From NCBI GenBank assembly GCA_041690395.1, contig JAWLHJ010000004.1, positions 96,001-160,000 of the forward strand: 64,000 nt of DNA, in the 5' to 3' direction. Of the stretch, positions 1 through 64,000 are shown in pieces; within the stretch, counting starts at the first letter, position 1; every line of letters begins with the position of its first letter. The notes beneath the pieces are model-generated. The model was given only the letters and a program-made list of their open reading frames with translations. It had not been told where the DNA came from and did not search any database. The stretch comes from Longimicrobiales bacterium (GTDB lineage Bacteria; Gemmatimonadota; Gemmatimonadetes; Longimicrobiales; Gaopeijiaceae). A program made the position numbers and the translations under genes.

Positions 1-311
1 CACGAGCGGTCCTCCTCGGCGTGCACGCCCGGAGGGGGCGGCACCACGAAGAAGCCGTCCTGGAACGCGGGCGCCATGCCGGACGGATCGAGCCGCTCCG
101 GATCGGCCCCGGTTTCTTCCGAGGCGCGGGTCGAGGCCCGCTCCGCCCATCGACCGTCGTCGGCCACCTCGTCCTCCTCGAGCGCGCCGAGCGCGTCGAC
201 ATGCTCCAGAATCGAGTTGAGGTCGTCCGTCATCCGCGCCAGCTCGTCGTCGTCGAGGCGGAGCCGGGCCAGCCGGGCGATCCTGAGCACTTCTTCACGA
301 TCCACGCTCAT
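1..311 (-). CDS. gatC: Asp-tRNA(Asn)/Glu-tRNA(Gln) amidotransferase subunit C (stop codon cut by the window edge)
   Basis: Not in the ORF track. Manual translation from ATG at 311 gives MSVDREEVLRIARLARLRLDDDELARMTDDLNSILEHVDAL...APAFQDGFFVVP, with the GatC N-terminal ARLARL and C-terminal GFFVVP motifs. ATGA overlap with the pcrA stop. Confidence 0.9.
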   Translation of the reverse strand, partial: MSVDREEVLRIARLARLRLDDDELARMTDDLNSILEHVDALGALEEDEVADDGRWAERASTRASEETGADPERLDPSGMAPAFQDGFFVVPPPPGVHAEEDRS

Positions 312-2596
312 GGCCAGTCCTTCTCGAGGGAAGCGTAGCGGGCCAGCAACTTCTTCCGACCGATGTCGTCGAAGTCGACCGTCACCTTGAGGTCACGGCC
401 GAACCCGGTCACTTCGACCACGGCGCCCGATCCGAAGGTCGCGTGGACGACCCGCTCACCTGGGGCGAAGCGCGGGAGATCCTGGTTGAGCCCGGCGTCC
501 GGGTCGGGCTCGTACGAGGTGTCGCGGTAGCTCGAGCCCCCGAACGACGTCCTTCCGCCGCGGTCGCGGTGATCCCGGTGGGGGGTGCTCGACGTGAGCA
601 GCTTCAACCGCTCGCTCCGGCGCTCCTCCACCAGCGTCTCGGGCACGGCGTCGACGAACGACGAACGGGTGTTGTGGTTGAAGTCACCGGCCCTCCGCCG
701 CTGGCGGGCCCAGGTGAGCGAGAGCTTGTCCTCCGCCCGCGTGATCCCGACGTAGAAGAGGCGTCGTTCCTCCTCGAGCGCCGCCGGGTCGTCGTACGAC
801 CGACCGAGCGGGAAGAGTCCCTCCTCCATGCCCGCGATGTAGACCAGCGGGAACTCGAGCCCCTTGGCGTTGTGGAGCGTCATGAGGGTCACGGCGTCCG
901 CGTCCGGATCGAGCCGGTCGACGTCGGCCACGAGCGCCACCTGCTGCAGGTAGAGATCCAGCTCGGTGAAGCGGTCCTGGTCTTCGGCCTCCACCGTGCT
1001 GGCGGCGCCGGCGTCGAAGTCCACCGCGCCGGCGATGAGCTCGGCCACGTTCCGGGCGCGGTCCTCTCCCTCCGGCCCCTCGTCCTGGAGGTGCCGCACC
1101 AGGTCGAGTCGCTCGATGAGCTCCTCGAGGAGCTGGCCCACGCTCACCCGGGCCGCGCGGATGCTGAACTCGCGGATCAGCTCGGCGAAGCGCACCAGCG
1201 AGTGCGTCGCGGCCGCCCGGATGTCCATGATCTCCTCGGCCCGCTCGGCCGCCTCGAGCAGCGTGAGGCCCTGCTCCCCGGCCCACCGACGGAGATGCTC
1301 CGCCGAGGTGAGCCCGATGCCGCGCCGCGGATAGTTGAGCACGCGGTCGAAGGCGATCTCGTCCCTCGGGTTCGAGATGAGCCGCAGATAGCCGAGCACG
1401 TCCTGGATCTCGCGGCGCTCGTAGAAGCGGACGCTGCCGATGACCTGGTACGGAACGCCCTCCCGTCGGAACGCGTCCTCCAGGGCGCGGGCCTGCGCGT
1501 TCGTGCGGTAGAGCACCGCGCAGTCGCGGTACGACCAGGTCGGCACGTCCCGGATGCGCGTCTCGAGATCGGAGACGATCCAACGGGCCTCGTCGGTCTC
1601 GTCGAAGGTCTCGGCGATGGTGATCGGCTCGCCGCCGGCCCGCTCGGTCGTGAGCGTCTTTCCCTTCCGGTCGACGTTCTCGGCGATGACGTGGTTGGCC
1701 GCGTCGAGGATCGCCTGGGTGGAGCGGTAGTTGCGCTCCAGACGCACGATGCGCGAGCCCGGGAAGCCCTCCTCGAAGTCGAGGATGTTGCGGATGTCCG
1801 CGCCCCGCCACCCGTAGATCGACTGATCGTCGTCGCCGACCACCATGAGGTTGCCATGCCGCGCGGCGAGCAGTTCCACGAAGCGGTACTGTGCGCGGTT
1901 GGTGTCCTGATACTCGTCGACCAGGATGAACTGGAAGCGCTCCTGGTACCGCTCGAGGAGCTCGGGGACCTGCTCGAACAGCTGGACCGGCTTCATGAGC
2001 AGGTCGTCGAAGTCGAGGGCGTTCTGGTTCTCGAGCGTCTTCTGGTACTCGGGATACACCTTCGCGACGGTCCGTGCGAACAGGTCGAAGGTGCCTTCGT
2101 TGTCGATGGCGAACTGCCGTGCGTCGATGAGCTGGTTCTTCGCGTTGCTCATCTCCCCGCGGACCGCCTTCGGGTTCCAGCGCTTCGGATCGAGGCCGAC
2201 GGACTCCATGACGCTCTTCACCAGACGGAGCGACTGGTCGGCGTCGAAGATGCTGAACGCACGGTCCCAACCCAGCCGGTCGACGTGGCGCCTGAGGAGC
2301 CGCGCCCCGAGAGCGTGGAACGTCCCGACCCACATCCCCCTCGGATCACGCCCCAGCATGCGCCCGATCCGCTCGCGCATCTCGCCGGCGGCCTTGTTGG
2401 TGAACGTCACCGCCAGGATCCGGTCGGGCGGCACACCGTGCTCGTGGATCAGGTGGCAGATGCGTGCCGTGAGGACGCGCGTCTTCCCCGACCCGGCGCC
2501 GGCGAGCACGAGGAGCGGCCCCTCCACGTGCTCGGTCGCTTCACGCTGCTCCGGGTTCAGCCCCTCGAGATGCCTGCCCATGCCCGCCTCAAGCAT
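308..2596 (-). CDS. pcrA: ATP-dependent DNA helicase UvrD/PcrA
   Basis: LNPEQ, AGAGSGKT, TFTNKAA, VDEYQD, NYRST, TLHNAKGLEF and EERRLFYVGITRA motifs, plus a C-terminal Tudor-like domain. Start could be ATG 2581. Confidence 0.96.
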   Translation of the reverse strand: MLEAGMGRHLEGLNPEQREATEHVEGPLLVLAGAGSGKTRVLTARICHLIHEHGVPPDRILAVTFTNKAAGEMRERIGRMLGRDPRGMWVGTFHALGARLLRRHVDRLGWDRAFSIFDADQSLRLVKSVMESVGLDPKRWNPKAVRGEMSNAKNQLIDARQFAIDNEGTFDLFARTVAKVYPEYQKTLENQNALDFDDLLMKPVQLFEQVPELLERYQERFQFILVDEYQDTNRAQYRFVELLAARHGNLMVVGDDDQSIYGWRGADIRNILDFEEGFPGSRIVRLERNYRSTQAILDAANHVIAENVDRKGKTLTTERAGGEPITIAETFDETDEARWIVSDLETRIRDVPTWSYRDCAVLYRTNAQARALEDAFRREGVPYQVIGSVRFYERREIQDVLGYLRLISNPRDEIAFDRVLNYPRRGIGLTSAEHLRRWAGEQGLTLLEAAERAEEIMDIRAAATHSLVRFAELIREFSIRAARVSVGQLLEELIERLDLVRHLQDEGPEGEDRARNVAELIAGAVDFDAGAASTVEAEDQDRFTELDLYLQQVALVADVDRLDPDADAVTLMTLHNAKGLEFPLVYIAGMEEGLFPLGRSYDDPAALEEERRLFYVGITRAEDKLSLTWARQRRRAGDFNHNTRSSFVDAVPETLVEERRSERLKLLTSSTPHRDHRDRGGRTSFGGSSYRDTSYEPDPDAGLNQDLPRFAPGERVVHATFGSGAVVEVTGFGRDLKVTVDFDDIGRKKLLARYASLEKDWP

Positions 2597-3764
2597 CGGC
2601 CACGGGGAGCCTGATCTGGAAGGTCGTGCCCTCCATCCCTTCGAGCAGCTCGATGCGTCCGTCGTGGACGCCTTCGACGATGCGCCTGGACAGCGCGAGG
2701 CCCACGCCCCATCCGCCCGGCTTCGAGCTCACGCCCGGCTCGAACAGCTTGTCCCGCACCGCCGGATCCACGCCCGGTCCCGTATCCCGTATTCTCAGAC
2801 TGACCCACCTCCCTCCGACTTCTCTCGCATAGATGGTGATCTTGCCCCCGCGCCCGGCCAGGGCATCGAGGGCATTCTTGACGACGTTCTCGAGGGCCCA
2901 GACCAGAAGGACCTCGTTCCCCATGACGCGTGGGAGCCCGGGCGGCACATCCACGAGGAGCTCGACACCCTTCTTCGTGAGCCGCGGGATGCGCACGGCC
3001 AGGTACTGCTCGAGATCGCTCACGACCTGACGCACCGAGAGGCTCTCGAGCTCCGGCTCCCTGCCGATGAGCTCGAAGCGGTGGCTGATCCGCTCGAGCC
3101 TCTCGATGTCCTCCCCGATGGCGTCGGCGACCTCCGTCTCACCGAGCGCGCCGGGCCGCTCGTCCGGCTTCAGACGGAGCACCTCCAGCCATCCCTGAAG
3201 CGACGACAGCGGCGTGCCGAGCTGGTGCGCCAGCTCCCTGGCCATCGCCGTCCAGGCCTTCTCGCCCTCGGCACGGCGCTGGTAGCGCACGACCACGAAG
3301 CCGATCAGCACGGTCAGGAAGAGGCCGCCGGCCTGCAGCCAGGGAATCCAGCGGAGCCTCCGCACCTCGGGCGTGTCGCCGTAGTGGATGTGCATGAGGT
3401 CCGGGTCGCCGATGGGCGGGTTCTCCGCGTCCAGCCGGCGCACGTACGAACGCACCCGCTCCTGGCCATCCGGTGTGTTCGTGTCCACGGAGAACGGCAG
3501 GTTCTCGTGGGCCAGCACCGTATCCCCGGGGCCCATGACGACGAGCGGCACCCCCGCATCGCGCACGATCCCCTGCAGGTTGAACAGGACCTGGGTCTCG
3601 TTCCCCTGCGTGACCAGTCCCTCCTGCACCTCCGCGAAGATGCGGGACAGGAGCGCGGAGTTGCCCCGGACCTGCTCGACGATCTGCTGCGTGTAGAGCA
3701 GATACCACCCGAGGAGCAGGACGAAGAGCGTCGCGAGCGCGACCGGCCACTTGATGCGGATCAT
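2589..3764 (-). CDS. Membrane-bound sensor histidine kinase (2 TM, HisKA + HATPase)
   Basis: H-box ELAHQLGTPL, N-box ENVVKNA, G1 DTGPG, G2 GWGVGL; two hydrophobic helices. Confidence 0.92.
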   Translation of the reverse strand: MIRIKWPVALATLFVLLLGWYLLYTQQIVEQVRGNSALLSRIFAEVQEGLVTQGNETQVLFNLQGIVRDAGVPLVVMGPGDTVLAHENLPFSVDTNTPDGQERVRSYVRRLDAENPPIGDPDLMHIHYGDTPEVRRLRWIPWLQAGGLFLTVLIGFVVVRYQRRAEGEKAWTAMARELAHQLGTPLSSLQGWLEVLRLKPDERPGALGETEVADAIGEDIERLERISHRFELIGREPELESLSVRQVVSDLEQYLAVRIPRLTKKGVELLVDVPPGLPRVMGNEVLLVWALENVVKNALDALAGRGGKITIYAREVGGRWVSLRIRDTGPGVDPAVRDKLFEPGVSSKPGGWGVGLALSRRIVEGVHDGRIELLEGMEGTTFQIRLPVADA

Positions 3765-3789
3765 GGCGCACGGCGGGGGGTTCGACCCC

Positions 3790-5070
3790 TCAGGAGGACA
3801 CGGTCAGGCGATCACGACCGACGTAGGGACGCAGCACGTCGGGCAGCGCCACGCTTCCGTCCTCATGCTGATAGGTCTCGAGCAGCGCCGCCACCACCCG
3901 GGGGAGCGCGAGGGCCGATCCGTTCAGGGTGTGCACGTACTCCGGCTTCTCCGCCTGGCTGCGCTTGAAGCGCAGATCGGCGCGCCGGGCCTGGTAGTCG
4001 GTGAAGGTCGTGCAGCTCGACACCTCGAGCCACTTCCCCACCCCGGGCGCCCAGACCTCCAGGTCGTACGTCATGGCACCGCTCTGCCCGAGGTCGCCGC
4101 TCGCCAGGAGGAGCCGGCGATAGTGCAGCCCCAGCCGCTCGAGCAGCGTCTCCGCCTCGCGCGTGAGCTCTTCGAGCGCGTCGAGGCTACGCTCGGGCGT
4201 CTCGTAGCGGACGAGCTCGACCTTGTCGAACTGATGCACCCGGAGAAGCCCGCGTGTGTCCTTTCCGGCGGCCCCGGCTTCGCGGCGGAAGCACGGCGAA
4301 TAGGCCGTGAGCTTCTTCGGGAGGTCGTCCAGGTCGAGCATCTGCCCGCGCAACAGGTTGGTGACAGGAACCTCGGCCGTGGGGATGAGCCAGAGGTCGT
4401 CGCGCTCGGTCAGATACGATTCGTCGGCGAACTTCGGGAGCTGCCCCGTGCCGGTCATCGCGTCGCGATTCACGAGATACGGGACCCGGACCTCCTCGTA
4501 CCCGTGCTCGTCCACGTGCACGTCGAGGAAGTAGTTGATCAGGCCTCGCTGGAGCCTCGCGCCCATTCCGCGCAGCACCGGGAAGCCGGAGCCGCTGACC
4601 GCGGCCCCGGCCGGCAGGTCGAGGATGCCGAGCGCCTCGCCGATGTCCCAGTGCGGCTTGGGCTCGAAGTCGAAGGTGGCGGGCTCACCATACGTAGCGA
4701 GCACGACGTTCGCCTCTTCGCCACCCGCCGGCACCCGGTCGAGCGGAAGGTTCGGCAGTCCGAGCAGGATCTCGTCGATCGCCGCCTCGGCGTCGCCGAC
4801 ACGCGCGTCGATCTCGTCGATCCGGTCGCCGACCCGGCGCATCTCGGCGACCAGCTCAGACGCGTCCTCGCCGGCGCGCTTGAGCTCGCCGATGCGCTTC
4901 GACGACGAGTTGCGCTCGGCCTTGAGGTCGTTGACCTCGCCGAGCCCCGCGCGCCGCGCCTCGTCGAGCGCGAGCAGGCGGTCGACGGCGTCCGCGTGGG
5001 CCGCGTCCCGCTTGGCGAGTGCGGCCTTGACGACGTCGGGCTCCTGACGGATCTGACGGAGATCGAGCAT
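3790..5070 (-). CDS. serS: Serine--tRNA ligase
   Basis: MLDL N-terminus with coiled coil, LIPTAE, FRREAG, RVHQFDKVE, EVSSC, HTLNGS. Confidence 0.98.
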   Translation of the reverse strand: MLDLRQIRQEPDVVKAALAKRDAAHADAVDRLLALDEARRAGLGEVNDLKAERNSSSKRIGELKRAGEDASELVAEMRRVGDRIDEIDARVGDAEAAIDEILLGLPNLPLDRVPAGGEEANVVLATYGEPATFDFEPKPHWDIGEALGILDLPAGAAVSGSGFPVLRGMGARLQRGLINYFLDVHVDEHGYEEVRVPYLVNRDAMTGTGQLPKFADESYLTERDDLWLIPTAEVPVTNLLRGQMLDLDDLPKKLTAYSPCFRREAGAAGKDTRGLLRVHQFDKVELVRYETPERSLDALEELTREAETLLERLGLHYRRLLLASGDLGQSGAMTYDLEVWAPGVGKWLEVSSCTTFTDYQARRADLRFKRSQAEKPEYVHTLNGSALALPRVVAALLETYQHEDGSVALPDVLRPYVGRDRLTVSS

Positions 5071-5122
5071 CAGCGGATGGCCGCCGTGGTGATGGTGTGA
5101 ACGTGCACCGGGCTCGCCCCGC

Positions 5123-5707
5123 TCAGTTGGGGGGCACGAGCCGGCGGTCGTTGCAGACCGGGTTCGTCACGTGCCGGAAGCGGAGGGTTCCTTCGCCCAC
5201 GTCGAGCTCGAGCGCCTCCATCTTCGCGTAGTAGACACAACTCCGACCGAACGACCCGGCCCGTTGCGTCGTCCGGACGACATAGGTGGTCCCGAGCTCC
5301 ACCGGAACGGGGTCTACCGCGCTGTACACGGCCGTGTCACCCGGCGCATCCGTCACCTCGTCGAGGGTGAGCCCTTCGAGCGGGGCGACTCGGGCCCGGG
5401 AGCTCACACCGAGGGCGCCCGGAGGAAGGAACACCAAGCCGCCGTCCCGCGTGTCGAGTGCCAGGTCCCAGGTGCCCGTCGCGTTCGGCGACTCGATGAC
5501 GATCTTCGTCGACGTGTAGAAGTCGTACGCGGCCGGCACGTTGAGCTCGGGACGCGCCATCGAGTAGAGCACCACCGTGTCCGGTTGGTCACTCCACTGG
5601 AAGGAGAACGGATCGTCGCCGCACGCGACGGTTCCGGTCAGGAGGGCCGCCGCGAGGGCGGCGACCTTGGGCGCTCGGCGACGCACGAGACGTGCTTCGT
5701 TGGTCAC
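5123..5707 (-). CDS. Lipoprotein of unknown function (weak HmuY-like WDLA motif)
   Basis: GTG start at 5707 gives a basic N-region, a hydrophobic stretch and the lipobox TVA-C-GDD; beta-rich mature part with a C-terminal Cys pair. Confidence 0.75.
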   Translation of the reverse strand: MTNEARLVRRRAPKVAALAAALLTGTVACGDDPFSFQWSDQPDTVVLYSMARPELNVPAAYDFYTSTKIVIESPNATGTWDLALDTRDGGLVFLPPGALGVSSRARVAPLEGLTLDEVTDAPGDTAVYSAVDPVPVELGTTYVVRTTQRAGSFGRSCVYYAKMEALELDVGEGTLRFRHVTNPVCNDRRLVPPN

Positions 5708-5762
5708 GGTGGAGTCCGGAAAGGGGCGAGCGGGTCGATGCGACCCGCTTTGACGGCCCGGA

Positions 5763-5791
5763 AACTTGTCGGGGGCGGGGGTGACGGTCAA
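5763..5791 (-). promoter_or_regulatory. Putative sigma70 promoter for the lipoprotein-serS unit
   Basis: Minus strand TTGACC-17 nt-CAAGTT, back to back with the plus-strand promoter. Confidence 0.45.
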
Positions 5792-5813
5792 CCCCGAAAA
5801 GCCCTTGGATTGC

Positions 5814-5842
5814 TTGACTTTACCCCACCCGGCGGGTAGGTT
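5814..5842 (+). promoter_or_regulatory. Putative sigma70 promoter for the receiver/glmU-like/MBL operon
   Basis: TTGACT-17 nt-TAGGTT, about 75 nt upstream of the GTG at 5917. Confidence 0.65.
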
Positions 5843-5916
5843 CCCGCCGCAGTTTGCCGGGCATTCCAGACGTCTGCTCGGGGAAAACCGCCTTCTCAAC
5901 CGAGCGAGGTGACCCG

Positions 5917-6312
5917 GTGCCGGACGACCCCCGTGGCGCTCCGCCCAGACGGATTCTGATCGTGGACGACGAGCCGCACATCCGGCGGCTGCTCGCGACG
6001 AGGCTGGAGGCCGAGGGCTTCGAGGTCCGTGAGGCCGCGGACGGGGAAGAAGGACTGATCGTGCTCTCCGACTACCGGCCCGACCTCGTCCTGCTCGACC
6101 TGATGATGCCGGGCGCCAGCGGCCTCGAGGTCCTCTCGAAGATTCGCTCGGGTGGCGGCGACGCTACCGTCCCCGTCATCATCCTGACCGCCAAGGGTCA
6201 GGACACGGACCGTGAGCTGGCGTTCGCCGGAGGTGCGACCGACTTCATGACCAAGCCGTTCAGCCCGATGAAGCTGCTCGCGCGCATCTACGAGATCCTC
6301 GGTGACAGCTGA
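5917..6312 (+). CDS. Single-domain response regulator (CheY-like receiver)
   Basis: ILIVDD, phosphoacceptor LLDLMMP, ILTA, TKPF; no output domain. Confidence 0.92.
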   Translation: MPDDPRGAPPRRILIVDDEPHIRRLLATRLEAEGFEVREAADGEEGLIVLSDYRPDLVLLDLMMPGASGLEVLSKIRSGGGDATVPVIILTAKGQDTDRELAFAGGATDFMTKPFSPMKLLARIYEILGDS

Positions 6313-6339
6313 GCGCGGCGCCCGCACCCCCCATCCGGA

Positions 6340-7578
6340 GTGGATGTCTTGAGCTACACCCGTCTCGTCCTCTTCGACGACGCTCGCGCACGCGCTTGGG
6401 CTCCGTTCTCGCTGACCCGCCCTGTGGGGGAAATGCTGTTCGGCACGATGACGTTGAGGGCGCGCGCCGAACGGGCCACGGGCCTCGCGTGCGCGGGTCA
6501 TCTCACGTCCGACCACCTTCTCGGGTTCGACGAACCCGGTGCGCCCGGGGCCTTGACCCCGGCCCAGGCCCGGGAGCTCAGCGGGCACAGACTCGTCCTG
6601 TCGAGCCGATGCGCGCTGGATCTCGAGGGACTCACCCCTCCGGACGGTTCGGCCACGCTCGTGCTGGAGGGCGTGACGGTCGGTTGGCACCTCCCGGACG
6701 GGGCACCGATGCCGGACGTGGCCGCGCTCCTCGATCCGGACGCGTTCGCCGGGCCCGAAGCCCGCGTCACGATCCGTGGCCGGATGGTCGAGGCGCCCTG
6801 GACGCTCGTGCGGGACAATCCGGACCAGCTTCGCGCCGACGCCGCCGCACTCGGCTGGGAGGACACGGGAACGCCCCCCGGCGTCCACCGGATCGGCGAG
6901 GGAGTACTCTCGCTGGCGCCGGACGCCGCCATCGAGCCGGGCGTGACCGTCGATCTGCGCACCGGACCGGTGCGGCTCGAGGCCGGGAGCCGGGTGGAGG
7001 GTCCCGCGCGCCTCGTCGGCCCGCTGCACATCGGTCCGTCGAGCGTCGTCTTCGGCGGGCAGGTCGGCTCGTCGTCCATCGGACCGGTATGTAAGCTCCG
7101 GGGCGAGATCGCCGACTCGGTCATCCTGGGCTACGTGAACAAGGCGCACGACGGGTATCTGGGCCACGCGCTCGCGGGGCGCTGGGTGAACCTCGGGGCT
7201 TTCACGACCAACTCCGACCTCAAGAACAACTACGGATCCGTGAGCGTGTGGACGCCGGACGGACCGACCGACACCGGGCTCATGAAGGTCGGGTGCTTCC
7301 TCGGCGACCACGTGAAGACGGGCATCGGCACCGTGTTGAACACCGGCACCGTGATCGGGGCCGGCAGCAACGTCTTCGGCGGCCGGATGCCGCCGAGCCA
7401 CGTCCCGCCCTTCAGTTGGGGAGAGGGGTCGGACCTCACCGACTACCGGCTCGACAAGTTCCTCGAGGGCGCGGAGCGCGCGATGGCAAGGCGCGACGTG
7501 GCCCTCACGGAGGGCATGCGCGGCATGCTCGAGCGCGCGTGGCACGCCTCGGCGGACGACCGGCGGCGCGCTCCGTGA
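6340..7578 (+). CDS. GlmU-like putative sugar nucleotidyltransferase with left-handed beta-helix
   Basis: N-terminal PFSLTRPVGE..FG motif; C-terminal hexapeptide repeats with NKAHDGYLGH, WVNLGA, SDLKNNYG, GDHVKTGI. Confidence 0.85.
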   Translation: MDVLSYTRLVLFDDARARAWAPFSLTRPVGEMLFGTMTLRARAERATGLACAGHLTSDHLLGFDEPGAPGALTPAQARELSGHRLVLSSRCALDLEGLTPPDGSATLVLEGVTVGWHLPDGAPMPDVAALLDPDAFAGPEARVTIRGRMVEAPWTLVRDNPDQLRADAAALGWEDTGTPPGVHRIGEGVLSLAPDAAIEPGVTVDLRTGPVRLEAGSRVEGPARLVGPLHIGPSSVVFGGQVGSSSIGPVCKLRGEIADSVILGYVNKAHDGYLGHALAGRWVNLGAFTTNSDLKNNYGSVSVWTPDGPTDTGLMKVGCFLGDHVKTGIGTVLNTGTVIGAGSNVFGGRMPPSHVPPFSWGEGSDLTDYRLDKFLEGAERAMARRDVALTEGMRGMLERAWHASADDRRRAP

Positions 7579-8396
7579 AGGTTGCGGTCCTCGGAAGCGG
7601 AAGCGGCGGCAACTCGATTCTCGTGTGCGCCGAGGACACCAACCTCCTGGTCGATGCGGGCTTCAGCGGAAAGAAGATCGCCGAGCGTCTGGAACGGCTC
7701 GGGGTCTCACCGGACGACGTCCACGGCATCGTGGTCACGCACGACCATGGAGATCACACCAAGGGCATGGGAGTCTTCGCCCGGCGGCACGGCACCCCCA
7801 TCTACATGACCGAGGCGACGCACAAGAGCTGCGGCCGGCTTCTACGTGGGGAGGAGCGGATCGTGGAGTACCGCGCCAGTCGGGCGTTCCACGTAGGCTC
7901 GCTGAGGGTGGAGCCCTTCATCACCGTCCACGACGCGGTCGACCCGGTCGGCGTCACGGTGGCGGACCCGCGGACCGGGGTCCGGCTCGGGGTCGCGACG
8001 GACCTTGGACGCCCCACGGGACAGATCCGCCACGCTCTGTCCGGCTGCGACATGCTGGTGCTGGAGGCGAACCACGACGAGATGCTCCTGCATCAGAGTC
8101 CCTACCCCGCCTCGGTGAAGCGCCGGATCACGTCGAGCCACGGGCACCTGTCGAATCAGGCCGCCGCCCAGCTCGTCCGCGAGCTGCTCCACCCGAGGCT
8201 CGCCTGCGTGGTGCTCGCGCACCTGTCCCGTGAGGCGAACCGACCGGAGCTGGCGCGCGAGGTCATCGGCGATGCCCTCGAGGCGGCCGGGTGGCGCGGC
8301 CATCTCGAGGTGGCCACCCAGGACGACCCGACCCCGCTCTTCGACGTCGAAGAGATCAGGAAGCGCGCGGGTCCTTCGCAGCTCAGCCTGCTTTAG
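7575..8396 (+). CDS. MBL-fold metallo-hydrolase (YycJ/WalJ-like)
   Basis: GTGA overlap start; LGSGSGGN, THDHGDH, HDAVDP, ATDLG, LEANHD, GHLSN, HLSREAN. Confidence 0.9.
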   Translation: MKVAVLGSGSGGNSILVCAEDTNLLVDAGFSGKKIAERLERLGVSPDDVHGIVVTHDHGDHTKGMGVFARRHGTPIYMTEATHKSCGRLLRGEERIVEYRASRAFHVGSLRVEPFITVHDAVDPVGVTVADPRTGVRLGVATDLGRPTGQIRHALSGCDMLVLEANHDEMLLHQSPYPASVKRRITSSHGHLSNQAAAQLVRELLHPRLACVVLAHLSREANRPELAREVIGDALEAAGWRGHLEVATQDDPTPLFDVEEIRKRAGPSQLSLL

Positions 8397-8420
8397 CGCC
8401 CCGGGGCCGCCTACCGGGCC

Positions 8421-9779
8421 TCAGAGCCCCAGCAGGCGCAGGAAGTCGTTGGACAGCGCCCACACCATGATTCCGACGACGATCAGGAATCCGACGTTGC
8501 TCCATTTCAGGCGCTGCTCGACCGTGAGCCCGCGCCCGCCGCGCACCGCTTCGATGCCGAGGAAGACCAGGTGGCCTCCGTCGAGCACCGGGATCGGGAG
8601 CAGGTTCAGCACCGCGAGGTTGACGCTGAAGAGCGCCATGAAGCGGAGGAACTGGTCGATACCGGCGGCAGCGGCCTGCCCCGAGGCTTCCCCGATCGTG
8701 ACGATGCTCCCCATCGAGCGCGGCGAGATGCCCCCGGTGACCAGGTCACCCAGGAACCCGACGATGAGACTCGTGACGGCCACCGTCTCCCTGTAGCCGT
8801 AGGCCACCGCCTCCCCCACCGGAACGTCCCGGTAGGTCGTCGCGAGCTGGGGCGGGAACACGCCCACCCTGCCGACCGCCATCTCGGTACCGTCGGCCTG
8901 CCGCTCCATCTCGGAATCGAGCGTCACCGCGCGGACCAGCTCCCGCTCGTCGCGCACGATCGTGATCTCGACCCGCTCACCGGGTCGCGCCTCGACCGCC
9001 TCCACGAACGTCCACCAGTTCTCGACCGGCTCCCCCGCCACGGCCACGATGCGGTCTCCGGCCTCCAGGCCCGCCCGATCGGCCGGCGAGCCGGGATTCA
9101 CGGCCCCGACCCCGGCCTCGATCCAGGCGCCAATGGCCGAGACCAGGTCACGGCGACGCTCAGGGTCGTCCGGAACGGTGATCGCGACGTCACGCGACGG
9201 CTCGGCGAAGCGGATCGAGAGCGGTCCGGCCGGGGCGTTCAGAATGAGCCGCTGCACGTCGCCCCAGTGCTCCGCATCGGCGTCGCCGACCTGGAGAACC
9301 CTGCTCCCGGGATCGACGGTCGCCAGCGTTTCCGTCCCCGCGGGGAGCGCTTCCGCGAAGACCGCCCCGATGCGCGTCGAGTCGTACTCGGGCACCCCGT
9401 ACTGCGCGGCCAGGAACGCGTAGGTCCCGAAAGCGAAGAGCATGTTCATGATCACGCCGGCCGAGATCACGAACGCCCTCGCCCAGATCGGCTTCGCGTC
9501 GAACGCTCGCTCGCGCGGCGTCGGCGGCACGGTCGGCTCGCCGCCCTCGAGACGCTCCATCACCTCGTCGTCCATCCCACCCATCTTCACGTAACCCCCG
9601 AGCGGGATCGCGCTCAGGACGTACTCGGTCTCGCCGTGGCGGAAGCCGAAGACCTTCGGCCCGAGCCCGATGGAGAAGCGCTGCACCTCGACGCCCACGG
9701 CCTTGGCGGCGGCGAAGTGGCCGAGCTCGTGCACGAAGATCAAAACTCCGAGCACGACGATCGTCGCGAGAATGGTCAT
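8421..9779 (-). CDS. rseP: RIP metalloprotease RseP
   Basis: HELGH, PLGGYVKM, two PDZ domains, NLLPIPVLDGG. Confidence 0.96.
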   Translation of the reverse strand: MTILATIVVLGVLIFVHELGHFAAAKAVGVEVQRFSIGLGPKVFGFRHGETEYVLSAIPLGGYVKMGGMDDEVMERLEGGEPTVPPTPRERAFDAKPIWARAFVISAGVIMNMLFAFGTYAFLAAQYGVPEYDSTRIGAVFAEALPAGTETLATVDPGSRVLQVGDADAEHWGDVQRLILNAPAGPLSIRFAEPSRDVAITVPDDPERRRDLVSAIGAWIEAGVGAVNPGSPADRAGLEAGDRIVAVAGEPVENWWTFVEAVEARPGERVEITIVRDERELVRAVTLDSEMERQADGTEMAVGRVGVFPPQLATTYRDVPVGEAVAYGYRETVAVTSLIVGFLGDLVTGGISPRSMGSIVTIGEASGQAAAAGIDQFLRFMALFSVNLAVLNLLPIPVLDGGHLVFLGIEAVRGGRGLTVEQRLKWSNVGFLIVVGIMVWALSNDFLRLLGL

Positions 9780-10954
9780 GCGGTGGGAATCCTCTTGTTC
9801 ACGCGATCGGCGGCCGCACGGGCCAGCGCGCGTGCTTCTTGGTCGGCTTCGAGCACGTCGTCCACGTCGGACACCTCCATGGCGCCCACCGCTTCGACGG
9901 CTTCGGTCACGATGTCCACCATGTCCGGGAATCTAACCCGCTCGTCGAGGAAGGCCCGCACCGCGATCTCGTTCGCGGCATTGTACGCGGCTGGGGCCGC
10001 CCGGCCCCTCTTCCCCGCCTCGCAACCCAGGGTGAACAGCGGGAACGCCTCGTGGTCGATGTCCTCGAACGTCAGAGGTGATGCCCGCACCGGATCATAC
10101 GTCCGAAGCGCCGGATCGTTCACCCGGTCCGGATAGCTCAGCGCGTACATGATCGGGATCTCCATCGTCGGAAAGCCGAGTTGGGCGAGCACCGAGCCGT
10201 CCACGAACTCCACGAAGGAGTGCACGATCGACTGGGGATGCACGACGGCCTCGATGCGCTCGTACGGCAGCCCGTACAGATAATGCGCTTCGATGACCTC
10301 GAGCGCCTTGTTGGCGAGGGTGGCCGAGTCGATGGTGATCTTGGCGCCCATGTCCCACGTGGGATGCCGGAGCGCGTCGCTCGGCCGCACGGTCTCGAGC
10401 TCCTGCGCGGCTCTGCCGCGGAACGGTCCACCCGAGGCCGTCAGCACGATCCGGTGCACACGGTCGGAGGAGCACCCCTCGAGACACTGAAGGATCGCGC
10501 TGTGCTCGGAGTCGATGGGGACGATCTCCCCGCCCCCCTTCCGGCACGCATCCAGGAGGATCTCGCCTCCGGCCACGAGCGACTCCTTGTTCGCCAGGGC
10601 GAGCCGGTGTCCCGCACCCACGGCGGCGAGCGACGGCTCGAGCCCGGTGGCGCCGACGAGCGCGTTGAGCACGACGTCCACGTCGTCGCGGCGGGCCACG
10701 TCGAGGAGCGCCTCACGACCCGTATGCCAGCGCGTCGAGCCCGAGGGCCCGGTCGCGTCGGCCGGCCGATCCGCCGCCCGGTCCGCCAGGACGGCGACGT
10801 CGGGGCGGAAGGCCTCGGCCTGCTTCTCGAGCAGCTCCGAGCTACGATGCGCGGTCAGCGCGACCACCTCGAAGCGGTCCCGGTTGCGCGAGATCATCTC
10901 GAGGGCGCTCCGTCCGATGGAGCCCGTCGAGCCGAGGATGGCGACGCGGATCAT
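9776..10954 (-). CDS. dxr: 1-deoxy-D-xylulose-5-phosphate reductoisomerase
   Basis: LGSTGSIG, LANKESLV, PIDSEH, TASGGPF, HPTWDMGAKITIDSAT. Confidence 0.98.
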   Translation of the reverse strand: MIRVAILGSTGSIGRSALEMISRNRDRFEVVALTAHRSSELLEKQAEAFRPDVAVLADRAADRPADATGPSGSTRWHTGREALLDVARRDDVDVVLNALVGATGLEPSLAAVGAGHRLALANKESLVAGGEILLDACRKGGGEIVPIDSEHSAILQCLEGCSSDRVHRIVLTASGGPFRGRAAQELETVRPSDALRHPTWDMGAKITIDSATLANKALEVIEAHYLYGLPYERIEAVVHPQSIVHSFVEFVDGSVLAQLGFPTMEIPIMYALSYPDRVNDPALRTYDPVRASPLTFEDIDHEAFPLFTLGCEAGKRGRAAPAAYNAANEIAVRAFLDERVRFPDMVDIVTEAVEAVGAMEVSDVDDVLEADQEARALARAAADRVNKRIPTA

Positions 10955-11835
10955 CGTGCGGCATCCAGGAGCAGGAGGAGCCCGTAGGAGAGCGGGAGCG
11001 TAACGACCAGCGCGTCGACCCGGTCGAGCACACCGCCGTGCCCGGGCAGGAGCGTCCCGGAGTCCTTCACACCCGCATCGCGCTTCAGGACGGATTCGGC
11101 GAGGTCACCCACGATCGCGCCGACACCGATGAGGGCACCGAGCCCCGCGGCGCTCAGCACGGTGAGTGGGGCGCCGGGAAGCAGGTGAGCGACGATCAGG
11201 TACCAGACGGCCGCCCCCGCGGCCGCTCCGGCGACGCCGGCCACGGCGCCCTCCCAGCTCTTCTTCGGGCTGATGGCCGGCGCGAGCCGGCGTCGGCCCC
11301 ACGCCGAGCCGGCGAAGTAGGCCGTCGCATCACCGACCCATGTCGCCGTGAGGGGGAGCGCGACCATGGCGACCGCGCCCCACGCCTCGGTGGGCCCCGC
11401 GGACCACCCGTTCTGTCGCGGTAGCGCGTGCAGCAGCGGCACGAGCGCAAGCGCGAGGCCGGGGTAGATGGCCCCGAAGAGGGTGGTGGCGCCCGCCGCG
11501 AGCGGCTCGCCCTCCGCCCCGCGCCGGAAGGTGATCCATATCAGCACGACCAGGGCCGCAACGCCGAGAAGAACGAACGACCAGGCCGCGAAATCGCGGG
11601 GCGTGGCGCTCCAGACGGCCAGAAGCGCGAAAATGGCGGCGGTCGGCACGCCGACCCAGGCAACCGGACGGACGTTCTTGCGGCGCGCGAGCCGGTAGCA
11701 CTCGTCGGCGCCCAATGCCGAGATGACACCGATCACCGCCGCCAGCGCCCACGATCCTACATAGAGGACGACGACGACGAGCGGGACCCCGACGAGGGCC
11801 ACGGCCCATCGTCGGGAGAGCTCCTTGGCCACCAT
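10951..11835 (-). CDS. cdsA: Phosphatidate cytidylyltransferase
   Basis: Multi-TM protein; ISPKKSWEG and GDLAES.LKR..GVKDSG..LPGHGGVLDRVD. Confidence 0.96.
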   Translation of the reverse strand: MVAKELSRRWAVALVGVPLVVVVLYVGSWALAAVIGVISALGADECYRLARRKNVRPVAWVGVPTAAIFALLAVWSATPRDFAAWSFVLLGVAALVVLIWITFRRGAEGEPLAAGATTLFGAIYPGLALALVPLLHALPRQNGWSAGPTEAWGAVAMVALPLTATWVGDATAYFAGSAWGRRRLAPAISPKKSWEGAVAGVAGAAAGAAVWYLIVAHLLPGAPLTVLSAAGLGALIGVGAIVGDLAESVLKRDAGVKDSGTLLPGHGGVLDRVDALVVTLPLSYGLLLLLDAAR

Positions 11836-12386
11836 CAGATGGCCATGATCTCCTCTTCCTTCTTCTTCAGGAGCTCGTCGATCTTCTCGTTGTACTCGTT
11901 GGTCGTCTTCTCGAGCGCTTCCTCGCGACGGCGTCCCTCGTCCTCGCCGATCTCGTGCTCCTTCACCAACGCCTGGATGTCCTCGCGGACCGTCCTGCGC
12001 GCATGGCGGATCGAGATCCTCCCCTCTTCCGCCATCTTGTGCAGGAGCTTCACGTACTCCTTGCGGCGCTCCTCGTTGAGCGCGGGGATCGGCACGCGGA
12101 TCACGTTACCGTCGTTGGCAGGGTTCAGACCGAGATCGGCGGATTGGATTCCGCGCTCGATCTCGCCGATGAGGGACTTGTCGAACGGCTGGACGACGAG
12201 CAGCGTCGGCTCGGGCGTGCTCACCGTCGCGACCTGGTTCAGAGGCATCTTCGAGCCGTACGCATCGACGCGGACGGTGTCGAGGAGCGCGGGCGTGGCC
12301 TTACCGGTCCGCACCGTCGCGAACTCCCGGCGCATCGCGTCGAGCGCTTCGTCCATCCGATTCCTGGCATCCTGCACCGTCGCCAT
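11835..12386 (-). CDS. frr: Ribosome recycling factor
   Basis: VRTGKATP, DLGLNP.NDG, PALNEERRKE. Confidence 0.98.
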   Translation of the reverse strand: MATVQDARNRMDEALDAMRREFATVRTGKATPALLDTVRVDAYGSKMPLNQVATVSTPEPTLLVVQPFDKSLIGEIERGIQSADLGLNPANDGNVIRVPIPALNEERRKEYVKLLHKMAEEGRISIRHARRTVREDIQALVKEHEIGEDEGRRREEALEKTTNEYNEKIDELLKKKEEEIMAI

Positions 12387-12420
12387 TCGATTCCTCCGCT
12401 ACTGGCTGAAAAAAGCGCTT

Positions 12421-13146
12421 CTACGATACAAGCGTTCCGATGTGCTCACCACGGATCGCGCTGGCCACGGCACCTCGGTTCTCGAGATTCAGCACGATGA
12501 TCGGGAGACCGTTCTCCTTGCACAGCGATACCGCCGCGGCGTCCATGACGGCGAGCTCACGCGACATGACCTCCCGGAAGGAGATCTTGGGAATGAACTC
12601 CGCGTCGGGGTCCTTCGCAGGATCCGCGGTATAGACGCCCTGCACCTTCGTGGCCTTGATGACCACGTCGGACTCCATCTCGATCGCCCGGAGCGCGGCG
12701 GCCGTGTCGGTGGAGAAGTACGGGTTGCCCGTCCCTCCGGCGAACAGCACCACCCGGCCCAGCTCCATGTGCCGGAGCGCCCTACGCCGGATGTACGGCT
12801 CGGCGATCTCGTCCATGCGGATCGCCGTCATCACGCGTACGTCCACGTTCTTGTGCTCGAGCAGATCCTGGACCGCAAGCGCGTTGATGACCGTGGCCAG
12901 CATTCCCATGTAGTCCGCCTGGACCCGGTCCATCCCCTCTTTGGAGGCCATGGCGCCGCGGAGGATGTTGCCTCCCCCGATCACCACGCCGAGGGAGACA
13001 CCCATCGCCACGACGGAGCGGATCTCGTCGGTGAGCTGGTCGACGACGGAGGGCTCGAGCCCGAAGCCCTTGCCACCGGCGAGCGCCTCTCCCGACAGCT
13101 TTAGAAGCACGCGTTTGTACCGCAGCTCTTCACCGCCTTCGCTCAT
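12421..13146 (-). CDS. pyrH: UMP kinase
   Basis: KRVLLKLSGEAL, IGGGN, DYMGMLAT, GNPYFSTD; start set at ATG 13146 with GGAG upstream. Confidence 0.97.
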   Translation of the reverse strand: MSEGGEELRYKRVLLKLSGEALAGGKGFGLEPSVVDQLTDEIRSVVAMGVSLGVVIGGGNILRGAMASKEGMDRVQADYMGMLATVINALAVQDLLEHKNVDVRVMTAIRMDEIAEPYIRRRALRHMELGRVVLFAGGTGNPYFSTDTAAALRAIEMESDVVIKATKVQGVYTADPAKDPDAEFIPKISFREVMSRELAVMDAAAVSLCKENGLPIIVLNLENRGAVASAIRGEHIGTLVS

Positions 13147-13192
13147 GCCGACTCCCGCCTGAATTTGTGTTCGACGTGTACGCGCCCCGGAC

Positions 13193-13789
13193 TCAGGAGA
13201 TCTCGCCGACCTTGAAGCGCGCGAACCGGGCAACCTCGATCTTCTCGCCGGTCTTCGCGGAAACCTCCGTGATGAGCTCTTCGATCGTCTTGTCCGGGTC
13301 CTTCACGAAGGGCTGCGCAAGAAGCGTGCTCTCCTTGAAGAACTTCTGGAGCTTCCCTTCGACGATCTTCTCCCACATGGCCTCCGGCTTCCCCTCTTCC
13401 TTCACGGTCTCGAGGAAGACGCTCCGCTCGCGCTCGACGACGTCGGCCGGGATCTCGTCCTTGGAGACACCCAACGGGGCCGAGGAGGCGATGTGGAGGG
13501 CCAGGTCCTTGGCCAACCCCTTGAAGGCGTCGGTGTTGGCGACGAAGTCGGTCTCGCAGTTCAACTCGACGATGACGGCCGTCTTGTCGTCGAAATGCAC
13601 GTAACTACCGATGGTCCCTTCGTTCGCCGACTTGTCCGCACGTTTCGCGGCCTTCGCGGCACCCTTGGCGCGCAGCAGGTCGACCGCCTTCTCGATGTCA
13701 CCCCCGGTCTCCGTGAGGGCCTTCTTGCAGTCCATCATCCCCGCGCCGGTCATGTCGCGGAGCTTCTTGACGTCTTTGGCGTTGATCAT
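13193..13789 (-). CDS. tsf: Elongation factor Ts (short form)
   Basis: VKKLRDMTGAGMMDCKKAL, ELNCETDFVA. Confidence 0.98.
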   Translation of the reverse strand: MINAKDVKKLRDMTGAGMMDCKKALTETGGDIEKAVDLLRAKGAAKAAKRADKSANEGTIGSYVHFDDKTAVIVELNCETDFVANTDAFKGLAKDLALHIASSAPLGVSKDEIPADVVERERSVFLETVKEEGKPEAMWEKIVEGKLQKFFKESTLLAQPFVKDPDKTIEELITEVSAKTGEKIEVARFARFKVGEIS

Positions 13790-13848
13790 GCTCGCTCGCT
13801 CACCGTGCTTCTATCGTTAGTGGATCCGGCCTCACGACCGTGATCGTG

Positions 13849-13891
13849 AAAAGAGGCGGCGGAGACGGAAGACCCGTCCTCTGCCGCCTCT
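13849..13891 (-). terminator. Intrinsic terminator/attenuator between rpsB and tsf
   Basis: Long GC stem GAGGCGGCAGAGGACGG/CCGTCTCCGCCGCCTC followed by TTTT on the minus strand. Confidence 0.7.
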
Positions 13892-13950
13892 CACCGTCCC
13901 CGAGGGGACGTCAACGGCACCCGATGACGCTTGCCACCGGGCGACCGGCC

Positions 13951-14979
13951 TCAACCCTCCGAGTCCTCCGAATCGTCGTCGCCCTCGTCTTCGTCTTCGG
14001 GCTCCGGCGCCTTCGCGGCCTTCTTCTTCGACTTGGCCTTGGGCTCCTCGGCAGCGCTCTGGTCCTGCTCGGCCGACGACTCCTCGGCCTCGTCCGTGGC
14101 GGACTCGTCCCCGTCGTCCTCCGCAGCCGCCTCGCCACCCTCCTCGTCCTTCAGACGCTGGGCGATGACCTCGGGCTTCGGCCGCCGCTTCCGCTTGGGC
14201 CGCCGCTTCGGACGCTCCTTCTCGGTCGTCTCACCGGTCTCGGTGGAGTACGTCGTGGCCTCGAGATCCTCGGTACGACGGCGGTCCTCCTCCGGGACTT
14301 CCTTCCGGGCCGTCTCGATCGCATCGGCCATGGCCTTCGCGATCAGGCTGACGGAGCGGATGGCGTCGTCGTTGCCCGGAATCGGATAGTCGATCAGGTC
14401 CGGGTCCGCGTTCGTGTCGGCGATCGCGATGATCGGGATCCCGAGGCGGGAAGCCTCACGGACCGCGATCGTCTCGCGCTTCGCGTCGACCACGAAGACC
14501 GCACCCGGCAGGCGTCCCATGTCCTTCACGCCGGCGAGGTACTTGTCGAGCTTCGTGCGCTCGCGGTCGAGCATGAGGCGCTCTTTCTTCGTGTAGAACT
14601 CGAAGGCACCCTCCTCCTGGCCGCGCTCGAGCTCCTTCAGACGCCGGATCTGCTTCCGGATGGTCTGGAAGTTCGTGAGCATGCCGCCGAGCCAACGCTC
14701 GGTGACGTAGTACGAGCCGCTGCGCTGCGCCTCCACCTCGACGACTCCGCGAAGCTGCTTCTTCGTGCAGACGAAGAGGACGCGCTCGCCTCGGAGGGCG
14801 ACCTCGCGCACCGCCTGCTGAGCGGCCTCGAGCCGGTCGAGCGTCTTGCGGAGGTCGATGATGTGGATGCCGTTCCGCTGGGTGAAGATGAAGGGCTTCA
14901 TCTTCGGGTTCCAACGACGGGTCTGGTGGCCGAAGTGTACGCCGGCCTCCAGAAGCTGGTCGAGACCTACTTCCGACAT
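13951..14979 (-). CDS. rpsB: 30S ribosomal protein uS2 with long charged C-terminal tail
   Basis: [11 protein letters not shown]...[24 protein letters not shown]; start taken at ATG 14979. Confidence 0.98.
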
Positions 14980-15053
14980 GTGTTCTTTCTCTTTCATTGG
15001 GGCCGATGTACGCCCCGGTCAGGATTTCGACGCGGCGAGCCGCGCCGTACGGA

Positions 15054-15452
15054 TCAACGCTTGGAGAACTGGAACCGCTTGCGGGCCTTCGGACGGCCGG
15101 GCTTCTTACGCTCGACCTGGCGCGGGTCACGGGTCAGCATGCCCTTCTGGCGCAGCGTGGGACGAGTCTCCTCGTCATGCTCCACGATCGCGCGGGAGAG
15201 GCCCATGCGGACGGCGTCGCACTGTCCGGTGAGTCCGCCGCCGTTCACGCGCACGAAGACGTCGAACTGACCCTCGAGCTCGGTCACCTTCAGCGGCTCG
15301 GCGAGCCGGATCTGGTGAGTGGGGCGCGGGAAATAATCGGTGAGCGTGCGGCCGTTGACCGTCCACTCACCCTTTCCGGGGCGCAGGATGATGCGGGCGA
15401 CCGAGGTCTTCCGGCGTCCGACCGTCTGAATCTGTCCTTCGTGGTTCGCCAT
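15054..15452 (-). CDS. rpsI: 30S ribosomal protein uS9
   Basis: GRRKTSVAR, GGGLTGQ, ERKKPG...QFSKR. Confidence 0.99.
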   Translation of the reverse strand: MANHEGQIQTVGRRKTSVARIILRPGKGEWTVNGRTLTDYFPRPTHQIRLAEPLKVTELEGQFDVFVRVNGGGLTGQCDAVRMGLSRAIVEHDEETRPTLRQKGMLTRDPRQVERKKPGRPKARKRFQFSKR

Positions 15453-15466
15453 GTGCTGTCGATCCC

Positions 15467-15895
15467 TCAGATGTCCAGGGGCTCGGGCCGCTGGCCCTGA
15501 TGAGGATGCTCCGTGCCCGCGTAAACCTTCAGCTTCTTCCGGAGCTGCCGCCCCAACGCGTTCTTGGGCAACATGCCCTTGACCGCCAGCTCGATCACCC
15601 GCTCGGGGTGCGTGGCGATCATTCGCTTGAAGGGGATGTGCTGCTCACCGCCCATGTAGCCGGAATGCCGGAAGTACGTCTTCTGCTCGGCCTTGCGACC
15701 GGTCAGACGCACCTGTTCGGCATTCACGACGACCACGTTGTCACCCGTGTCGAGGTGAGGCGTGTACATGGGCTTGTGCTTCCCACGAATGACGCGGGCG
15801 ATCTCGGTCGCCAGGCGCCCGAGGGGCTTGTCTGCCGCGTCCACGAGCCACCACTTGTGCTCGATGTCGTCGGCTTTGGGAGTATACGTCTTCAT
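15467..15895 (-). CDS. rplM: 50S ribosomal protein uL13
   Basis: WWLVDA...[23 protein letters not shown]. Confidence 0.99.
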
Positions 15896-15940
15896 ACCCG
15901 CGATTCTGCAGAGATTGGCGGTTCCGGAATGGAGCTATCA

Positions 15941-15969
15941 AGGATAGTCCTGAGCACAGGGGGTGTCAA
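15941..15969 (-). promoter_or_regulatory. sigma70 promoter of the rplM-rpsI-rpsB operon
   Basis: Minus strand TTGACA-17 nt-TATCCT, 45 nt upstream of the rplM ATG. Confidence 0.8.
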
Positions 15970-16007
15970 CCGACCCTGAGCCGTCCAACAGGGTCCCGGA
16001 CGGGCGC

Positions 16008-16859
16008 TCAGCGGAACGTCTCGAGGAACCTCGCCCGTGACTTGTGCCGGAGCCGGACGAGCGCCTTCTCCTTGATCTGGCGCACCCGCTCGCGCGTGAT
16101 GCCCAGCAGGTCCCCGATCTCCTCGAGCGTCATCGGGTCCTGGTCGTCGAGCCCGAAGTACAGGCGGAGGATCTTGGACTCGCGCTCCTTGAGGGAGGCG
16201 AGCGCCTCCTCGACCGTCTGCTTGAGCGCATGCTCGAAGACCTCCTCCTCCGGGCCGGGGCCGTACTGGTCCGGAAGGTAGTCCAGGAGGCGGCTGTCCT
16301 CGCCCGGGGCCATGGGTGCGTCGAGCGACAGGTGCGAGTGCGAGATCGCCAGGGTGCGCTCGACTTCCTCCTTCGAGATGTCCAGCCCCTCGGCGATCTC
16401 CTGCACCGTGGGCTCCCGACCGAGCTCCTGGAGCAGCGTGGAGGATTGGCGCCCGATCCGGTGAAGGGCTCCGGCGCGGTTGAGCGGCACACGCACGATC
16501 CGGCTCTGTTCGGCCAGGGCCTGGAGGATCGCCTGCCGGATCCACCAGACGGCATAGCTGATGAACTTGATGCCCTTGCTCTCGTCGAACTTGTGGGCCG
16601 CGCGAATCAGGCCGGTGTTCCCCTCGTTGATGAGGTCCGACAGCGGCACGCCCTGATTCTGGTATTTCTTCGCGACGGAAACGACGAATCGGAGGTTCGA
16701 GCGCACGAGCTTGTCGAGCGCCTCGCCCTCGCCCTTGCGGATGAGCTTCGCGAGGCGTGCCTCCTCGGCGCGGTCGATCAACGGGTACTGGCTGATCTCC
16801 TTGAGGTACTGGTCGAGCGACCCGTCCCTCGCCGTGCCCTTCCGGGGAGAGAAGCTCAT
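16008..16859 (-). CDS. RNA polymerase sigma70-family factor, RpoD/SigA-like, lacking region 1.1
   Basis: LDQYLKEI, NLRFVVSVAKKY, KFISYAVWWIRQ, TLEEIG...TRERVRQI. Confidence 0.93.
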   Translation of the reverse strand: MSFSPRKGTARDGSLDQYLKEISQYPLIDRAEEARLAKLIRKGEGEALDKLVRSNLRFVVSVAKKYQNQGVPLSDLINEGNTGLIRAAHKFDESKGIKFISYAVWWIRQAILQALAEQSRIVRVPLNRAGALHRIGRQSSTLLQELGREPTVQEIAEGLDISKEEVERTLAISHSHLSLDAPMAPGEDSRLLDYLPDQYGPGPEEEVFEHALKQTVEEALASLKERESKILRLYFGLDDQDPMTLEEIGDLLGITRERVRQIKEKALVRLRHKSRARFLETFR

Positions 16860-16892
16860 GCGGTCACCGCTGCCTCGGGTATCGGACGGTCC

Positions 16893-17639
16893 TCAGTGGA
16901 TCGGCGCTCCCAGCCTGGTCCAGCGTATACTCTGAAGCCAGGCGAGTCTGGAATCCGTAACGGGCTCGAATGAATAGTACACCCGCCAGGGCTTTCCGCG
17001 AATCCGCTCGCGCGCCACGAAGCCCCAGTAGCGCGAGTCCTCGCTGTTGTCGCGGTTGTCCCCGAGCACGAAGTACCGCCCCACCGGCACCACGATGGGC
17101 CCCCAGTTGTCGCGGGTCGGCTCGTACCGGCTCCGGGTGTTGGCGATCAGGTGGTTCGACTGCCATCTCATGTCCGGGTGGACGGCGTCCCCCCTCCGAT
17201 CGACGTACCGGGCGTACGGCTCGTCGACGGGGTCGCCGTTCCGGAAGAGTCTCTTGTCCCGCATCTCGAGCGTGTCGAGCGGCATACCGACGATCCGCTT
17301 CACGTAGTTCTTCTCTGGCTCGTGGGGCGGGTGGAAGACGACCACGTCACCCCACTCCGGATCGGCGAAGCCGGGGATGCGGATACCGAGGCCGGGCACG
17401 GTGGTCCCGAAGATGGCCTTGTTGACCAGAAGGAAGTCGCCGACGAGGAGGGTCCCTTCCATCGATCCGGTCGGGATCTTGAAGGCCTCGACGACCGCGG
17501 CCCGGACGACCAGGAAAAGCACGAGCGCGACGACCACGGAGCGGAGCCAATCGACGATGCCTCGCGCGACCGCTGCCGACCTCGAGGTCGGTCCGCGACC
17601 CTGGGGGCCCACTTCAGACCCTGTCTCTGGTTCCCGCAT
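16893..17639 (-). CDS. lepB: Signal peptidase I
   Basis: TM helix then IPTGSM (Ser), YVKR (Lys), GDNRDNSEDSRYWG; start at ATG 17639. Confidence 0.95.
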   Translation of the reverse strand: MREPETGSEVGPQGRGPTSRSAAVARGIVDWLRSVVVALVLFLVVRAAVVEAFKIPTGSMEGTLLVGDFLLVNKAIFGTTVPGLGIRIPGFADPEWGDVVVFHPPHEPEKNYVKRIVGMPLDTLEMRDKRLFRNGDPVDEPYARYVDRRGDAVHPDMRWQSNHLIANTRSRYEPTRDNWGPIVVPVGRYFVLGDNRDNSEDSRYWGFVARERIRGKPWRVYYSFEPVTDSRLAWLQSIRWTRLGAPIH

Positions 17640-17751
17640 CGCTCCCCGCCGGACCGATGGTGGTGTGCGCCGACTGCTTTCGTCACTTCGGCATCGAATA
17701 TAGCCTGTACTGTCCACCTCGAGAGAAGGTCCCACCCGTCGCCCACGCACG

Positions 17752-18480
17752 ATGCGCTCCCGAACGACGATCGTCCTCCTGTGCGCCCTGCTGGTGGGGA
17801 TCGCGCTCACCCGGGCCCGTGATCCCGACGGTGGGCGCGTCGGCGCGGCGGGCCCCGTTTCGCCGTCACCGGCCGCCGCGTCGGGATCCGGGTCGGAGGC
17901 GGGCCCAGGCCCGCTCCCCTGCCCCACGGGAGGTTACCTGTGCGCGACCCCGAGCGAGCTCGGGGAGTTCCGGATCCGCCGCTGGACGAGGGACGTCGGA
18001 ACGCTCGTGATCCACGTGCCCGAGCCCGCGTCCGAGCCGCCGGCCCGGGCCCGGCTCCTCCAAAGCGCGGCCGCGGCCGGTGTGCGGGCCTGGAACGGAC
18101 ACCCCTACCCGGTCCGTGTGGATCTTCGCACGGCGGAGGAGGCGCATTTCTCGATTCGCTGGTCGACCGGGTTGGGTGGGCGCATCGTAGGCGCGGCACG
18201 AACCAGTTGGGCGCCGGGAGAAGGGCTGGCCGTTGCGACCATCGAGCTGGTGACGCGGAGCCCGTTCGACCCCGACCGCCCGGTCGAGCCGGAGCGCGTC
18301 CGACTGACGGCCGCGCACGAGATGGGCCACGCGCTCGGGCTACCCCACAGCGACTCCCCACGCGACGTGATGTATCCGGAGAACACCGCGGCGTCGTTGA
18401 GCGCGCGGGACTACCGGTCCATGGAGAGCCTGTACGCCCTCCCCGACGGGTCGATCCTGTCCATGCGTCCCGGAGGCTGA
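17752..18480 (+). CDS. Matrixin-family (M10-like) zinc metalloprotease, exported or membrane-anchored
   Basis: HEMGHALGLPH zinc motif, DVMYP Met-turn, N-terminal hydrophobic segment. Confidence 0.88.
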   Translation: MRSRTTIVLLCALLVGIALTRARDPDGGRVGAAGPVSPSPAAASGSGSEAGPGPLPCPTGGYLCATPSELGEFRIRRWTRDVGTLVIHVPEPASEPPARARLLQSAAAAGVRAWNGHPYPVRVDLRTAEEAHFSIRWSTGLGGRIVGAARTSWAPGEGLAVATIELVTRSPFDPDRPVEPERVRLTAAHEMGHALGLPHSDSPRDVMYPENTAASLSARDYRSMESLYALPDGSILSMRPGG

Positions 18481-18545
18481 GCCGAACTTCGCTCCGCGGC
18501 CGGCCGCTACCGGGCGGCGGCGGCGACGGGCGCTCGGGGACTCGC

Positions 18546-19907
18546 TCAGTCTTCCCGGACGAGCCCGTACTTCTCGATCTTCTTGTAGAGATTCGAGCGG
18601 GGCATATCGATCCGACGCGCGGTCTCGGCCACGTTCCAGTCGTTCTCCCGCAGCTTCTGGAGGATGAAGGCCCGCTCGGCCACATCCTTGAAGTCCTGGA
18701 ACGTGTCCGCCCCGAGGAGCCCGGCGCCCCATCCCCCGCCCTTGCCACGCCCCGGGGTCAGGAGGTCCACGTCCGCCGCGGCGACGACGTCCCCGGGCGC
18801 GAGGATCAGCAGCCGTTCGACCGCGTTGCGGAGCTCACGGACGTTCCCTTGCCACGTCAGCTCCTTGAGCCGCTCGACCGCCTCCGGCGCGAAGGCCCGG
18901 GGCGTCATGCCGTCGCGCTTCGCCATCAGCTCGGTGAAGTGCTCGACCAGCATGGGGATGTCCTCCCTTCGCTCGCGCAGCGGTGGGATGACGATCGGCA
19001 CCACGTTCAGCCGGTAGAACAGGTCCTCCCGGAAGCTCCCTTCCTCGATCTCTCGGGCGAGGTCCTTGTTCGTCGCCGCGATCACGCGCACGTCGACCTC
19101 GATGGCCTTCGAGCCCCCCACGCGCGTGATCACGCCCTGTTCGAGCGCGCGGAGCACCTTCGCCTGCGCGTCGAGCGACATGTCGCCGACCTCGTCCAGG
19201 AAGAGCGTCCCTCCGTCGGCCTGCTCGAACTTCCCGGCCTGGTCGGCAACCGCGCCAGTGAACGACCCCTTCACATGCCCGAAGAGCGCCGATTCGATGA
19301 GCTCGGTCGGGATGGCCGCGCAATTCACCTCCACGAAGGGGCGGTCAGCCCGACCCGACAACCGATGGACCGCCCTCGCCACGAGCTCTTTTCCGGTGCC
19401 GTTTTCCCCGGTCACGAGCACGCGGGCCTCGGTGGGCGCCACCCGCTCGACGCGCTCGAGCACTTGCTCGATGGCCCGCGAGGACCCCACGAGGCGGTAC
19501 CGGCTCTCCACCTGGTTGCGAAGGTCGGCCACGCTCTCCGTGAGCCCCTTCAGCTCGAGGGCACGCTTGAGCGTCACCAGCAGCCGGTCGGTGTCGAGCG
19601 GCTTCTCCAGGAAGTCGTAGGCCCCACTGCGGGTGGCCTGGACCGCCGTGTCGATGGTGCCATGCCCCGAGATCATCACGACGACCGCGCCCGGCTGCTC
19701 GTCCCGGATCCGAGACAGCGCCTCGAGGCCGTCCATTCCGGGCATCTTCACGTCGAGGAACGTCACGTCGGGCCGGAAGGTCCGGACCGCGTCGATCCCG
19801 TCCGGCGCGTCCTCGCACGCGAGGGTCTCGTGCCCCTCGTACTCGAACAGTTGGACCAGCGCGTCGCGGATCCCCTTCTCGTCGTCGACGACCAGCAGCC
19901 TCGCCAT
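18546..19907 (-). CDS. Sigma54-dependent response regulator (NtrC/NtrX family)
   Basis: Receiver with ISGHG; AAA+ GENGTGKE, GSFTGA, FLDEVG, FREDLFYRL; Fis-type HTH. Confidence 0.95.
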   Translation of the reverse strand: MARLLVVDDEKGIRDALVQLFEYEGHETLACEDAPDGIDAVRTFRPDVTFLDVKMPGMDGLEALSRIRDEQPGAVVVMISGHGTIDTAVQATRSGAYDFLEKPLDTDRLLVTLKRALELKGLTESVADLRNQVESRYRLVGSSRAIEQVLERVERVAPTEARVLVTGENGTGKELVARAVHRLSGRADRPFVEVNCAAIPTELIESALFGHVKGSFTGAVADQAGKFEQADGGTLFLDEVGDMSLDAQAKVLRALEQGVITRVGGSKAIEVDVRVIAATNKDLAREIEEGSFREDLFYRLNVVPIVIPPLRERREDIPMLVEHFTELMAKRDGMTPRAFAPEAVERLKELTWQGNVRELRNAVERLLILAPGDVVAAADVDLLTPGRGKGGGWGAGLLGADTFQDFKDVAERAFILQKLRENDWNVAETARRIDMPRSNLYKKIEKYGLVRED

Positions 19908-20467
19908 CAGCCGGTCAGCCGGACGCTGGAGACGATCTCGTAGCTCGCGCCTTCCCGGGAGAGGCGGCTGTGCATGAGGTCGACCGTGTGCACGCGGATC
20001 TCTCCGGAGAAGTCCATCTCGGCGACCATGTCGTCCAGCCCTCTGAACGCGCCCGCGCCTCCCGCCTCGTCGGCCCGACCCAGCGTCACGTGCGGATGGA
20101 ACGCCCGCGTCTCCGAATCGAAGCCGACGTCACCCAGCGCCCACTCCAGGTCCTGCTTCAGGCAACGGAGCTCGGGGTTCGCCCCCACACCCAACCAAAC
20201 GACCCGCGGGCGGCGCACGGTCGGAAAAGCGCCGAAACCCCCGAGGTCCGTCGTGAACGGGCGGTTCGCCTCCGCGGCCTTGGCCATCGCCTCCTCGATC
20301 TTCGGGATGGAGTCCTTTCTGACCTGGCCCAGGAACTTCAGCGTCACGTGATAGTGCTCGGGGTCGATCCACTTCACCGGCATGTCGGTCTCGCGGAACA
20401 CACGGGACGCCCGATGGATCCGGGTTCGTTCCTTCTTCGGTAGGTTGAGCGCGATGAACAGCCGCAT
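19907..20467 (-). CDS. thpR: RNA 2',3'-cyclic phosphodiesterase (2H family)
   Basis: MRLFIA start at 20467; two HxT motifs (HVTLKFLG, PHVTLGR). Confidence 0.93.
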   Translation of the reverse strand: MRLFIALNLPKKERTRIHRASRVFRETDMPVKWIDPEHYHVTLKFLGQVRKDSIPKIEEAMAKAAEANRPFTTDLGGFGAFPTVRRPRVVWLGVGANPELRCLKQDLEWALGDVGFDSETRAFHPHVTLGRADEAGGAGAFRGLDDMVAEMDFSGEIRVHTVDLMHSRLSREGASYEIVSSVRLTG

Positions 20468-20605
20468 GATCTCTCGGATGGGGGCACGATTACTGCGCCC
20501 TGATACCGGCGGAGCCCTAGGAAGTTCGCCGCCCCCCGCAGGGAGCACGCCAACCACGCAGAGCCAGGTGCCTCGTGGACCTCACCAGTAGCCACACGAT
20601 GGGGC

Positions 20606-22147
20606 TCAGGAGATCGCGCCCGGACGCTCCGTCGCCCGGTATTGGAGGGCCTCGGCGGCGTGCTGCACCGTGACCTCCTCCGACTCCCCGAGATCGGCGA
20701 TCGTGCGCGCGACTCGGAGCACACGATGATACCCTCGGGCCGAGAGCCCGAGACGTTCGGCCGCCTCGGCCATGAGCCGCTCGACGGCGGGTTCGGCGTC
20801 GATCAGGCTCCGGAGAAGGGTGACGTCGAGCTGGCCGTTGGCGTGGACCCCGCTAACCGTCGCCAACCGCTCACGCTGCCGCATCCGCGCTGCGAGCACG
20901 CGCGCGCGCGCCACCCGGCTGGGGGTGCCCGTTCCCCGACGCCCGAGAGCTGAGGGCGCGACCGCAGGGACCCGCACGTGGAGATCGATCCGGTCCATGA
21001 TCGGGCCGCTCACCCTGCCCTGGTAACGGGCGACCGAAGCGTCGTCGCAGAGGCATCGGTCGCTCCCGTCCCCGCGATGGCCGCACGGGCACGGGTTCAT
21101 GGCCGCCACCATGAGGAAGCGGGCCGGGAAGCAGAGCGACGCACGGACGCGCGAGAGCCGCACCCGCCCTTCCTCCAGCGGTTGCCGGAGGATCTCCAGG
21201 GCCCCGCGCCGGAACTCCGGGAGCTCGTCCAGAAACAACACGCCTCGGTGCGCGAGGGAGATCTCGCCGGGTCGGAGCGGCGTGCCGCCTCCGACGAGAC
21301 CAGCCTCGGTCACCGTGTGGTGGGGAGCGCGGAACGGAGGTCGGACGACGAGCGGACGGTCTGGGGCGACCAGACCCGCGACCGAGTGGACGCGCGTGCA
21401 CTCCAACGCCTCGTCGAGCGAGAGCGGAGGTAGGATCCCCGGAAGCCGGAGCGCCAGCATCGTCTTGCCCGAGCCGGGAGGGCCGACCAGGAGCAGGTTG
21501 TGAGCGCCAGCGGCCGCGATCTCGAGGGCCCGCTTGGCCATCTCCTGGCCGCGGACGTCGGCCAGGTCGGGCCCGGTCGCCACGTCCCCGGACAGCATCC
21601 CGAGCGGGTCGACCCGGGTGGTATCGATGGGACGAGTTCCCCGAAGGTGCTCGACAACCGCCGACAAAGAGGACGCGCCCACCACGTCGAGGCTGGCGAC
21701 CAGCGCGGCTTCGGCCGCGTTCGCCTCGGGCACCACGATCACGTCGGCCCGGCCTCGCGTGCTCAGCTCTGCCGCTACCGGTAGCACGCCCGGTACCGGC
21801 CTCAAGGATCCGTCCAGCCCGAGCTCGCCGAGGAGCGCCACTCGGACGAGTGCCTCCGGCGGGACGGCCCCGGCCGCGGCGAGGAGGCCGACCGCGATCG
21901 GAAGATCGAACGCGGTCCCCTCCTTGCGGACGTCGCCCGGGGCCAGGTTGACCGTAATCCTCCGGTTGGGGAGTTCGAAGCCCGAGTTCCGGAGGGCCGT
22001 GGCGACGCGCTCCCGGCTCTCTCGCACCGCACCGTACGGGAGTCCGACCACGGTGAACGCGGGGAGCCCCGACGCGAGGTTGACCTCGACGCGCACGAAG
22101 ACCGGCTCCACGCCGTGCACGGTTCCGCTGATGACCTGTGCGAGCAT
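20606..22147 (-). CDS. comM: YifB/ComM family Mg-chelatase-like AAA ATPase
   Basis: Start MLAQV at 22147; ITVNLAP, GELGLDG, GPPGSGKT, FRAPHH, FLDELPEF, NPCPCG. Confidence 0.93.
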   Translation of the reverse strand: MLAQVISGTVHGVEPVFVRVEVNLASGLPAFTVVGLPYGAVRESRERVATALRNSGFELPNRRITVNLAPGDVRKEGTAFDLPIAVGLLAAAGAVPPEALVRVALLGELGLDGSLRPVPGVLPVAAELSTRGRADVIVVPEANAAEAALVASLDVVGASSLSAVVEHLRGTRPIDTTRVDPLGMLSGDVATGPDLADVRGQEMAKRALEIAAAGAHNLLLVGPPGSGKTMLALRLPGILPPLSLDEALECTRVHSVAGLVAPDRPLVVRPPFRAPHHTVTEAGLVGGGTPLRPGEISLAHRGVLFLDELPEFRRGALEILRQPLEEGRVRLSRVRASLCFPARFLMVAAMNPCPCGHRGDGSDRCLCDDASVARYQGRVSGPIMDRIDLHVRVPAVAPSALGRRGTGTPSRVARARVLAARMRQRERLATVSGVHANGQLDVTLLRSLIDAEPAVERLMAEAAERLGLSARGYHRVLRVARTIADLGESEEVTVQHAAEALQYRATERPGAIS

Positions 22148-22339
22148 GGCCCAACGATGCGCGACGGGTCGGGGCGCTCGAATGACTCGATGGGACGGGT
22201 CAGCTGGCGCGCGTACCCAACTTGTGTCATGTGGCCGGGGCCCGTACCATGGTCGCGCCCGGCAGGGGGCACGCGCTCCGCTGGCCACGCGCGGCCCACT
22301 CAGCCTGGTGTCTGCTCCCCAGCAACACGGAGTGCGCGC

Positions 22340-23491
22340 ATGAAGGTCGCCGTTCTGAAGGAGACGCGTCCTGGAGAGCGCAGGGTCGCGCTCGTCCCCC
22401 AGGGAGTGCAGGAGCTCACCAAGGCCGGGTTCACGGTCTCCGTCGAGTCGGGGGCGGGCGAGCAGGCCGGCGTGCCCGACGACCTCTACGTGGATGCCGG
22501 CGCACGCGTGACGGGCTCCGCCGCGGAAGCGCTCGAGGGCGCGACCGTGGTCCTCGGCGTGAATCCCCCGTCTCCGCCCGCCCCCGACCAGATCGGCCAG
22601 CTTCCCGAGAGCGCGATTCTGATCTCGTTCCTGAGCCCGCTGACCCGTCCCGACGTGGTCCAGGGGCTGGTGAGCGCCGGAATCACGGGGATCTCGATGG
22701 AGATGGTGCCGCGCATCACACGCGCCCAGTCCATGGACGCGCTGTCGTCCCAGGCGACGGTCGCCGGGTACAAGGCCGTACTCCTGGCCGCCAGCCACCT
22801 TCCGAAGTTCCTGCCGATGTTCACGACCGCGGCCGGGACCATCCGACCGGGCAAGGTGCTGGTGCTCGGCGCCGGCGTGGCGGGCCTTCAGGCGATCGCA
22901 ACGGCGCGCAGACTCGGCGCCGTCGTCGAGGCGTTCGACGTGCGCCCCGCCGTGAAAGAGCAGGTCCAGAGCCTCGGGGCGCGCTTCCTCGAGGCGGAGG
23001 AAGAAGTCGCGGCCGAAGGCGAGGGCGGATACGCGAAGGAGCTTTCGGAGGAGCAGCACGAGAAGGAGCTGGCGCTCATCGCGGGTGCGGTCCCGGAAGC
23101 CGACATCGTCATCACGACGGCCCAGATTCCGGGGCGTGAGGCGCCCGTGCTCCTCACGGAAGAGATGATCCGCAGCATGCGTCCGGGCTCCATCGTCGTC
23201 GATCTGGCGGCCGAGTCGGGCGGCAACTGCGTGTTGACGGTGGCGGACGAAACGGTCGTCCACCACGGCGTCACCATCATGGGCCCGGTCAACCTCCCGG
23301 CCGAGATCCCGGTCCACGCGAGCCAGATGTACTCCAAGAACGTCGTGACCCTGCTCCGCGAGCTGCTCGACGACGAGGGCGGGCTCCGGCTGGACTTCGA
23401 CAACGACGTCATCGGGCCCGCGACGGTCACGCACGCGGGCGAGATCCGGAACGAGCGCGTGAAGGCCGGCATGGCGGGCGCGACGACCTGA
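22340..23491 (+). CDS. pntA: NAD(P) transhydrogenase alpha subunit part 1 (dI)
   Basis: KETRPGERRVA, PRITRAQSMDALSSQ, GAGVAGLQA, DLAAESGGNC. Confidence 0.96.
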   Translation: MKVAVLKETRPGERRVALVPQGVQELTKAGFTVSVESGAGEQAGVPDDLYVDAGARVTGSAAEALEGATVVLGVNPPSPPAPDQIGQLPESAILISFLSPLTRPDVVQGLVSAGITGISMEMVPRITRAQSMDALSSQATVAGYKAVLLAASHLPKFLPMFTTAAGTIRPGKVLVLGAGVAGLQAIATARRLGAVVEAFDVRPAVKEQVQSLGARFLEAEEEVAAEGEGGYAKELSEEQHEKELALIAGAVPEADIVITTAQIPGREAPVLLTEEMIRSMRPGSIVVDLAAESGGNCVLTVADETVVHHGVTIMGPVNLPAEIPVHASQMYSKNVVTLLRELLDDEGGLRLDFDNDVIGPATVTHAGEIRNERVKAGMAGATT

Positions 23492-23539
23492 GACCAGGCC
23501 GTCCTTGAAGGAACGTCCCACACGAGGAAGGAGCAGCGC

Positions 23540-23818
23540 ATGGGTGAGTTGATGATCGGTCTGTACGTGTTCGTGCTGGCGACCCTGGCGGGACGGGAGG
23601 TCATCACGAAGGTCCCGCCGACGCTCCATACACCGCTCATGTCCGGCGCCAACGCGATCTCCGGCATCGCCATCGTGGGCGCCATCGTCGTGGCTTCGTC
23701 GGCCGAGGGCACCGCGCGTACGGTGCTCGGAGTCCTCGCGATCGCGATGGCCACGATCAACGTCGTCGGGGGATTCCTCGTGACCGACCGCATGCTCAGC
23801 ATGTTCCGGAAGAGGTGA
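23540..23818 (+). CDS. NAD(P) transhydrogenase alpha subunit part 2 (membrane)
   Basis: VPPTLHTPLMSGANAISG, NVVGGFLVTDRML. Confidence 0.95.
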   Translation: MGELMIGLYVFVLATLAGREVITKVPPTLHTPLMSGANAISGIAIVGAIVVASSAEGTARTVLGVLAIAMATINVVGGFLVTDRMLSMFRKR

Positions 23819-23822
23819 GCCG

Positions 23823-25211
23823 ATGAACACCCACATCCTGGTCGAGCTCACCTACCTCCTGTCGGCGATCCTCTTCGTCGTCGGGCTCAAGAAGCTCCAG
23901 TCACCGGCGACCGCCCGGCGCGGCAATGCGCTGGCCGCCCTGGCGATGCTCCTCGCGATCGTCGCGACCATCGTCGACACCGAGATCCTGTCCTGGACAG
24001 GCATTCTGATCGGCATGGCCATCGGAGGCACCATCGGCGGGGTGGCGGCGCGTACCGTGCAGATGACCTCGATGCCGCAGCTCGTCGGCATCCTGAACGG
24101 CTCCGGGGGCGGGGCCTCCGCGGTCGTGGCCGTCGCGGAGTTCATGGGGAATCCGGCGGTCGGGGTCGGCACCACCGGCGTCACGATCCTGCTCGGGACG
24201 CTCATCGGCGGCGTCACGCTGACGGGCTCCTTCATCGCGTTCGCGAAGCTCCAGGAGCTCATGACGGGCAACCCCATCGTCTTCCCGGGGCAGCAGCTGC
24301 TCAACGCGCTCCTGGCCGTGGGCGCCCTCGCGCTCGGCTGGCTCGCTCTCACCGGGGGCGGCGGCCAGGATCCGCTGTTCTGGTTCTACGTCTTCTGCGG
24401 CGTATCGGCCCTTCTCGGCGTGCTTCTCGTCATCCCAATCGGGGGCGCGGACATGCCGGTCGTCATCTCGCTCCTGAATTCGTACTCCGGTCTCGCCGCG
24501 AGCGCCGCCGGGTTCGTCATCGGCAACATGGTGCTCATCATCTCCGGGGCGCTGGTCGGGGCGTCCGGGCTGATCCTCACGCAGCTGATGTGCAAGGGGA
24601 TGAACCGGTCGCTCGCGAACGTCGCCTTCGGCGGGTTCGGAGGCGGAGCCGGTGTGGACAAGGCCCAGATCGGCAAGCGGCCGGTCAAGAGCGCCGACGC
24701 CGAGATGGTGGCGGCCGAGCTCGGGTACGTGAACTCCGTCGTGATCGTGCCCGGATACGGGCTGGCCGTGGCCCAGGCCCAGCACGAGCTCCGGAAGGTG
24801 GGCGATCTCCTCCAGGAGCGCGGTGTCGACGTGAAGTACGCCATCCATCCGGTCGCGGGCCGGATGCCGGGCCACATGAACGTGCTTCTGGCCGAGGCCG
24901 ACGTGAGCTACGACAAGCTCTTCGACCTCGACGAGATCAACGCCGACTTCGGCACGACGGATGCGGTGCTCATCGTGGGCGCGAACGACGTCGTGAATCC
25001 CGCGGCACGCGATCCGGGCTCGATCATCGCCGGGATGCCGATCCTCGACGTCGACAAGGCCAGGCGGGTCATCGTCATGAAACGGAGCCTGTCTCCGGGC
25101 TTCGCGGGCATCGACAACGACCTCTTCTACATGGACAACACGCTCATGTTCTTCGGCGACGCCAAGGCGTCCATGGCCGACCTGGTGCGCGGCGTGCGCG
25201 AGCTGGGGTAG
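23823..25211 (+). CDS. pntB: NAD(P) transhydrogenase beta subunit
   Basis: MTSMPQLV, IGGADMPVVISLLNSYSG, HPVAGRMPGHMNVLLAEA, GANDVVNP. Confidence 0.97.
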   Translation: MNTHILVELTYLLSAILFVVGLKKLQSPATARRGNALAALAMLLAIVATIVDTEILSWTGILIGMAIGGTIGGVAARTVQMTSMPQLVGILNGSGGGASAVVAVAEFMGNPAVGVGTTGVTILLGTLIGGVTLTGSFIAFAKLQELMTGNPIVFPGQQLLNALLAVGALALGWLALTGGGGQDPLFWFYVFCGVSALLGVLLVIPIGGADMPVVISLLNSYSGLAASAAGFVIGNMVLIISGALVGASGLILTQLMCKGMNRSLANVAFGGFGGGAGVDKAQIGKRPVKSADAEMVAAELGYVNSVVIVPGYGLAVAQAQHELRKVGDLLQERGVDVKYAIHPVAGRMPGHMNVLLAEADVSYDKLFDLDEINADFGTTDAVLIVGANDVVNPAARDPGSIIAGMPILDVDKARRVIVMKRSLSPGFAGIDNDLFYMDNTLMFFGDAKASMADLVRGVRELG

Positions 25212-25217
25212 AGCGAG

Positions 25218-26681
25218 CTACGCGACCGGGACCGACTCCGCGCGAGCGGCCTCTTCCAGGAGCGTCCAGGCCCGGTCGACGTGCTCGGCGTGGGTCCGGA
25301 TGTTTCCCACGGACAGCCTGAGCGCGACGCGCCCGCCGACCGCGGTGTGGGTCAGGAAGACCTCGCCGGTCGCGTTCACGCGGTCGAGGATCCGGTGGTT
25401 GAGGGCATCGACCGCCGAGGCATCCAGTCCCGGCACCACCCGCCTGAACGCGACCGTCGCGAGCGGCACGGGCGCCACGAGCGCCCACCCCTCGGTGGCG
25501 TCCACGCGCTCGGCGAATCCCCGGGCCAGGGCGACGTGCTCCCGTAGCCGGGCCACGATCCCTTCCCGTCCGAAGGCGCGCATGACGAGCCAGAGCTTCA
25601 GGGAGCGGAAGCGCCGGCCCAGGGCGACCCCGTAGTCCATCAGGTTGCGGACCTCGTCGACGTTGCCGGACCGGAGGTACTCGGGCACGATGCTGAACGC
25701 CCGCACCAGGTCGTCGGGACGCCTGCAGTACAGGAGCGAGCAGTCGACCGGCGTGAACAGCCATTTGTGGGGGTTCACCACGACCGAGTCCGCGCGCTCC
25801 CAGCCCGCGAAGAGCGGCCGGAGCTCCGGCACCATCGCCGCCGGACCACCGTAGGCCGCATCGACGTGCAGCCAGAGCCCGAACTCCTCGGCCACGTCCG
25901 CGATGCGCGCGACCGGGTCGATGGACGACGTGGAGGTCGTTCCCAGCGTCGCGACCACCGCGACGGGCCGGATCCCGGCGTCCAGGTCCCGACGGACGGC
26001 GTCACGGAACGCGTCGGCGTCCATCCGGTAGGCGTCGTCGGTCGGCACCGTGCTGAAGCCATCGCGCCCGAAGCCGAGCGTCACGACCGCCTTCTCGACG
26101 GACGAGTGGGCCTGTTCCGAGGCGTAGATCCGGCCTCGCGGGGCACCGAACAGGCCCCCGGTCCGCACCTCCGGGTAAGCCACCTCCCGAGCCGCAGCCA
26201 GCGCGTGCAGCGTGGACGACGACGCGGTGTCGTTGATCACGCCGTCGAAGGCCGGCGGCAGCCCGAGCCACCGCCGCAGCCAGTCCGCGACGACCTCCTC
26301 GAGCTCGGTGGCCGCCGGGGAACTTCGCCACACCATGGCGTTCACGTTGAGCGCCGCGGTGATCATCTCGCCGAGGATGCCGGGGCCGGATCCGGAGATC
26401 GAGAAGTAGCCGAAGAATCCCGGGTGATTCCAGTGCGTGATCCCGGGGAGCACGATCTCGCGGAAATCGCTCAGGGCGTCGTCCAGGCTCTCGGCCCGCT
26501 CGGGGCCCTCACGTGGCAAACCCGCCCGCACCTCACCCGGCTCGACCGAAGGAAGCACCGGAAGGTCACCGACGCCGTCCAGATAGTCCGCGATCCAATC
26601 GACGACGTCGCGACCGAGCCTGCGAAGCTCCTCTGGGGGCAGGTCGCCGGAGTCGATGGGGCGCCCCGGATTCCGGGTCAG
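25218..26681 (-). CDS. PLP-dependent aromatic-L-amino-acid decarboxylase (group II); start inferred at CTG 26681
   Basis: PGITHWNHP.FFGYF, SPAATELE, AHSSVEK, LHVDAAYGG, NPHKW (PLP Lys), LGRRFRSLKLW. Family-like N-terminus continues in frame upstream of the track's GTG at 26558. Confidence 0.9.
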   Translation of the reverse strand: MTRNPGRPIDSGDLPPEELRRLGRDVVDWIADYLDGVGDLPVLPSVEPGEVRAGLPREGPERAESLDDALSDFREIVLPGITHWNHPGFFGYFSISGSGPGILGEMITAALNVNAMVWRSSPAATELEEVVADWLRRWLGLPPAFDGVINDTASSSTLHALAAAREVAYPEVRTGGLFGAPRGRIYASEQAHSSVEKAVVTLGFGRDGFSTVPTDDAYRMDADAFRDAVRRDLDAGIRPVAVVATLGTTSTSSIDPVARIADVAEEFGLWLHVDAAYGGPAAMVPELRPLFAGWERADSVVVNPHKWLFTPVDCSLLYCRRPDDLVRAFSIVPEYLRSGNVDEVRNLMDYGVALGRRFRSLKLWLVMRAFGREGIVARLREHVALARGFAERVDATEGWALVAPVPLATVAFRRVVPGLDASAVDALNHRILDRVNATGEVFLTHTAVGGRVALRLSVGNIRTHAEHVDRAWTLLEEAARAESVPVA

Positions 26682-27382
26682 CCTACGAACTCCGCCGCGC
26701 GGGCGTAGCCGACCGCCTCTTCCAACTCGTCCGCCATCGTTCGAAGCTGGGCCCGGACCTCCTCGGCCAACTCCTCTCCGACCCGGCCGGAGAGGCCCTC
26801 TCCCTCGAAGAACTGGAAGAAGAGCGCGTCGGTATGACCGACGCTGGCGTGCGTGACACCTCGGTCGATGCCGCGGTTGAGCCGCAGGATCTCCCGCAGC
26901 GAGAGGGGGAGGCGTCCACCGAGCGGCGGGTCACGATAGAGATCCCGGATGACGAGCTCCCGCAGCAGCTGGAACTCCTCGATCACCTCGCCGGCGGCCA
27001 GGCCACGGCGGGCGGCAACGGAGCCGAAGAACTCGGACGCGCGCAGCCAGAGCGGCTCGACCGAATCCCGGTACGGGCCGAGCATCCAGGGGAGAAACCG
27101 GACCAGGTGGTGGGTGAAGGCGTCGAGCGCGTCGTCCATCGGCCCCGACGGCCCGGGCCCCTGCTCCCGTATGGCGACACTCCAACGCTCGGCGAGGGAG
27201 TCGAGACGCCGGTCGAGCCACTCCGCGAGATCCCCGGGCGCCAAGCGGCCGCGGGATCGGGATTCCAAGGGGTTCAGGGTCGAGAGCTCTTCCGTCGGCG
27301 TCGAGTGGGGCATGGCGTCAACCGGTCCGGGCGAGGGCCGACCCCCGCCCACCGGGAGCCGGTCACCGATGAAGATGTCCAC
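26678..27382 (-). CDS. Cytoplasmic helical protein with RsbRD_N-like domain (start may be ATG 27313)
   Basis: L.ERW ... FG..AARRGL..GEVIEEFQLLRELV pattern resembles RsbRD_N domains. Confidence 0.65.
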   Translation of the reverse strand: MDIFIGDRLPVGGGRPSPGPVDAMPHSTPTEELSTLNPLESRSRGRLAPGDLAEWLDRRLDSLAERWSVAIREQGPGPSGPMDDALDAFTHHLVRFLPWMLGPYRDSVEPLWLRASEFFGSVAARRGLAAGEVIEEFQLLRELVIRDLYRDPPLGGRLPLSLREILRLNRGIDRGVTHASVGHTDALFFQFFEGEGLSGRVGEELAEEVRAQLRTMADELEEAVGYARAAEFVG

Positions 27383-27432
27383 GATGCATCAACCGGGCCA
27401 CCCGTGCCCCGGTCCGTCGCGCCGGTGCACAC

Positions 27433-30400
27433 TCATGTGTCGGCGACGCCGTCGTCCGTCCACGGAACCAGGTGGATCCGCATGGTCGTGCCCACTCCTT
27501 CCCGGCTCGTCACGGTGATCTCCCCACCCCAGCTCGCGACCAGCCGCCGCACGATCGCCAGCCCGAGTCCGGAGCCGGTGGAGCGAGTGCTGAACTGCGG
27601 CTCGAAGATCCGGGGCAGCACCTCGTCGGGGATGCCCGATCCTTCGTCGGCGACCTCGAGCACGACTCCCGCTTCCGAACGCTTGGCCCGGACCTCGACC
27701 GTCCCGCCCTGCGCGCTCGCGAGCCGCGCGTTCTCGAGCAGGTTGACGAGGACTTCCTTCAGCTCGGGCGTGCGCGCCACGACGGGAGGAAGATCGGGCT
27801 CCACGTCGTGCGTGAAGGCGACGGAGGCCACGGTCCCCCCGTACAGCGCCATCACATCGCCGACCGCCTGTTGGAGAATGACGGGCTCGAGGGGCACGCC
27901 GGCGTCGGCCGGCGCCCCGAAACGCGAGAAGCTCTGCGCGATGGTTGCGAGGCGGTCGATTTCCCGGAGCATCGCGTCGGCGTTCCGGAGCAGGATCTCC
28001 TCGAAGTCGGGCCGGCCGTCTTCCCACGCGCGCCGCACGTGCTGGACGCTGAGCTTGATGGGGGTCAGCGGATTCTTCACCTCGTGAGCGACCTGACGGG
28101 CCATCTCGCCCCAGGCGATGACCCGCTCCGCCCGAAGCTCGTCCGTGACGTCGTCCATCGCCACGACCGCACCCCGTTTGGAGTCGCGTCGCCCGAGCCG
28201 TCTCGCGCGGACCCGAATACGGCGGTCCCCCGCCTGGAACTCGTGATCGGCCCGCTCGGCCCCACGCTCCAGGTACTCCCGGAGCCACACACCCAGATCC
28301 TCGGCCAGGGGATCGTCCGCGGCGAGCGCCTCGCCCGGCACGACGGCCGCCCCCAGGAGCTCGCTCGCCCGCGGGTTCACCAGCGTGATTCGTGCGGAAT
28401 CGTCCACCGCGAGCATCCCGACGGCGGCCTCGTCCATGATCAGCTGCGTGCGGCGCGACGTGCGGACCAGCTCGCGTCGCGCCTGTCGTACGCGCGCCAC
28501 CATTCTGTTGAACGCCCGAAACACGGCCCCGAACTCGTCGACACGGTCCTCCGGAAGCCGGAGGCCGAGATTTCCGGACCCCACGCGCTCGGACGCGACC
28601 TGGAGCGCCTGGATCGGCCGCGTCAGCGCGCGTCCGGCCAGCATGGCGAGCCCCAGTGAGAGCGCGGCCCCGAGGACGACGAAGAACCCGAGGAGCTCGA
28701 GCAGATCGGCCGCCTGGATGGCGGCGGTGCCCGCCTGGAGCGGCACCTGGGCCGCCATGATATCCCCATCGGGCAGGCGGCGGAACGCCGTCACGTACTC
28801 CCAGCGACCGAGGTCGGTGCGCGTGAAGCGCTTCAGCCCCTCCAGCCGACGGATGTCCTCGTGTACTTCGTACGGCGTCCAGGCATCGTAGAGGCCGAGC
28901 TCGACGAGCTCCTCCACCGAACCCTCGGCGAGCTCCCCGGAGCGGTAGACCACGAGATCGGCCCCGACCTGGCGGCCGAGACGGTCCATGCCCCCGGCCA
29001 GGGCACGATACCAGACGGCCGCGTCGTCCACGACCCGCTCCGCGATCACCTCCGCGGAACGGACCGAAGCCTGCGACACCGTCCGGTACGCCACGGTCCC
29101 GAAGAGGGCGTTCGCGAGCGCGAAGAACCCGAACAACGCCCACGTGACACGCGCCCGGAACGAGATCGCAGCCACCCTGAGCCGGCCGGCGGATGCGCCG
29201 TCACGGTCGCGGAGGCCCGTGCCGAGTAGCCAGAACAGCCCGACCAGCAGGCCGTTCAGCACCACGAGCAGGGTCGCCCGCGCCACGGCCTGTAGGGGCA
29301 TCGGCAGCGACAGCGTGTAGTGTGCGTGGTACGCCCTGTCGTTCGCGAACAGGACGCCGCGCTCCGCACGCCACTCCGTCCCGTCACGCACCCACCGGAG
29401 TGGCTCCTCGGCGCGTCCTGCCCGCCGCTCGGCGGGGAGCAGCGGAATGAAGGCCATCGCCTCAGCGGGCGCACGGGCCCCGGCCCGGACGAACGGGTCC
29501 AGCGTCGACGGGCGCTGCCGCTCGGAGAACGGCGGCGCCACCGCGGACAGCACCCCGCCGTCGGACATGGGCACGGTGAGGACATAGCGCGCGTCGTCCC
29601 GGTCGAGCCGGAGTAGCCTGGCCTCGGAAGTCTCGCGTTGCTCGGCCAGGAGGGTCGGAAGGACGCCGGGCAGGTTCCCTTCGGCGCCGACGCGGAGCTC
29701 GACGCCCCGATACCCCGAGGGGTCCCAGCGCGTGAGGCGCACGGGTCGCCCCTCGCCCGCCAGCCCGCTCGCTCGCCACGCGTGATAGAGGACGTCGACG
29801 CTCTCGCGCCCCACCGCGTCCAGGGAGTCGGCGGCGACCGCCATCCGCTGCAGCCCCTCGACCAACACCGGATCCTCCCGCGAAGCCAGCCCCTCGAGAC
29901 GATCCTCGGCGAGAGCCATCTCCGCCCGGATCCCCAGGCTCCAGATCGCTGGAATCGTCGCGCTCCCCGCCAGTGTCACCGCCAGCGCTCCGGTGGCGAG
30001 CGTCCCCCTCCATCCACGGAACACCCGGAGGCCCGCGGGAGCCATCCAGGCGGGCACCCCCCAGAGGAGCCACCACCACGACGGGACGCGTCCGCTCGAC
30101 CAGACCCAGACCGCCGCGCACCCTCCGAGCACGAGCGCCAGGGCCGCACTCCCGACCGCCTTCCACGACGAGCTCCGCGTACTTCCCGCGACGCTGAACA
30201 GCGTGAGCGTGACGAGGGTCAGGAGCGTGGCCACGCCCACCTCGATCGTGACCCACTCGAGCCGGCCGGCCTCACGGGACATCGGGAGGATACGCTCGGC
30301 GAGCCAGCCGAGGCCGAGCGCATAAACCAGCGCGACGGCAATGGCGACCCATTCGGCACGGACGCGGAGGAGCGGCCGAGGCGAGACCCCCAGAAGGCTC

Positions 30401-31437
30401 ATCAGAGCCAACGAGACGAGGACCCAGCGGGCAAGCCCCCCTTCCACCCAGGCGACGAGCTCCTCGCTCCCTCCGAGCAGGGCTCCGGAGGCCGCGAGGG
30501 CTCCGTGCGGAAGCAGGCCCGCGATCAGTAGCAGGGACCCGGCACCCACGACACCGACCGACCTGGGCCCGGGGCAACCCACGGCCAGGAGCCCCCACGC
30601 GAGCAGGACGAGCACCGCCACCCGCATCCGCCAGCGCGCCATGACCTCGTCGGCCCGAGCCTCCGGCGATGGGCGCTCCACGACGACGCTCATGAGTCGC
30701 CGGTCAGGAAGCGCGAGATCCCATACTCCTTCGCGGACGCCCGGATCGTACTGGGTGACCCGCACACGCTCACCCAGATCGGCGAAGAAACGGTTCGAGA
30801 AGTCCTCTACACCCGCCTCGATCACGTCGGGGAGATCCGCGCGCAGGAGATCCGCCGCGATCGCGACGCGGCCGTCCTCCGTGAGGGCGGTCACGTACAG
30901 ATAGCCGAACAGGGGCCGGTCGTAGTACGTGTGACGCAGGAATCCGCCCTGCACGCTCTCGGGCACCTTGCCCCAGTGCGCGCCGTCCCAGAGGTTCACC
31001 CGTCCCTCGGCGTCGTACAGCGCCAGGGCCGAGACGCCGTGCCGATTCCTCAGATCGCGAACGAACGCCCGATCCACCTGATCGGTGGGGTCCACCGCCT
31101 TCTCCGCCAGTGCGTCGGCGGCGGCCTCGGCCGCGATCTGTCGGCGCTCGAGGCGTTGGGCCAGGATCTCCCCGACTTCGGCCTCACGCTCGGTCCAGTA
31201 CGCGTCCCAATCCGACAGGAGCCCGGCGACACGGTGATGCGCGACGAACGCGAGAACGACCGACAGCACCAGCACCGCGACCCCGCCATGCCAGGGGAAG
31301 CGTCCGCTACGTATGCCGAGCGCCGACGTCGCGACCGCGGCGGCGGCCAGCACGAGAATCCAGACGCTCGGCGAAGCGACCCAGACCGCGAGCGCGCCGG
31401 CGGCGAGCCACGGCGCCAGGAGGGGGAGAAGGGACAT
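27433..31437 (-). CDS. Large multi-TM sensor histidine kinase (NtrY-like: HAMP-PAS-HisKA-HATPase)
   Basis: About 1334 aa with many TM helices; HAMP LTRPI...DEFG, H-box AWGEMARQVAHEVKNPLTPI, NLLENA, DEGSG, GSGLGL. Confidence 0.92.
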   Translation of the reverse strand: MSLLPLLAPWLAAGALAVWVASPSVWILVLAAAAVATSALGIRSGRFPWHGGVAVLVLSVVLAFVAHHRVAGLLSDWDAYWTEREAEVGEILAQRLERRQIAAEAAADALAEKAVDPTDQVDRAFVRDLRNRHGVSALALYDAEGRVNLWDGAHWGKVPESVQGGFLRHTYYDRPLFGYLYVTALTEDGRVAIAADLLRADLPDVIEAGVEDFSNRFFADLGERVRVTQYDPGVREGVWDLALPDRRLMSVVVERPSPEARADEVMARWRMRVAVLVLLAWGLLAVGCPGPRSVGVVGAGSLLLIAGLLPHGALAASGALLGGSEELVAWVEGGLARWVLVSLALMSLLGVSPRPLLRVRAEWVAIAVALVYALGLGWLAERILPMSREAGRLEWVTIEVGVATLLTLVTLTLFSVAGSTRSSSWKAVGSAALALVLGGCAAVWVWSSGRVPSWWWLLWGVPAWMAPAGLRVFRGWRGTLATGALAVTLAGSATIPAIWSLGIRAEMALAEDRLEGLASREDPVLVEGLQRMAVAADSLDAVGRESVDVLYHAWRASGLAGEGRPVRLTRWDPSGYRGVELRVGAEGNLPGVLPTLLAEQRETSEARLLRLDRDDARYVLTVPMSDGGVLSAVAPPFSERQRPSTLDPFVRAGARAPAEAMAFIPLLPAERRAGRAEEPLRWVRDGTEWRAERGVLFANDRAYHAHYTLSLPMPLQAVARATLLVVLNGLLVGLFWLLGTGLRDRDGASAGRLRVAAISFRARVTWALFGFFALANALFGTVAYRTVSQASVRSAEVIAERVVDDAAVWYRALAGGMDRLGRQVGADLVVYRSGELAEGSVEELVELGLYDAWTPYEVHEDIRRLEGLKRFTRTDLGRWEYVTAFRRLPDGDIMAAQVPLQAGTAAIQAADLLELLGFFVVLGAALSLGLAMLAGRALTRPIQALQVASERVGSGNLGLRLPEDRVDEFGAVFRAFNRMVARVRQARRELVRTSRRTQLIMDEAAVGMLAVDDSARITLVNPRASELLGAAVVPGEALAADDPLAEDLGVWLREYLERGAERADHEFQAGDRRIRVRARRLGRRDSKRGAVVAMDDVTDELRAERVIAWGEMARQVAHEVKNPLTPIKLSVQHVRRAWEDGRPDFEEILLRNADAMLREIDRLATIAQSFSRFGAPADAGVPLEPVILQQAVGDVMALYGGTVASVAFTHDVEPDLPPVVARTPELKEVLVNLLENARLASAQGGTVEVRAKRSEAGVVLEVADEGSGIPDEVLPRIFEPQFSTRSTGSGLGLAIVRRLVASWGGEITVTSREGVGTTMRIHLVPWTDDGVADT

Positions 31438-31451
31438 CACGCCCGGCGCGG

Positions 31452-32186
31452 ATGGGCGACGTGACGGGCCGGAGCTGGGCGCTCGACGAGCTCGCCTGGA
31501 CCGACGTGCGGGAACGGCTGGATCGGGACCCACGCCTCATCGTGCCCATCGGCGCGCTCGAGCAGCATGGACCTCACCTCCCGTTGGGAACCAACCTGCA
31601 CATCGCGAATCACGTGGCACGCGCCGTGTCCGAGCGACTCGGCGTGCTGCTCGCTCCGCCGTTCTCCTACGGAGCGACCAACGGCGGGGGTCCCTACCCC
31701 GGATCCGCGGGCGTGCGGAGAAAGACCCTGCACCGCGCGGTGAACGAGCTGCTGGCGCAGTGGGAGGACGACGGGTTTCGCACCTTTCTCATCGTCACGG
31801 CGCAACGGTACGAACCGCATCTGGAGGCCCTCCTCATGGCGCTGACCGGAAGCGCGGTGAGCTCGATCTACGACCTGTACCAAGTCGACGTGTCGGACCT
31901 CCTCGAGGGCGACCCGCGCCAGGAGCACGCCGGAGAGATGGAAACGTCGCTCATGCTGCACCTGGCACCGACGCTCGTCCACCGGGACCGGTTCGCGGAC
32001 TTCGTCCCGGACAGGCAGGCGATCCGAAAATACACGCGCCGCAGGGCACCGACACCCCCGCTCGACTCGCTCGGCGTGCTGGGCGCTCCGAGCCGTGCGT
32101 CGTCGGACAAGGGAAAGGCGGTCTTCGAACGGCTGGTGTCCGCCCTGTGCGACACGATCAGCGGCGGCGAAGGGGACGACGGATAG
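31452..32186 (+). CDS. Creatininase-family protein
   Basis: LDELAW, PIGALEQHGPHLPLGT, HAGEMETS, GVLG.P..AS..KG. Confidence 0.88.
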   Translation: MGDVTGRSWALDELAWTDVRERLDRDPRLIVPIGALEQHGPHLPLGTNLHIANHVARAVSERLGVLLAPPFSYGATNGGGPYPGSAGVRRKTLHRAVNELLAQWEDDGFRTFLIVTAQRYEPHLEALLMALTGSAVSSIYDLYQVDVSDLLEGDPRQEHAGEMETSLMLHLAPTLVHRDRFADFVPDRQAIRKYTRRRAPTPPLDSLGVLGAPSRASSDKGKAVFERLVSALCDTISGGEGDDG

Positions 32187-32220
32187 AACCGCGAGCCCCC
32201 CGGCGGGTATCCTCGTGATC

Positions 32221-32928
32221 ATGCGCATCCATCCCGCACTCCGCCTCCTGGCGCTGTCGATCGTTCTGGCGGTCTCGTCCCCCACCCGGACGGCCCACGC
32301 CCAGGGAATCGTCGTCGACGAGGGAAGCTTCCGGATCTCCCTCGCCGGGCGGGAGGTCGGGACCGAGAGCTTCTCCATCCGGCGGGCGGGCATCGGACGA
32401 GACGACGCGCTTTTCGCCAACGGCACCATCGAGTTGGGCTCCTCCGTCGACCGCGATGCCATCGACCCACTGCTGCGCGCGACCCCACCGGACGGAGTCG
32501 TAGCCGGCTATCAGGTGCGTGTGACCGGGAAGAACGCCCTCGACTTCCAGCTGACCCTGGTCGGGAACCGCTACGTCTCTTTCGCCCGGTCTCCGCTGGG
32601 GGACGAGGAGCGCGAATATCCCGCCCGGTCCACGACCCGGATCCTCGAGCAGGACGTCGCCCACCACTACTACTTCCTCAGGGATGCCCGGGAAGGAGAG
32701 CGGATTCATATCATCGAGCCGCGCTCGCGGAGCCAGGGAACGCTGACCGTGGATCGTCGCACCGACGACCAGATCCTGCTCGACGGACGACCCACCGAAG
32801 CCCGGCGCCTCGAGATGTCGTTCCGCGACCAGGTCCGAACCGTCTGGTACGATCGGCTCGGCCGGGTGCTCCGTGTCGAGATCCCGGCCCTGGGATACGT
32901 GGCCGAGCGCGCGGACCTGGTCGGTTGA
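32221..32928 (+). CDS. Secreted beta-rich hypothetical protein
   Basis: Sec signal peptide ending AHA-Q; first or second gene of the exporter operon. Confidence 0.75.
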   Translation: MRIHPALRLLALSIVLAVSSPTRTAHAQGIVVDEGSFRISLAGREVGTESFSIRRAGIGRDDALFANGTIELGSSVDRDAIDPLLRATPPDGVVAGYQVRVTGKNALDFQLTLVGNRYVSFARSPLGDEEREYPARSTTRILEQDVAHHYYFLRDAREGERIHIIEPRSRSQGTLTVDRRTDDQILLDGRPTEARRLEMSFRDQVRTVWYDRLGRVLRVEIPALGYVAERADLVG

Positions 32929-33014
32929 GGCCGGTCGACCGCAGTGAAACCGACGCGTCCGTTTCGGCGTACGGTGTATCGGCAACGAGAAGGATACGCG
33001 AAACGAGGGGGGTG

Positions 33015-34511
33015 ATGTTCTCGAGATGGCTGGTCGTGGGGGCCGCATTCCTGGCGCTGAGTCCGTGCCTCGCCGCGCAGGAACAGGTCCCCGAGCGCCT
33101 GACCCTCGAGCACGCGCTCGAGGTCGCTTCCCGCAACAGCCCTGCCTTCCTTCGCGCCCGGAACGACCGGGCGCTGGCCGACTGGGACGTGCGCGAAGCC
33201 TACGGGCGGCTCCTGCCGACGGCCGACGCGAGCAGTCGCGTGAGCTGGCAGGGATCCGGAGAGCAGCAGCTCGGCAGCAGCCTCACGGCGGGCGACCTCG
33301 GCTTCGGTAATCAGCCCTCGTACTACTTCTCCAGCTGGAACGTCGGCGTCAACTACTCGCTCGACTGGGCGACCCTCCGCGGCCCGGCCCGTGCCAAGGC
33401 GGAGAGGGAGGCGACCGCGGCCAGGATCGACGCGTCGGGGTCGGAGCTCGCCGCGCAGGTCACCACGGCCTACGTCGAAGTGCTCCGCAGGAACGAGTTG
33501 CTCGCCACGGCCCGCCAGCAGCTCGAGAACGCCAGGATCAACCTCCGGCTTGCCCAGGGCCAGCTCGAGGTCGGCTCGGTCACTCCGATCGACGTCGGGC
33601 AGGCCGAAGTGCAGGTGGGCCGATCCGAGGTCCAGGTACTCCAGGCCGAGAACGCGGTCGAGACGGCTCGGCTGCGACTCCTCCAACAGATGGGCGTCGG
33701 GGTGAGCCAGCCCTTCGAGCCCGGCACGGAGCTTGTGGCGGCGCCACCCCGATGGGATCTCGATTCGCTACGAGCGCTCGCCCTGGCCGAGAACCCGACG
33801 CTCCGGGCGACGCGGATGGCCCGCGAGTCGGCGGAGCTGGGGGTCAGCTCGGCCTGGTCTTCCTATCTCCCGTCTCTCTCCATTTCCACCGGGTGGGGCG
33901 GGTTCGCGCGTCAAGCGAGTGATGCGGACTTCCTCGTGGCGCAGGCGCAGGCACAGGCCGCGTCCGGGATCTCCCGATGCGTCGCGACGAACGACCTCTA
34001 CCGCCGGCTCGCCGATCCGCTCCCCCCTGTCGACTGCTCGCAGCTCGTCTTCACGGACGAGCAGCGGAGGGCGATCCACGAGGCGAACGACCAGTTCCCG
34101 TTCGGATTCGAGCGCTCCGCGCCGGCAGTCTCCTTCGGCCTGAGCATTCCGATCTTCACCGGCCTCAGCCGCCAGCGGAACCTCGAGGCGGCGAGGATCC
34201 AGCGCGACGACGTCTCGCAGGAGCTCCGGGAGCGGGAGCTGGCGCTGGAAGCGGACCTCAGGATCGCGCTCGCCAACGTGGAGACCGCATTCCAGAGCGC
34301 GTCGCTCGAGGAGCGGAACCGCGACCTGGCCGAACGCCAGCTGACCCTGGCCCGAGAGCGCTACCAGCTCGGGGCCATCACCTTCGTCGAGCTCATGGAC
34401 GCGCAGACCGTGCTGTCGCAGGCGGAGAGCGACCACATCGTCGCCCTGTTCGCGTACCACGATGCCGTCACGGACCTCGAAGCGCTCGTCGGAGCGCCCC
34501 TCAGAGACTGA
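33015..34511 (+). CDS. TolC-family outer membrane efflux protein
   Basis: Signal peptide, LTLEHALEVA..NSP, two OEP repeats, ERYQLG.ITFVEL.DAQ. Confidence 0.93.
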   Translation: MFSRWLVVGAAFLALSPCLAAQEQVPERLTLEHALEVASRNSPAFLRARNDRALADWDVREAYGRLLPTADASSRVSWQGSGEQQLGSSLTAGDLGFGNQPSYYFSSWNVGVNYSLDWATLRGPARAKAEREATAARIDASGSELAAQVTTAYVEVLRRNELLATARQQLENARINLRLAQGQLEVGSVTPIDVGQAEVQVGRSEVQVLQAENAVETARLRLLQQMGVGVSQPFEPGTELVAAPPRWDLDSLRALALAENPTLRATRMARESAELGVSSAWSSYLPSLSISTGWGGFARQASDADFLVAQAQAQAASGISRCVATNDLYRRLADPLPPVDCSQLVFTDEQRRAIHEANDQFPFGFERSAPAVSFGLSIPIFTGLSRQRNLEAARIQRDDVSQELRERELALEADLRIALANVETAFQSASLEERNRDLAERQLTLARERYQLGAITFVELMDAQTVLSQAESDHIVALFAYHDAVTDLEALVGAPLRD

Positions 34512-34526
34512 TCCGGAGTCCACTCC

Positions 34527-35777
34527 ATGCAGCGTCGCTCGAAGATCATCGTCGGAGTGCTCGTCGTAGCGGTCGTGGGCGTGGCGACCGCCACGGCGGT
34601 CGCGCGCAATCGAAACCAGGGTGTCGAGGTGCGGACGGAGGCGATCGCCGAGCGGGACCTCGTCGAGCTCGTCACCGCGTCCGGGAACGTGCGGGCCCGC
34701 AGGACCGTGGAGATGAGCTCCGACGTGTCCGCGAGGGTCTCTCAGCTGCTCGTCCGTGAGGGCGACGAGGTCCGTGTCGGCCAGACGCTCCTCCGCCTCG
34801 AGCCGGACCAGTACCAGGCGGCCCTCTCCCGCGCGGAGGCGCAGCTCGCCCAGGCGCGGTCGCAGGAGTCGCAACAGCGCGCCAACCTCATCCAGGCCGA
34901 GCGCAATCTCGACCGTCTCCTCTCCCTCCGCGCGAGGGACTCGCTGCTGGTCAGCCCTCAGCAGCTCGACGACGCGCGCACCAACGTCGACGTCGCCGAG
35001 GCTTCGCTCGAGTCGGCGTCGCACGGAGTGTCCCAGGCGGAGGCGGCCGTCGCGGAGGCCGCGGACAGGCTCTCGAAGACGGTGTTCACCGCTCCGATGG
35101 CGGGCCGGGTGACCCGGCTCAACGTGGAGGAAGGCGAGACCGTGATCATCGGCACGATGAACAATCCGGGAAGCCTGGTGCTGACGATCTCCGACCTCTC
35201 CGTGATGGAAGCCGTCGTGCGCGTCGACGAGACGGACGTGCCCAGGATCGCGCTCGGCGACAGCGCGAGCGTCCGGATCGACGCCTTCCCCGGTCGGACC
35301 TTCACCGGACGCGTCACGGAGATCGGGAACTCGGCCATCACACCTCCGGCCCAGCAGACCGCGGGACAGCAGGCGGCCATCGACTTCGAGGTCGTGCTGA
35401 CGCTCGACGACACCGACGCGCTCCTCCGGCCAGACCTCTCCGCGACGGCCGAGATCGTGGTCGCGCGGCGTGAGAACGTCCTGGCCGTCCCCATCATCGC
35501 CCTGACCGTACGTGGGTCGGGTACGGAGGAGAGCGACGCCTCCGCCGGCAGGCCGGTGGAGGACGACGTCGAGGGTGTGTTCCTCGCGTCGGGGGGTCGG
35601 GTGCGCTTCACCCCCGTCGAGGTCGGCATAACCGGTCGAGAGCACTTCGAGGTCCTGTCCGGGGTGACGGCTGGCGATACCGTCGTCGCGGGTCCCTACC
35701 AGGCCATTCGGAACCTTCAGGACGACGACCAGATCCGTCCGATGGAGCAGTCGGCCGCGCCCCCGCGGGGCGGGTAG
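34527..35777 (+). CDS. Periplasmic adaptor (MacA/HlyD family)
   Basis: N-terminal TM, lipoyl half-motifs VREGDEV and APMAGRV, alpha-hairpin, VDETDV. Confidence 0.93.
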   Translation: MQRRSKIIVGVLVVAVVGVATATAVARNRNQGVEVRTEAIAERDLVELVTASGNVRARRTVEMSSDVSARVSQLLVREGDEVRVGQTLLRLEPDQYQAALSRAEAQLAQARSQESQQRANLIQAERNLDRLLSLRARDSLLVSPQQLDDARTNVDVAEASLESASHGVSQAEAAVAEAADRLSKTVFTAPMAGRVTRLNVEEGETVIIGTMNNPGSLVLTISDLSVMEAVVRVDETDVPRIALGDSASVRIDAFPGRTFTGRVTEIGNSAITPPAQQTAGQQAAIDFEVVLTLDDTDALLRPDLSATAEIVVARRENVLAVPIIALTVRGSGTEESDASAGRPVEDDVEGVFLASGGRVRFTPVEVGITGREHFEVLSGVTAGDTVVAGPYQAIRNLQDDDQIRPMEQSAAPPRGG

Positions 35778-35783
35778 CCTCGG

Positions 35784-37025
35784 ATGGTCTTCCGGGAAGG
35801 CGTAGCGCTCGCGCTCCTCCAGATCCGCACCCAGAAGCTGAAGAGCTTCTTCAGCCTCCTGGGCGTGATCCTCGGCGTGACGTTCCTCATCCTGGTCGTG
35901 ACGGTGGTGGAGGGGCTGGATCGCTACGTTCGCGAGGACTTCACGTCCCAGGTGTTCGGCATCAACACCGTCACGCTGCGCCGCTGGCAGAGCGTGAACA
36001 TCAACACCGACCCCGAGGAGTGGCGTGCCCGCCAACGGCGGCCTCGCCTCGAGTACGAGGACGCCGACGCGATCCGCGCGGCCCTCACGATCCCCGGACG
36101 GGTCGCCGTCGAAAGCTCCACCAGCGCCGACGCGGTCGGGGACAACGGCCGAACGGCCACCGGTGTCCAGGTCACCGGAGCCTCGCCCGAGATCTTCGAG
36201 ATCCGCGACCTGACCCTGACGCGCGGTCGCGCCTTCACCCCCCAGGAGGCCGCCTCCGGCAGCCCGGTGATGGTGCTCGGCTCCGAGACCGCCGACGTCA
36301 TCTTCGAGACGCTCGACCCGATCGGCCGCTCCGTCCGCATCCGGGGCTTCCCCTACAGGGTGATCGGCGTGCTCGAGGAGCGCGGCTCGCTCTTCGGACA
36401 GTCGCTGGACAACCTCGCCATCGCCCCGGCCCGCTCGCCGGTCCAGTCCATCACGAATCCGCGCGGGGTCGTCGACGAGATCATCATCCAGACCCTCGAC
36501 CCGACGCTCCTGCGCGACGCGCAGCTGGAGATCGAGGGCATCATGCGCGCCCGGCGTGGCCTGCGGCCGACCGAGGAAGCCGACTTCACGCTGGAGACCG
36601 CGGAGCAGGCGATCAGCTTCTGGGACAACATCTCGCGAATCCTCTTCCTGGCGCTCCCCATGCTCGTGTCGATCTCGCTCGTGGTGGGCGGGATCGTGAT
36701 CATGAACATCATGCTGGTCTCGGTCATGGAGCGAACGCGGGAGATCGGCATCCGCAAAGCGCTAGGGGCGCGCCGGCGGGACATCCTGCTCCAGGTCCTC
36801 ATCGAGTCGACGACGCTCGCCACCGTGGGCGCCGCCCTGGGCGTCCTGGCGGGACTCGGCGTGGCGGCAGGCCTGGCGGCTACCACCCCGCTCCCGGCCG
36901 CGGTCGCCCCCCGGTGGATCGCGCTCGGCGTGGGAATGGGCATCACGGTAGGCGTCATCGCGGGCGTCTATCCGGCGGCAAGAGCCTCACGCCTCGATCC
37001 GGTGGACGCGCTCCGGTATGAGTGA
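35784..37025 (+). CDS. MacB/FtsX-type ABC permease
   Basis: SLLGVILGV, VGGIVIMNIMLVSVMERTREIGIRKALGA, LDPVDALRYE. Confidence 0.95.
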   Translation: MVFREGVALALLQIRTQKLKSFFSLLGVILGVTFLILVVTVVEGLDRYVREDFTSQVFGINTVTLRRWQSVNINTDPEEWRARQRRPRLEYEDADAIRAALTIPGRVAVESSTSADAVGDNGRTATGVQVTGASPEIFEIRDLTLTRGRAFTPQEAASGSPVMVLGSETADVIFETLDPIGRSVRIRGFPYRVIGVLEERGSLFGQSLDNLAIAPARSPVQSITNPRGVVDEIIIQTLDPTLLRDAQLEIEGIMRARRGLRPTEEADFTLETAEQAISFWDNISRILFLALPMLVSISLVVGGIVIMNIMLVSVMERTREIGIRKALGARRRDILLQVLIESTTLATVGAALGVLAGLGVAAGLAATTPLPAAVAPRWIALGVGMGITVGVIAGVYPAARASRLDPVDALRYE

Positions 37026-38307
37026 GGAGCACACGTCGGGCCCGCGACGCCTCACGGCCACCCTCTCCGAGGGCTTCGCCATCGCATGGGAAGCCATCAA
37101 CGGGAACCGGATCCGCTCGTCGCTGACCGTCCTCGGTGTCGCCGTCGGCGTGGCCGTGGTGATGGCCATCGCGGCGCTCATCACGGGAATCCGCTCCAGC
37201 GTCATGGAAGCGTTCGAGTCGGCGGGTCCCGACAACTTCATGGTCACCCGGTTCGACTTCACCGCGGTCCGGATCTCCGACGAGGGCAACAACCGGCCCC
37301 CGTGGTGGAACAAGCCCGAGATCGAAGCCGAGGAGGCGCGGCGGATCGGAACCCTGCCGACGATCGACGAGGCGCTCTACAACTTCGGATTCAACGCGAG
37401 CTTCAACTACGAGGGCCAGGCGGTCCAGAACGTCCAGTCGCAGGCGTATTCGTCGGGCTGGCCGCGGTACCAACCCGGCGACTTCCTGGCGGGCCGTGAC
37501 TTCACGCCGGCTGAGGTAGGCCAGAACCGACCCCTGGTCGTCGTCTCGGCCTCGCTGGCCGAGGACCTTTTCGGGCAGCGTGACCCGATCGGACGGTTCG
37601 TGCGCGTGTCCGCGGGAGGTGGAGGCCACCAGGAGGCGTTCGAGGTGATCGGCGTCTTCGAAGCCGAGGAGAACATCTTCAGCAGCGCCGTCCGGCACTG
37701 GGCGGTCTTCCCCTGGACGGCCGCCGAGCGCCGGCTGCGGGTATCGACATGGCAGGCGCAGATCCTGGTCGTGCCCGAGGACTCCGTGTCGATGGCGCGG
37801 GCGCAGGACGACGTCATCGCCGCCCTGCGGAGCATGCGGAGCCTCGGGCCACGTGACGAGAACGACTTCGCGCTGATCGCGTCGGCGCAGATCGTGAGCC
37901 TGTTCAACCGGCTGACGGCCGTGTTCTTCCTCGTGATCCTCCTCCTCGCCTCCGCGGGCCTGCTCGTCGGCGGTGTCGGCGTGATCGGGATCATGCTGAT
38001 CTCGGTCACCGAGCGCACCCGTGAAATCGGGATCCGGAAGGCGGTGGGCGCCACCCGGCGAGAGATCCTATGGCAGTTCCTGCTCGAAGCGTCGCTTCTC
38101 ACGCTGGCGGGGGCGGCGGTCGGCATGGGCGCGGGATGGTCCGTGGCGTCGGCCGTCGCCGCCTGGACGCCACTGCCCGCGGCCATCCCGCTCTGGGCCG
38201 TCGGCGCGGCGCTGGGCATGGCGGCGGTGAGCGGTATGTTGTTCGGCCTGGTGCCCGCATACCGGGCGAGCCGCATGGACCCCGTGACCGCGCTGAGATT
38301 CGAATGA
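37018..38307 (+). CDS. MacB/FtsX-type ABC permease (second)
   Basis: RSSLTVLGVAVGV, VGGVGVIGIMLISVTERTREIGIRKAVGA, MDPVTALRFE. Confidence 0.95.
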   Translation: MSEEHTSGPRRLTATLSEGFAIAWEAINGNRIRSSLTVLGVAVGVAVVMAIAALITGIRSSVMEAFESAGPDNFMVTRFDFTAVRISDEGNNRPPWWNKPEIEAEEARRIGTLPTIDEALYNFGFNASFNYEGQAVQNVQSQAYSSGWPRYQPGDFLAGRDFTPAEVGQNRPLVVVSASLAEDLFGQRDPIGRFVRVSAGGGGHQEAFEVIGVFEAEENIFSSAVRHWAVFPWTAAERRLRVSTWQAQILVVPEDSVSMARAQDDVIAALRSMRSLGPRDENDFALIASAQIVSLFNRLTAVFFLVILLLASAGLLVGGVGVIGIMLISVTERTREIGIRKAVGATRREILWQFLLEASLLTLAGAAVGMGAGWSVASAVAAWTPLPAAIPLWAVGAALGMAAVSGMLFGLVPAYRASRMDPVTALRFE

Positions 38308-38386
38308 TGAGAAGGGTCCCGGGGCCCCCCTGCGCAGCACGGGTCCGGCCCGCCCCACTTCTTCAGCACCCTTTTAGAGGAACCCG

Positions 38387-39115
38387 ATGACCGAGCCGCT
38401 CGACCTACTCGCCGTGATGGCCCACCCCGACGACGCCGAGCTACTGTGCGGCGGGGTACTCGCGGGAAGCGCGCGACGCGGACTGCGGGTCGGTATCCTC
38501 GACCTGACCGCGGGCGAGATGGGAAGCTCGGGCACGCCCGAGGGCCGGGCCGAGGAAGCGCGGGAGGCCGCGAAGATCCTCGGGGTGGTCGCGCGGCGCT
38601 GCGCCGGACTCCCCGACTCCGCGCTCGAGAACGACAACGAGTCCCGACACGTCGTGGCGGAGCAGCTCCGTGCCCTCCGGCCCGCGGTCGTCGTCACGCA
38701 TTGGAAGCTGGGGCGCCACCGGGATCACCGGATCGCCGCGGAACTCGTGCGCGACGCCTGCTTCCTGAGCGGGCTGCGAAAGCTGGACGTCGGAGGCGAG
38801 CCGTTTCGGCCCCGGAAGATCGTGTACGCGACCGCCTATCGTGAGGACGTGGAGCGGCCGGACTTCGTCGTCGAGGTCGCCGAGGAGGACGTCGAGCGGA
38901 AGCTCGACGCGCTGGCGGCCTACCGATCACAGTTCGAGGGGATCGCGGGGATCGGGGAAGTCTTTCCCGGCGGCGACCGACCGATCTTCGACCAGATTCG
39001 GGCGCACATGGCCCGCTACGGCTCGCTGATACGGGCCCCGTACGGGGAGCCGTTCAAGACCGACGAGGTGCTGCGGGTCGAGGACCTGACCCGGCTCGAC
39101 GTGTCGACGTTCTGA
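38387..39115 (+). CDS. bshB1: PIG-L family deacetylase, bacillithiol BshB1-like
   Basis: AHPDDAEL, DLTAGEMG, HRDH, AYRSQF, YGEPF. Confidence 0.85.
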   Translation: MTEPLDLLAVMAHPDDAELLCGGVLAGSARRGLRVGILDLTAGEMGSSGTPEGRAEEAREAAKILGVVARRCAGLPDSALENDNESRHVVAEQLRALRPAVVVTHWKLGRHRDHRIAAELVRDACFLSGLRKLDVGGEPFRPRKIVYATAYREDVERPDFVVEVAEEDVERKLDALAAYRSQFEGIAGIGEVFPGGDRPIFDQIRAHMARYGSLIRAPYGEPFKTDEVLRVEDLTRLDVSTF

Positions 39116-39136
39116 TACGACGGGGGGCGCAGTCGC

Positions 39137-39478
39137 TCAGGCGACCCGGCAGTGGACCTCGACCAACAGGCGCCGCCATGACGGGGCGTCCGTGCCGTGC
39201 ACGCGCACGGCGTGCGCCTCGGCGGATCCGCCTCCGGACATCCAGGGCCAGAGCCAACTCGCAATATCGGGTGGCAGATGTCCGATCGGCTCGCCGGTCG
39301 TCAGGTGCACCCAGACTTCGGGGTGCTCCTGGACCGGGGGATCGGGAACCAAGCGGACGACATCGCCTTCCTTGAGCGCCTCGAAATGTCGCTCACGGTC
39401 GCCGAAGACCGTACCGTGTACTGTGGAGCGGAACGTGGGTGGGTGCCCCTCCGGGAACGGAGGTGGATTCGTCTCCAA
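39137..39478 (-). CDS. Stand-alone HIRAN-like domain protein
   Basis: TTG start with GGAGG upstream; V.G..F..R....L..GD.V.L.PDP.....V.VH...G..IGHLP pattern. Confidence 0.75.
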   Translation of the reverse strand: METNPPPFPEGHPPTFRSTVHGTVFGDRERHFEALKEGDVVRLVPDPPVQEHPEVWVHLTTGEPIGHLPPDIASWLWPWMSGGGSAEAHAVRVHGTDAPSWRRLLVEVHCRVA

Positions 39479-39623
39479 GCGTGACGTGGCCTCCCATGGT
39501 GACGGAGCGGACGGTCATCCCATTAAGTTACCAGTCAGTGTCCCGAGTCAGAAGTTCGTTGAGCACCGAGAGCGTCGCGACGCCGCTGCGGCGAGGCGCC
39601 ACAGCAAATCAAGCCAGATGTCG

Positions 39624-40784
39624 ATGAACCCGGTCTATCTCGATCATGCCGCCACGACCCCGGTCCGGCCGGAGGTGCGTGAAGCCATGGCGCCTTTCGC
39701 GGACAGCGTCTTCGGCAACCCGTCCAGCCAGCACCGATGGGGTCGGGAGGCTTCGGCCGCGCTCGAGAATGCCCGTGCCGATGCGGCGGCCGCCCTGGGA
39801 GCGCGCAACGCCGAGGTCTACTTCGTCCGCGGCGGCACTGAAGCGGACAACCTCGCCGTCTGCGGAGCCTGCCGAGCGCTCGCCGCCGCCACCGACGGCG
39901 GGCGTCCCCGCCTCCTCGTGAGCGCGATCGAGCACCACGCCGTGCTCCACGTGGCCGAGAGCATGGCAGAGGCGGGCGAAGCGCAGCTGGAGATCTTCCC
40001 GGTCCGTGAGGACGGCTCGCTGGACCTCGATCCTATCCGGTCGGCGCTCGCAGATGGGCCCGCGCTGGTCTCGTGCATGTGGGTGAACAACGAGACCGGC
40101 ATCGTCCTGCCGGTGGAAGATCTCTCCCGCCTGGCCCTCGAAGCCGACGCGATCCTGCACACCGACGCGGTTCAGGCGGTCGGAAAGCTGCCCGTGGATC
40201 TCGGAGCCGTCGAAGGCATCCACCTGCTGACCGTCTCGGGCCACAAGATCTACGGGCCCAAGGGTACCGGACTGCTCTTCGTGCGCCGCGGCGTGGGACT
40301 CGCGCCGCTGCTCCACGGAGGCGGTCAGGAGCGGAAGCTCAGGCCCGGCACGGAGGACGTGGCCGGCGCGGTCGGCCTCGCGGCGGCGTTGCGGCTCGCG
40401 GTCGACGAGCGGGAGGCCGAGGCAGCGCGGCTGACGGCGTTGCGGGAACGTCTCGAGGCTCGGCTGACGGACGAGCTGGAGGGGGTGGTCGTCGCCGGCG
40501 CGAGTGCGCGACGGGCGCCGCACGTGGCCAATATGGGCTTCGAGGGCATCGACCCGACCATGCTCCTCATCAACCTCGATCTGGAGGGGATCGCGGCCTC
40601 CGGCGCGTCGGCGTGCCAGAGCGGAAGCGGTAAGGGGAGCCACGTCATCGAGGCCCTCTACGGCGCGGCCAACGGTCGCGCGCACGTGCGCTTCTCACTG
40701 GGTCACCTGAGCGACGAGGAGAACGTGTCGCGGGCGGCGGACAAGATCGTCGAGGTCGTACGGCGGCTGAGGGGCGCGGCGTGA
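39624..40784 (+). CDS. iscS: Cysteine desulfurase (IscS/NifS family)
   Basis: YLDHAATTP, GNPSS, NNETG, HTDAVQ, SGHKIYGPKG, SGASACQSG. Confidence 0.93.
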   Translation: MNPVYLDHAATTPVRPEVREAMAPFADSVFGNPSSQHRWGREASAALENARADAAAALGARNAEVYFVRGGTEADNLAVCGACRALAAATDGGRPRLLVSAIEHHAVLHVAESMAEAGEAQLEIFPVREDGSLDLDPIRSALADGPALVSCMWVNNETGIVLPVEDLSRLALEADAILHTDAVQAVGKLPVDLGAVEGIHLLTVSGHKIYGPKGTGLLFVRRGVGLAPLLHGGGQERKLRPGTEDVAGAVGLAAALRLAVDEREAEAARLTALRERLEARLTDELEGVVVAGASARRAPHVANMGFEGIDPTMLLINLDLEGIAASGASACQSGSGKGSHVIEALYGAANGRAHVRFSLGHLSDEENVSRAADKIVEVVRRLRGAA

Positions 40785-41869
40785 GCCGGGTGCTCGTCGC
40801 CATGTCCGGCGGCGTGGATTCGTCCGTCGCGGCAGCCCTGCTCGTGGAGGCCGGCCACGAAGTCGTGGGCGTCACCATGAAGACGTTCTGCTATTCGGAG
40901 ACCCCCGATTCCGGGAAGACCTGCTGCGGACTGGACGGCATCGTCGACGCGCGCCGGGTGGCGACCGCCCTCGACATCCCGCATTACGTGTTCGACGTGG
41001 AAGAGGACTTCACCCGCGACGTCATCGACGACTTCGTGCGTGAGTACGCGAGAGGGCGCACGCCGAACCCGTGCGTGCGCTGCAATAGCAACACGAAGTT
41101 CCGCGACCTGCTCAGGCGCGGCGAGGCTCTGGGGTGCGACCGGATCGCGACCGGCCACTACGTGCGCATCGAGCACCACGACGACGGCTCGTCGCTGCTC
41201 CGCGGCCTGGACGGCGGGAAGGACCAGTCGTACTTCCTGTGGGGGCTTCCCCGGGAGATGCTGCCGAAGCTCCTCTTCCCCCTCGGTGATCTCACCAAGC
41301 GGGAAGTGCGGGAGCGGGCCCGGGCGCTCGAGCTCGCCACCGCCGAGAAGCCCGAATCGCAGGAGATCTGCTTCGTGCCTACCGGTGACTACCGGGACCT
41401 CCTGGCGAAGAAGCTGCCGGAGCCGCACCCCGCGCTCCGCCCGGGGCCGATCGTGCGGACGGACGGAACCGTGGTCGGTGAGCACGACGGGTATGCCGGA
41501 TTCACGGTCGGCCAGCGGCGCGGATTGGGCGGCGGCTTCACCGAGCCGCTGTTCGTCCTCGAGGTGCGGCCGACGACACGTGAGGTGGTCGTCGGCACCC
41601 GAGACGAACTCCGCCGGGACCAGGTCGAGGTGGCCGAGCTGAACTGGCTGGCCGACGCGCCGGGGGAAGGAGACAGGGTGGCGGTCCAGATGCGCTACCG
41701 GGCCCCCGCGGTCCCGGCCACGGTCCGTGCACGCGGGGAGGCCCTCGTGCTCGAGCTCGACGAAGGCTACCCGGCCATCACGCCCGGTCAGTCCGCGGTC
41801 GTGTTCGACGGGGCGCGGGTGCTGGGTGGCGGCCGGATCGTCGAAGCGCGGGTAGCCGCGGCGGTCTGA
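40781..41869 (+). CDS. mnmA: tRNA 2-thiouridine(34) synthase
   Basis: AMSGGVDSSV, TPNPCVRCN, ATGHY, KDQSYFL, ESQEICF, TVGQRRG, TPGQ. Confidence 0.98.
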   Translation: MSRVLVAMSGGVDSSVAAALLVEAGHEVVGVTMKTFCYSETPDSGKTCCGLDGIVDARRVATALDIPHYVFDVEEDFTRDVIDDFVREYARGRTPNPCVRCNSNTKFRDLLRRGEALGCDRIATGHYVRIEHHDDGSSLLRGLDGGKDQSYFLWGLPREMLPKLLFPLGDLTKREVRERARALELATAEKPESQEICFVPTGDYRDLLAKKLPEPHPALRPGPIVRTDGTVVGEHDGYAGFTVGQRRGLGGGFTEPLFVLEVRPTTREVVVGTRDELRRDQVEVAELNWLADAPGEGDRVAVQMRYRAPAVPATVRARGEALVLELDEGYPAITPGQSAVVFDGARVLGGGRIVEARVAAAV

Positions 41870-41892
41870 AACCGTCGCGGGAATCCTCGAGC

Positions 41893-43029
41893 CTAGTGTT
41901 TGAGGCCTGAGGCCTCCGCGAACTCCTCCATGGCACGCTGCTCCTCGTCGGAGAGCTTGTCCGGCACCGTGACGCTCACCTCGACGAACTGATCGCCGAC
42001 GCGGTCCGCTTTCCGGACACCCTGGCCGCGAATCCGGAATTTCGTCCCGGACTGCGTGCCCGCCGGGATCTTGAGCACGACCTTCTTCCCGCTCACGGTC
42101 CGCACCCGGACCTTCGAGCCGAGCGTGGCCTGGACGATGTTGATCGGGACCGTGACGTGGACGTCCAGCCCCTCGCGCCGGAAGAACCGGTGCGGCTGGA
42201 CCTTGAAGGTGATGATCAGGTCGCCCGGGGTCCCGCCACTCCTGCCGCGCTCGCCCTGCCCCGACAGCCGGACCTTCGACCCCGTGTCGACGCCTTCGGG
42301 CACCGCGATCTGGATGGTCCGCCGCTGCCGGACGGAACCCCGTCCGCCGCAGGAAGGACAAGGCGTCTCGGGGATCTGGCCACGGCCGAAGCAGGCCGGG
42401 CACGGACGTTTGACGGCGAAGCCGCCCTGGCCGAAGGACACCGTGCCGCTACCACCGCACTCGCCGCAGCGGCGGCGGCCGGTTCCCGGCGCGGCGCCGT
42501 CTCCGCCGCACGTCGCGCAGTCCTCGGTGATCGCGACCTCGACGGCCACCTTCCCGCCACGCACGGCCGTGAGGAAAGGGATCTCGACGACGTACTCCAC
42601 GTCCTGCCCACGTTCCCGCCCCGCCCCTGTCCGCCCGGCGCTCGGACCGGGGCCACCCCGCTTCCCGCCCAGGTCGAAGAGGGAGCTGAACAGGTCGGAG
42701 ATGTTGCCGAACCCGCCCTGGAAGTCATCGAACGAGAAGCCGGGATCACCTGGAGCGCCGCGCGGTTGCGACGCGCCAGGGCCCCGACCACCGAGACCGA
42801 ACGCGCCCAGCTTCCGCATCTGGTCGTATTGCTTGCGCTTCTCGGGATCCTTCAGGACCGCGTAGGCCTCGCCGATCTCCTTGAAGCGCTCCGCGGCCTT
42901 GTCGTCCCCGGGATTCGCGTCGGGGTGGTGGCTCTTGGCGAGCTTGCGGTAGGCCTTCTTGATCTCGTCCTGGCTGGCCTTCTCGGCCACCCCGAGGATC
43001 TTGTAGAAGTCCTTGTTCTGCCCGGCCAT
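41893..43029 (-). CDS. dnaJ: Chaperone DnaJ
   Basis: J domain with HPD, G/F region, four CxxCxGxG repeats, C-terminal domain. Confidence 0.96.
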
Positions 43030-43036
43030 GGTCGTC

Positions 43037-43654
43037 TCAGCCGTGCTTGTAGACGCTGACGCGGGCGGGGCGCACGAGCACCCCCTTCAGCTCGTAGCCC
43101 TTCTGGAAGACCTGGGCTACGTGGTCGTCGAGGTCCTCGTCCTCCGTGGCCACGCGCATCAGCGCCTCCATCCGCTCCGGATCGAAGGGCTGTTCCGCGG
43201 GATCGATGACCTCCACTCCGGTCTCGCCCAGGGCGCGGACGAACTTCCGCTCCACCAGATCGATACCCTCCATAATCGCATCGACCGTAGCGCTCGACGT
43301 GTCCAGCGCGGCGACCCGCTCGAGGTCGTCCAGAACGTCGAGGAGACGGCCGAGAAGATCGGCTTGAGCTCTCGACCACGACTCCCGGCGCTCCTGCTCG
43401 CTCCGGCGTCGGAAGTTGGTGAACTCCGCCGCGAGCCGCAGATGACGATCGTTCAGCTCGTCGAACTCGGAGCGCAGCTCGGCGAGGGCACCGTCCTGGG
43501 GAAGCCCTCCGTCGTCACGCTCTTCGTCGCGGTCGCCCTCCGACCTGGACAGCGGGGCGCCACCGTCTCCGGCTCCCCGTCCGGACGAGCCTTCCGGGTC
43601 GTCTACCCCGGTCGCGATCTGGTCGTCGTTTTCTTTTGAGCGTTCCTTCATCAC
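43037..43654 (-). CDS. grpE: Nucleotide exchange factor GrpE
   Basis: [26 protein letters not shown]...VRPARVSV. Confidence 0.96.
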
Positions 43655-43758
43655 GTCGCCTTTCGATGTCGAACGGAGAATCGATCACCCCGCGGTCGGG
43701 GCTCCGATCGAGAAAGATACCACGGTCGCGCATGAGGGTTCAGGGGTCGGGTGGCCGC

Positions 43759-45039
43759 TCACCGCTCCAGCGCCTGAACGACGCGCCGGTAGAGGAGCCG
43801 AAGGGCGTCCTGAGCCGCACGCGCCTGTATGCCCTCGCGATCGCCGGGGAAGACACGCCGCCACGCCTCCACCTCGCCTCCGTACGAGACCGCGGTCCAC
43901 ACGGTTCCAACCGGCTTCTCCTCGCTGCCGCCGCCTGGCCCGGCCACTCCCGTGACACCGATCCCGAAGTCGGCGCCGAGCGCCCGAGCCGAGCCGGCCG
44001 CCATGGCCCTGGCCACCGGCTCGGACACGGCCCCGTGCCCATCGAGGTCGCCCTGAGAGACACCGAGGAGGTCGCGCTTCACGTGGTTCGCGTACGCCAC
44101 GACCCCGCCGAGGAAGACGTCCGACACTCCGGGCACCCGCGTGAGTCGGTGGGCCAGGAGACCGCCCGTGCAACTCTCGCCGATCGCGACGGTCGCGCCG
44201 AGCCGACGCAGCCCATCGGCCACCGCCTCGGCGAGATCGCCGGAATCACTGCGGTAGCGCCAGGGCTCGATGACGGGCGCCACGAGCGCCTCGAGTCGAT
44301 CGAGCTCGTGGTCGACCGCCGCGTCCGCCAGCCCCGATACGGTCAGCCGGAGGTCGACCCCCAGCGCATCGGGAAGGAAGGCCACACGGGAGCGCTCGCC
44401 GTCCGGCGGGAGGACCTCGTCGAGAAGCTCGCCCAGACGCGACTCGGAGATACCCGTCGTATGGAGCACACGATGGCGTACCGGCTCGAGCCGTGCCCCG
44501 AGGCGGTCGTGGATCAGGCCGCGCACATGGTCCTCGAAGAGCCCGCGCAGCTCGAGGGGAACGCCCGGTAGAAGGACGAAGACCGTGTCGTCCGCCTCCA
44601 GCGCGAGCCCGGGCGCGGACCCGTGTCGGTTCGCCAGCACGCGCGCGCCTCGCGGCACCTGGGCCTGGCTGCGGTTCGGGGCGGGCATGCGCTCGTAGCC
44701 GAACGAGCGGAAGCGCGCCTCCAGCCCCGCGACCAGCTCCTCGTCCTCCTCGAGCGGAAGCCCGAGCTGGCCAGCCACCGCCTCACGGGTCACATCGTCA
44801 CGGGTCGGACCGAGGCCTCCCCCGATCAGCACAATATCCGCCTCTCGTGAAGCGGCCTCGACGGCGCGTCGGATGTCGCGATCGACGTCGCCGACCGTGT
44901 AGTGGACGCGGGCCGGGATCCCCATCGCCGCCAGCTCACGTCCGAGCCAGGCGGCGTTCGTGTCGACGGTCTCGCCGCTCAGGAGTTCCTCGCCGACCGT
45001 GACGATCGCGGCGCGCGGCGCGCCCGGCTCCGAAGTCAC
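43759..45039 (-). CDS. cinA: Competence/damage-inducible protein CinA (MoCF-binding + NMN deamidase)
   Basis: VGEELLSG..VDTN, GGLGPTRDD, PGVP.E, ESCTGG, TGVAGPGG; GTG start at 45039. Confidence 0.93.
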   Translation of the reverse strand: MTSEPGAPRAAIVTVGEELLSGETVDTNAAWLGRELAAMGIPARVHYTVGDVDRDIRRAVEAASREADIVLIGGGLGPTRDDVTREAVAGQLGLPLEEDEELVAGLEARFRSFGYERMPAPNRSQAQVPRGARVLANRHGSAPGLALEADDTVFVLLPGVPLELRGLFEDHVRGLIHDRLGARLEPVRHRVLHTTGISESRLGELLDEVLPPDGERSRVAFLPDALGVDLRLTVSGLADAAVDHELDRLEALVAPVIEPWRYRSDSGDLAEAVADGLRRLGATVAIGESCTGGLLAHRLTRVPGVSDVFLGGVVAYANHVKRDLLGVSQGDLDGHGAVSEPVARAMAAGSARALGADFGIGVTGVAGPGGGSEEKPVGTVWTAVSYGGEVEAWRRVFPGDREGIQARAAQDALRLLYRRVVQALER

Positions 45040-45050
45040 GGCGCGGGAAC

Positions 45051-45695
45051 TCAGTCCCGGATCCCCACCAGCGTCCGGTACGACCACAGGTAGTCGATGA
45101 GCGAGTACACCGTCAGCACGACCGCCACCACGAGCGACAGCGCGACGACCGCACCGTGGATGGGAAACCAGACCGCCCAGAACCCCTCGTCCGCCCCTGC
45201 GGCACCGACCCAGGTCCGCAACGGGAACCAGAGGAGCGCCGCTCCGGCGAAGATGGCCTGGAACAGGGCCTTCCGCTTGCCCGCGAGGCCCGCGGCGATG
45301 ACGACGCCCCGCCGCGCCGCGAAGCTCCGGAAGACCGTGATGAAGATCTCACGACCGAAGATGACGACCATGACCCAGAGCGGCAGCTCGCCCCACCACG
45401 GAAGCGAGTCGAATGCGCCGTCCCGCTGCGCGACCATGTAGATCGGAACGTAGCTGGCGACGAGAAGGAGCTTGTCCGCGAACGGATCGAGCAGCTTCCC
45501 CACGTCCGTGACCAGACCGTCCCGCCGCGCGAGGTACCCGTCCCAGATGTCCGAGAGCGCCGCGACCACGAAGAGGGCGAACGCCCAGAAGCGGAGTCCG
45601 GTGTCCGGCGACACCGCAAGGAAGAAGATCACCGGGCAGGCCGCGATGCGGCTGACCGTGATGATGTTCGGGAGGGTGAGTGCGCTCCCCGACAC
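45051..45695 (-). CDS. pgsA: CDP-alcohol phosphatidyltransferase (PgsA-like)
   Basis: LPNIITVSR, D..DGYLARR...T..GKLLDPFADK. Confidence 0.88.
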   Translation of the reverse strand: MSGSALTLPNIITVSRIAACPVIFFLAVSPDTGLRFWAFALFVVAALSDIWDGYLARRDGLVTDVGKLLDPFADKLLLVASYVPIYMVAQRDGAFDSLPWWGELPLWVMVVIFGREIFITVFRSFAARRGVVIAAGLAGKRKALFQAIFAGAALLWFPLRTWVGAAGADEGFWAVWFPIHGAVVALSLVVAVVLTVYSLIDYLWSYRTLVGIRD

Positions 45696-45703
45696 GGAGG
45701 ACC

Positions 45704-46282
45704 TCAGGAGAGGGTTTTGACGACGAGCTTGCTCACGGACGAGAGGGTCTCGAAGACCCCCTTCCCCTCGATGGCCGTCGCCTCGAAGTCCGGTACGCCC
45801 ATCGGATTGATCTGGGCCCTGAGCTCGTCGACCGGGAGAATGTCGGGAAGATCCCGCTTGTTGTACTGGATCGCGAACGGGATCGTCTGGAGATCGTACC
45901 CGTAGGTCTCGAGATTCTCGTACAGGTTGTGCATCGACTCGATGTTCGCCTCGGCGCGGCTCGCCTGGGAGTCCGCTACGAAGACGATGCCGTCCACGCC
46001 CTTCAGGATGAGGCGCCGGCTGGCGTTGTAGTAGACCTGCCCCGGCACCGTGTACAGGTGGAAGCGCGTCTTGAAGCCGCGCACCTCGCCCAGGTCGATC
46101 GGGAGGAAATCGAAGAAGAGCGTGCGCTCGGTCTCGGTGGCCAGGGAGATCATCTTCCCCTTGGTCTCCGGATTCACCTTGGAGTAGATGTACTCCAGGT
46201 TCGTCGTCTTCCCGCCGAGCCCGGTCCCGTAATAGACGATCTTGCAGTTGATCTCACGGGAGGCGTAGTTGATCATCGACAT
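45704..46282 (-). CDS. mglA: MglA-family small GTPase
   Basis: [48 protein letters not shown]; closely resembles Myxococcus MglA. Confidence 0.95.
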
Positions 46283-46457
46283 GGGTCGACACGGCCTCCC
46301 TGGGCATATGCGTTGAAGATCACCGAAGCTCCTCGTAGGACGTCACGCGGCGCCGGCATCCGGTCCGTGCGACGCGGCGGGATGGGTGCGGCGAGCGCAT
46401 AAACTCGGCCCGGGGGGGCCGGGTGGCAAGGGAGAACGCCCTCTCGACGGCGAGTCC

Positions 46458-46775
46458 CTAATCGGTCAACGCCTCGGGACGGGGGCGGGCCGTCACCCCG
46501 ACCTCGTCCTCCATGCGGGCCGCGATGGAGCGGGCACGCTCGCGCAGGAGCTTCCGGGGCTCCCAGGCGATGAAGTCGCGCAGCAGGCGGATGTGGGACA
46601 CCGACGCGGGCTCCCGGCTCATGTGCCCGAGCGCCGCGAGTCGCTTGAACGCGTGCGGACTGAACATGTTTCGCTGGTGGCGCGTGATCTGATCCCGGAT
46701 CACGAGCGCGGCCAGCGCACCGGCCGCAGCGGCCGCCAGCAGGGCGATTCCAGTCGTCTTCAGCGTACGATTCAT
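46458..46775 (-). CDS. Small membrane-anchored hypothetical protein
   Basis: N-terminal hydrophobic helix; ATGA overlap with the recR stop. Confidence 0.75.
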   Translation of the reverse strand: MNRTLKTTGIALLAAAAAGALAALVIRDQITRHQRNMFSPHAFKRLAALGHMSREPASVSHIRLLRDFIAWEPRKLLRERARSIAARMEDEVGVTARPRPEALTD

Positions 46776-47365
46776 ATCATCTCCCGACGCCCGGCGAGTG
46801 CCTGGGCGATCGTCGTTCCGTCCACGTACTCGAGATCGCTGCCGACGGGGATACCCCGCGCCAGACGCGTGACCCTGGGACCGAGCGGCCGGATCTCCTG
46901 CTCCAGATAGACGGCCGTGGCCTCGCCTTCGACGCTGGCGTTGGTCGCGACGATGACCTCCTCGATCGTCCCCTGCCTCCCGATGCGCCCCAGCAGCCCC
47001 GCGACGTCCAGCTCTTCCGGCCCCACGCCGTCCAGAGGCGAAAGGTGACCACCCAGCACGTGGAAGAGTCCCCGGAACTGACCCGTCCGCTCGATGGCAC
47101 CGACCTGGTAGGCCTCTTCAACGATACACAACACCGTGCGATCCCGCCTGGGATTCTGGCAGATCTCGCAGAGCTCGTGCTCGCTGAAATTCCCGCACTC
47201 GTCGCAACGACGGATCTTCTCGGCGAGGTCCACCAACGAAGCCGCCAGTCTGCGCGGCTGCTCCTTCGGAGCCTTCATGAGGTGGTGGACCAGGCGCAGC
47301 GCCGTCTTCTTGCCGATCCCGGGTAGGCGCGCGAAGTCGTCGGTGAGCCGATCGATCACCGACAT
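46772..47365 (-). CDS. recR: Recombination mediator RecR
   Basis: LPGIGKKTA.R, CxxC...CxxC zinc finger, Toprim EGEATA, RLARGIPVG. Confidence 0.98.
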   Translation of the reverse strand: MSVIDRLTDDFARLPGIGKKTALRLVHHLMKAPKEQPRRLAASLVDLAEKIRRCDECGNFSEHELCEICQNPRRDRTVLCIVEEAYQVGAIERTGQFRGLFHVLGGHLSPLDGVGPEELDVAGLLGRIGRQGTIEEVIVATNASVEGEATAVYLEQEIRPLGPRVTRLARGIPVGSDLEYVDGTTIAQALAGRREMI

Positions 47366-47390
47366 GGCATCGCCCTCGATGTGCGTGCGC

Positions 47391-47720
47391 TCAGAAGAGC
47401 CCCGGCAGCCCCGGAAGGTTCATCGGCAAGCCGCCGGTCGCCTTCTTCATCTCTTCCTCGTACTCGGAGGCCGCTTTCGTCTGCGCCTCCGACACGGCGG
47501 CGAGGACCAGGTCCTCGAGCATCTCGACGTCCGACGGATCGACGCACGTCGGGTCGATCTGGATCTGCTTGATGCGGCCCTTCCCGTCCACCGTCGCGGT
47601 CACCATGCCGCCGCCGGAGGCGGCGGAGATCTTCTTGGTCTCCAGCGATTCCTGGAGCTTGGTCATCTTCGACTGCAGCTGCTGACCGAGCTGCATGAGC
47701 TGTTGCATGTTGTTGTTCAT
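47391..47720 (-). CDS. ybaB: YbaB/EbfC nucleoid-associated protein
   Basis: SGGGMVT, DVEMLEDLVLAA; between dnaX and recR. Confidence 0.96.
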   Translation of the reverse strand: MNNNMQQLMQLGQQLQSKMTKLQESLETKKISAASGGGMVTATVDGKGRIKQIQIDPTCVDPSDVEMLEDLVLAAVSEAQTKAASEYEEEMKKATGGLPMNLPGLPGLF

Positions 47721-47728
47721 TTAAGCAC

Positions 47729-49459
47729 CTAGTCCATGAGCTCGAGATCGAGTTCTTCTACCGCCCGCTTGAGGCGGGGTTCCTGTCGGAAGAGTGCGCG
47801 CATCGTGTCCTCCCGGACCTCCGACTGGGTGACCCGCGACGCCGCCGGCGGGGCTTCCGCGGCCGCTCCGATGCTCAGGGTCACCGGCCGGCCCAGGAAC
47901 GGCTCGAGCCCCTTCCGGATGGCATTCTGGATGCCGACATCGGCCAGTCGCTCCGCGGCGGGACCGGGGAGCGGCGACACGGAGACGGTCCCGTCGCCCA
48001 GATCCTCCACGGTCGCGGAACGGAGGAAGGCCGTGAGGCCTTTGGGCACGCCGCGTCCGGCTTCGAGCCAGCGGTCCCATGCCTCGGCGGCCGAGGCAGC
48101 GGGGCGTGGGGTCGCTTCGGGCCGCGGCGCGGCCGTCGCGGCGGGCGAGCCTCGATCGCGCGGGGTCGGCTCGGGGTCACCGGCCCGTACGTCGTCGACG
48201 ATCGTCCGGGGAGTAGCAGCCTCTGCGGTCTCGGCACGGACACCGCTCTCCCGGGGCCGTGAACCCTCGCCAGGCGCGCCCGGTCTTCCGGCGCCGCCCC
48301 CCGACGACGGGTCGCCGCCCAGCATGCCGAGCAGCTCCTCGAGGTGGACGGTCCGGTCCATGTAGCTGAGGCGGAGGAGGAGCATCTCGATCAGGATGCG
48401 CGGATTCACGCTCCTCCTGAGGCTCCCCTGGGACTCGAGCTCGGCCGCGGCGGCGAGCATGCGGACCAGGTCGCCCGGATCGAAGCGCTCTGCCTTGGCG
48501 GCGAGGTCGGCCTGCGTCCCTTCCGGGAGGTCCAGAGCCTCGTCCGGCGTCAGGCGGACACGCAGGAGCGCCCGCAGCATGTCGAGGAGTCCGTGGTAGA
48601 ACTCGACCAGGTCGTATCCCTCGTCCACGAGGCGACCGACGAACGCGAACACCTCGGCGTGCCGTCCGTCCGCCAGGATGTCCAGAAGCTCGAGGTAGCG
48701 TTCCTCTTCGACGAGGCCGAGCACGCGGCGCACCGATTCGGTATCGACCTCGCCCCCCGTGAGCGCCAGCACCTGGTCGAGCAGGGAGAGCGCGTCGCGC
48801 ATGCCGCCGTCGGCTTTCCTGGCCACGATGCGGAGCGCCTCCTCGGGCGCGCTCGCCCCTTCGGCCGCCAGCACGTCGGCGAGGCGCTGCACGATGTCCG
48901 ACACGCCGAAGCGCTTGAAGTCGAAGCGCTGGCACCGCGACAGGATCGGCGCCGCCATCTGCTGGATCTTCTGGGGCTCGGTCGTCGCGAAGACGAAGAT
49001 CACCCGCGAGGGCGGCTCCTCGAGGATCTTGAGGAGCGCATTCCACGCCTCGCGCGTGAGCATGTGCGCCTCGTCGACGATATAGACCTTGAAGCGGCCT
49101 TCCTCCGACGGAGCGTACATCGCCCGCTCGCGGAGGTCGCGGGCGTCGTCGACTCCGCGGTTGGAAGCGGCGTCGATCTCGACGACGTCGAGCGCGGTGT
49201 TGCCGCCCCAGATGCGGCGGCAGCTGTCGCACTCTCCGCACGGCTCGCCCGACTCGTCGCGGTTCGGACAGTTCAGGGCCATCGCGAGCATGCGGGCCAG
49301 CGTCGTCTTGCCGACGCCCCGGGGGCCACAGAAGAGGTAGGCGTGGCCGACCCGGTTGCCGACGACCGCCTTCCGGAGGGTCTCCGATACGTGGGCCTGG
49401 GCGGCCACGTCGGCGAACGACCTCGGCCGGTACCTTCTGGCTAACGCTGTATGCGTCAA
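47729..49459 (-). CDS. dnaX: DNA polymerase III subunit gamma/tau
   Basis: ALARRYRP, GPRGVGKTT, EIDAASNRGVDD, IVDEAHML, ILSRCQRF; TTG start. Confidence 0.97.
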   Translation of the reverse strand: MTHTALARRYRPRSFADVAAQAHVSETLRKAVVGNRVGHAYLFCGPRGVGKTTLARMLAMALNCPNRDESGEPCGECDSCRRIWGGNTALDVVEIDAASNRGVDDARDLRERAMYAPSEEGRFKVYIVDEAHMLTREAWNALLKILEEPPSRVIFVFATTEPQKIQQMAAPILSRCQRFDFKRFGVSDIVQRLADVLAAEGASAPEEALRIVARKADGGMRDALSLLDQVLALTGGEVDTESVRRVLGLVEEERYLELLDILADGRHAEVFAFVGRLVDEGYDLVEFYHGLLDMLRALLRVRLTPDEALDLPEGTQADLAAKAERFDPGDLVRMLAAAAELESQGSLRRSVNPRILIEMLLLRLSYMDRTVHLEELLGMLGGDPSSGGGAGRPGAPGEGSRPRESGVRAETAEAATPRTIVDDVRAGDPEPTPRDRGSPAATAAPRPEATPRPAASAAEAWDRWLEAGRGVPKGLTAFLRSATVEDLGDGTVSVSPLPGPAAERLADVGIQNAIRKGLEPFLGRPVTLSIGAAAEAPPAASRVTQSEVREDTMRALFRQEPRLKRAVEELDLELMD

Positions 49460-49497
49460 GTCGTTACGGCCTTCCGCTCTGCAACGGGGAAAGAAAA

Positions 49498-49597
49498 ATG
49501 CCCCAGGCTACCCGCAGCGACGATCACCGCACTTACCGCTGCTACCTGCGGGGTCCTGACGGGATTCGCGGGCTCTCGCCCTGCGGACCTGGGGCAT
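49498..49597 (-). ncRNA. ffs: Signal recognition particle 4.5S RNA (small bacterial SRP)
   Basis: Terminal stem ATGCCCCAGG/CCTGGGGCAT; domain IV GTCAGG-ACC-loop-GGT-AGCAGC; 3' U-rich run; canonical position upstream of dnaX. Confidence 0.92.
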
Positions 49598-49622
49598 GGA
49601 TGAAGCTATGGGTCAATCGACC

Positions 49623-50012
49623 TCAGGTCCACCCCGGCCGCCACGCGTCCTCGATGTGATCGACCCGGACGATCCGTCCGTCCGCCAGGAGGCGCACGGC
49701 GACGACGTCGAACCGCACATCAACGTCGTCGCGGACGTTTCGCGTCAGATACTCGAGCGCGACCAGCTCGATCTCACGACGCTTGAGAGGCGTCACGGCC
49801 GCCTCGGGTCCCCCGTACCCGTCGCCGGCCCGGGTCTTCACCTCGACGAAGGCCAGGAGGGAGCCGCGGCGAGCCACGATGTCCACCTCGCGCCGACCGA
49901 ACCGGTAGTTCCGGGCCAGGATCCGCCACCCGCACGCCGCCAGCGCGCGGGCCGCCAATGTCTCTCCACGTCGGCCGAGCCGGTGCGGTGGATGGGTGGA
50001 GTCGGGCGTCAT
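49623..50012 (-). CDS. yraN: YraN family (UPF0102) endonuclease-like protein
   Basis: LGRRGE..A, ILARNYR...EVDIVA, FVEVKTR, RFDVVAV. Confidence 0.93.
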   Translation of the reverse strand: MTPDSTHPPHRLGRRGETLAARALAACGWRILARNYRFGRREVDIVARRGSLLAFVEVKTRAGDGYGGPEAAVTPLKRREIELVALEYLTRNVRDDVDVRFDVVAVRLLADGRIVRVDHIEDAWRPGWT

Positions 50013-50077
50013 GCGCCCAAGGTGGCGCCTCCGCCCGGGCGACCGGATGGCGAGACGGGACGCCCTCCCGGCGGGTA

Positions 50078-51130
50078 CTAAGCGCTCTTCGCCGACGCCG
50101 TGGCGAGCGGCGCGGCCACCTCGCGTCCGATCGAGCGCGCGATCACCCGGATCTGCTCCATCAGCTCGACGAACTGCTCCGGATAGAGAGACTGGGCTCC
50201 GTCCGACATGGCCCGCGGCGGATCCGGGTGGACCTCGACCATGAGGCCGTCCGCCCCGGCGGCTACCGCGGCCCGAGCCATCGGGATCACCTTGGCCCGC
50301 ACCCCGGTTCCGTGACTCGGATCGGCGATGATCGGGAGGTGCGACAGCCCCTTCACCACGGGGATGGCGGTGAGGTCCAGGAGATTGCGCGTGTGGTTGT
50401 CGAAGCTGCGCACGCCGCGCTCGCACAGGATGACGTCGTCGTTCCCCTCGGCCAGGATGTACTCGGCCGCGAGCAGCAACTCGTCGATCGTCGCCGAGAG
50501 GCCGCGCTTGAGCAGCACCGGCTTCCCCGCCTGCCCGGCGCGCCGGAGGAGCGGATAGTTCTGCATGTTGCGGGCGCCGATCTGCACGATGTCGGCGTAC
50601 TCGGCGACGAGGTCGACTCCCGCCACGTCGAGCGCCTCGGTCACGATCGCCATCCCGGTCTCCTCACGCGCCTTGGCGAGCAGCCGGAGGCCCTCCTCTC
50701 CCAGCCCCTGGAACGAATAGGGTGACGTGCGCGGCTTGAAGGCCCCGCCCCTAAGCACGGTCGCGCCCGCGTCCCTGAGCTGCCGCGCGATGCCGATGAT
50801 CTGAGCCTCGCTCTCGACGGCGCACGGACCGGTCATGATGACGATCTCGTTCCCGCCGATCCGGGTCCCGTTCGGAAGCGACACGATGGTGTCGTCCTCC
50901 CGCCACTCGCGGGACACCTGCTTGTAGGGCTGCGTCACCGGAATGACCTCGAGCACGCCGTCGAGCCCCTCGAGTCTCCCTGAGTCCACGCGACCGTCGT
51001 TGCCGATCAGCCCGACGGCGGTCCGCTGCTCGCCGGGGATCGGGCGGGCGTCGTAGCCCATTTCCTTGATGGTATCGACCACGAAATCGATCTGGTCCGC
51101 GGTCGCGTTGTGCTTCATGACGACGAGCAT
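50078..51130 (-). CDS. aroF: DAHP synthase type I-beta with N-terminal regulatory domain
   Basis: [42 protein letters not shown]; start at ATG 51130. Confidence 0.95.
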
Positions 51131-51190
51131 GGGTGCGTCACCTACTCGGGGGTTCGTTCCGCCGCACGGCGGGGCCGGGCGCACCGAAGT

Positions 51191-52024
51191 CTATACGTCG
51201 CGCGGACCCGGGTCCACGGTCCATCCCTCCGGGCCCTTCGAGGCCCTCAGTCCATCACGACCCGCCACCACGGTGCCGCCGTAGCCCGCTCCGACCCGTC
51301 TCGCGGCCTCCGCGGGGGTCATCGGGGGGTACACGTGGGTCAGGATCAACAAATCCGGCCGTGCGGTCCTCGCGAGCTCGACCACATCCGCGGGGGCGAG
51401 GTGCCCCGGCCCCTGCCCCTGCTCCGACCAGGCGCACTCGCTGATCAGGACCTCCGCGCCCCGCAGGAAGGCAGCGACGTCCCCGGAGGGGCCAGTGTCA
51501 CCCGTGTATCCCACCGTCCCCGTGTCCGCGGACAGCCGAAACGCCACCGACTCCTCGGTGTGCGGGGTGGGATGCGCCTCGAGGCGGAAGCCGTGCCCGG
51601 GGTCCTCGAGGACGGCTCCGGGCGAGAGCTCCTCCACGCGGAGCGGGCGCTTCGGGTCGAGCACGTGGGCGCCCAGCGCCGATGCGGCCCGTCCGAGGTA
51701 CGTTCGAAAGCCGGGCGGTCCCAGGAGCGTGAGCGGGCCGAGCCTCGACGCGTCCGCCGCTCCGCCGGCCCGCTCGCGGGCGCTCGCGCTGCCGCGGAGC
51801 GCGAACATCAATGCCGAGAGATCGCCGACGTGGTCGGGATGGTAGTGGGTGACGGCCACGTGCGTGAGCGTCTCCCAGTCGATGGCGTGCCGGGCGAGGC
51901 CGTGCACGGTTCCGCTCCCGCAGTCGAGGAGGACCGAGGCGTCGCCGAACGAGACGTGGTGCGCCGCAGAATAGCGCTCGGCGTCCGGAAGGAGAGTACC
52001 GGATCCCAGGACCGTGACGCGCAT
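51191..52024 (-). CDS. MBL-fold hydrolase, RNase Z/BN-like
   Basis: LGSGT, LDCGSG, THYHPDH, YTGDTG, GHL, LTHVYP. Confidence 0.85.
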   Translation of the reverse strand: MRVTVLGSGTLLPDAERYSAAHHVSFGDASVLLDCGSGTVHGLARHAIDWETLTHVAVTHYHPDHVGDLSALMFALRGSASARERAGGAADASRLGPLTLLGPPGFRTYLGRAASALGAHVLDPKRPLRVEELSPGAVLEDPGHGFRLEAHPTPHTEESVAFRLSADTGTVGYTGDTGPSGDVAAFLRGAEVLISECAWSEQGQGPGHLAPADVVELARTARPDLLILTHVYPPMTPAEAARRVGAGYGGTVVAGRDGLRASKGPEGWTVDPGPRDV

Positions 52025-52053
52025 CGACTGCGACCTACCGGGCGACGGCGGGA

Positions 52054-55000
52054 TCAGGCGATGCCGACGGTCTCGAGCGCCTCTTCCAGCTTCACCCCGA
52101 CGATCGTGCTCACCCCCGGCTCCTCCATCGTCACGCCGTAGATCCAGTCGGCCGCCTCGATGGTGCGTGGGTTGTGCGTGATCACCACGAACTGCGTCTG
52201 GCCCTTGAAGTCCTGCAGCAGCCGGATGAAGCGTCCGATGTTGCTCTCATCGAGCGGCGCGTCGACCTCGTCGAGCACACAGAAGGGGCTCGGCTTGACG
52301 AGGTAGATGCCGAACAGCAGGGAGAGGGCCGTGAGCGCACGCTCTCCTCCTGAAAGCAGATCGATGCGCTGCGTCTTCTTCCCACGGGGCGAGGCGTGGA
52401 TGTCGATGGGCGACTCGAGCGGATCCTCGGGGTCCTCTAGGCGGATGTCCGCCTCGCCGCCCTCGAAGAGCCTCAAGAACGTCTGGCGGAAGTTCTCGCG
52501 GATCTGCTCGAAGGTCCCCTGGAAGAGATCGGTCGCGGTCTTGTTGATCTCCCGGATGGCCGCCCGGAGATCGTTCCGGGCCTCCACCAGGTCGTCACGC
52601 TGCCCCTGGAGGAACTCCAGCCGCTCGCTCTCCTCGGCGTGCTCCTCGACGGCCAGCATGTTGACCGGCCCGATCCGTTCGAGCGCCTCCACGATCTCCC
52701 GGAGCTCCCGCTGCAGCACTTCGGGCTCCCCCTCGACGTCATCGGCCTCGTCGAGGAGTGCCTCCAGCGGTCGGCTCCACTCGCCTTCCAATCGCTCGCG
52801 AATGCGCTCGACCCGCCCGTGAAGCTCCTGCCGCTCCAACTCGAGCTCGTGGCGACGATCCGACGAGGCCCGCTCCTTCGTCCGAGCCTCGCGCACGCGC
52901 CGCTCGGCCACCCGGAGCGCTTCGCTCACCTGCTGGAGCGCCTCGGTCCGTTCACGGACGGTCGCCTCGACGGTGGTGCGCTCGCCGAACAGCGCCTCCG
53001 TGCGTGCCTGCCCCTCCGCCTTGCGTGCCTGCAGAGCCTCGCGCTCACCCTTCAGCGACGTCTCCTCCTCGTCGAGGGCGCGCGTCCGCTCGGACGCCTG
53101 ACGTCGGCTCCGCTCCAGGGATTCGAGGCGCTCCGAGAGGCGCCGGAGATCGCCTTCGAGACGGGCGAGGTCGACCGCGACTCGGGCCTCTTCGGCACGC
53201 ACGGTCTCCCATCGCTCCTGGACGGTCTCGAGCACGGCCCGGGACGCCTCCCGCTCCTCCTCCACCCCGGACTCCTGCTGGAGCAGCGATTCCCGCTCCT
53301 CACGTGCGTCCTTCGAGCGGTCGATGGCACGCTGGCGCGCGGCGCGGGTCCCCTCGATCTGCCGAGAGAGCTCGTCGCGGAGCTTGTCCATCCGACCGTG
53401 CTGGTCGGCCTGGGCCTCGAGCTCCGCGTTCGCCTTGCGGTGGCCGTCCTCGGCGGCGCGCCAGGCCGTCCGCGCGGCTTCGACACGAGCTTCCGCGGCC
53501 GTGACCGCCTCCTGGGCCTCCTCGCGGCGGGACCGGAGCCCTACCTCGTCGGCGAGCGCCCGCTCGTGCTCGTCGCGAAGCACGCGCAACCGCTCCTTCC
53601 GCTCGAGGACGCCGGACGCTCCCTGGGGGTTGCCCATGCGGACCACACCACGATGAACAGTGACCGGAGTCTCGTCGCGGCTCGCACCTTCCACCTCGAC
53701 GCCAGCGAGCAGCGCTCGAACCCAAGCGCCGGCCTCCCCGGTCGTGTGGATCCGGTCGAGCAGTCCCCCGGAGGCAGCGCCCGCGTCGGGAATCCGGTCG
53801 AGCGGAAGCACGATGAGTCCTCCACCTTTCTTCCAGGTCGACGAGAACCAGTCCACGAGGCGGCGGACCGCCGCCCCGTCCCGCACGACCAGGGCGCGGG
53901 CCATCGAGCCCAGGAAGGCCTCGGCCGCGGCGACCGCGTCGGGGGGGCCCTCGATGGCGTCCGCCAGTGTGCCCAGCACGCCGTCGTCGCCGAGGTCGAG
54001 GGCGGCGCGTACCACGGGTTCCACGCCCTCCTGATCACGCTCCATCCGTTCCAGCGCTTCGACCCTGGCTCCGATCGAGGCCGCCCGGTCGACGGCCTCG
54101 CGCTCGGCCGTCCTGGCCTCGTCCAGCGCCGCTCGCGCCTCGTCGAGCTCGGAAACCCGCGTGTCGAGAGCCGCACGCGTCGACTCGACCTCGCGCTGGA
54201 GCTCGTCCAGCCTCCCCGAGAAGAGATCGCCCTGCGACGCGAGATCGGAGAGCTTCTCCGCGGTCGCGGCGAGCTCCTCGCGGGTCCGCAGGAGCCGCTT
54301 CTCGAGCTCCTCGGCCTGCTCCTCGGAGGCTTCGGCGTCTCCCTGGAGCTGGGCGCTGCGGCGTGCGATCTCCCGCGTGCGCGCCTCGGCCTGCTCCACC
54401 CGCTTCCGTGCTTCCGCGAGCTCGACACGCGCGCGCTCGGCCTCGGCCGAGCGGGTGGCCGCAACTTCGCGCAACTCCTCGAGTTGGACGACCACTTCGT
54501 CCCGCTCGGCCACGAGCTTGCCGGCCTCGGCTTCCATCGCCTCGGTGCTTTCGGCGGCAAGGCGCCGCTCTTCGTCGATCCGCTCGAGGCGGCGCTCGCC
54601 GTACGCCTCGCGCTCGGCCGCGACCGCGAGCTCACGCTCCCAGTGGACCAGCTGCTCCCGCACCCGCTCGAGCTCCTTGGCCGCTTCGGCCCGGGCCCGC
54701 TCGGCATCGACCTCCCGCACGCGCAGCGACTCGAATTCGGCCTCGGCGGTCCGCAGCTCGGCGACCATCCCCTCGCCGGTCATCTCGTCGCCCTCGAGCT
54801 CCTTCTCGACCTTGCCCAACCGCTCGGTGAGGGTCCGCAGCTGGTGGCGAACGACCGTCACCTCGACGTCGAGCCGCCGCTGGCGCAGCTCCATGAACCG
54901 CTGCGCCTTGCCTTTCTGGCGAGCGAGCGAGCGGACCTTGGTCTCGATCTCGGCGATCAGGTCCTCGAGACGCTGGAGGTCCATCTCCGCCCGCTCCAGG

Positions 55001-55539
55001 CGGCGGCTCGCGGCCTTCCGGCGATCCTTGTACTTCCCGATGCCGGACGCCTCCTCGAACAAGGCGCGACGCTCCTCCGCCCGGTCCGAGAGAATGGCGT
55101 CGATCATCTTGTTCTCGATGACCGAGTACGCGTTGGCACCCAGGCCGGTGTCCCGGCACAGGTCGACGACGTCCTTGAGGCGGCAGGACGAGCGGTTGAT
55201 CGAGTACTCGGAGCCCCCGTCCCGGAACACCTGGCGGCCGATCTCGACCTCCTCGAGCGGGATCGGGAGCGCCCCGTCCTCGTTGCTCACGACGAGGGAC
55301 ACCGACCCACGGTTCACCGGACGGCGACCCACGGTGCCCTGGAAGATGGCCTCCTCCATGCGGGATCCCCGGATCGCGGACGGCTTCTGCTCGCCCAGCA
55401 CCCACCGGATGGCGTCGCCGATATTCGACTTCCCACAACCGTTCGGGCCGACGACCGCCGTGATCCCGTCGTGGAACTCGACGGAGGTGCTATCGGCGAA
55501 GGACTTGAACCCGTGGACTTTCAGGGCACGGAGCTTCAT
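52054..55539 (-). CDS. smc: Chromosome segregation protein SMC
   Basis: GFKSFA, GPNGCGKSN, long coiled coils with hinge, LLSGGE, LDEVDAPLD, ITH. Confidence 0.97.
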   Translation of the reverse strand: MKLRALKVHGFKSFADSTSVEFHDGITAVVGPNGCGKSNIGDAIRWVLGEQKPSAIRGSRMEEAIFQGTVGRRPVNRGSVSLVVSNEDGALPIPLEEVEIGRQVFRDGGSEYSINRSSCRLKDVVDLCRDTGLGANAYSVIENKMIDAILSDRAEERRALFEEASGIGKYKDRRKAASRRLERAEMDLQRLEDLIAEIETKVRSLARQKGKAQRFMELRQRRLDVEVTVVRHQLRTLTERLGKVEKELEGDEMTGEGMVAELRTAEAEFESLRVREVDAERARAEAAKELERVREQLVHWERELAVAAEREAYGERRLERIDEERRLAAESTEAMEAEAGKLVAERDEVVVQLEELREVAATRSAEAERARVELAEARKRVEQAEARTREIARRSAQLQGDAEASEEQAEELEKRLLRTREELAATAEKLSDLASQGDLFSGRLDELQREVESTRAALDTRVSELDEARAALDEARTAEREAVDRAASIGARVEALERMERDQEGVEPVVRAALDLGDDGVLGTLADAIEGPPDAVAAAEAFLGSMARALVVRDGAAVRRLVDWFSSTWKKGGGLIVLPLDRIPDAGAASGGLLDRIHTTGEAGAWVRALLAGVEVEGASRDETPVTVHRGVVRMGNPQGASGVLERKERLRVLRDEHERALADEVGLRSRREEAQEAVTAAEARVEAARTAWRAAEDGHRKANAELEAQADQHGRMDKLRDELSRQIEGTRAARQRAIDRSKDAREERESLLQQESGVEEEREASRAVLETVQERWETVRAEEARVAVDLARLEGDLRRLSERLESLERSRRQASERTRALDEEETSLKGEREALQARKAEGQARTEALFGERTTVEATVRERTEALQQVSEALRVAERRVREARTKERASSDRRHELELERQELHGRVERIRERLEGEWSRPLEALLDEADDVEGEPEVLQRELREIVEALERIGPVNMLAVEEHAEESERLEFLQGQRDDLVEARNDLRAAIREINKTATDLFQGTFEQIRENFRQTFLRLFEGGEADIRLEDPEDPLESPIDIHASPRGKKTQRIDLLSGGERALTALSLLFGIYLVKPSPFCVLDEVDAPLDESNIGRFIRLLQDFKGQTQFVVITHNPRTIEAADWIYGVTMEEPGVSTIVGVKLEEALETVGIA

Positions 55540-55600
55540 CCCAGTTGTCCCGAGTCGGAGGCTCGTCGAACACCGAGCGTACCGGGGCGCCGCTGCGGCA

Positions 55601-56671
55601 CTATCTCAGCGCCCCCAGGACCACGAGAACGACCAGGATGAGCACGGCCAGCCCGACCCAGAGCAGCTTCCGACGGGCATCGGGATCCGCGCCGCCCTTC
55701 CGGCCGCGCCGCCTCGCGGGCGGGACGCCGGACACGGGATCGGCGGGCTCCGCCTCGGGTGCGTGCACGTGAGGCGCGCTCGACTCGGCTTCGACGGCGC
55801 GGCGGACCGACGCCTCGGCGGGGTCGCCCGTCGTCGCCTCGCTCTCTCCGGTGGGGGCCACGGTGAAGTCCATGGCAGCCTCGGCCTCGTCGGCGACCGG
55901 CTCGTCGCTCTCCGCCTCGGTCGAGCCCCATTCGCCGAGGCCTGCCAGCGCGGGGTCGTCCCATCCGGTGCCGGAGGGCTCCGGCAATCCGGCATCGGCG
56001 GGCACGTCCCTGTCTTCACCCCAGTCCGGATCCGACTCGGCCTCTACGTGCCTGGCGCCGACCCCCTCTTCGGGGGCGGGCTCCGCCCGGCCGGCACCGT
56101 CCACGCCGACCAGCACCCGGATCTTCCCCGCGGCGTCCCTTGCACTCGCAGGCACTCGCTCGGGCGAGTCGGTCAGGACGACGATGTCGTCCGCGCCCTC
56201 GATCAGCATCGCCTCGCCGACACACCCTTCCCGCAGGAAGACCACGAAGGTCACCCCCGCGTCCCGGAACCCGTCCTGCAGCCTCCCCCACCGAGCGCTC
56301 GTGATGACCTTCTCCGGATCGCCGGCCGGTGATCCGGCCGATACGAAGAAGAACGAGCGTCCCGGAACCGGCTGCGCGATCCGTGACACCGAAGCGCCGA
56401 AGAGGGCGGCATCGGCCACACCCTCGCCGGACTCGAGGCCGGCGCTACGGTGCAGCGTGGGATGTTCGAGCACGCAGTCCGCCACGACCACCCGATGCCC
56501 GGACTCTCCCCACGCATCGGCCATGCCTAGCGCCACATCGGCGGACCAACGCTCTCGGGATGCCGCCGCCGGAGCCAGAGCCACGACCACGCGTCCCCGC
56601 TCGGACGACTCGGGCGTCCACGGCGCACTACCGGCCGTGAACGGCTGCCATTCAGGAAGTTCGACGATCAA
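55601..56671 (-). CDS. Hypothetical: degenerate MinD/CpsD-like N-domain, acidic linker, C-terminal TM anchor
   Basis: RVVVAD...PTLH...GVAD...VSAG pattern without Walker A; D/E/P/A-rich linker; RRKLLWVGLAVLILVVLVVLGALR end. Confidence 0.65.
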   Translation of the reverse strand: MIVELPEWQPFTAGSAPWTPESSERGRVVVALAPAAASRERWSADVALGMADAWGESGHRVVVADCVLEHPTLHRSAGLESGEGVADAALFGASVSRIAQPVPGRSFFFVSAGSPAGDPEKVITSARWGRLQDGFRDAGVTFVVFLREGCVGEAMLIEGADDIVVLTDSPERVPASARDAAGKIRVLVGVDGAGRAEPAPEEGVGARHVEAESDPDWGEDRDVPADAGLPEPSGTGWDDPALAGLGEWGSTEAESDEPVADEAEAAMDFTVAPTGESEATTGDPAEASVRRAVEAESSAPHVHAPEAEPADPVSGVPPARRRGRKGGADPDARRKLLWVGLAVLILVVLVVLGALR

Positions 56672-56750
56672 CGCTCGACGTTGGCTGGAGGGAAAGGCGT
56701 AACATTAGGCGAGTCCTCCTGGTCCGGCAAACGGCGCGCCACGGCCCCGG

Positions 56751-57107
56751 TCACTCGGCCGGTGCGTCCCAGCGCGGGGCGTCTCCCCACAGGTTCTCGA
56801 GCTGGTAGAACGAGCGTGCCTGGGGGTGGAAGACATGGACGACGAAGTCGATGTAGTCCAGCAGAACCCAACGCCCGCCATTCATCCCCTCGACGTGCTC
56901 GGGCTTCACGTCCGCCTTCTTCAACTCCTCGACCACGTGCTCGGCGATGGCCTTCACCTGCACGTCGGAGTTGCCGCTGGCGATGACGAAGTAGTCCGTC
57001 GCGGACGAGATGCCCTTCAGGTCCAGCACCACCAGGTCGTGCGCCTTCCGCTCCAGGGCAAGAGCCACGGAACGGTTGACCTCCTCGGGGAAGTCGCGCG
57101 GCGTCAC
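56751..57107 (-). CDS. rsfS: Ribosome silencing factor
   Basis: KAHDLVVLD, DYFVIASG.S..QV.AI, WVLLDY.DFVVHVF, FYQLENLW. Confidence 0.97.
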   Translation of the reverse strand: MTPRDFPEEVNRSVALALERKAHDLVVLDLKGISSATDYFVIASGNSDVQVKAIAEHVVEELKKADVKPEHVEGMNGGRWVLLDYIDFVVHVFHPQARSFYQLENLWGDAPRWDAPAE

Positions 57108-57130
57108 CGCCGCGTCGGCGCCGGTGCCGA

Positions 57131-57586
57131 TCAGCCTTCCTCCCGCTCCACCCGAATCTCGAGCTCGACCTCGACCTCGGGATGCAGGCGCACACCGACC
57201 GGGAAGACCCCGAGCGACTTGAGCGGCTCCTCCAATTGGATGGTGCGACGGTCGAGCTCGAAGTCGAGCTCGCCGGTGTTCGCGCGCTCGGCGATCTCGG
57301 CGGCGGTGACGGACCCGAACAGCTTGCCGTCTTCGCTGGCCTTCACCTCGAACGTCAGCGACAGGCCTTCGACCTGAGCCGCACGACGACGCGCCTCGAG
57401 GAAGTCGCGACGCGCGCGCTCCTCGGCCTTGGCCTGCTCCTCTTCGAGGCGCTTCATGTTCGCCTCGCTGGCGACGTACGCCAGGCCCTGCGGGAGCAGA
57501 TAGTTACGTCCATATCCGGGCTTCACCTGCACGACCGCACCGGCCTCGCCAAGGTTCGCCACGTCCTGCTTCAAAATGAGCTTCAT
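57131..57586 (-). CDS. rplI: 50S ribosomal protein bL9
   Basis: MKLILKQDVANLG...VKPGYGRNYLLP, GKLFGSVT; start at ATG 57586. Confidence 0.98.
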   Translation of the reverse strand: MKLILKQDVANLGEAGAVVQVKPGYGRNYLLPQGLAYVASEANMKRLEEEQAKAEERARRDFLEARRRAAQVEGLSLTFEVKASEDGKLFGSVTAAEIAERANTGELDFELDRRTIQLEEPLKSLGVFPVGVRLHPEVEVELEIRVEREEG

Positions 57587-57608
57587 CGTTCCTCCGACGA
57601 TGGATCGT

Positions 57609-58553
57609 TCAGACGGTCGTCTCGCGCAACCGAGCGCGGACGTCCAGCCAGGTGTCTCCGATACCGACGACCATCGCGACGCCCACGACCACCGGAGCGG
57701 CCAGAACGAGCGAAATCGCGAGCAGCACGTAGCCGAACAGAGACAAGCCTCCACTGATGTACATGAACACGGCGGATCCACGGAGCGCGTACAGTGCACC
57801 CATGAACACGACGGCGTTCGATCCGACTCGGGCGACAGCGTCGCCCCAGCGGGTGACCACGAGGAGCAGCCCGGCGATCATGAGCCACACCAGATGATCG
57901 TTGAAGCGAAAGTTCCGTACCGGACCAATCGCCTGATCTCCTCCTCCTCCCAGACGCGTGTACAGCCACCACGCGACTGCCAGCCCCGACATCGAGGCGA
58001 TCCCCATCAGGGCGGGAAAGACATTCGTCTGAGCCCGCGCCGTCTGATGGATCGCCGTCGCCAGTGCGGGCGACACCGCCCCGTCACCGCGGAGCAGCTC
58101 GAACGCCTGGACCGTCGTCGCAACACCGGCCTCGACGGCATTCTGCACCGCGAAGTCGACAGTCTCCCAACCGCCCGCACGCAGTGCCAGGACCGCCCCG
58201 GCCGCCAACAGCGCGCCTCCGACCGAAGTCAGGAGACGGGCCGACAGCCGCCAATGGGGCGCAGCGAGCGTAACGCCCACGAACCATCCTCCGACGAGCA
58301 GCCCCCAGGCCCTCTCCATGAACCAGAAGCCGTCGCGCGTGCCGGACACCACCAGCACCATGGCGAGCACGGCGGCGATGAAGACACCCGGCCCACGAAC
58401 CCCCCTGAACCCCGCGATCACCAGGAACGGGATCGCGACGAGAACGCTCGGCTGCACGACGGACGCCGCCATCGTGACGCCGAAGAGTCCCGCGGCCCTC
58501 GGCCAACCCCGGCCAGTGGGCTCGCGCGACTCCGGGACGCCCTCCCGATCCAC
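57609..58553 (-). CDS. DUF2232/YybS-like membrane protein
   Basis: Multi-TM protein ending G..DTWLDVR; sits between rpsR and rplI as YybS does. Confidence 0.8.
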   Translation of the reverse strand: MDREGVPESREPTGRGWPRAAGLFGVTMAASVVQPSVLVAIPFLVIAGFRGVRGPGVFIAAVLAMVLVVSGTRDGFWFMERAWGLLVGGWFVGVTLAAPHWRLSARLLTSVGGALLAAGAVLALRAGGWETVDFAVQNAVEAGVATTVQAFELLRGDGAVSPALATAIHQTARAQTNVFPALMGIASMSGLAVAWWLYTRLGGGGDQAIGPVRNFRFNDHLVWLMIAGLLLVVTRWGDAVARVGSNAVVFMGALYALRGSAVFMYISGGLSLFGYVLLAISLVLAAPVVVGVAMVVGIGDTWLDVRARLRETTV

Positions 58554-58558
58554 CTTCC

Positions 58559-59182
58559 TCAGCCCTCGTGGCGCCGGGTGTAGGGGATGAGTGCCAGATA
58601 GCGCGCACGCTTCACGGCCCGCCCGAGCTGCCGCTGGAAGGCTGCGTTGACCTTGGTCGTGCGCTTCGGAAGGATCTTCCCCTGCTCCGTCAGGAAGCGC
58701 GCGAGCGTCGAGACGTCCTTGTAGTTCAGGAGCGTGATCGCGGGCCCTTCCATGCGCCGGCGCCGGCCGCCGCCACCCTGGAACTCGGGGGGCGAGCCGT
58801 CGTCGTCCTCGTCCTCTTCCTCTTCATCATCGTCGTCGTCCTCGTCACGCTCGACGTGATGCACCTCGGCCATGATCGACTGGCCGTTGGTGGGCTCGCC
58901 CTCGTTCAGGACGATCAGGTAGCGGAGGACCTCGCCGTCGAGCTTGACGATACGCTCGAACTCGGGCAGCGCGTCCGGGGCGGCGTTGAACTGCGCCACC
59001 ACGTAGTAGCCCTGGTTGAGCTTGTTGACGGGGTAGGCGAGCTGGCGGATGCCCCAGTGGTCGACGGAGGTCACTTCGCCGCCGTTGGCGGTCGCGAGCG
59101 CGTGGAACTTGTCGAGCTTCGCCGTCACGGCGCTCTCGTCGAGCGCCGGGTCGAGGATATACACAGCCTCGTAAAGCCGCAT
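58559..59182 (-). CDS. rpsF-rpsR: Fused 30S ribosomal protein bS6-bS18
   Basis: aa 1-93 are S6 (YE..YILDP, WG.RQLAY, GYY, VLRY); aa 113-128 are pure D/E; aa ~150-207 are S18 (NYKDV..L..FL.EQGKILP.R.T, QRQL..AVKRARYLALIPY). No stop between them. Confidence 0.93.
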   Translation of the reverse strand: MRLYEAVYILDPALDESAVTAKLDKFHALATANGGEVTSVDHWGIRQLAYPVNKLNQGYYVVAQFNAAPDALPEFERIVKLDGEVLRYLIVLNEGEPTNGQSIMAEVHHVERDEDDDDDEEEEDEDDDGSPPEFQGGGGRRRRMEGPAITLLNYKDVSTLARFLTEQGKILPKRTTKVNAAFQRQLGRAVKRARYLALIPYTRRHEG

Positions 59183-59361
59183 TTCGGTTTCCCTCGGTCC
59201 GTAGAAATGGTCACGGGCCCCGTCATGACTTGGATCCTCACTGCGGTGGAGGCTTCCGGACGGAGCGGGATTTCATTGTTTGCGCCGTTCTGGCGCTCCC
59301 GAAGCTAGCGCAACGGTTGGCGGGGCGGTAGGCGCGGAACCGCGTCAGCCCTGGCCTACGT

Positions 59362-60564
59362 TTACGTCGAGGCCTGGTGTAGCGCTTCGATGAGGGTCGG
59401 GTATCGCTCGAGACCCCACTTGAACTCGTCCACGGATATGCGCTCCCGGTTGGTGTGCGCGTAGTGCTCCTCCCCGGGCGCGAAGCCCATGGTCGGGATT
59501 CCGTGCACCCCACACGTCCAGCCGCCATCGGTGGCGAAGCGCCACGGGCGGATGCGAGCCGGTCGGTCGGCGTCGTCGCGCGTGCCCACGGCCGCCGCGG
59601 CCGCAACGATCGCCGGGTGATCGGGGTCCACCAGAAATCCGGGGCTGAACATGTCCCGAGACCGCTCGAACCCGGTGTAGGTCCGCTGATGGACCGAAGC
59701 GATCCGCACCTCCACGCCGCACCCTTCCGGTGCCTCGGGAATCCGGCCGCGCACGGCGCGCTGAAGGCGGGCCAGAAGCTCCTCGGGCGTGTCGTTCGGC
59801 AGCACCCGCCAGTCCACGGCGATGACCACCTGGTCCGGGATCACGTTCCGGGTCTCGGGGACGACGTCGATCATGGTCGCCACAGCCGTGGAGCCGCCCA
59901 GGAGCGCGTCGGTCGGCTGGTCGGCCTCGAGGTCGCGCACGGCGGCAAGAGCGTCCCCGACCAGGTCGAGAGCGTTCCTGGCTCGGGACGGCTCGCTCGC
60001 GTGCCCCGCCCTTCCCCGAATCACGATCTCGAGCTCCGCGCGTCCCCGGTGGCCGATGCACACGTCGCCGTGCGTGGCCTCGCCGATGACCACCCAGGCT
60101 GGCTCGAAGTCCCCGGACTCGAGCAGCACCTTCATGCCGAGGCCGCCCTGCTCCTCGAGCACCGTGTGCGCCACGATGACGTCTCCGGAGGCCCGCCCCG
60201 CCATGGCCGCGGCCGCGTACGTCTGCACCGCCAGCGGCCCCTTGATGTCCATCGCGCCCCGGCCGTGCAGATACCCATCCTCGACCACACCCGCAAACGG
60301 CGGGTGCTCCCACTCGGCGGGGTCGCCGGCCGCCACCATGTCGAGATGACAGGCGAGCATGACCGGCGGAGCGGCCCCGTTCCCCTTCACTACACCGATT
60401 ACGTTGCCGACGTCGTCGACCCGCACGTCACGAAGTCCCAACGCACGCATCTCGGCTTCGACGAGCTCGGCGACCCTCTGCTCGTCCCCCGGGAGCCCGG
60501 GCGTCTGGATGAGCCTCGACGCGAAGTCGAGCGCGTTCTCGAAGGAAGCTTCTTTGATGGTCAT
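59362..60564 (-). CDS. M20/DapE/YgeY-like metallo-hydrolase
   Basis: HLD, HGRGAMDIKG, EE, GE, G..GHAS.P, ATDG, AHT..E. Confidence 0.9.
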   Translation of the reverse strand: MTIKEASFENALDFASRLIQTPGLPGDEQRVAELVEAEMRALGLRDVRVDDVGNVIGVVKGNGAAPPVMLACHLDMVAAGDPAEWEHPPFAGVVEDGYLHGRGAMDIKGPLAVQTYAAAAMAGRASGDVIVAHTVLEEQGGLGMKVLLESGDFEPAWVVIGEATHGDVCIGHRGRAELEIVIRGRAGHASEPSRARNALDLVGDALAAVRDLEADQPTDALLGGSTAVATMIDVVPETRNVIPDQVVIAVDWRVLPNDTPEELLARLQRAVRGRIPEAPEGCGVEVRIASVHQRTYTGFERSRDMFSPGFLVDPDHPAIVAAAAAVGTRDDADRPARIRPWRFATDGGWTCGVHGIPTMGFAPGEEHYAHTNRERISVDEFKWGLERYPTLIEALHQAST

Positions 60565-60579
60565 GGGGCCCCCGAACGC

Positions 60580-62706
60580 TTAGCCGAAGATCCCGGTGAT
60601 GAAGTCCGCGAGCCATGTGGTGGCGTCCGGATCGACGTCGATGCCGTGCACCCGCGCGAACCACGGCGCGAGCACGAGCGCCACCACGCTCATCAGCTTG
60701 ATGAGGATGTTGAGCGAGGGACCGGACGTGTCCTTGAACGGATCGCCCACAGTGTCACCGACGACCGCCGCCTTGTGGGCGTCGGACCCCTTTCCGCCGT
60801 GCGCGCCGCCCTCGATGTACTTCTTCGCGTTGTCCCACGCGCCCCCGGCGTTGGCCATGAACAGCGCCATGAGCACGCCGGTCACGGTCGCACCGGCGAG
60901 CAGGCCGCCGAGCGCCTCGACGCCGAGGAAGTATCCTACGACGACCGGGGCGAAGACCGCGGTGACGCCCGGAAGCACCATCTCGCGAAGCGCGGCACGG
61001 GTGGAGATGTCGACGCAGCGCGCCGAGTCGGGCTTGGCCGTTCCTTCCATGATGCCCGGGATCTCCCGGAACTGGCGCCGGACTTCCTCGACCATGCCGG
61101 CAGCGGCGCGGCCCACGGCCGTCATCGTGAGCGCAGCCACGAAGAACGGTAGCGCGCCCCCGAGGAACAGCCCCACCACCACGACCGGATCGACAATGTC
61201 GATGCCGGTCGTCTGGAGTCCGACCTTCGACGAGTAGGCGCTGAACAGGGCGAGCGCGGTCAGCGCCGCCGAGCCGATCGCGAAGCCCTTACCTATCGCC
61301 GCGGTCGTGTTACCGATCGCGTCGAGCGAGTCGGTGATCGCGCGGGTCTCGGGGCCGAGGCCGGCCATCTCGCTGATGCCACCCGCGTTGTCCGCGATCG
61401 GTCCGTACGCGTCGACCGACATGGTTACGCCGACCGTGGCGAGCATGCCGACGGCCGCGATGCCGATCCCGTACAGACCGGCGAAGAAGAAGGAGACGCC
61501 GATCGCGATGCAGATCAGGATGACCGGAATGACGGTCGACTCCATCCCGATCGCGAGGCCCGTGATGATGTTCGTCGCCGCGCCCGTCTCGCTGGACTGG
61601 GCGATCTTCTTGACCGGCCCGAACGCCGTGTAGTACTCGGTCACGAGGCCGATCGAGATCCCGACGAGCGTACCGGCCACGAGCGCGATCCAGGGGCCGA
61701 TCGCGGGATAGACCCGACCGGACGCGGCTTCGGCGAACGTGATGCCGAGCGACTGGATCACGAAGAACATGATCGCCAGGAAGAGCCCCGCCGCGATGAA
61801 CGTCACGTTGCGGAGCGCGGCGGCCGGGTTGGTCCGCTCCAGCATCTTCATCATGCCGATGCCGAGCAGGGAGGCGAGGAGCCCCACCATGACCGTGATG
61901 ATCGGGAGTGCCACGGCCTCGGCGCGGTGCGCCACCAGTACCGGGGCGGTCGCCGCGATGGCGATGGTCGCCACGATCGAGCCGACGTAAGACTCGAAGA
62001 TGTCCGCGCCCATGCCGGCCACGTCACCGACGTTGTCACCCACGTTGTCGGCGATGGTCGCCGGGTTCCGGGGATCATCCTCCGGGATACCCGCCTCGAC
62101 CTTACCCACCAGGTCCGCACCCACGTCGGCCGCCTTCGTGTAGATGCCGCCGCCGACCCGCGCGAAGAGCGCGATCGTGCTGGCGCCCATCGCGAAGCCG
62201 GAGATGATCTCGGCGAAGTTCGAGAAGTCGAGCCCGGTGATCGCGTCCGCGGCGTAGAGCGCGTAGAGGACGCCCAGACCGAGCAACCCGAGAGACGCCA
62301 CGGCCAGCCCCATCACCGCGCCTCCGAAGAACGCGATCCGGAGCGCCTTGCCCTGACCCTCGGTGTTCGCCGCGGCCGACGTGCGGGTGTTGGCTCGCGT
62401 CGCCGCCTTCATGCCGATGAACCCGGCCGCGACCGAGCTGATGGCGCCGAAGACATACGCGATCGCAGGCATCGTGCCGATGGCGAGACTCAGCAGCACC
62501 GCGACGATGGCCACGAACACCGCGAGCACCGAGTACTCGCGGCGCAGGAAGGCCATCGCGCCGTCGTGGATCTGCTCCCCGAGGTCGATCATGACCTCGT
62601 TTCCGGGAGGCTGCTTCTTCACGTAGCCGTAGATGAACAGCGCGACGCCGAGTCCGGCGGCGCCGAGAATCCACGCCCAGTTGGTGAATACGACGAGGTC
62701 GGTCAT
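60580..62706 (-). CDS. hppA: Membrane-integral pyrophosphatase, K+-dependent, probably Na+-translocating
   Basis: [52 protein letters not shown]. Confidence 0.96.
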
Positions 62707-62795
62707 GGGATCAGTCTTCCCCTGTTCGTCCGTCTCTAGGAATCGATGGAACCGTGCTTACCGTGGGCGCCACGCTCTCGCGTGAGGCGTCCCCG

Positions 62796-63359
62796 CTAGC
62801 GATTGAAGCGGTTCATGGCCGCTTCCACGCCCTCCGTCATCCAGACTTCGACTGCCTCCGTGAGCTCGGGCAGCAGTCCGACCACCACATCTTCGTCCTC
62901 TGCCGGCATCGGCGACAGGACCCAATCCGCCAGATCCACGCCACTCGGCCGCTGACCGACTCCGATGCGGAGTCGCGCGTAATCGTCCGAGCGCAGCGCG
63001 CCCGACACCGATTTGAGCCCGTTGTGCCCCCCCGCGCTTCCGGAGGGGCGCAACCGGACCCGTCCCACGTCGATCGCGGCGTCGTCCACCACGACCAGCA
63101 GATCGGTTTCCGGATCGAAGCCGTCCAGGTCCTCGAGGACCCTCAGTGCCGCCCCGCTCCGGTTCATGTATGTCGTGGGCTTCAGGAGCATCACACGCTC
63201 TTCGCCCACCGTTCCCTCCGTCGTCCAGGCCGGCCCGCTGCGCCGAAACGACGGTAGGTCCCAGTCGTAGGCCAGTCGGTCCACGAGCCACCACCCGACG
63301 TTGTGCCGGGTGGCGTCGTAGTCCGGGCCCGGGTTTCCGAGCCCCAGCACGATCTTCAC
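62796..63359 (-). CDS. pth: Peptidyl-tRNA hydrolase
   Basis: GLGNPG..Y..TRHNVG, KPTTYMNRSG, GGHNGLKS, RLRIGVG. Confidence 0.98.
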   Translation of the reverse strand: MKIVLGLGNPGPDYDATRHNVGWWLVDRLAYDWDLPSFRRSGPAWTTEGTVGEERVMLLKPTTYMNRSGAALRVLEDLDGFDPETDLLVVVDDAAIDVGRVRLRPSGSAGGHNGLKSVSGALRSDDYARLRIGVGQRPSGVDLADWVLSPMPAEDEDVVVGLLPELTEAVEVWMTEGVEAAMNRFNR

Positions 63360-63395
63360 GATCCGGACCGGCCTCGAGCGACTGCCAGCGCGAGC

Positions 63396-64000
63396 CTACT
63401 CCTCGCTCTCGCCTTCCTCGCCCTCGCCCTCGGACTCCTCGGCCGCTTCCTCGCCCTCGAGCTCCAACTCGTCCTCGAGCTCGTCCTCGTCCTCGTCCTC
63501 TTCGATGAGGGCACGCGGCACGGAGACCGAGCAGACCGTCCGCTCGCCGGGCAGCTGGATCTCGACGCCTTCCTCGACCGGCAGATCGGACACGTGAAGA
63601 ACGTCGTTGAGGCCCATGCCCGACACGTCGAGCTCGATCGACTCCGGAATGGCGGACGGGATGCACGAGATCGGGATGTCGTGGATCGTCTGCTCGAGCA
63701 CGCCGCCCTCGTCCTTCACGCCGACAGGCGTACCGACGAGGTGCAGCGGTACGTTGACGTCGACCATGACCCCAGCCTGAATGCGGAGGAAGTCGACGTG
63801 CACCAGCGTCCCCTTCCAGGGGTGCGTCTGGATCTCACGCACCAGCGTCTGGTGGGGCTCCTTGTCGCCCTCGACCTGAAGCTGGATGATCGTGTTGTCC
63901 ACGGGGATCGAGCGGAACAGCAGGTCGGCCTCGTGGCCGTCCACCGCGATGTGGATGGCGTCCATGTCGCGGCCGTAGAGGACGGCGGGAATCTTGCCGG
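63396..64000 (-). CDS. rplY: 50S ribosomal protein bL25/Ctc (5' end outside window)
   Basis: GKIPAVLYG at the window edge, HVDFLR, VPL.L.G.P.GVK.GG, IPESIELDVS; acidic tail; upstream of pth. Confidence 0.95.
   Translation of the reverse strand, partial: GKIPAVLYGRDMDAIHIAVDGHEADLLFRSIPVDNTIIQLQVEGDKEPHQTLVREIQTHPWKGTLVHVDFLRIQAGVMVDVNVPLHLVGTPVGVKDEGGVLEQTIHDIPISCIPSAIPESIELDVSGMGLNDVLHVSDLPVEEGVEIQLPGERTVCSVSVPRALIEEDEDEDELEDELELEGEEAAEESEGEGEEGESEE

Follow-up and report, generated by a model that had tools for sequence, protein, structure and literature searches.

The window, the whole stretch of 64,000 nucleotides that was analysed, contains on its minus strand a single gene in which the ribosomal proteins bS6 and bS18 are joined in one polypeptide. 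S6 and S18 are normally separate chains, which form a heterodimer on the bacterial 30S platform; this canonical complex, of which PDB entry 1G1X is an example, binds to the central domain of the 16S rRNA after uS15. The following features were assigned at the locus:

59190..59270, minus strand: conserved 5' leader, putatively of the S6:S18-binding type, from fold and covariation and by comparison with excerpts of PMC3854524
58559..59182, minus strand: fused rpsF-rpsR gene for a bS6-bS18 protein of 207 amino acids (open reading frame, Pfam and NCBIfam matches)
58904..59182, minus strand: bS6 domain, aa 1-93 (Pfam, NCBIfam, model pLDDT of about 90, Foldseek)
58847..58903, minus strand: C-terminal extension of bS6, aa 94-112, the first half conserved and common to split relatives, predicted to be ordered to about aa 107
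58799..58846, minus strand: run of 16 Asp/Glu, aa 113-128, the inherited acidic bS6 tail that is now internal, predicted to be disordered and of varying length across the family
58742..58792, minus strand: arm PPEFxGxRGRRRRx(E/D)GP, aa 131-147, conserved, replacing the ancestral S18 start and the CxxC knuckle
58751-58753, minus strand: internal Met144 inside the arm, not a conserved start
58562..58741, minus strand: bS18 core, aa 148-207, with zero cysteine (profiles, alignment, model pLDDT 82-93 over aa 151-200)
57609..58553, minus strand: DUF2232 membrane protein, the next gene (32.3 bits, cut-off 27.8)
57131..57586, minus strand: rplI, coding for bL9 (Pfam and NCBIfam)
56751..57107, minus strand: rsfS, coding for the ribosome silencing factor (Pfam)

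The reading frame begins with ATG and comprises 207 codons with zero internal stops. A sequence-only reading of the locus had proposed that a full S6 domain and the S18 core lie in this one frame, and the profile scan bore this out. Domain assignment was based on the curated cut-offs of PF01250/TIGR00166 for bS6 and PF01084/TIGR00165 for bS18. Pfam Ribosomal_S6 was matched at aa 4-91 with 99.8 bits and Ribosomal_S18 at aa 152-199 with 67.1 bits, each above its curated cut-off, and the NCBIfam equivalogs for S6 (TIGR00166, aa 1-92) and S18 (TIGR00165, aa 149-203) were also above cut-off. The 16 consecutive Asp/Glu and the GGGGRRRR stretch that had been noticed in the linker were located at aa 113-128 and, as read off the sequence, at aa 136-143. 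In the 3' direction DUF2232, rplI and rsfS follow in this order on the same strand, which is in line with the usual rpsF-rpsR-DUF2232-rplI arrangement described before, and neither ssb nor priB is present between the S6 and S18 domains of the fused locus. A gene for an M20-family peptidase is located immediately 5' of the leader, at 59362-60564 on the minus strand.

A separate rpsR elsewhere in the genome, for which a check had been suggested, was not found: the whole-genome search of the 98%-complete assembly gave a single match each for S6 and S18, and the two lie in the fused frame. With a single frame and no second copy, the locus departs from the two genes and two chains of the canonical heterodimer. 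It shares with that complex the domains, the operon order, the downstream rplI, the RNA-contacting Lys and Arg and the bS6 fold, whereas it has one frame instead of two and neither a free S6 C-terminus nor a free S18 N-terminus. The best 60 sequence matches in the PDB included no two-domain S6-S18 chain.

The distribution of the fusion was investigated in the Longimicrobiales-labelled Gemmatimonadota, here called the family, of which 146 genomes were searched and 143 gave a match. One unbroken fused frame was identified in 134 of the 143. In 111 genomes a single match extends over both domains without a stop, in 16 two matches were found by reading the sequence to belong to one frame with a longer linker, and 7 further genomes are in frame by coordinates and agree in the length of a single open frame. 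True splits were identified in two of the 143 genomes (G349 and G355), with a TAG stop, an own ATG and a zinc-type S18. Two others (G378 and G395) contain one-base slips near the arm without an S18 start, and have intact relatives in the same genera; contig ends or N gaps explain four more. In G346, one contig codes for an S18 with about 70% identity to Chloroflexi proteins, and this contig probably has a foreign source. On it (C9; loci L099 and L104), in a genome that is 60% complete, Chloroflexi-like rpsF and rpsR are located about 540 nt apart; contamination is probable.

Outside the family, the two genes are separate in every one of the 27 distinct loci that were read from the rest of the class. 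In the 29 distinct split loci of the class, rpsF and rpsR are separate genes, with stop and start mostly adjacent or overlapping. The fusion is thus a family-wide trait, while the sister families are split, and the earlier suggestion of a fused gene throughout a lineage was upheld by this survey of relatives, in which the close ones are not split; a covalently tethered product would follow from it. A secondary split with an own start was not found among the 143 family genomes. About 50 S18-only database entries of the family type exist, mostly on short contigs, and a rare secondary split may occur in the family.

An assembly or sequencing artefact that deletes a stop codon would also join two adjacent genes, and would be favoured by a linker of low-complexity sequence; furthermore, two family assemblies contain the one-base slips in the linker and arm region, and 8 of 54 two-domain matches in the large search described below looked chimeric. 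This is contradicted by the unbroken frame in 134 of 143 family genomes and by the presence of both Pfam domains in 120 of 120 homologues (the best 120 of 2231). The named homologues among these best 120 of 2231 belong to Gemmatimonadota or Longimicrobiales, and nearly all are annotated as 'S6' alone. In addition, four public sequencing runs from three studies were aligned over the region, with contigs that represent close relatives, that is, other strains. Those of three runs (X2, X4 and the RNA run X3) cross the whole linker with zero gaps, a read-level check having been proposed for positions 58700-58900; the contig of run X1 enters the linker from S6 and reaches as far as the arm. The crossing by the contig of RNA run X3 is no proof of transcription. 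None of the 20 substitutions listed inside the frame introduces a stop (25 further differences exist). The view taken at the outset that this is not one miscalled stop was upheld: the linker of the independent contigs contains neither a stop nor an indel, and the relatives are fused likewise. Homologues, genomes and independent contigs together refute an artefact, whose probability is negligible.

In an S6-only tree, 56 of the 57 fused rows were grouped with an SH-aLRT support of 96, one long-branch row lying outside, and in a 48-row S6-only tree all 19 fused rows fell together with a support of 75. In a further S6 tree, computed for the recurrence set, two such rows fall outside the group. 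The split members G349 and G355 are located outside the fused group in the S6-only trees, which makes a single origin of the fusion within the family likely. In these two zinc-type members (L055 and L056), S18 starts with Pro-Pro and the leader already contains the added hairpin described below; their state is likely to be the one that preceded the fusion. A horizontal origin of the S18 half from a zinc-free (C-) donor was considered as well; in a tree of 58 columns, fused proteins, split family members and C- outsiders share one open node.

The region between the domains was compared in 57 distinct fused loci, comprising the 30 best-scoring ones, a second set and hand-picked divergent loci, with one truncated locus dropped. 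The poly-acidic stretch had been regarded as a new linker, a view that was not sustained. In 12 split loci of the order, bS6 already ends in the same EGEP...acidic tail; the acidic segment of the fused loci ranges from 36 to 178 residues with a net charge of -5 to -45; and domain linkers of other natural fusions are as short as 6 residues. The stretch is the inherited bS6 tail and is dispensable for spanning the gap between the domains. Since 6 residues are sufficient elsewhere, the termini would lie close together, and the long acidic segment would have to loop out. A conserved linker length, suggested by top matches of 206-207 amino acids, was rejected as an effect of ranking, the full range of the fused proteins being 206-345 amino acids. 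Very long linkers rich in Ala, Gly and Glu, in proteins of 285-345 amino acids, were seen in one subclade (L098 of G165, L106 of G384, and L043).

The arm motif PPEFxGxRGRRRR precedes S18 in 55 of the 57 fused loci. By an equal-length match of aa 147-206 to residues 16-75, Lys191 and Arg194 were identified as the equivalents of E. coli K60 and R63, which according to excerpts of PMC3854524 and PMC4647458 read the CCR of 16S rRNA; this Lys and Arg are retained in 57 of 57 fused loci. An AlphaFold2 model based on a 136-row alignment (pTM 0.71) was ordered at aa 1-107 and 145-204 and disordered at aa 108-144, while with a 25-row alignment S6 alone was resolved and everything past aa 96 was poorly defined. 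The arm was poorly defined in both models. Foldseek with the model gave bS6 chains with a TM score of 0.9 by target, so that the bS6 part has the bS6 fold both by this comparison and by a model pLDDT of about 90.

A conserved arm that is predicted to be disordered, as cleavage sites often are, could also belong to a polyprotein, the product of the fused gene being cut in the linker or arm to give separate S6 and S18, with PPEF...RRRR as the protease site. Processing of ribosomal protein precursors is known in bacteria, where Prp cleaves bL27. However, N-terminal arms rich in Arg and Gly are common among S18 proteins, a dedicated protease gene is absent beside the operon, where the upstream neighbour codes for an M20-family hydrolase, and the other fusions, devoid of the arm and with linkers down to 6 residues, suggest that a tethered form is structurally workable. 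Cleavage is thus considered quite unlikely. A role of the arm as a substitute for a lost bS21 was also discarded, since bS21 is present in 151 of 151 genomes of the class, including 37 of 37 family members, a tally that includes four unpublished genomes on which no claim depends. Two or three bS21 matches were seen in many Gemmatimonadetes genomes outside the order (families f5-f8). A RimK-family match above cut-off was obtained in three of five genomes, one fused and two split, and is absent from the genome of the window.

Met144 lies within the arm, and members that keep its ATG might also make a short free S18 from this internal start. The codon is retained in the genome of the window, in its closest relatives and in 25 of the 57 fused loci, Met is found at this position in 99 of the best 120 homologues (of 2231), and gene callers give S18-only products of 64 amino acids that start there. 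However, 32 of the 57 loci have another codon (CAC in 20, GTC in 6 and six others once each), and free S18 cannot be initiated at CAC or GTC in those genomes. Met144 is therefore not a general or conserved start. Moreover, in the window an SD-like motif is absent from the 14 nt upstream of Met144, the residue stands opposite the knuckle's second cysteine in the alignment, about 8 residues past the ancestral start, and the 64-amino-acid entries are mostly found on short contigs. A dual output is very unlikely, slightly more so than cleavage.

The S18 half differs from that of the split relatives in its zinc site. Cysteine was found in the S18 part of none of the 57 distinct fused loci, where all four zinc ligands are gone, and in none of the best 120 of 2231 homologues, while CxxC and CxxH are kept in 28 of the 29 split loci of the class. 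Zinc-free S18 that is unfused also occurs in the class (L090 and L155), so that fusion is not needed for the loss of zinc. General zinc sparing in the ribosome was rejected as a cause, since uS14, bL31, bL33 and bL36 of the genome of the window retain their cysteines, as they do in the split relatives. In G162, two bL33 copies were identified (L140 and L142), of which one has two CxxC motifs and the other has none.

A zinc-free (C-) bS18 exists in E. coli and as an alternative paralogue in mycobacteria, as described in excerpts of PMC9976891, and the absence of CxxC and CxxH is shared with the fused proteins. In contrast to that paralogue, however, the S18 found here is the sole one, its relatives bind zinc, and the second, zinc-binding copy of the paralogue system is absent, with a single S18 match found genome-wide. 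Three states were encountered, namely split with zinc, split and zinc-free, and fused and zinc-free, but never a fused protein with zinc. This pattern favours a loss of zinc before or together with the fusion; an intermediate between zinc loss and fusion was not found in the family.

Fusions of S6 and S18 outside the family were identified by searching 1.84 billion cluster representatives with a profile built from zinc-free fusions. The 150 matches listed include 144 new ones, of which 54 contain both domains. Seven of these are of the family type, and 39 are other fusions; the remaining eight, of which two show CxxH and one a stray CxxC, were excluded because they are probably chimeras or read-throughs. 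The 39 other fusions, unrelated to the family fusion and above both Pfam cut-offs, contain CxxC or CxxH in 0 of 39 cases among the matches listed (one row was read by eye). They are scattered over the S6 tree with 6 label changes, 2 of which are forced by strong branches; of 20 that were looked up, 15 belong to clusters of one member and have no taxonomy. Domain order and absence of the zinc motif are the same as in the family fusion, whereas the S6 is unrelated, the linkers are different and often short, and the PPEF arm is missing. Many of the 39 may derive from lineages that were already zinc-free. A second Cys-free fusion with its own short linker was confirmed in two genomes of one genus from another Gemmatimonadetes family (L153/L154 in G470/G514); the split relative that scored best in a set of 201 genomes is itself already zinc-free. 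By these comparisons, zinc-free fusion appears to have arisen separately in other bacteria. With the Chloroflexi-like S18 as a query, an S6 domain was found in 0 of the best 120 of 543 matches; many of these proteins (P0254-P0373) are Chloroflexi-like bS18 of 171-244 amino acids with long extensions and without an S6 domain.

It is a tentative and rather doubtful proposal that S6 fusion is a repeated, selected replacement for the lost zinc knuckle, with the arm of this family docking on the 30S platform in addition and altering the reading of mRNA starts. A tether in place of the knuckle would explain why the zinc motif is absent from all fused proteins seen. Alternatively, fusion and zinc loss may have drifted to fixation without benefit, with the same working mechanism. 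Such drift would have been eased by stops and starts that in most split relatives overlap or are only a few bases apart, which facilitates in-frame joining, and by the proximity of the S6 and S18 termini; the unconstrained linker length, the many scattered origins of fusions and the zinc-free unfused S18 of the class are also in its favour. On the other hand, no re-split gene with an own start was found among the 143 family genomes, a new arm reached fixation, and the zinc motif is found in 0 of 39 other fusions compared with 28 of 29 split loci of the class. Neutral fixation is given slightly less than an even chance.

In the leader upstream of the gene, the SD-like GGGA is paired within a closing stem. 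The leader also has a long hairpin that varies, a short additional hairpin and, at 59195-59197 (minus strand), a CCG that is unpaired. Over 47 loci, 94.9% of the cells are paired and 6 pairs show two-sided change, compared with 31-51% paired in slid controls, counts that are inflated by kinship and refer to a structure derived from the same sequences. The fold of the window's own leader is no more stable than that of shuffled sequences (z -0.44), and none of 16 leader loci reached the gathering score of an Rfam model, the window giving chance-level matches only. The S6:S18-binding motif of rpsF leaders is described, in excerpts of PMC3854524 and PMC4647458, as comprising a hairpin, a stem in which the SD is paired and, adjoining the SD, a CCR that is unpaired; all three parts are found here. 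Unlike in the leaders described there, the bulge contains an extra short hairpin, which G349 and G355 have as well; a single chain is the predicted ligand, and an Rfam match is lacking. This resemblance makes it likely that the fused protein represses its own mRNA via the upstream leader. A promoter scan identified none. Sequestration of the anti-SD as in Bacteroidia was not supported, since the SD is in use genome-wide: by crude start calling, an SD-like motif precedes 235 of 773 starts (30%), compared with 12% further upstream and 11% at internal ATGs.

Taken from gene and model, the following course is considered probable. The fusion would have arisen once in the family, from an operon in which the rpsF stop abutted the rpsR start, and the single frame would be translated as one tethered S6-S18 chain. 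The two domains would pack onto each other inside this one chain, the former acidic tail of bS6 becoming a floppy internal loop, and the tethered chain would occupy the bS6 and bS18 sites of the 30S platform in place of the heterodimer. Because the fused gene is the sole copy of S6 and S18, its product would be expected to bind the 16S central domain after uS15. The basic arm may bind rRNA or a neighbouring protein within the ribosome only, and excess fused protein would bind its own leader and cause autorepression. The least certain step is a compensation of the lost zinc knuckle by the tether.

A description of a natural bS6-bS18 fusion was not found in the full-text literature, in which subscription journals are thinly covered, and the excerpts of PMC4647458, PMC3854524, PMC10931766 and PMC11651109 do not mention one. 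The fusion is a new form of a known complex. The zinc loss in S18, the PPEF arm, the retained leader and the recurrence go beyond the sequence-only reading, and recurrence makes the fusion less singular than it had seemed there. An obligate ribosomal pair, whose boundaries are usually treated as fixed, is here one gene across a large family and was apparently fused many times independently. The natural single-chain proteins are ready constructs for asking whether the pairing of the partners limits 30S platform assembly, and they allow testing whether tethering can stand in for a structural zinc and what becomes of autoregulation once the heterodimer step is removed. For genome annotation, the fused proteins are labelled as 'S6' alone in the databases, so that rpsR can appear to be missing from the genomes of this family.
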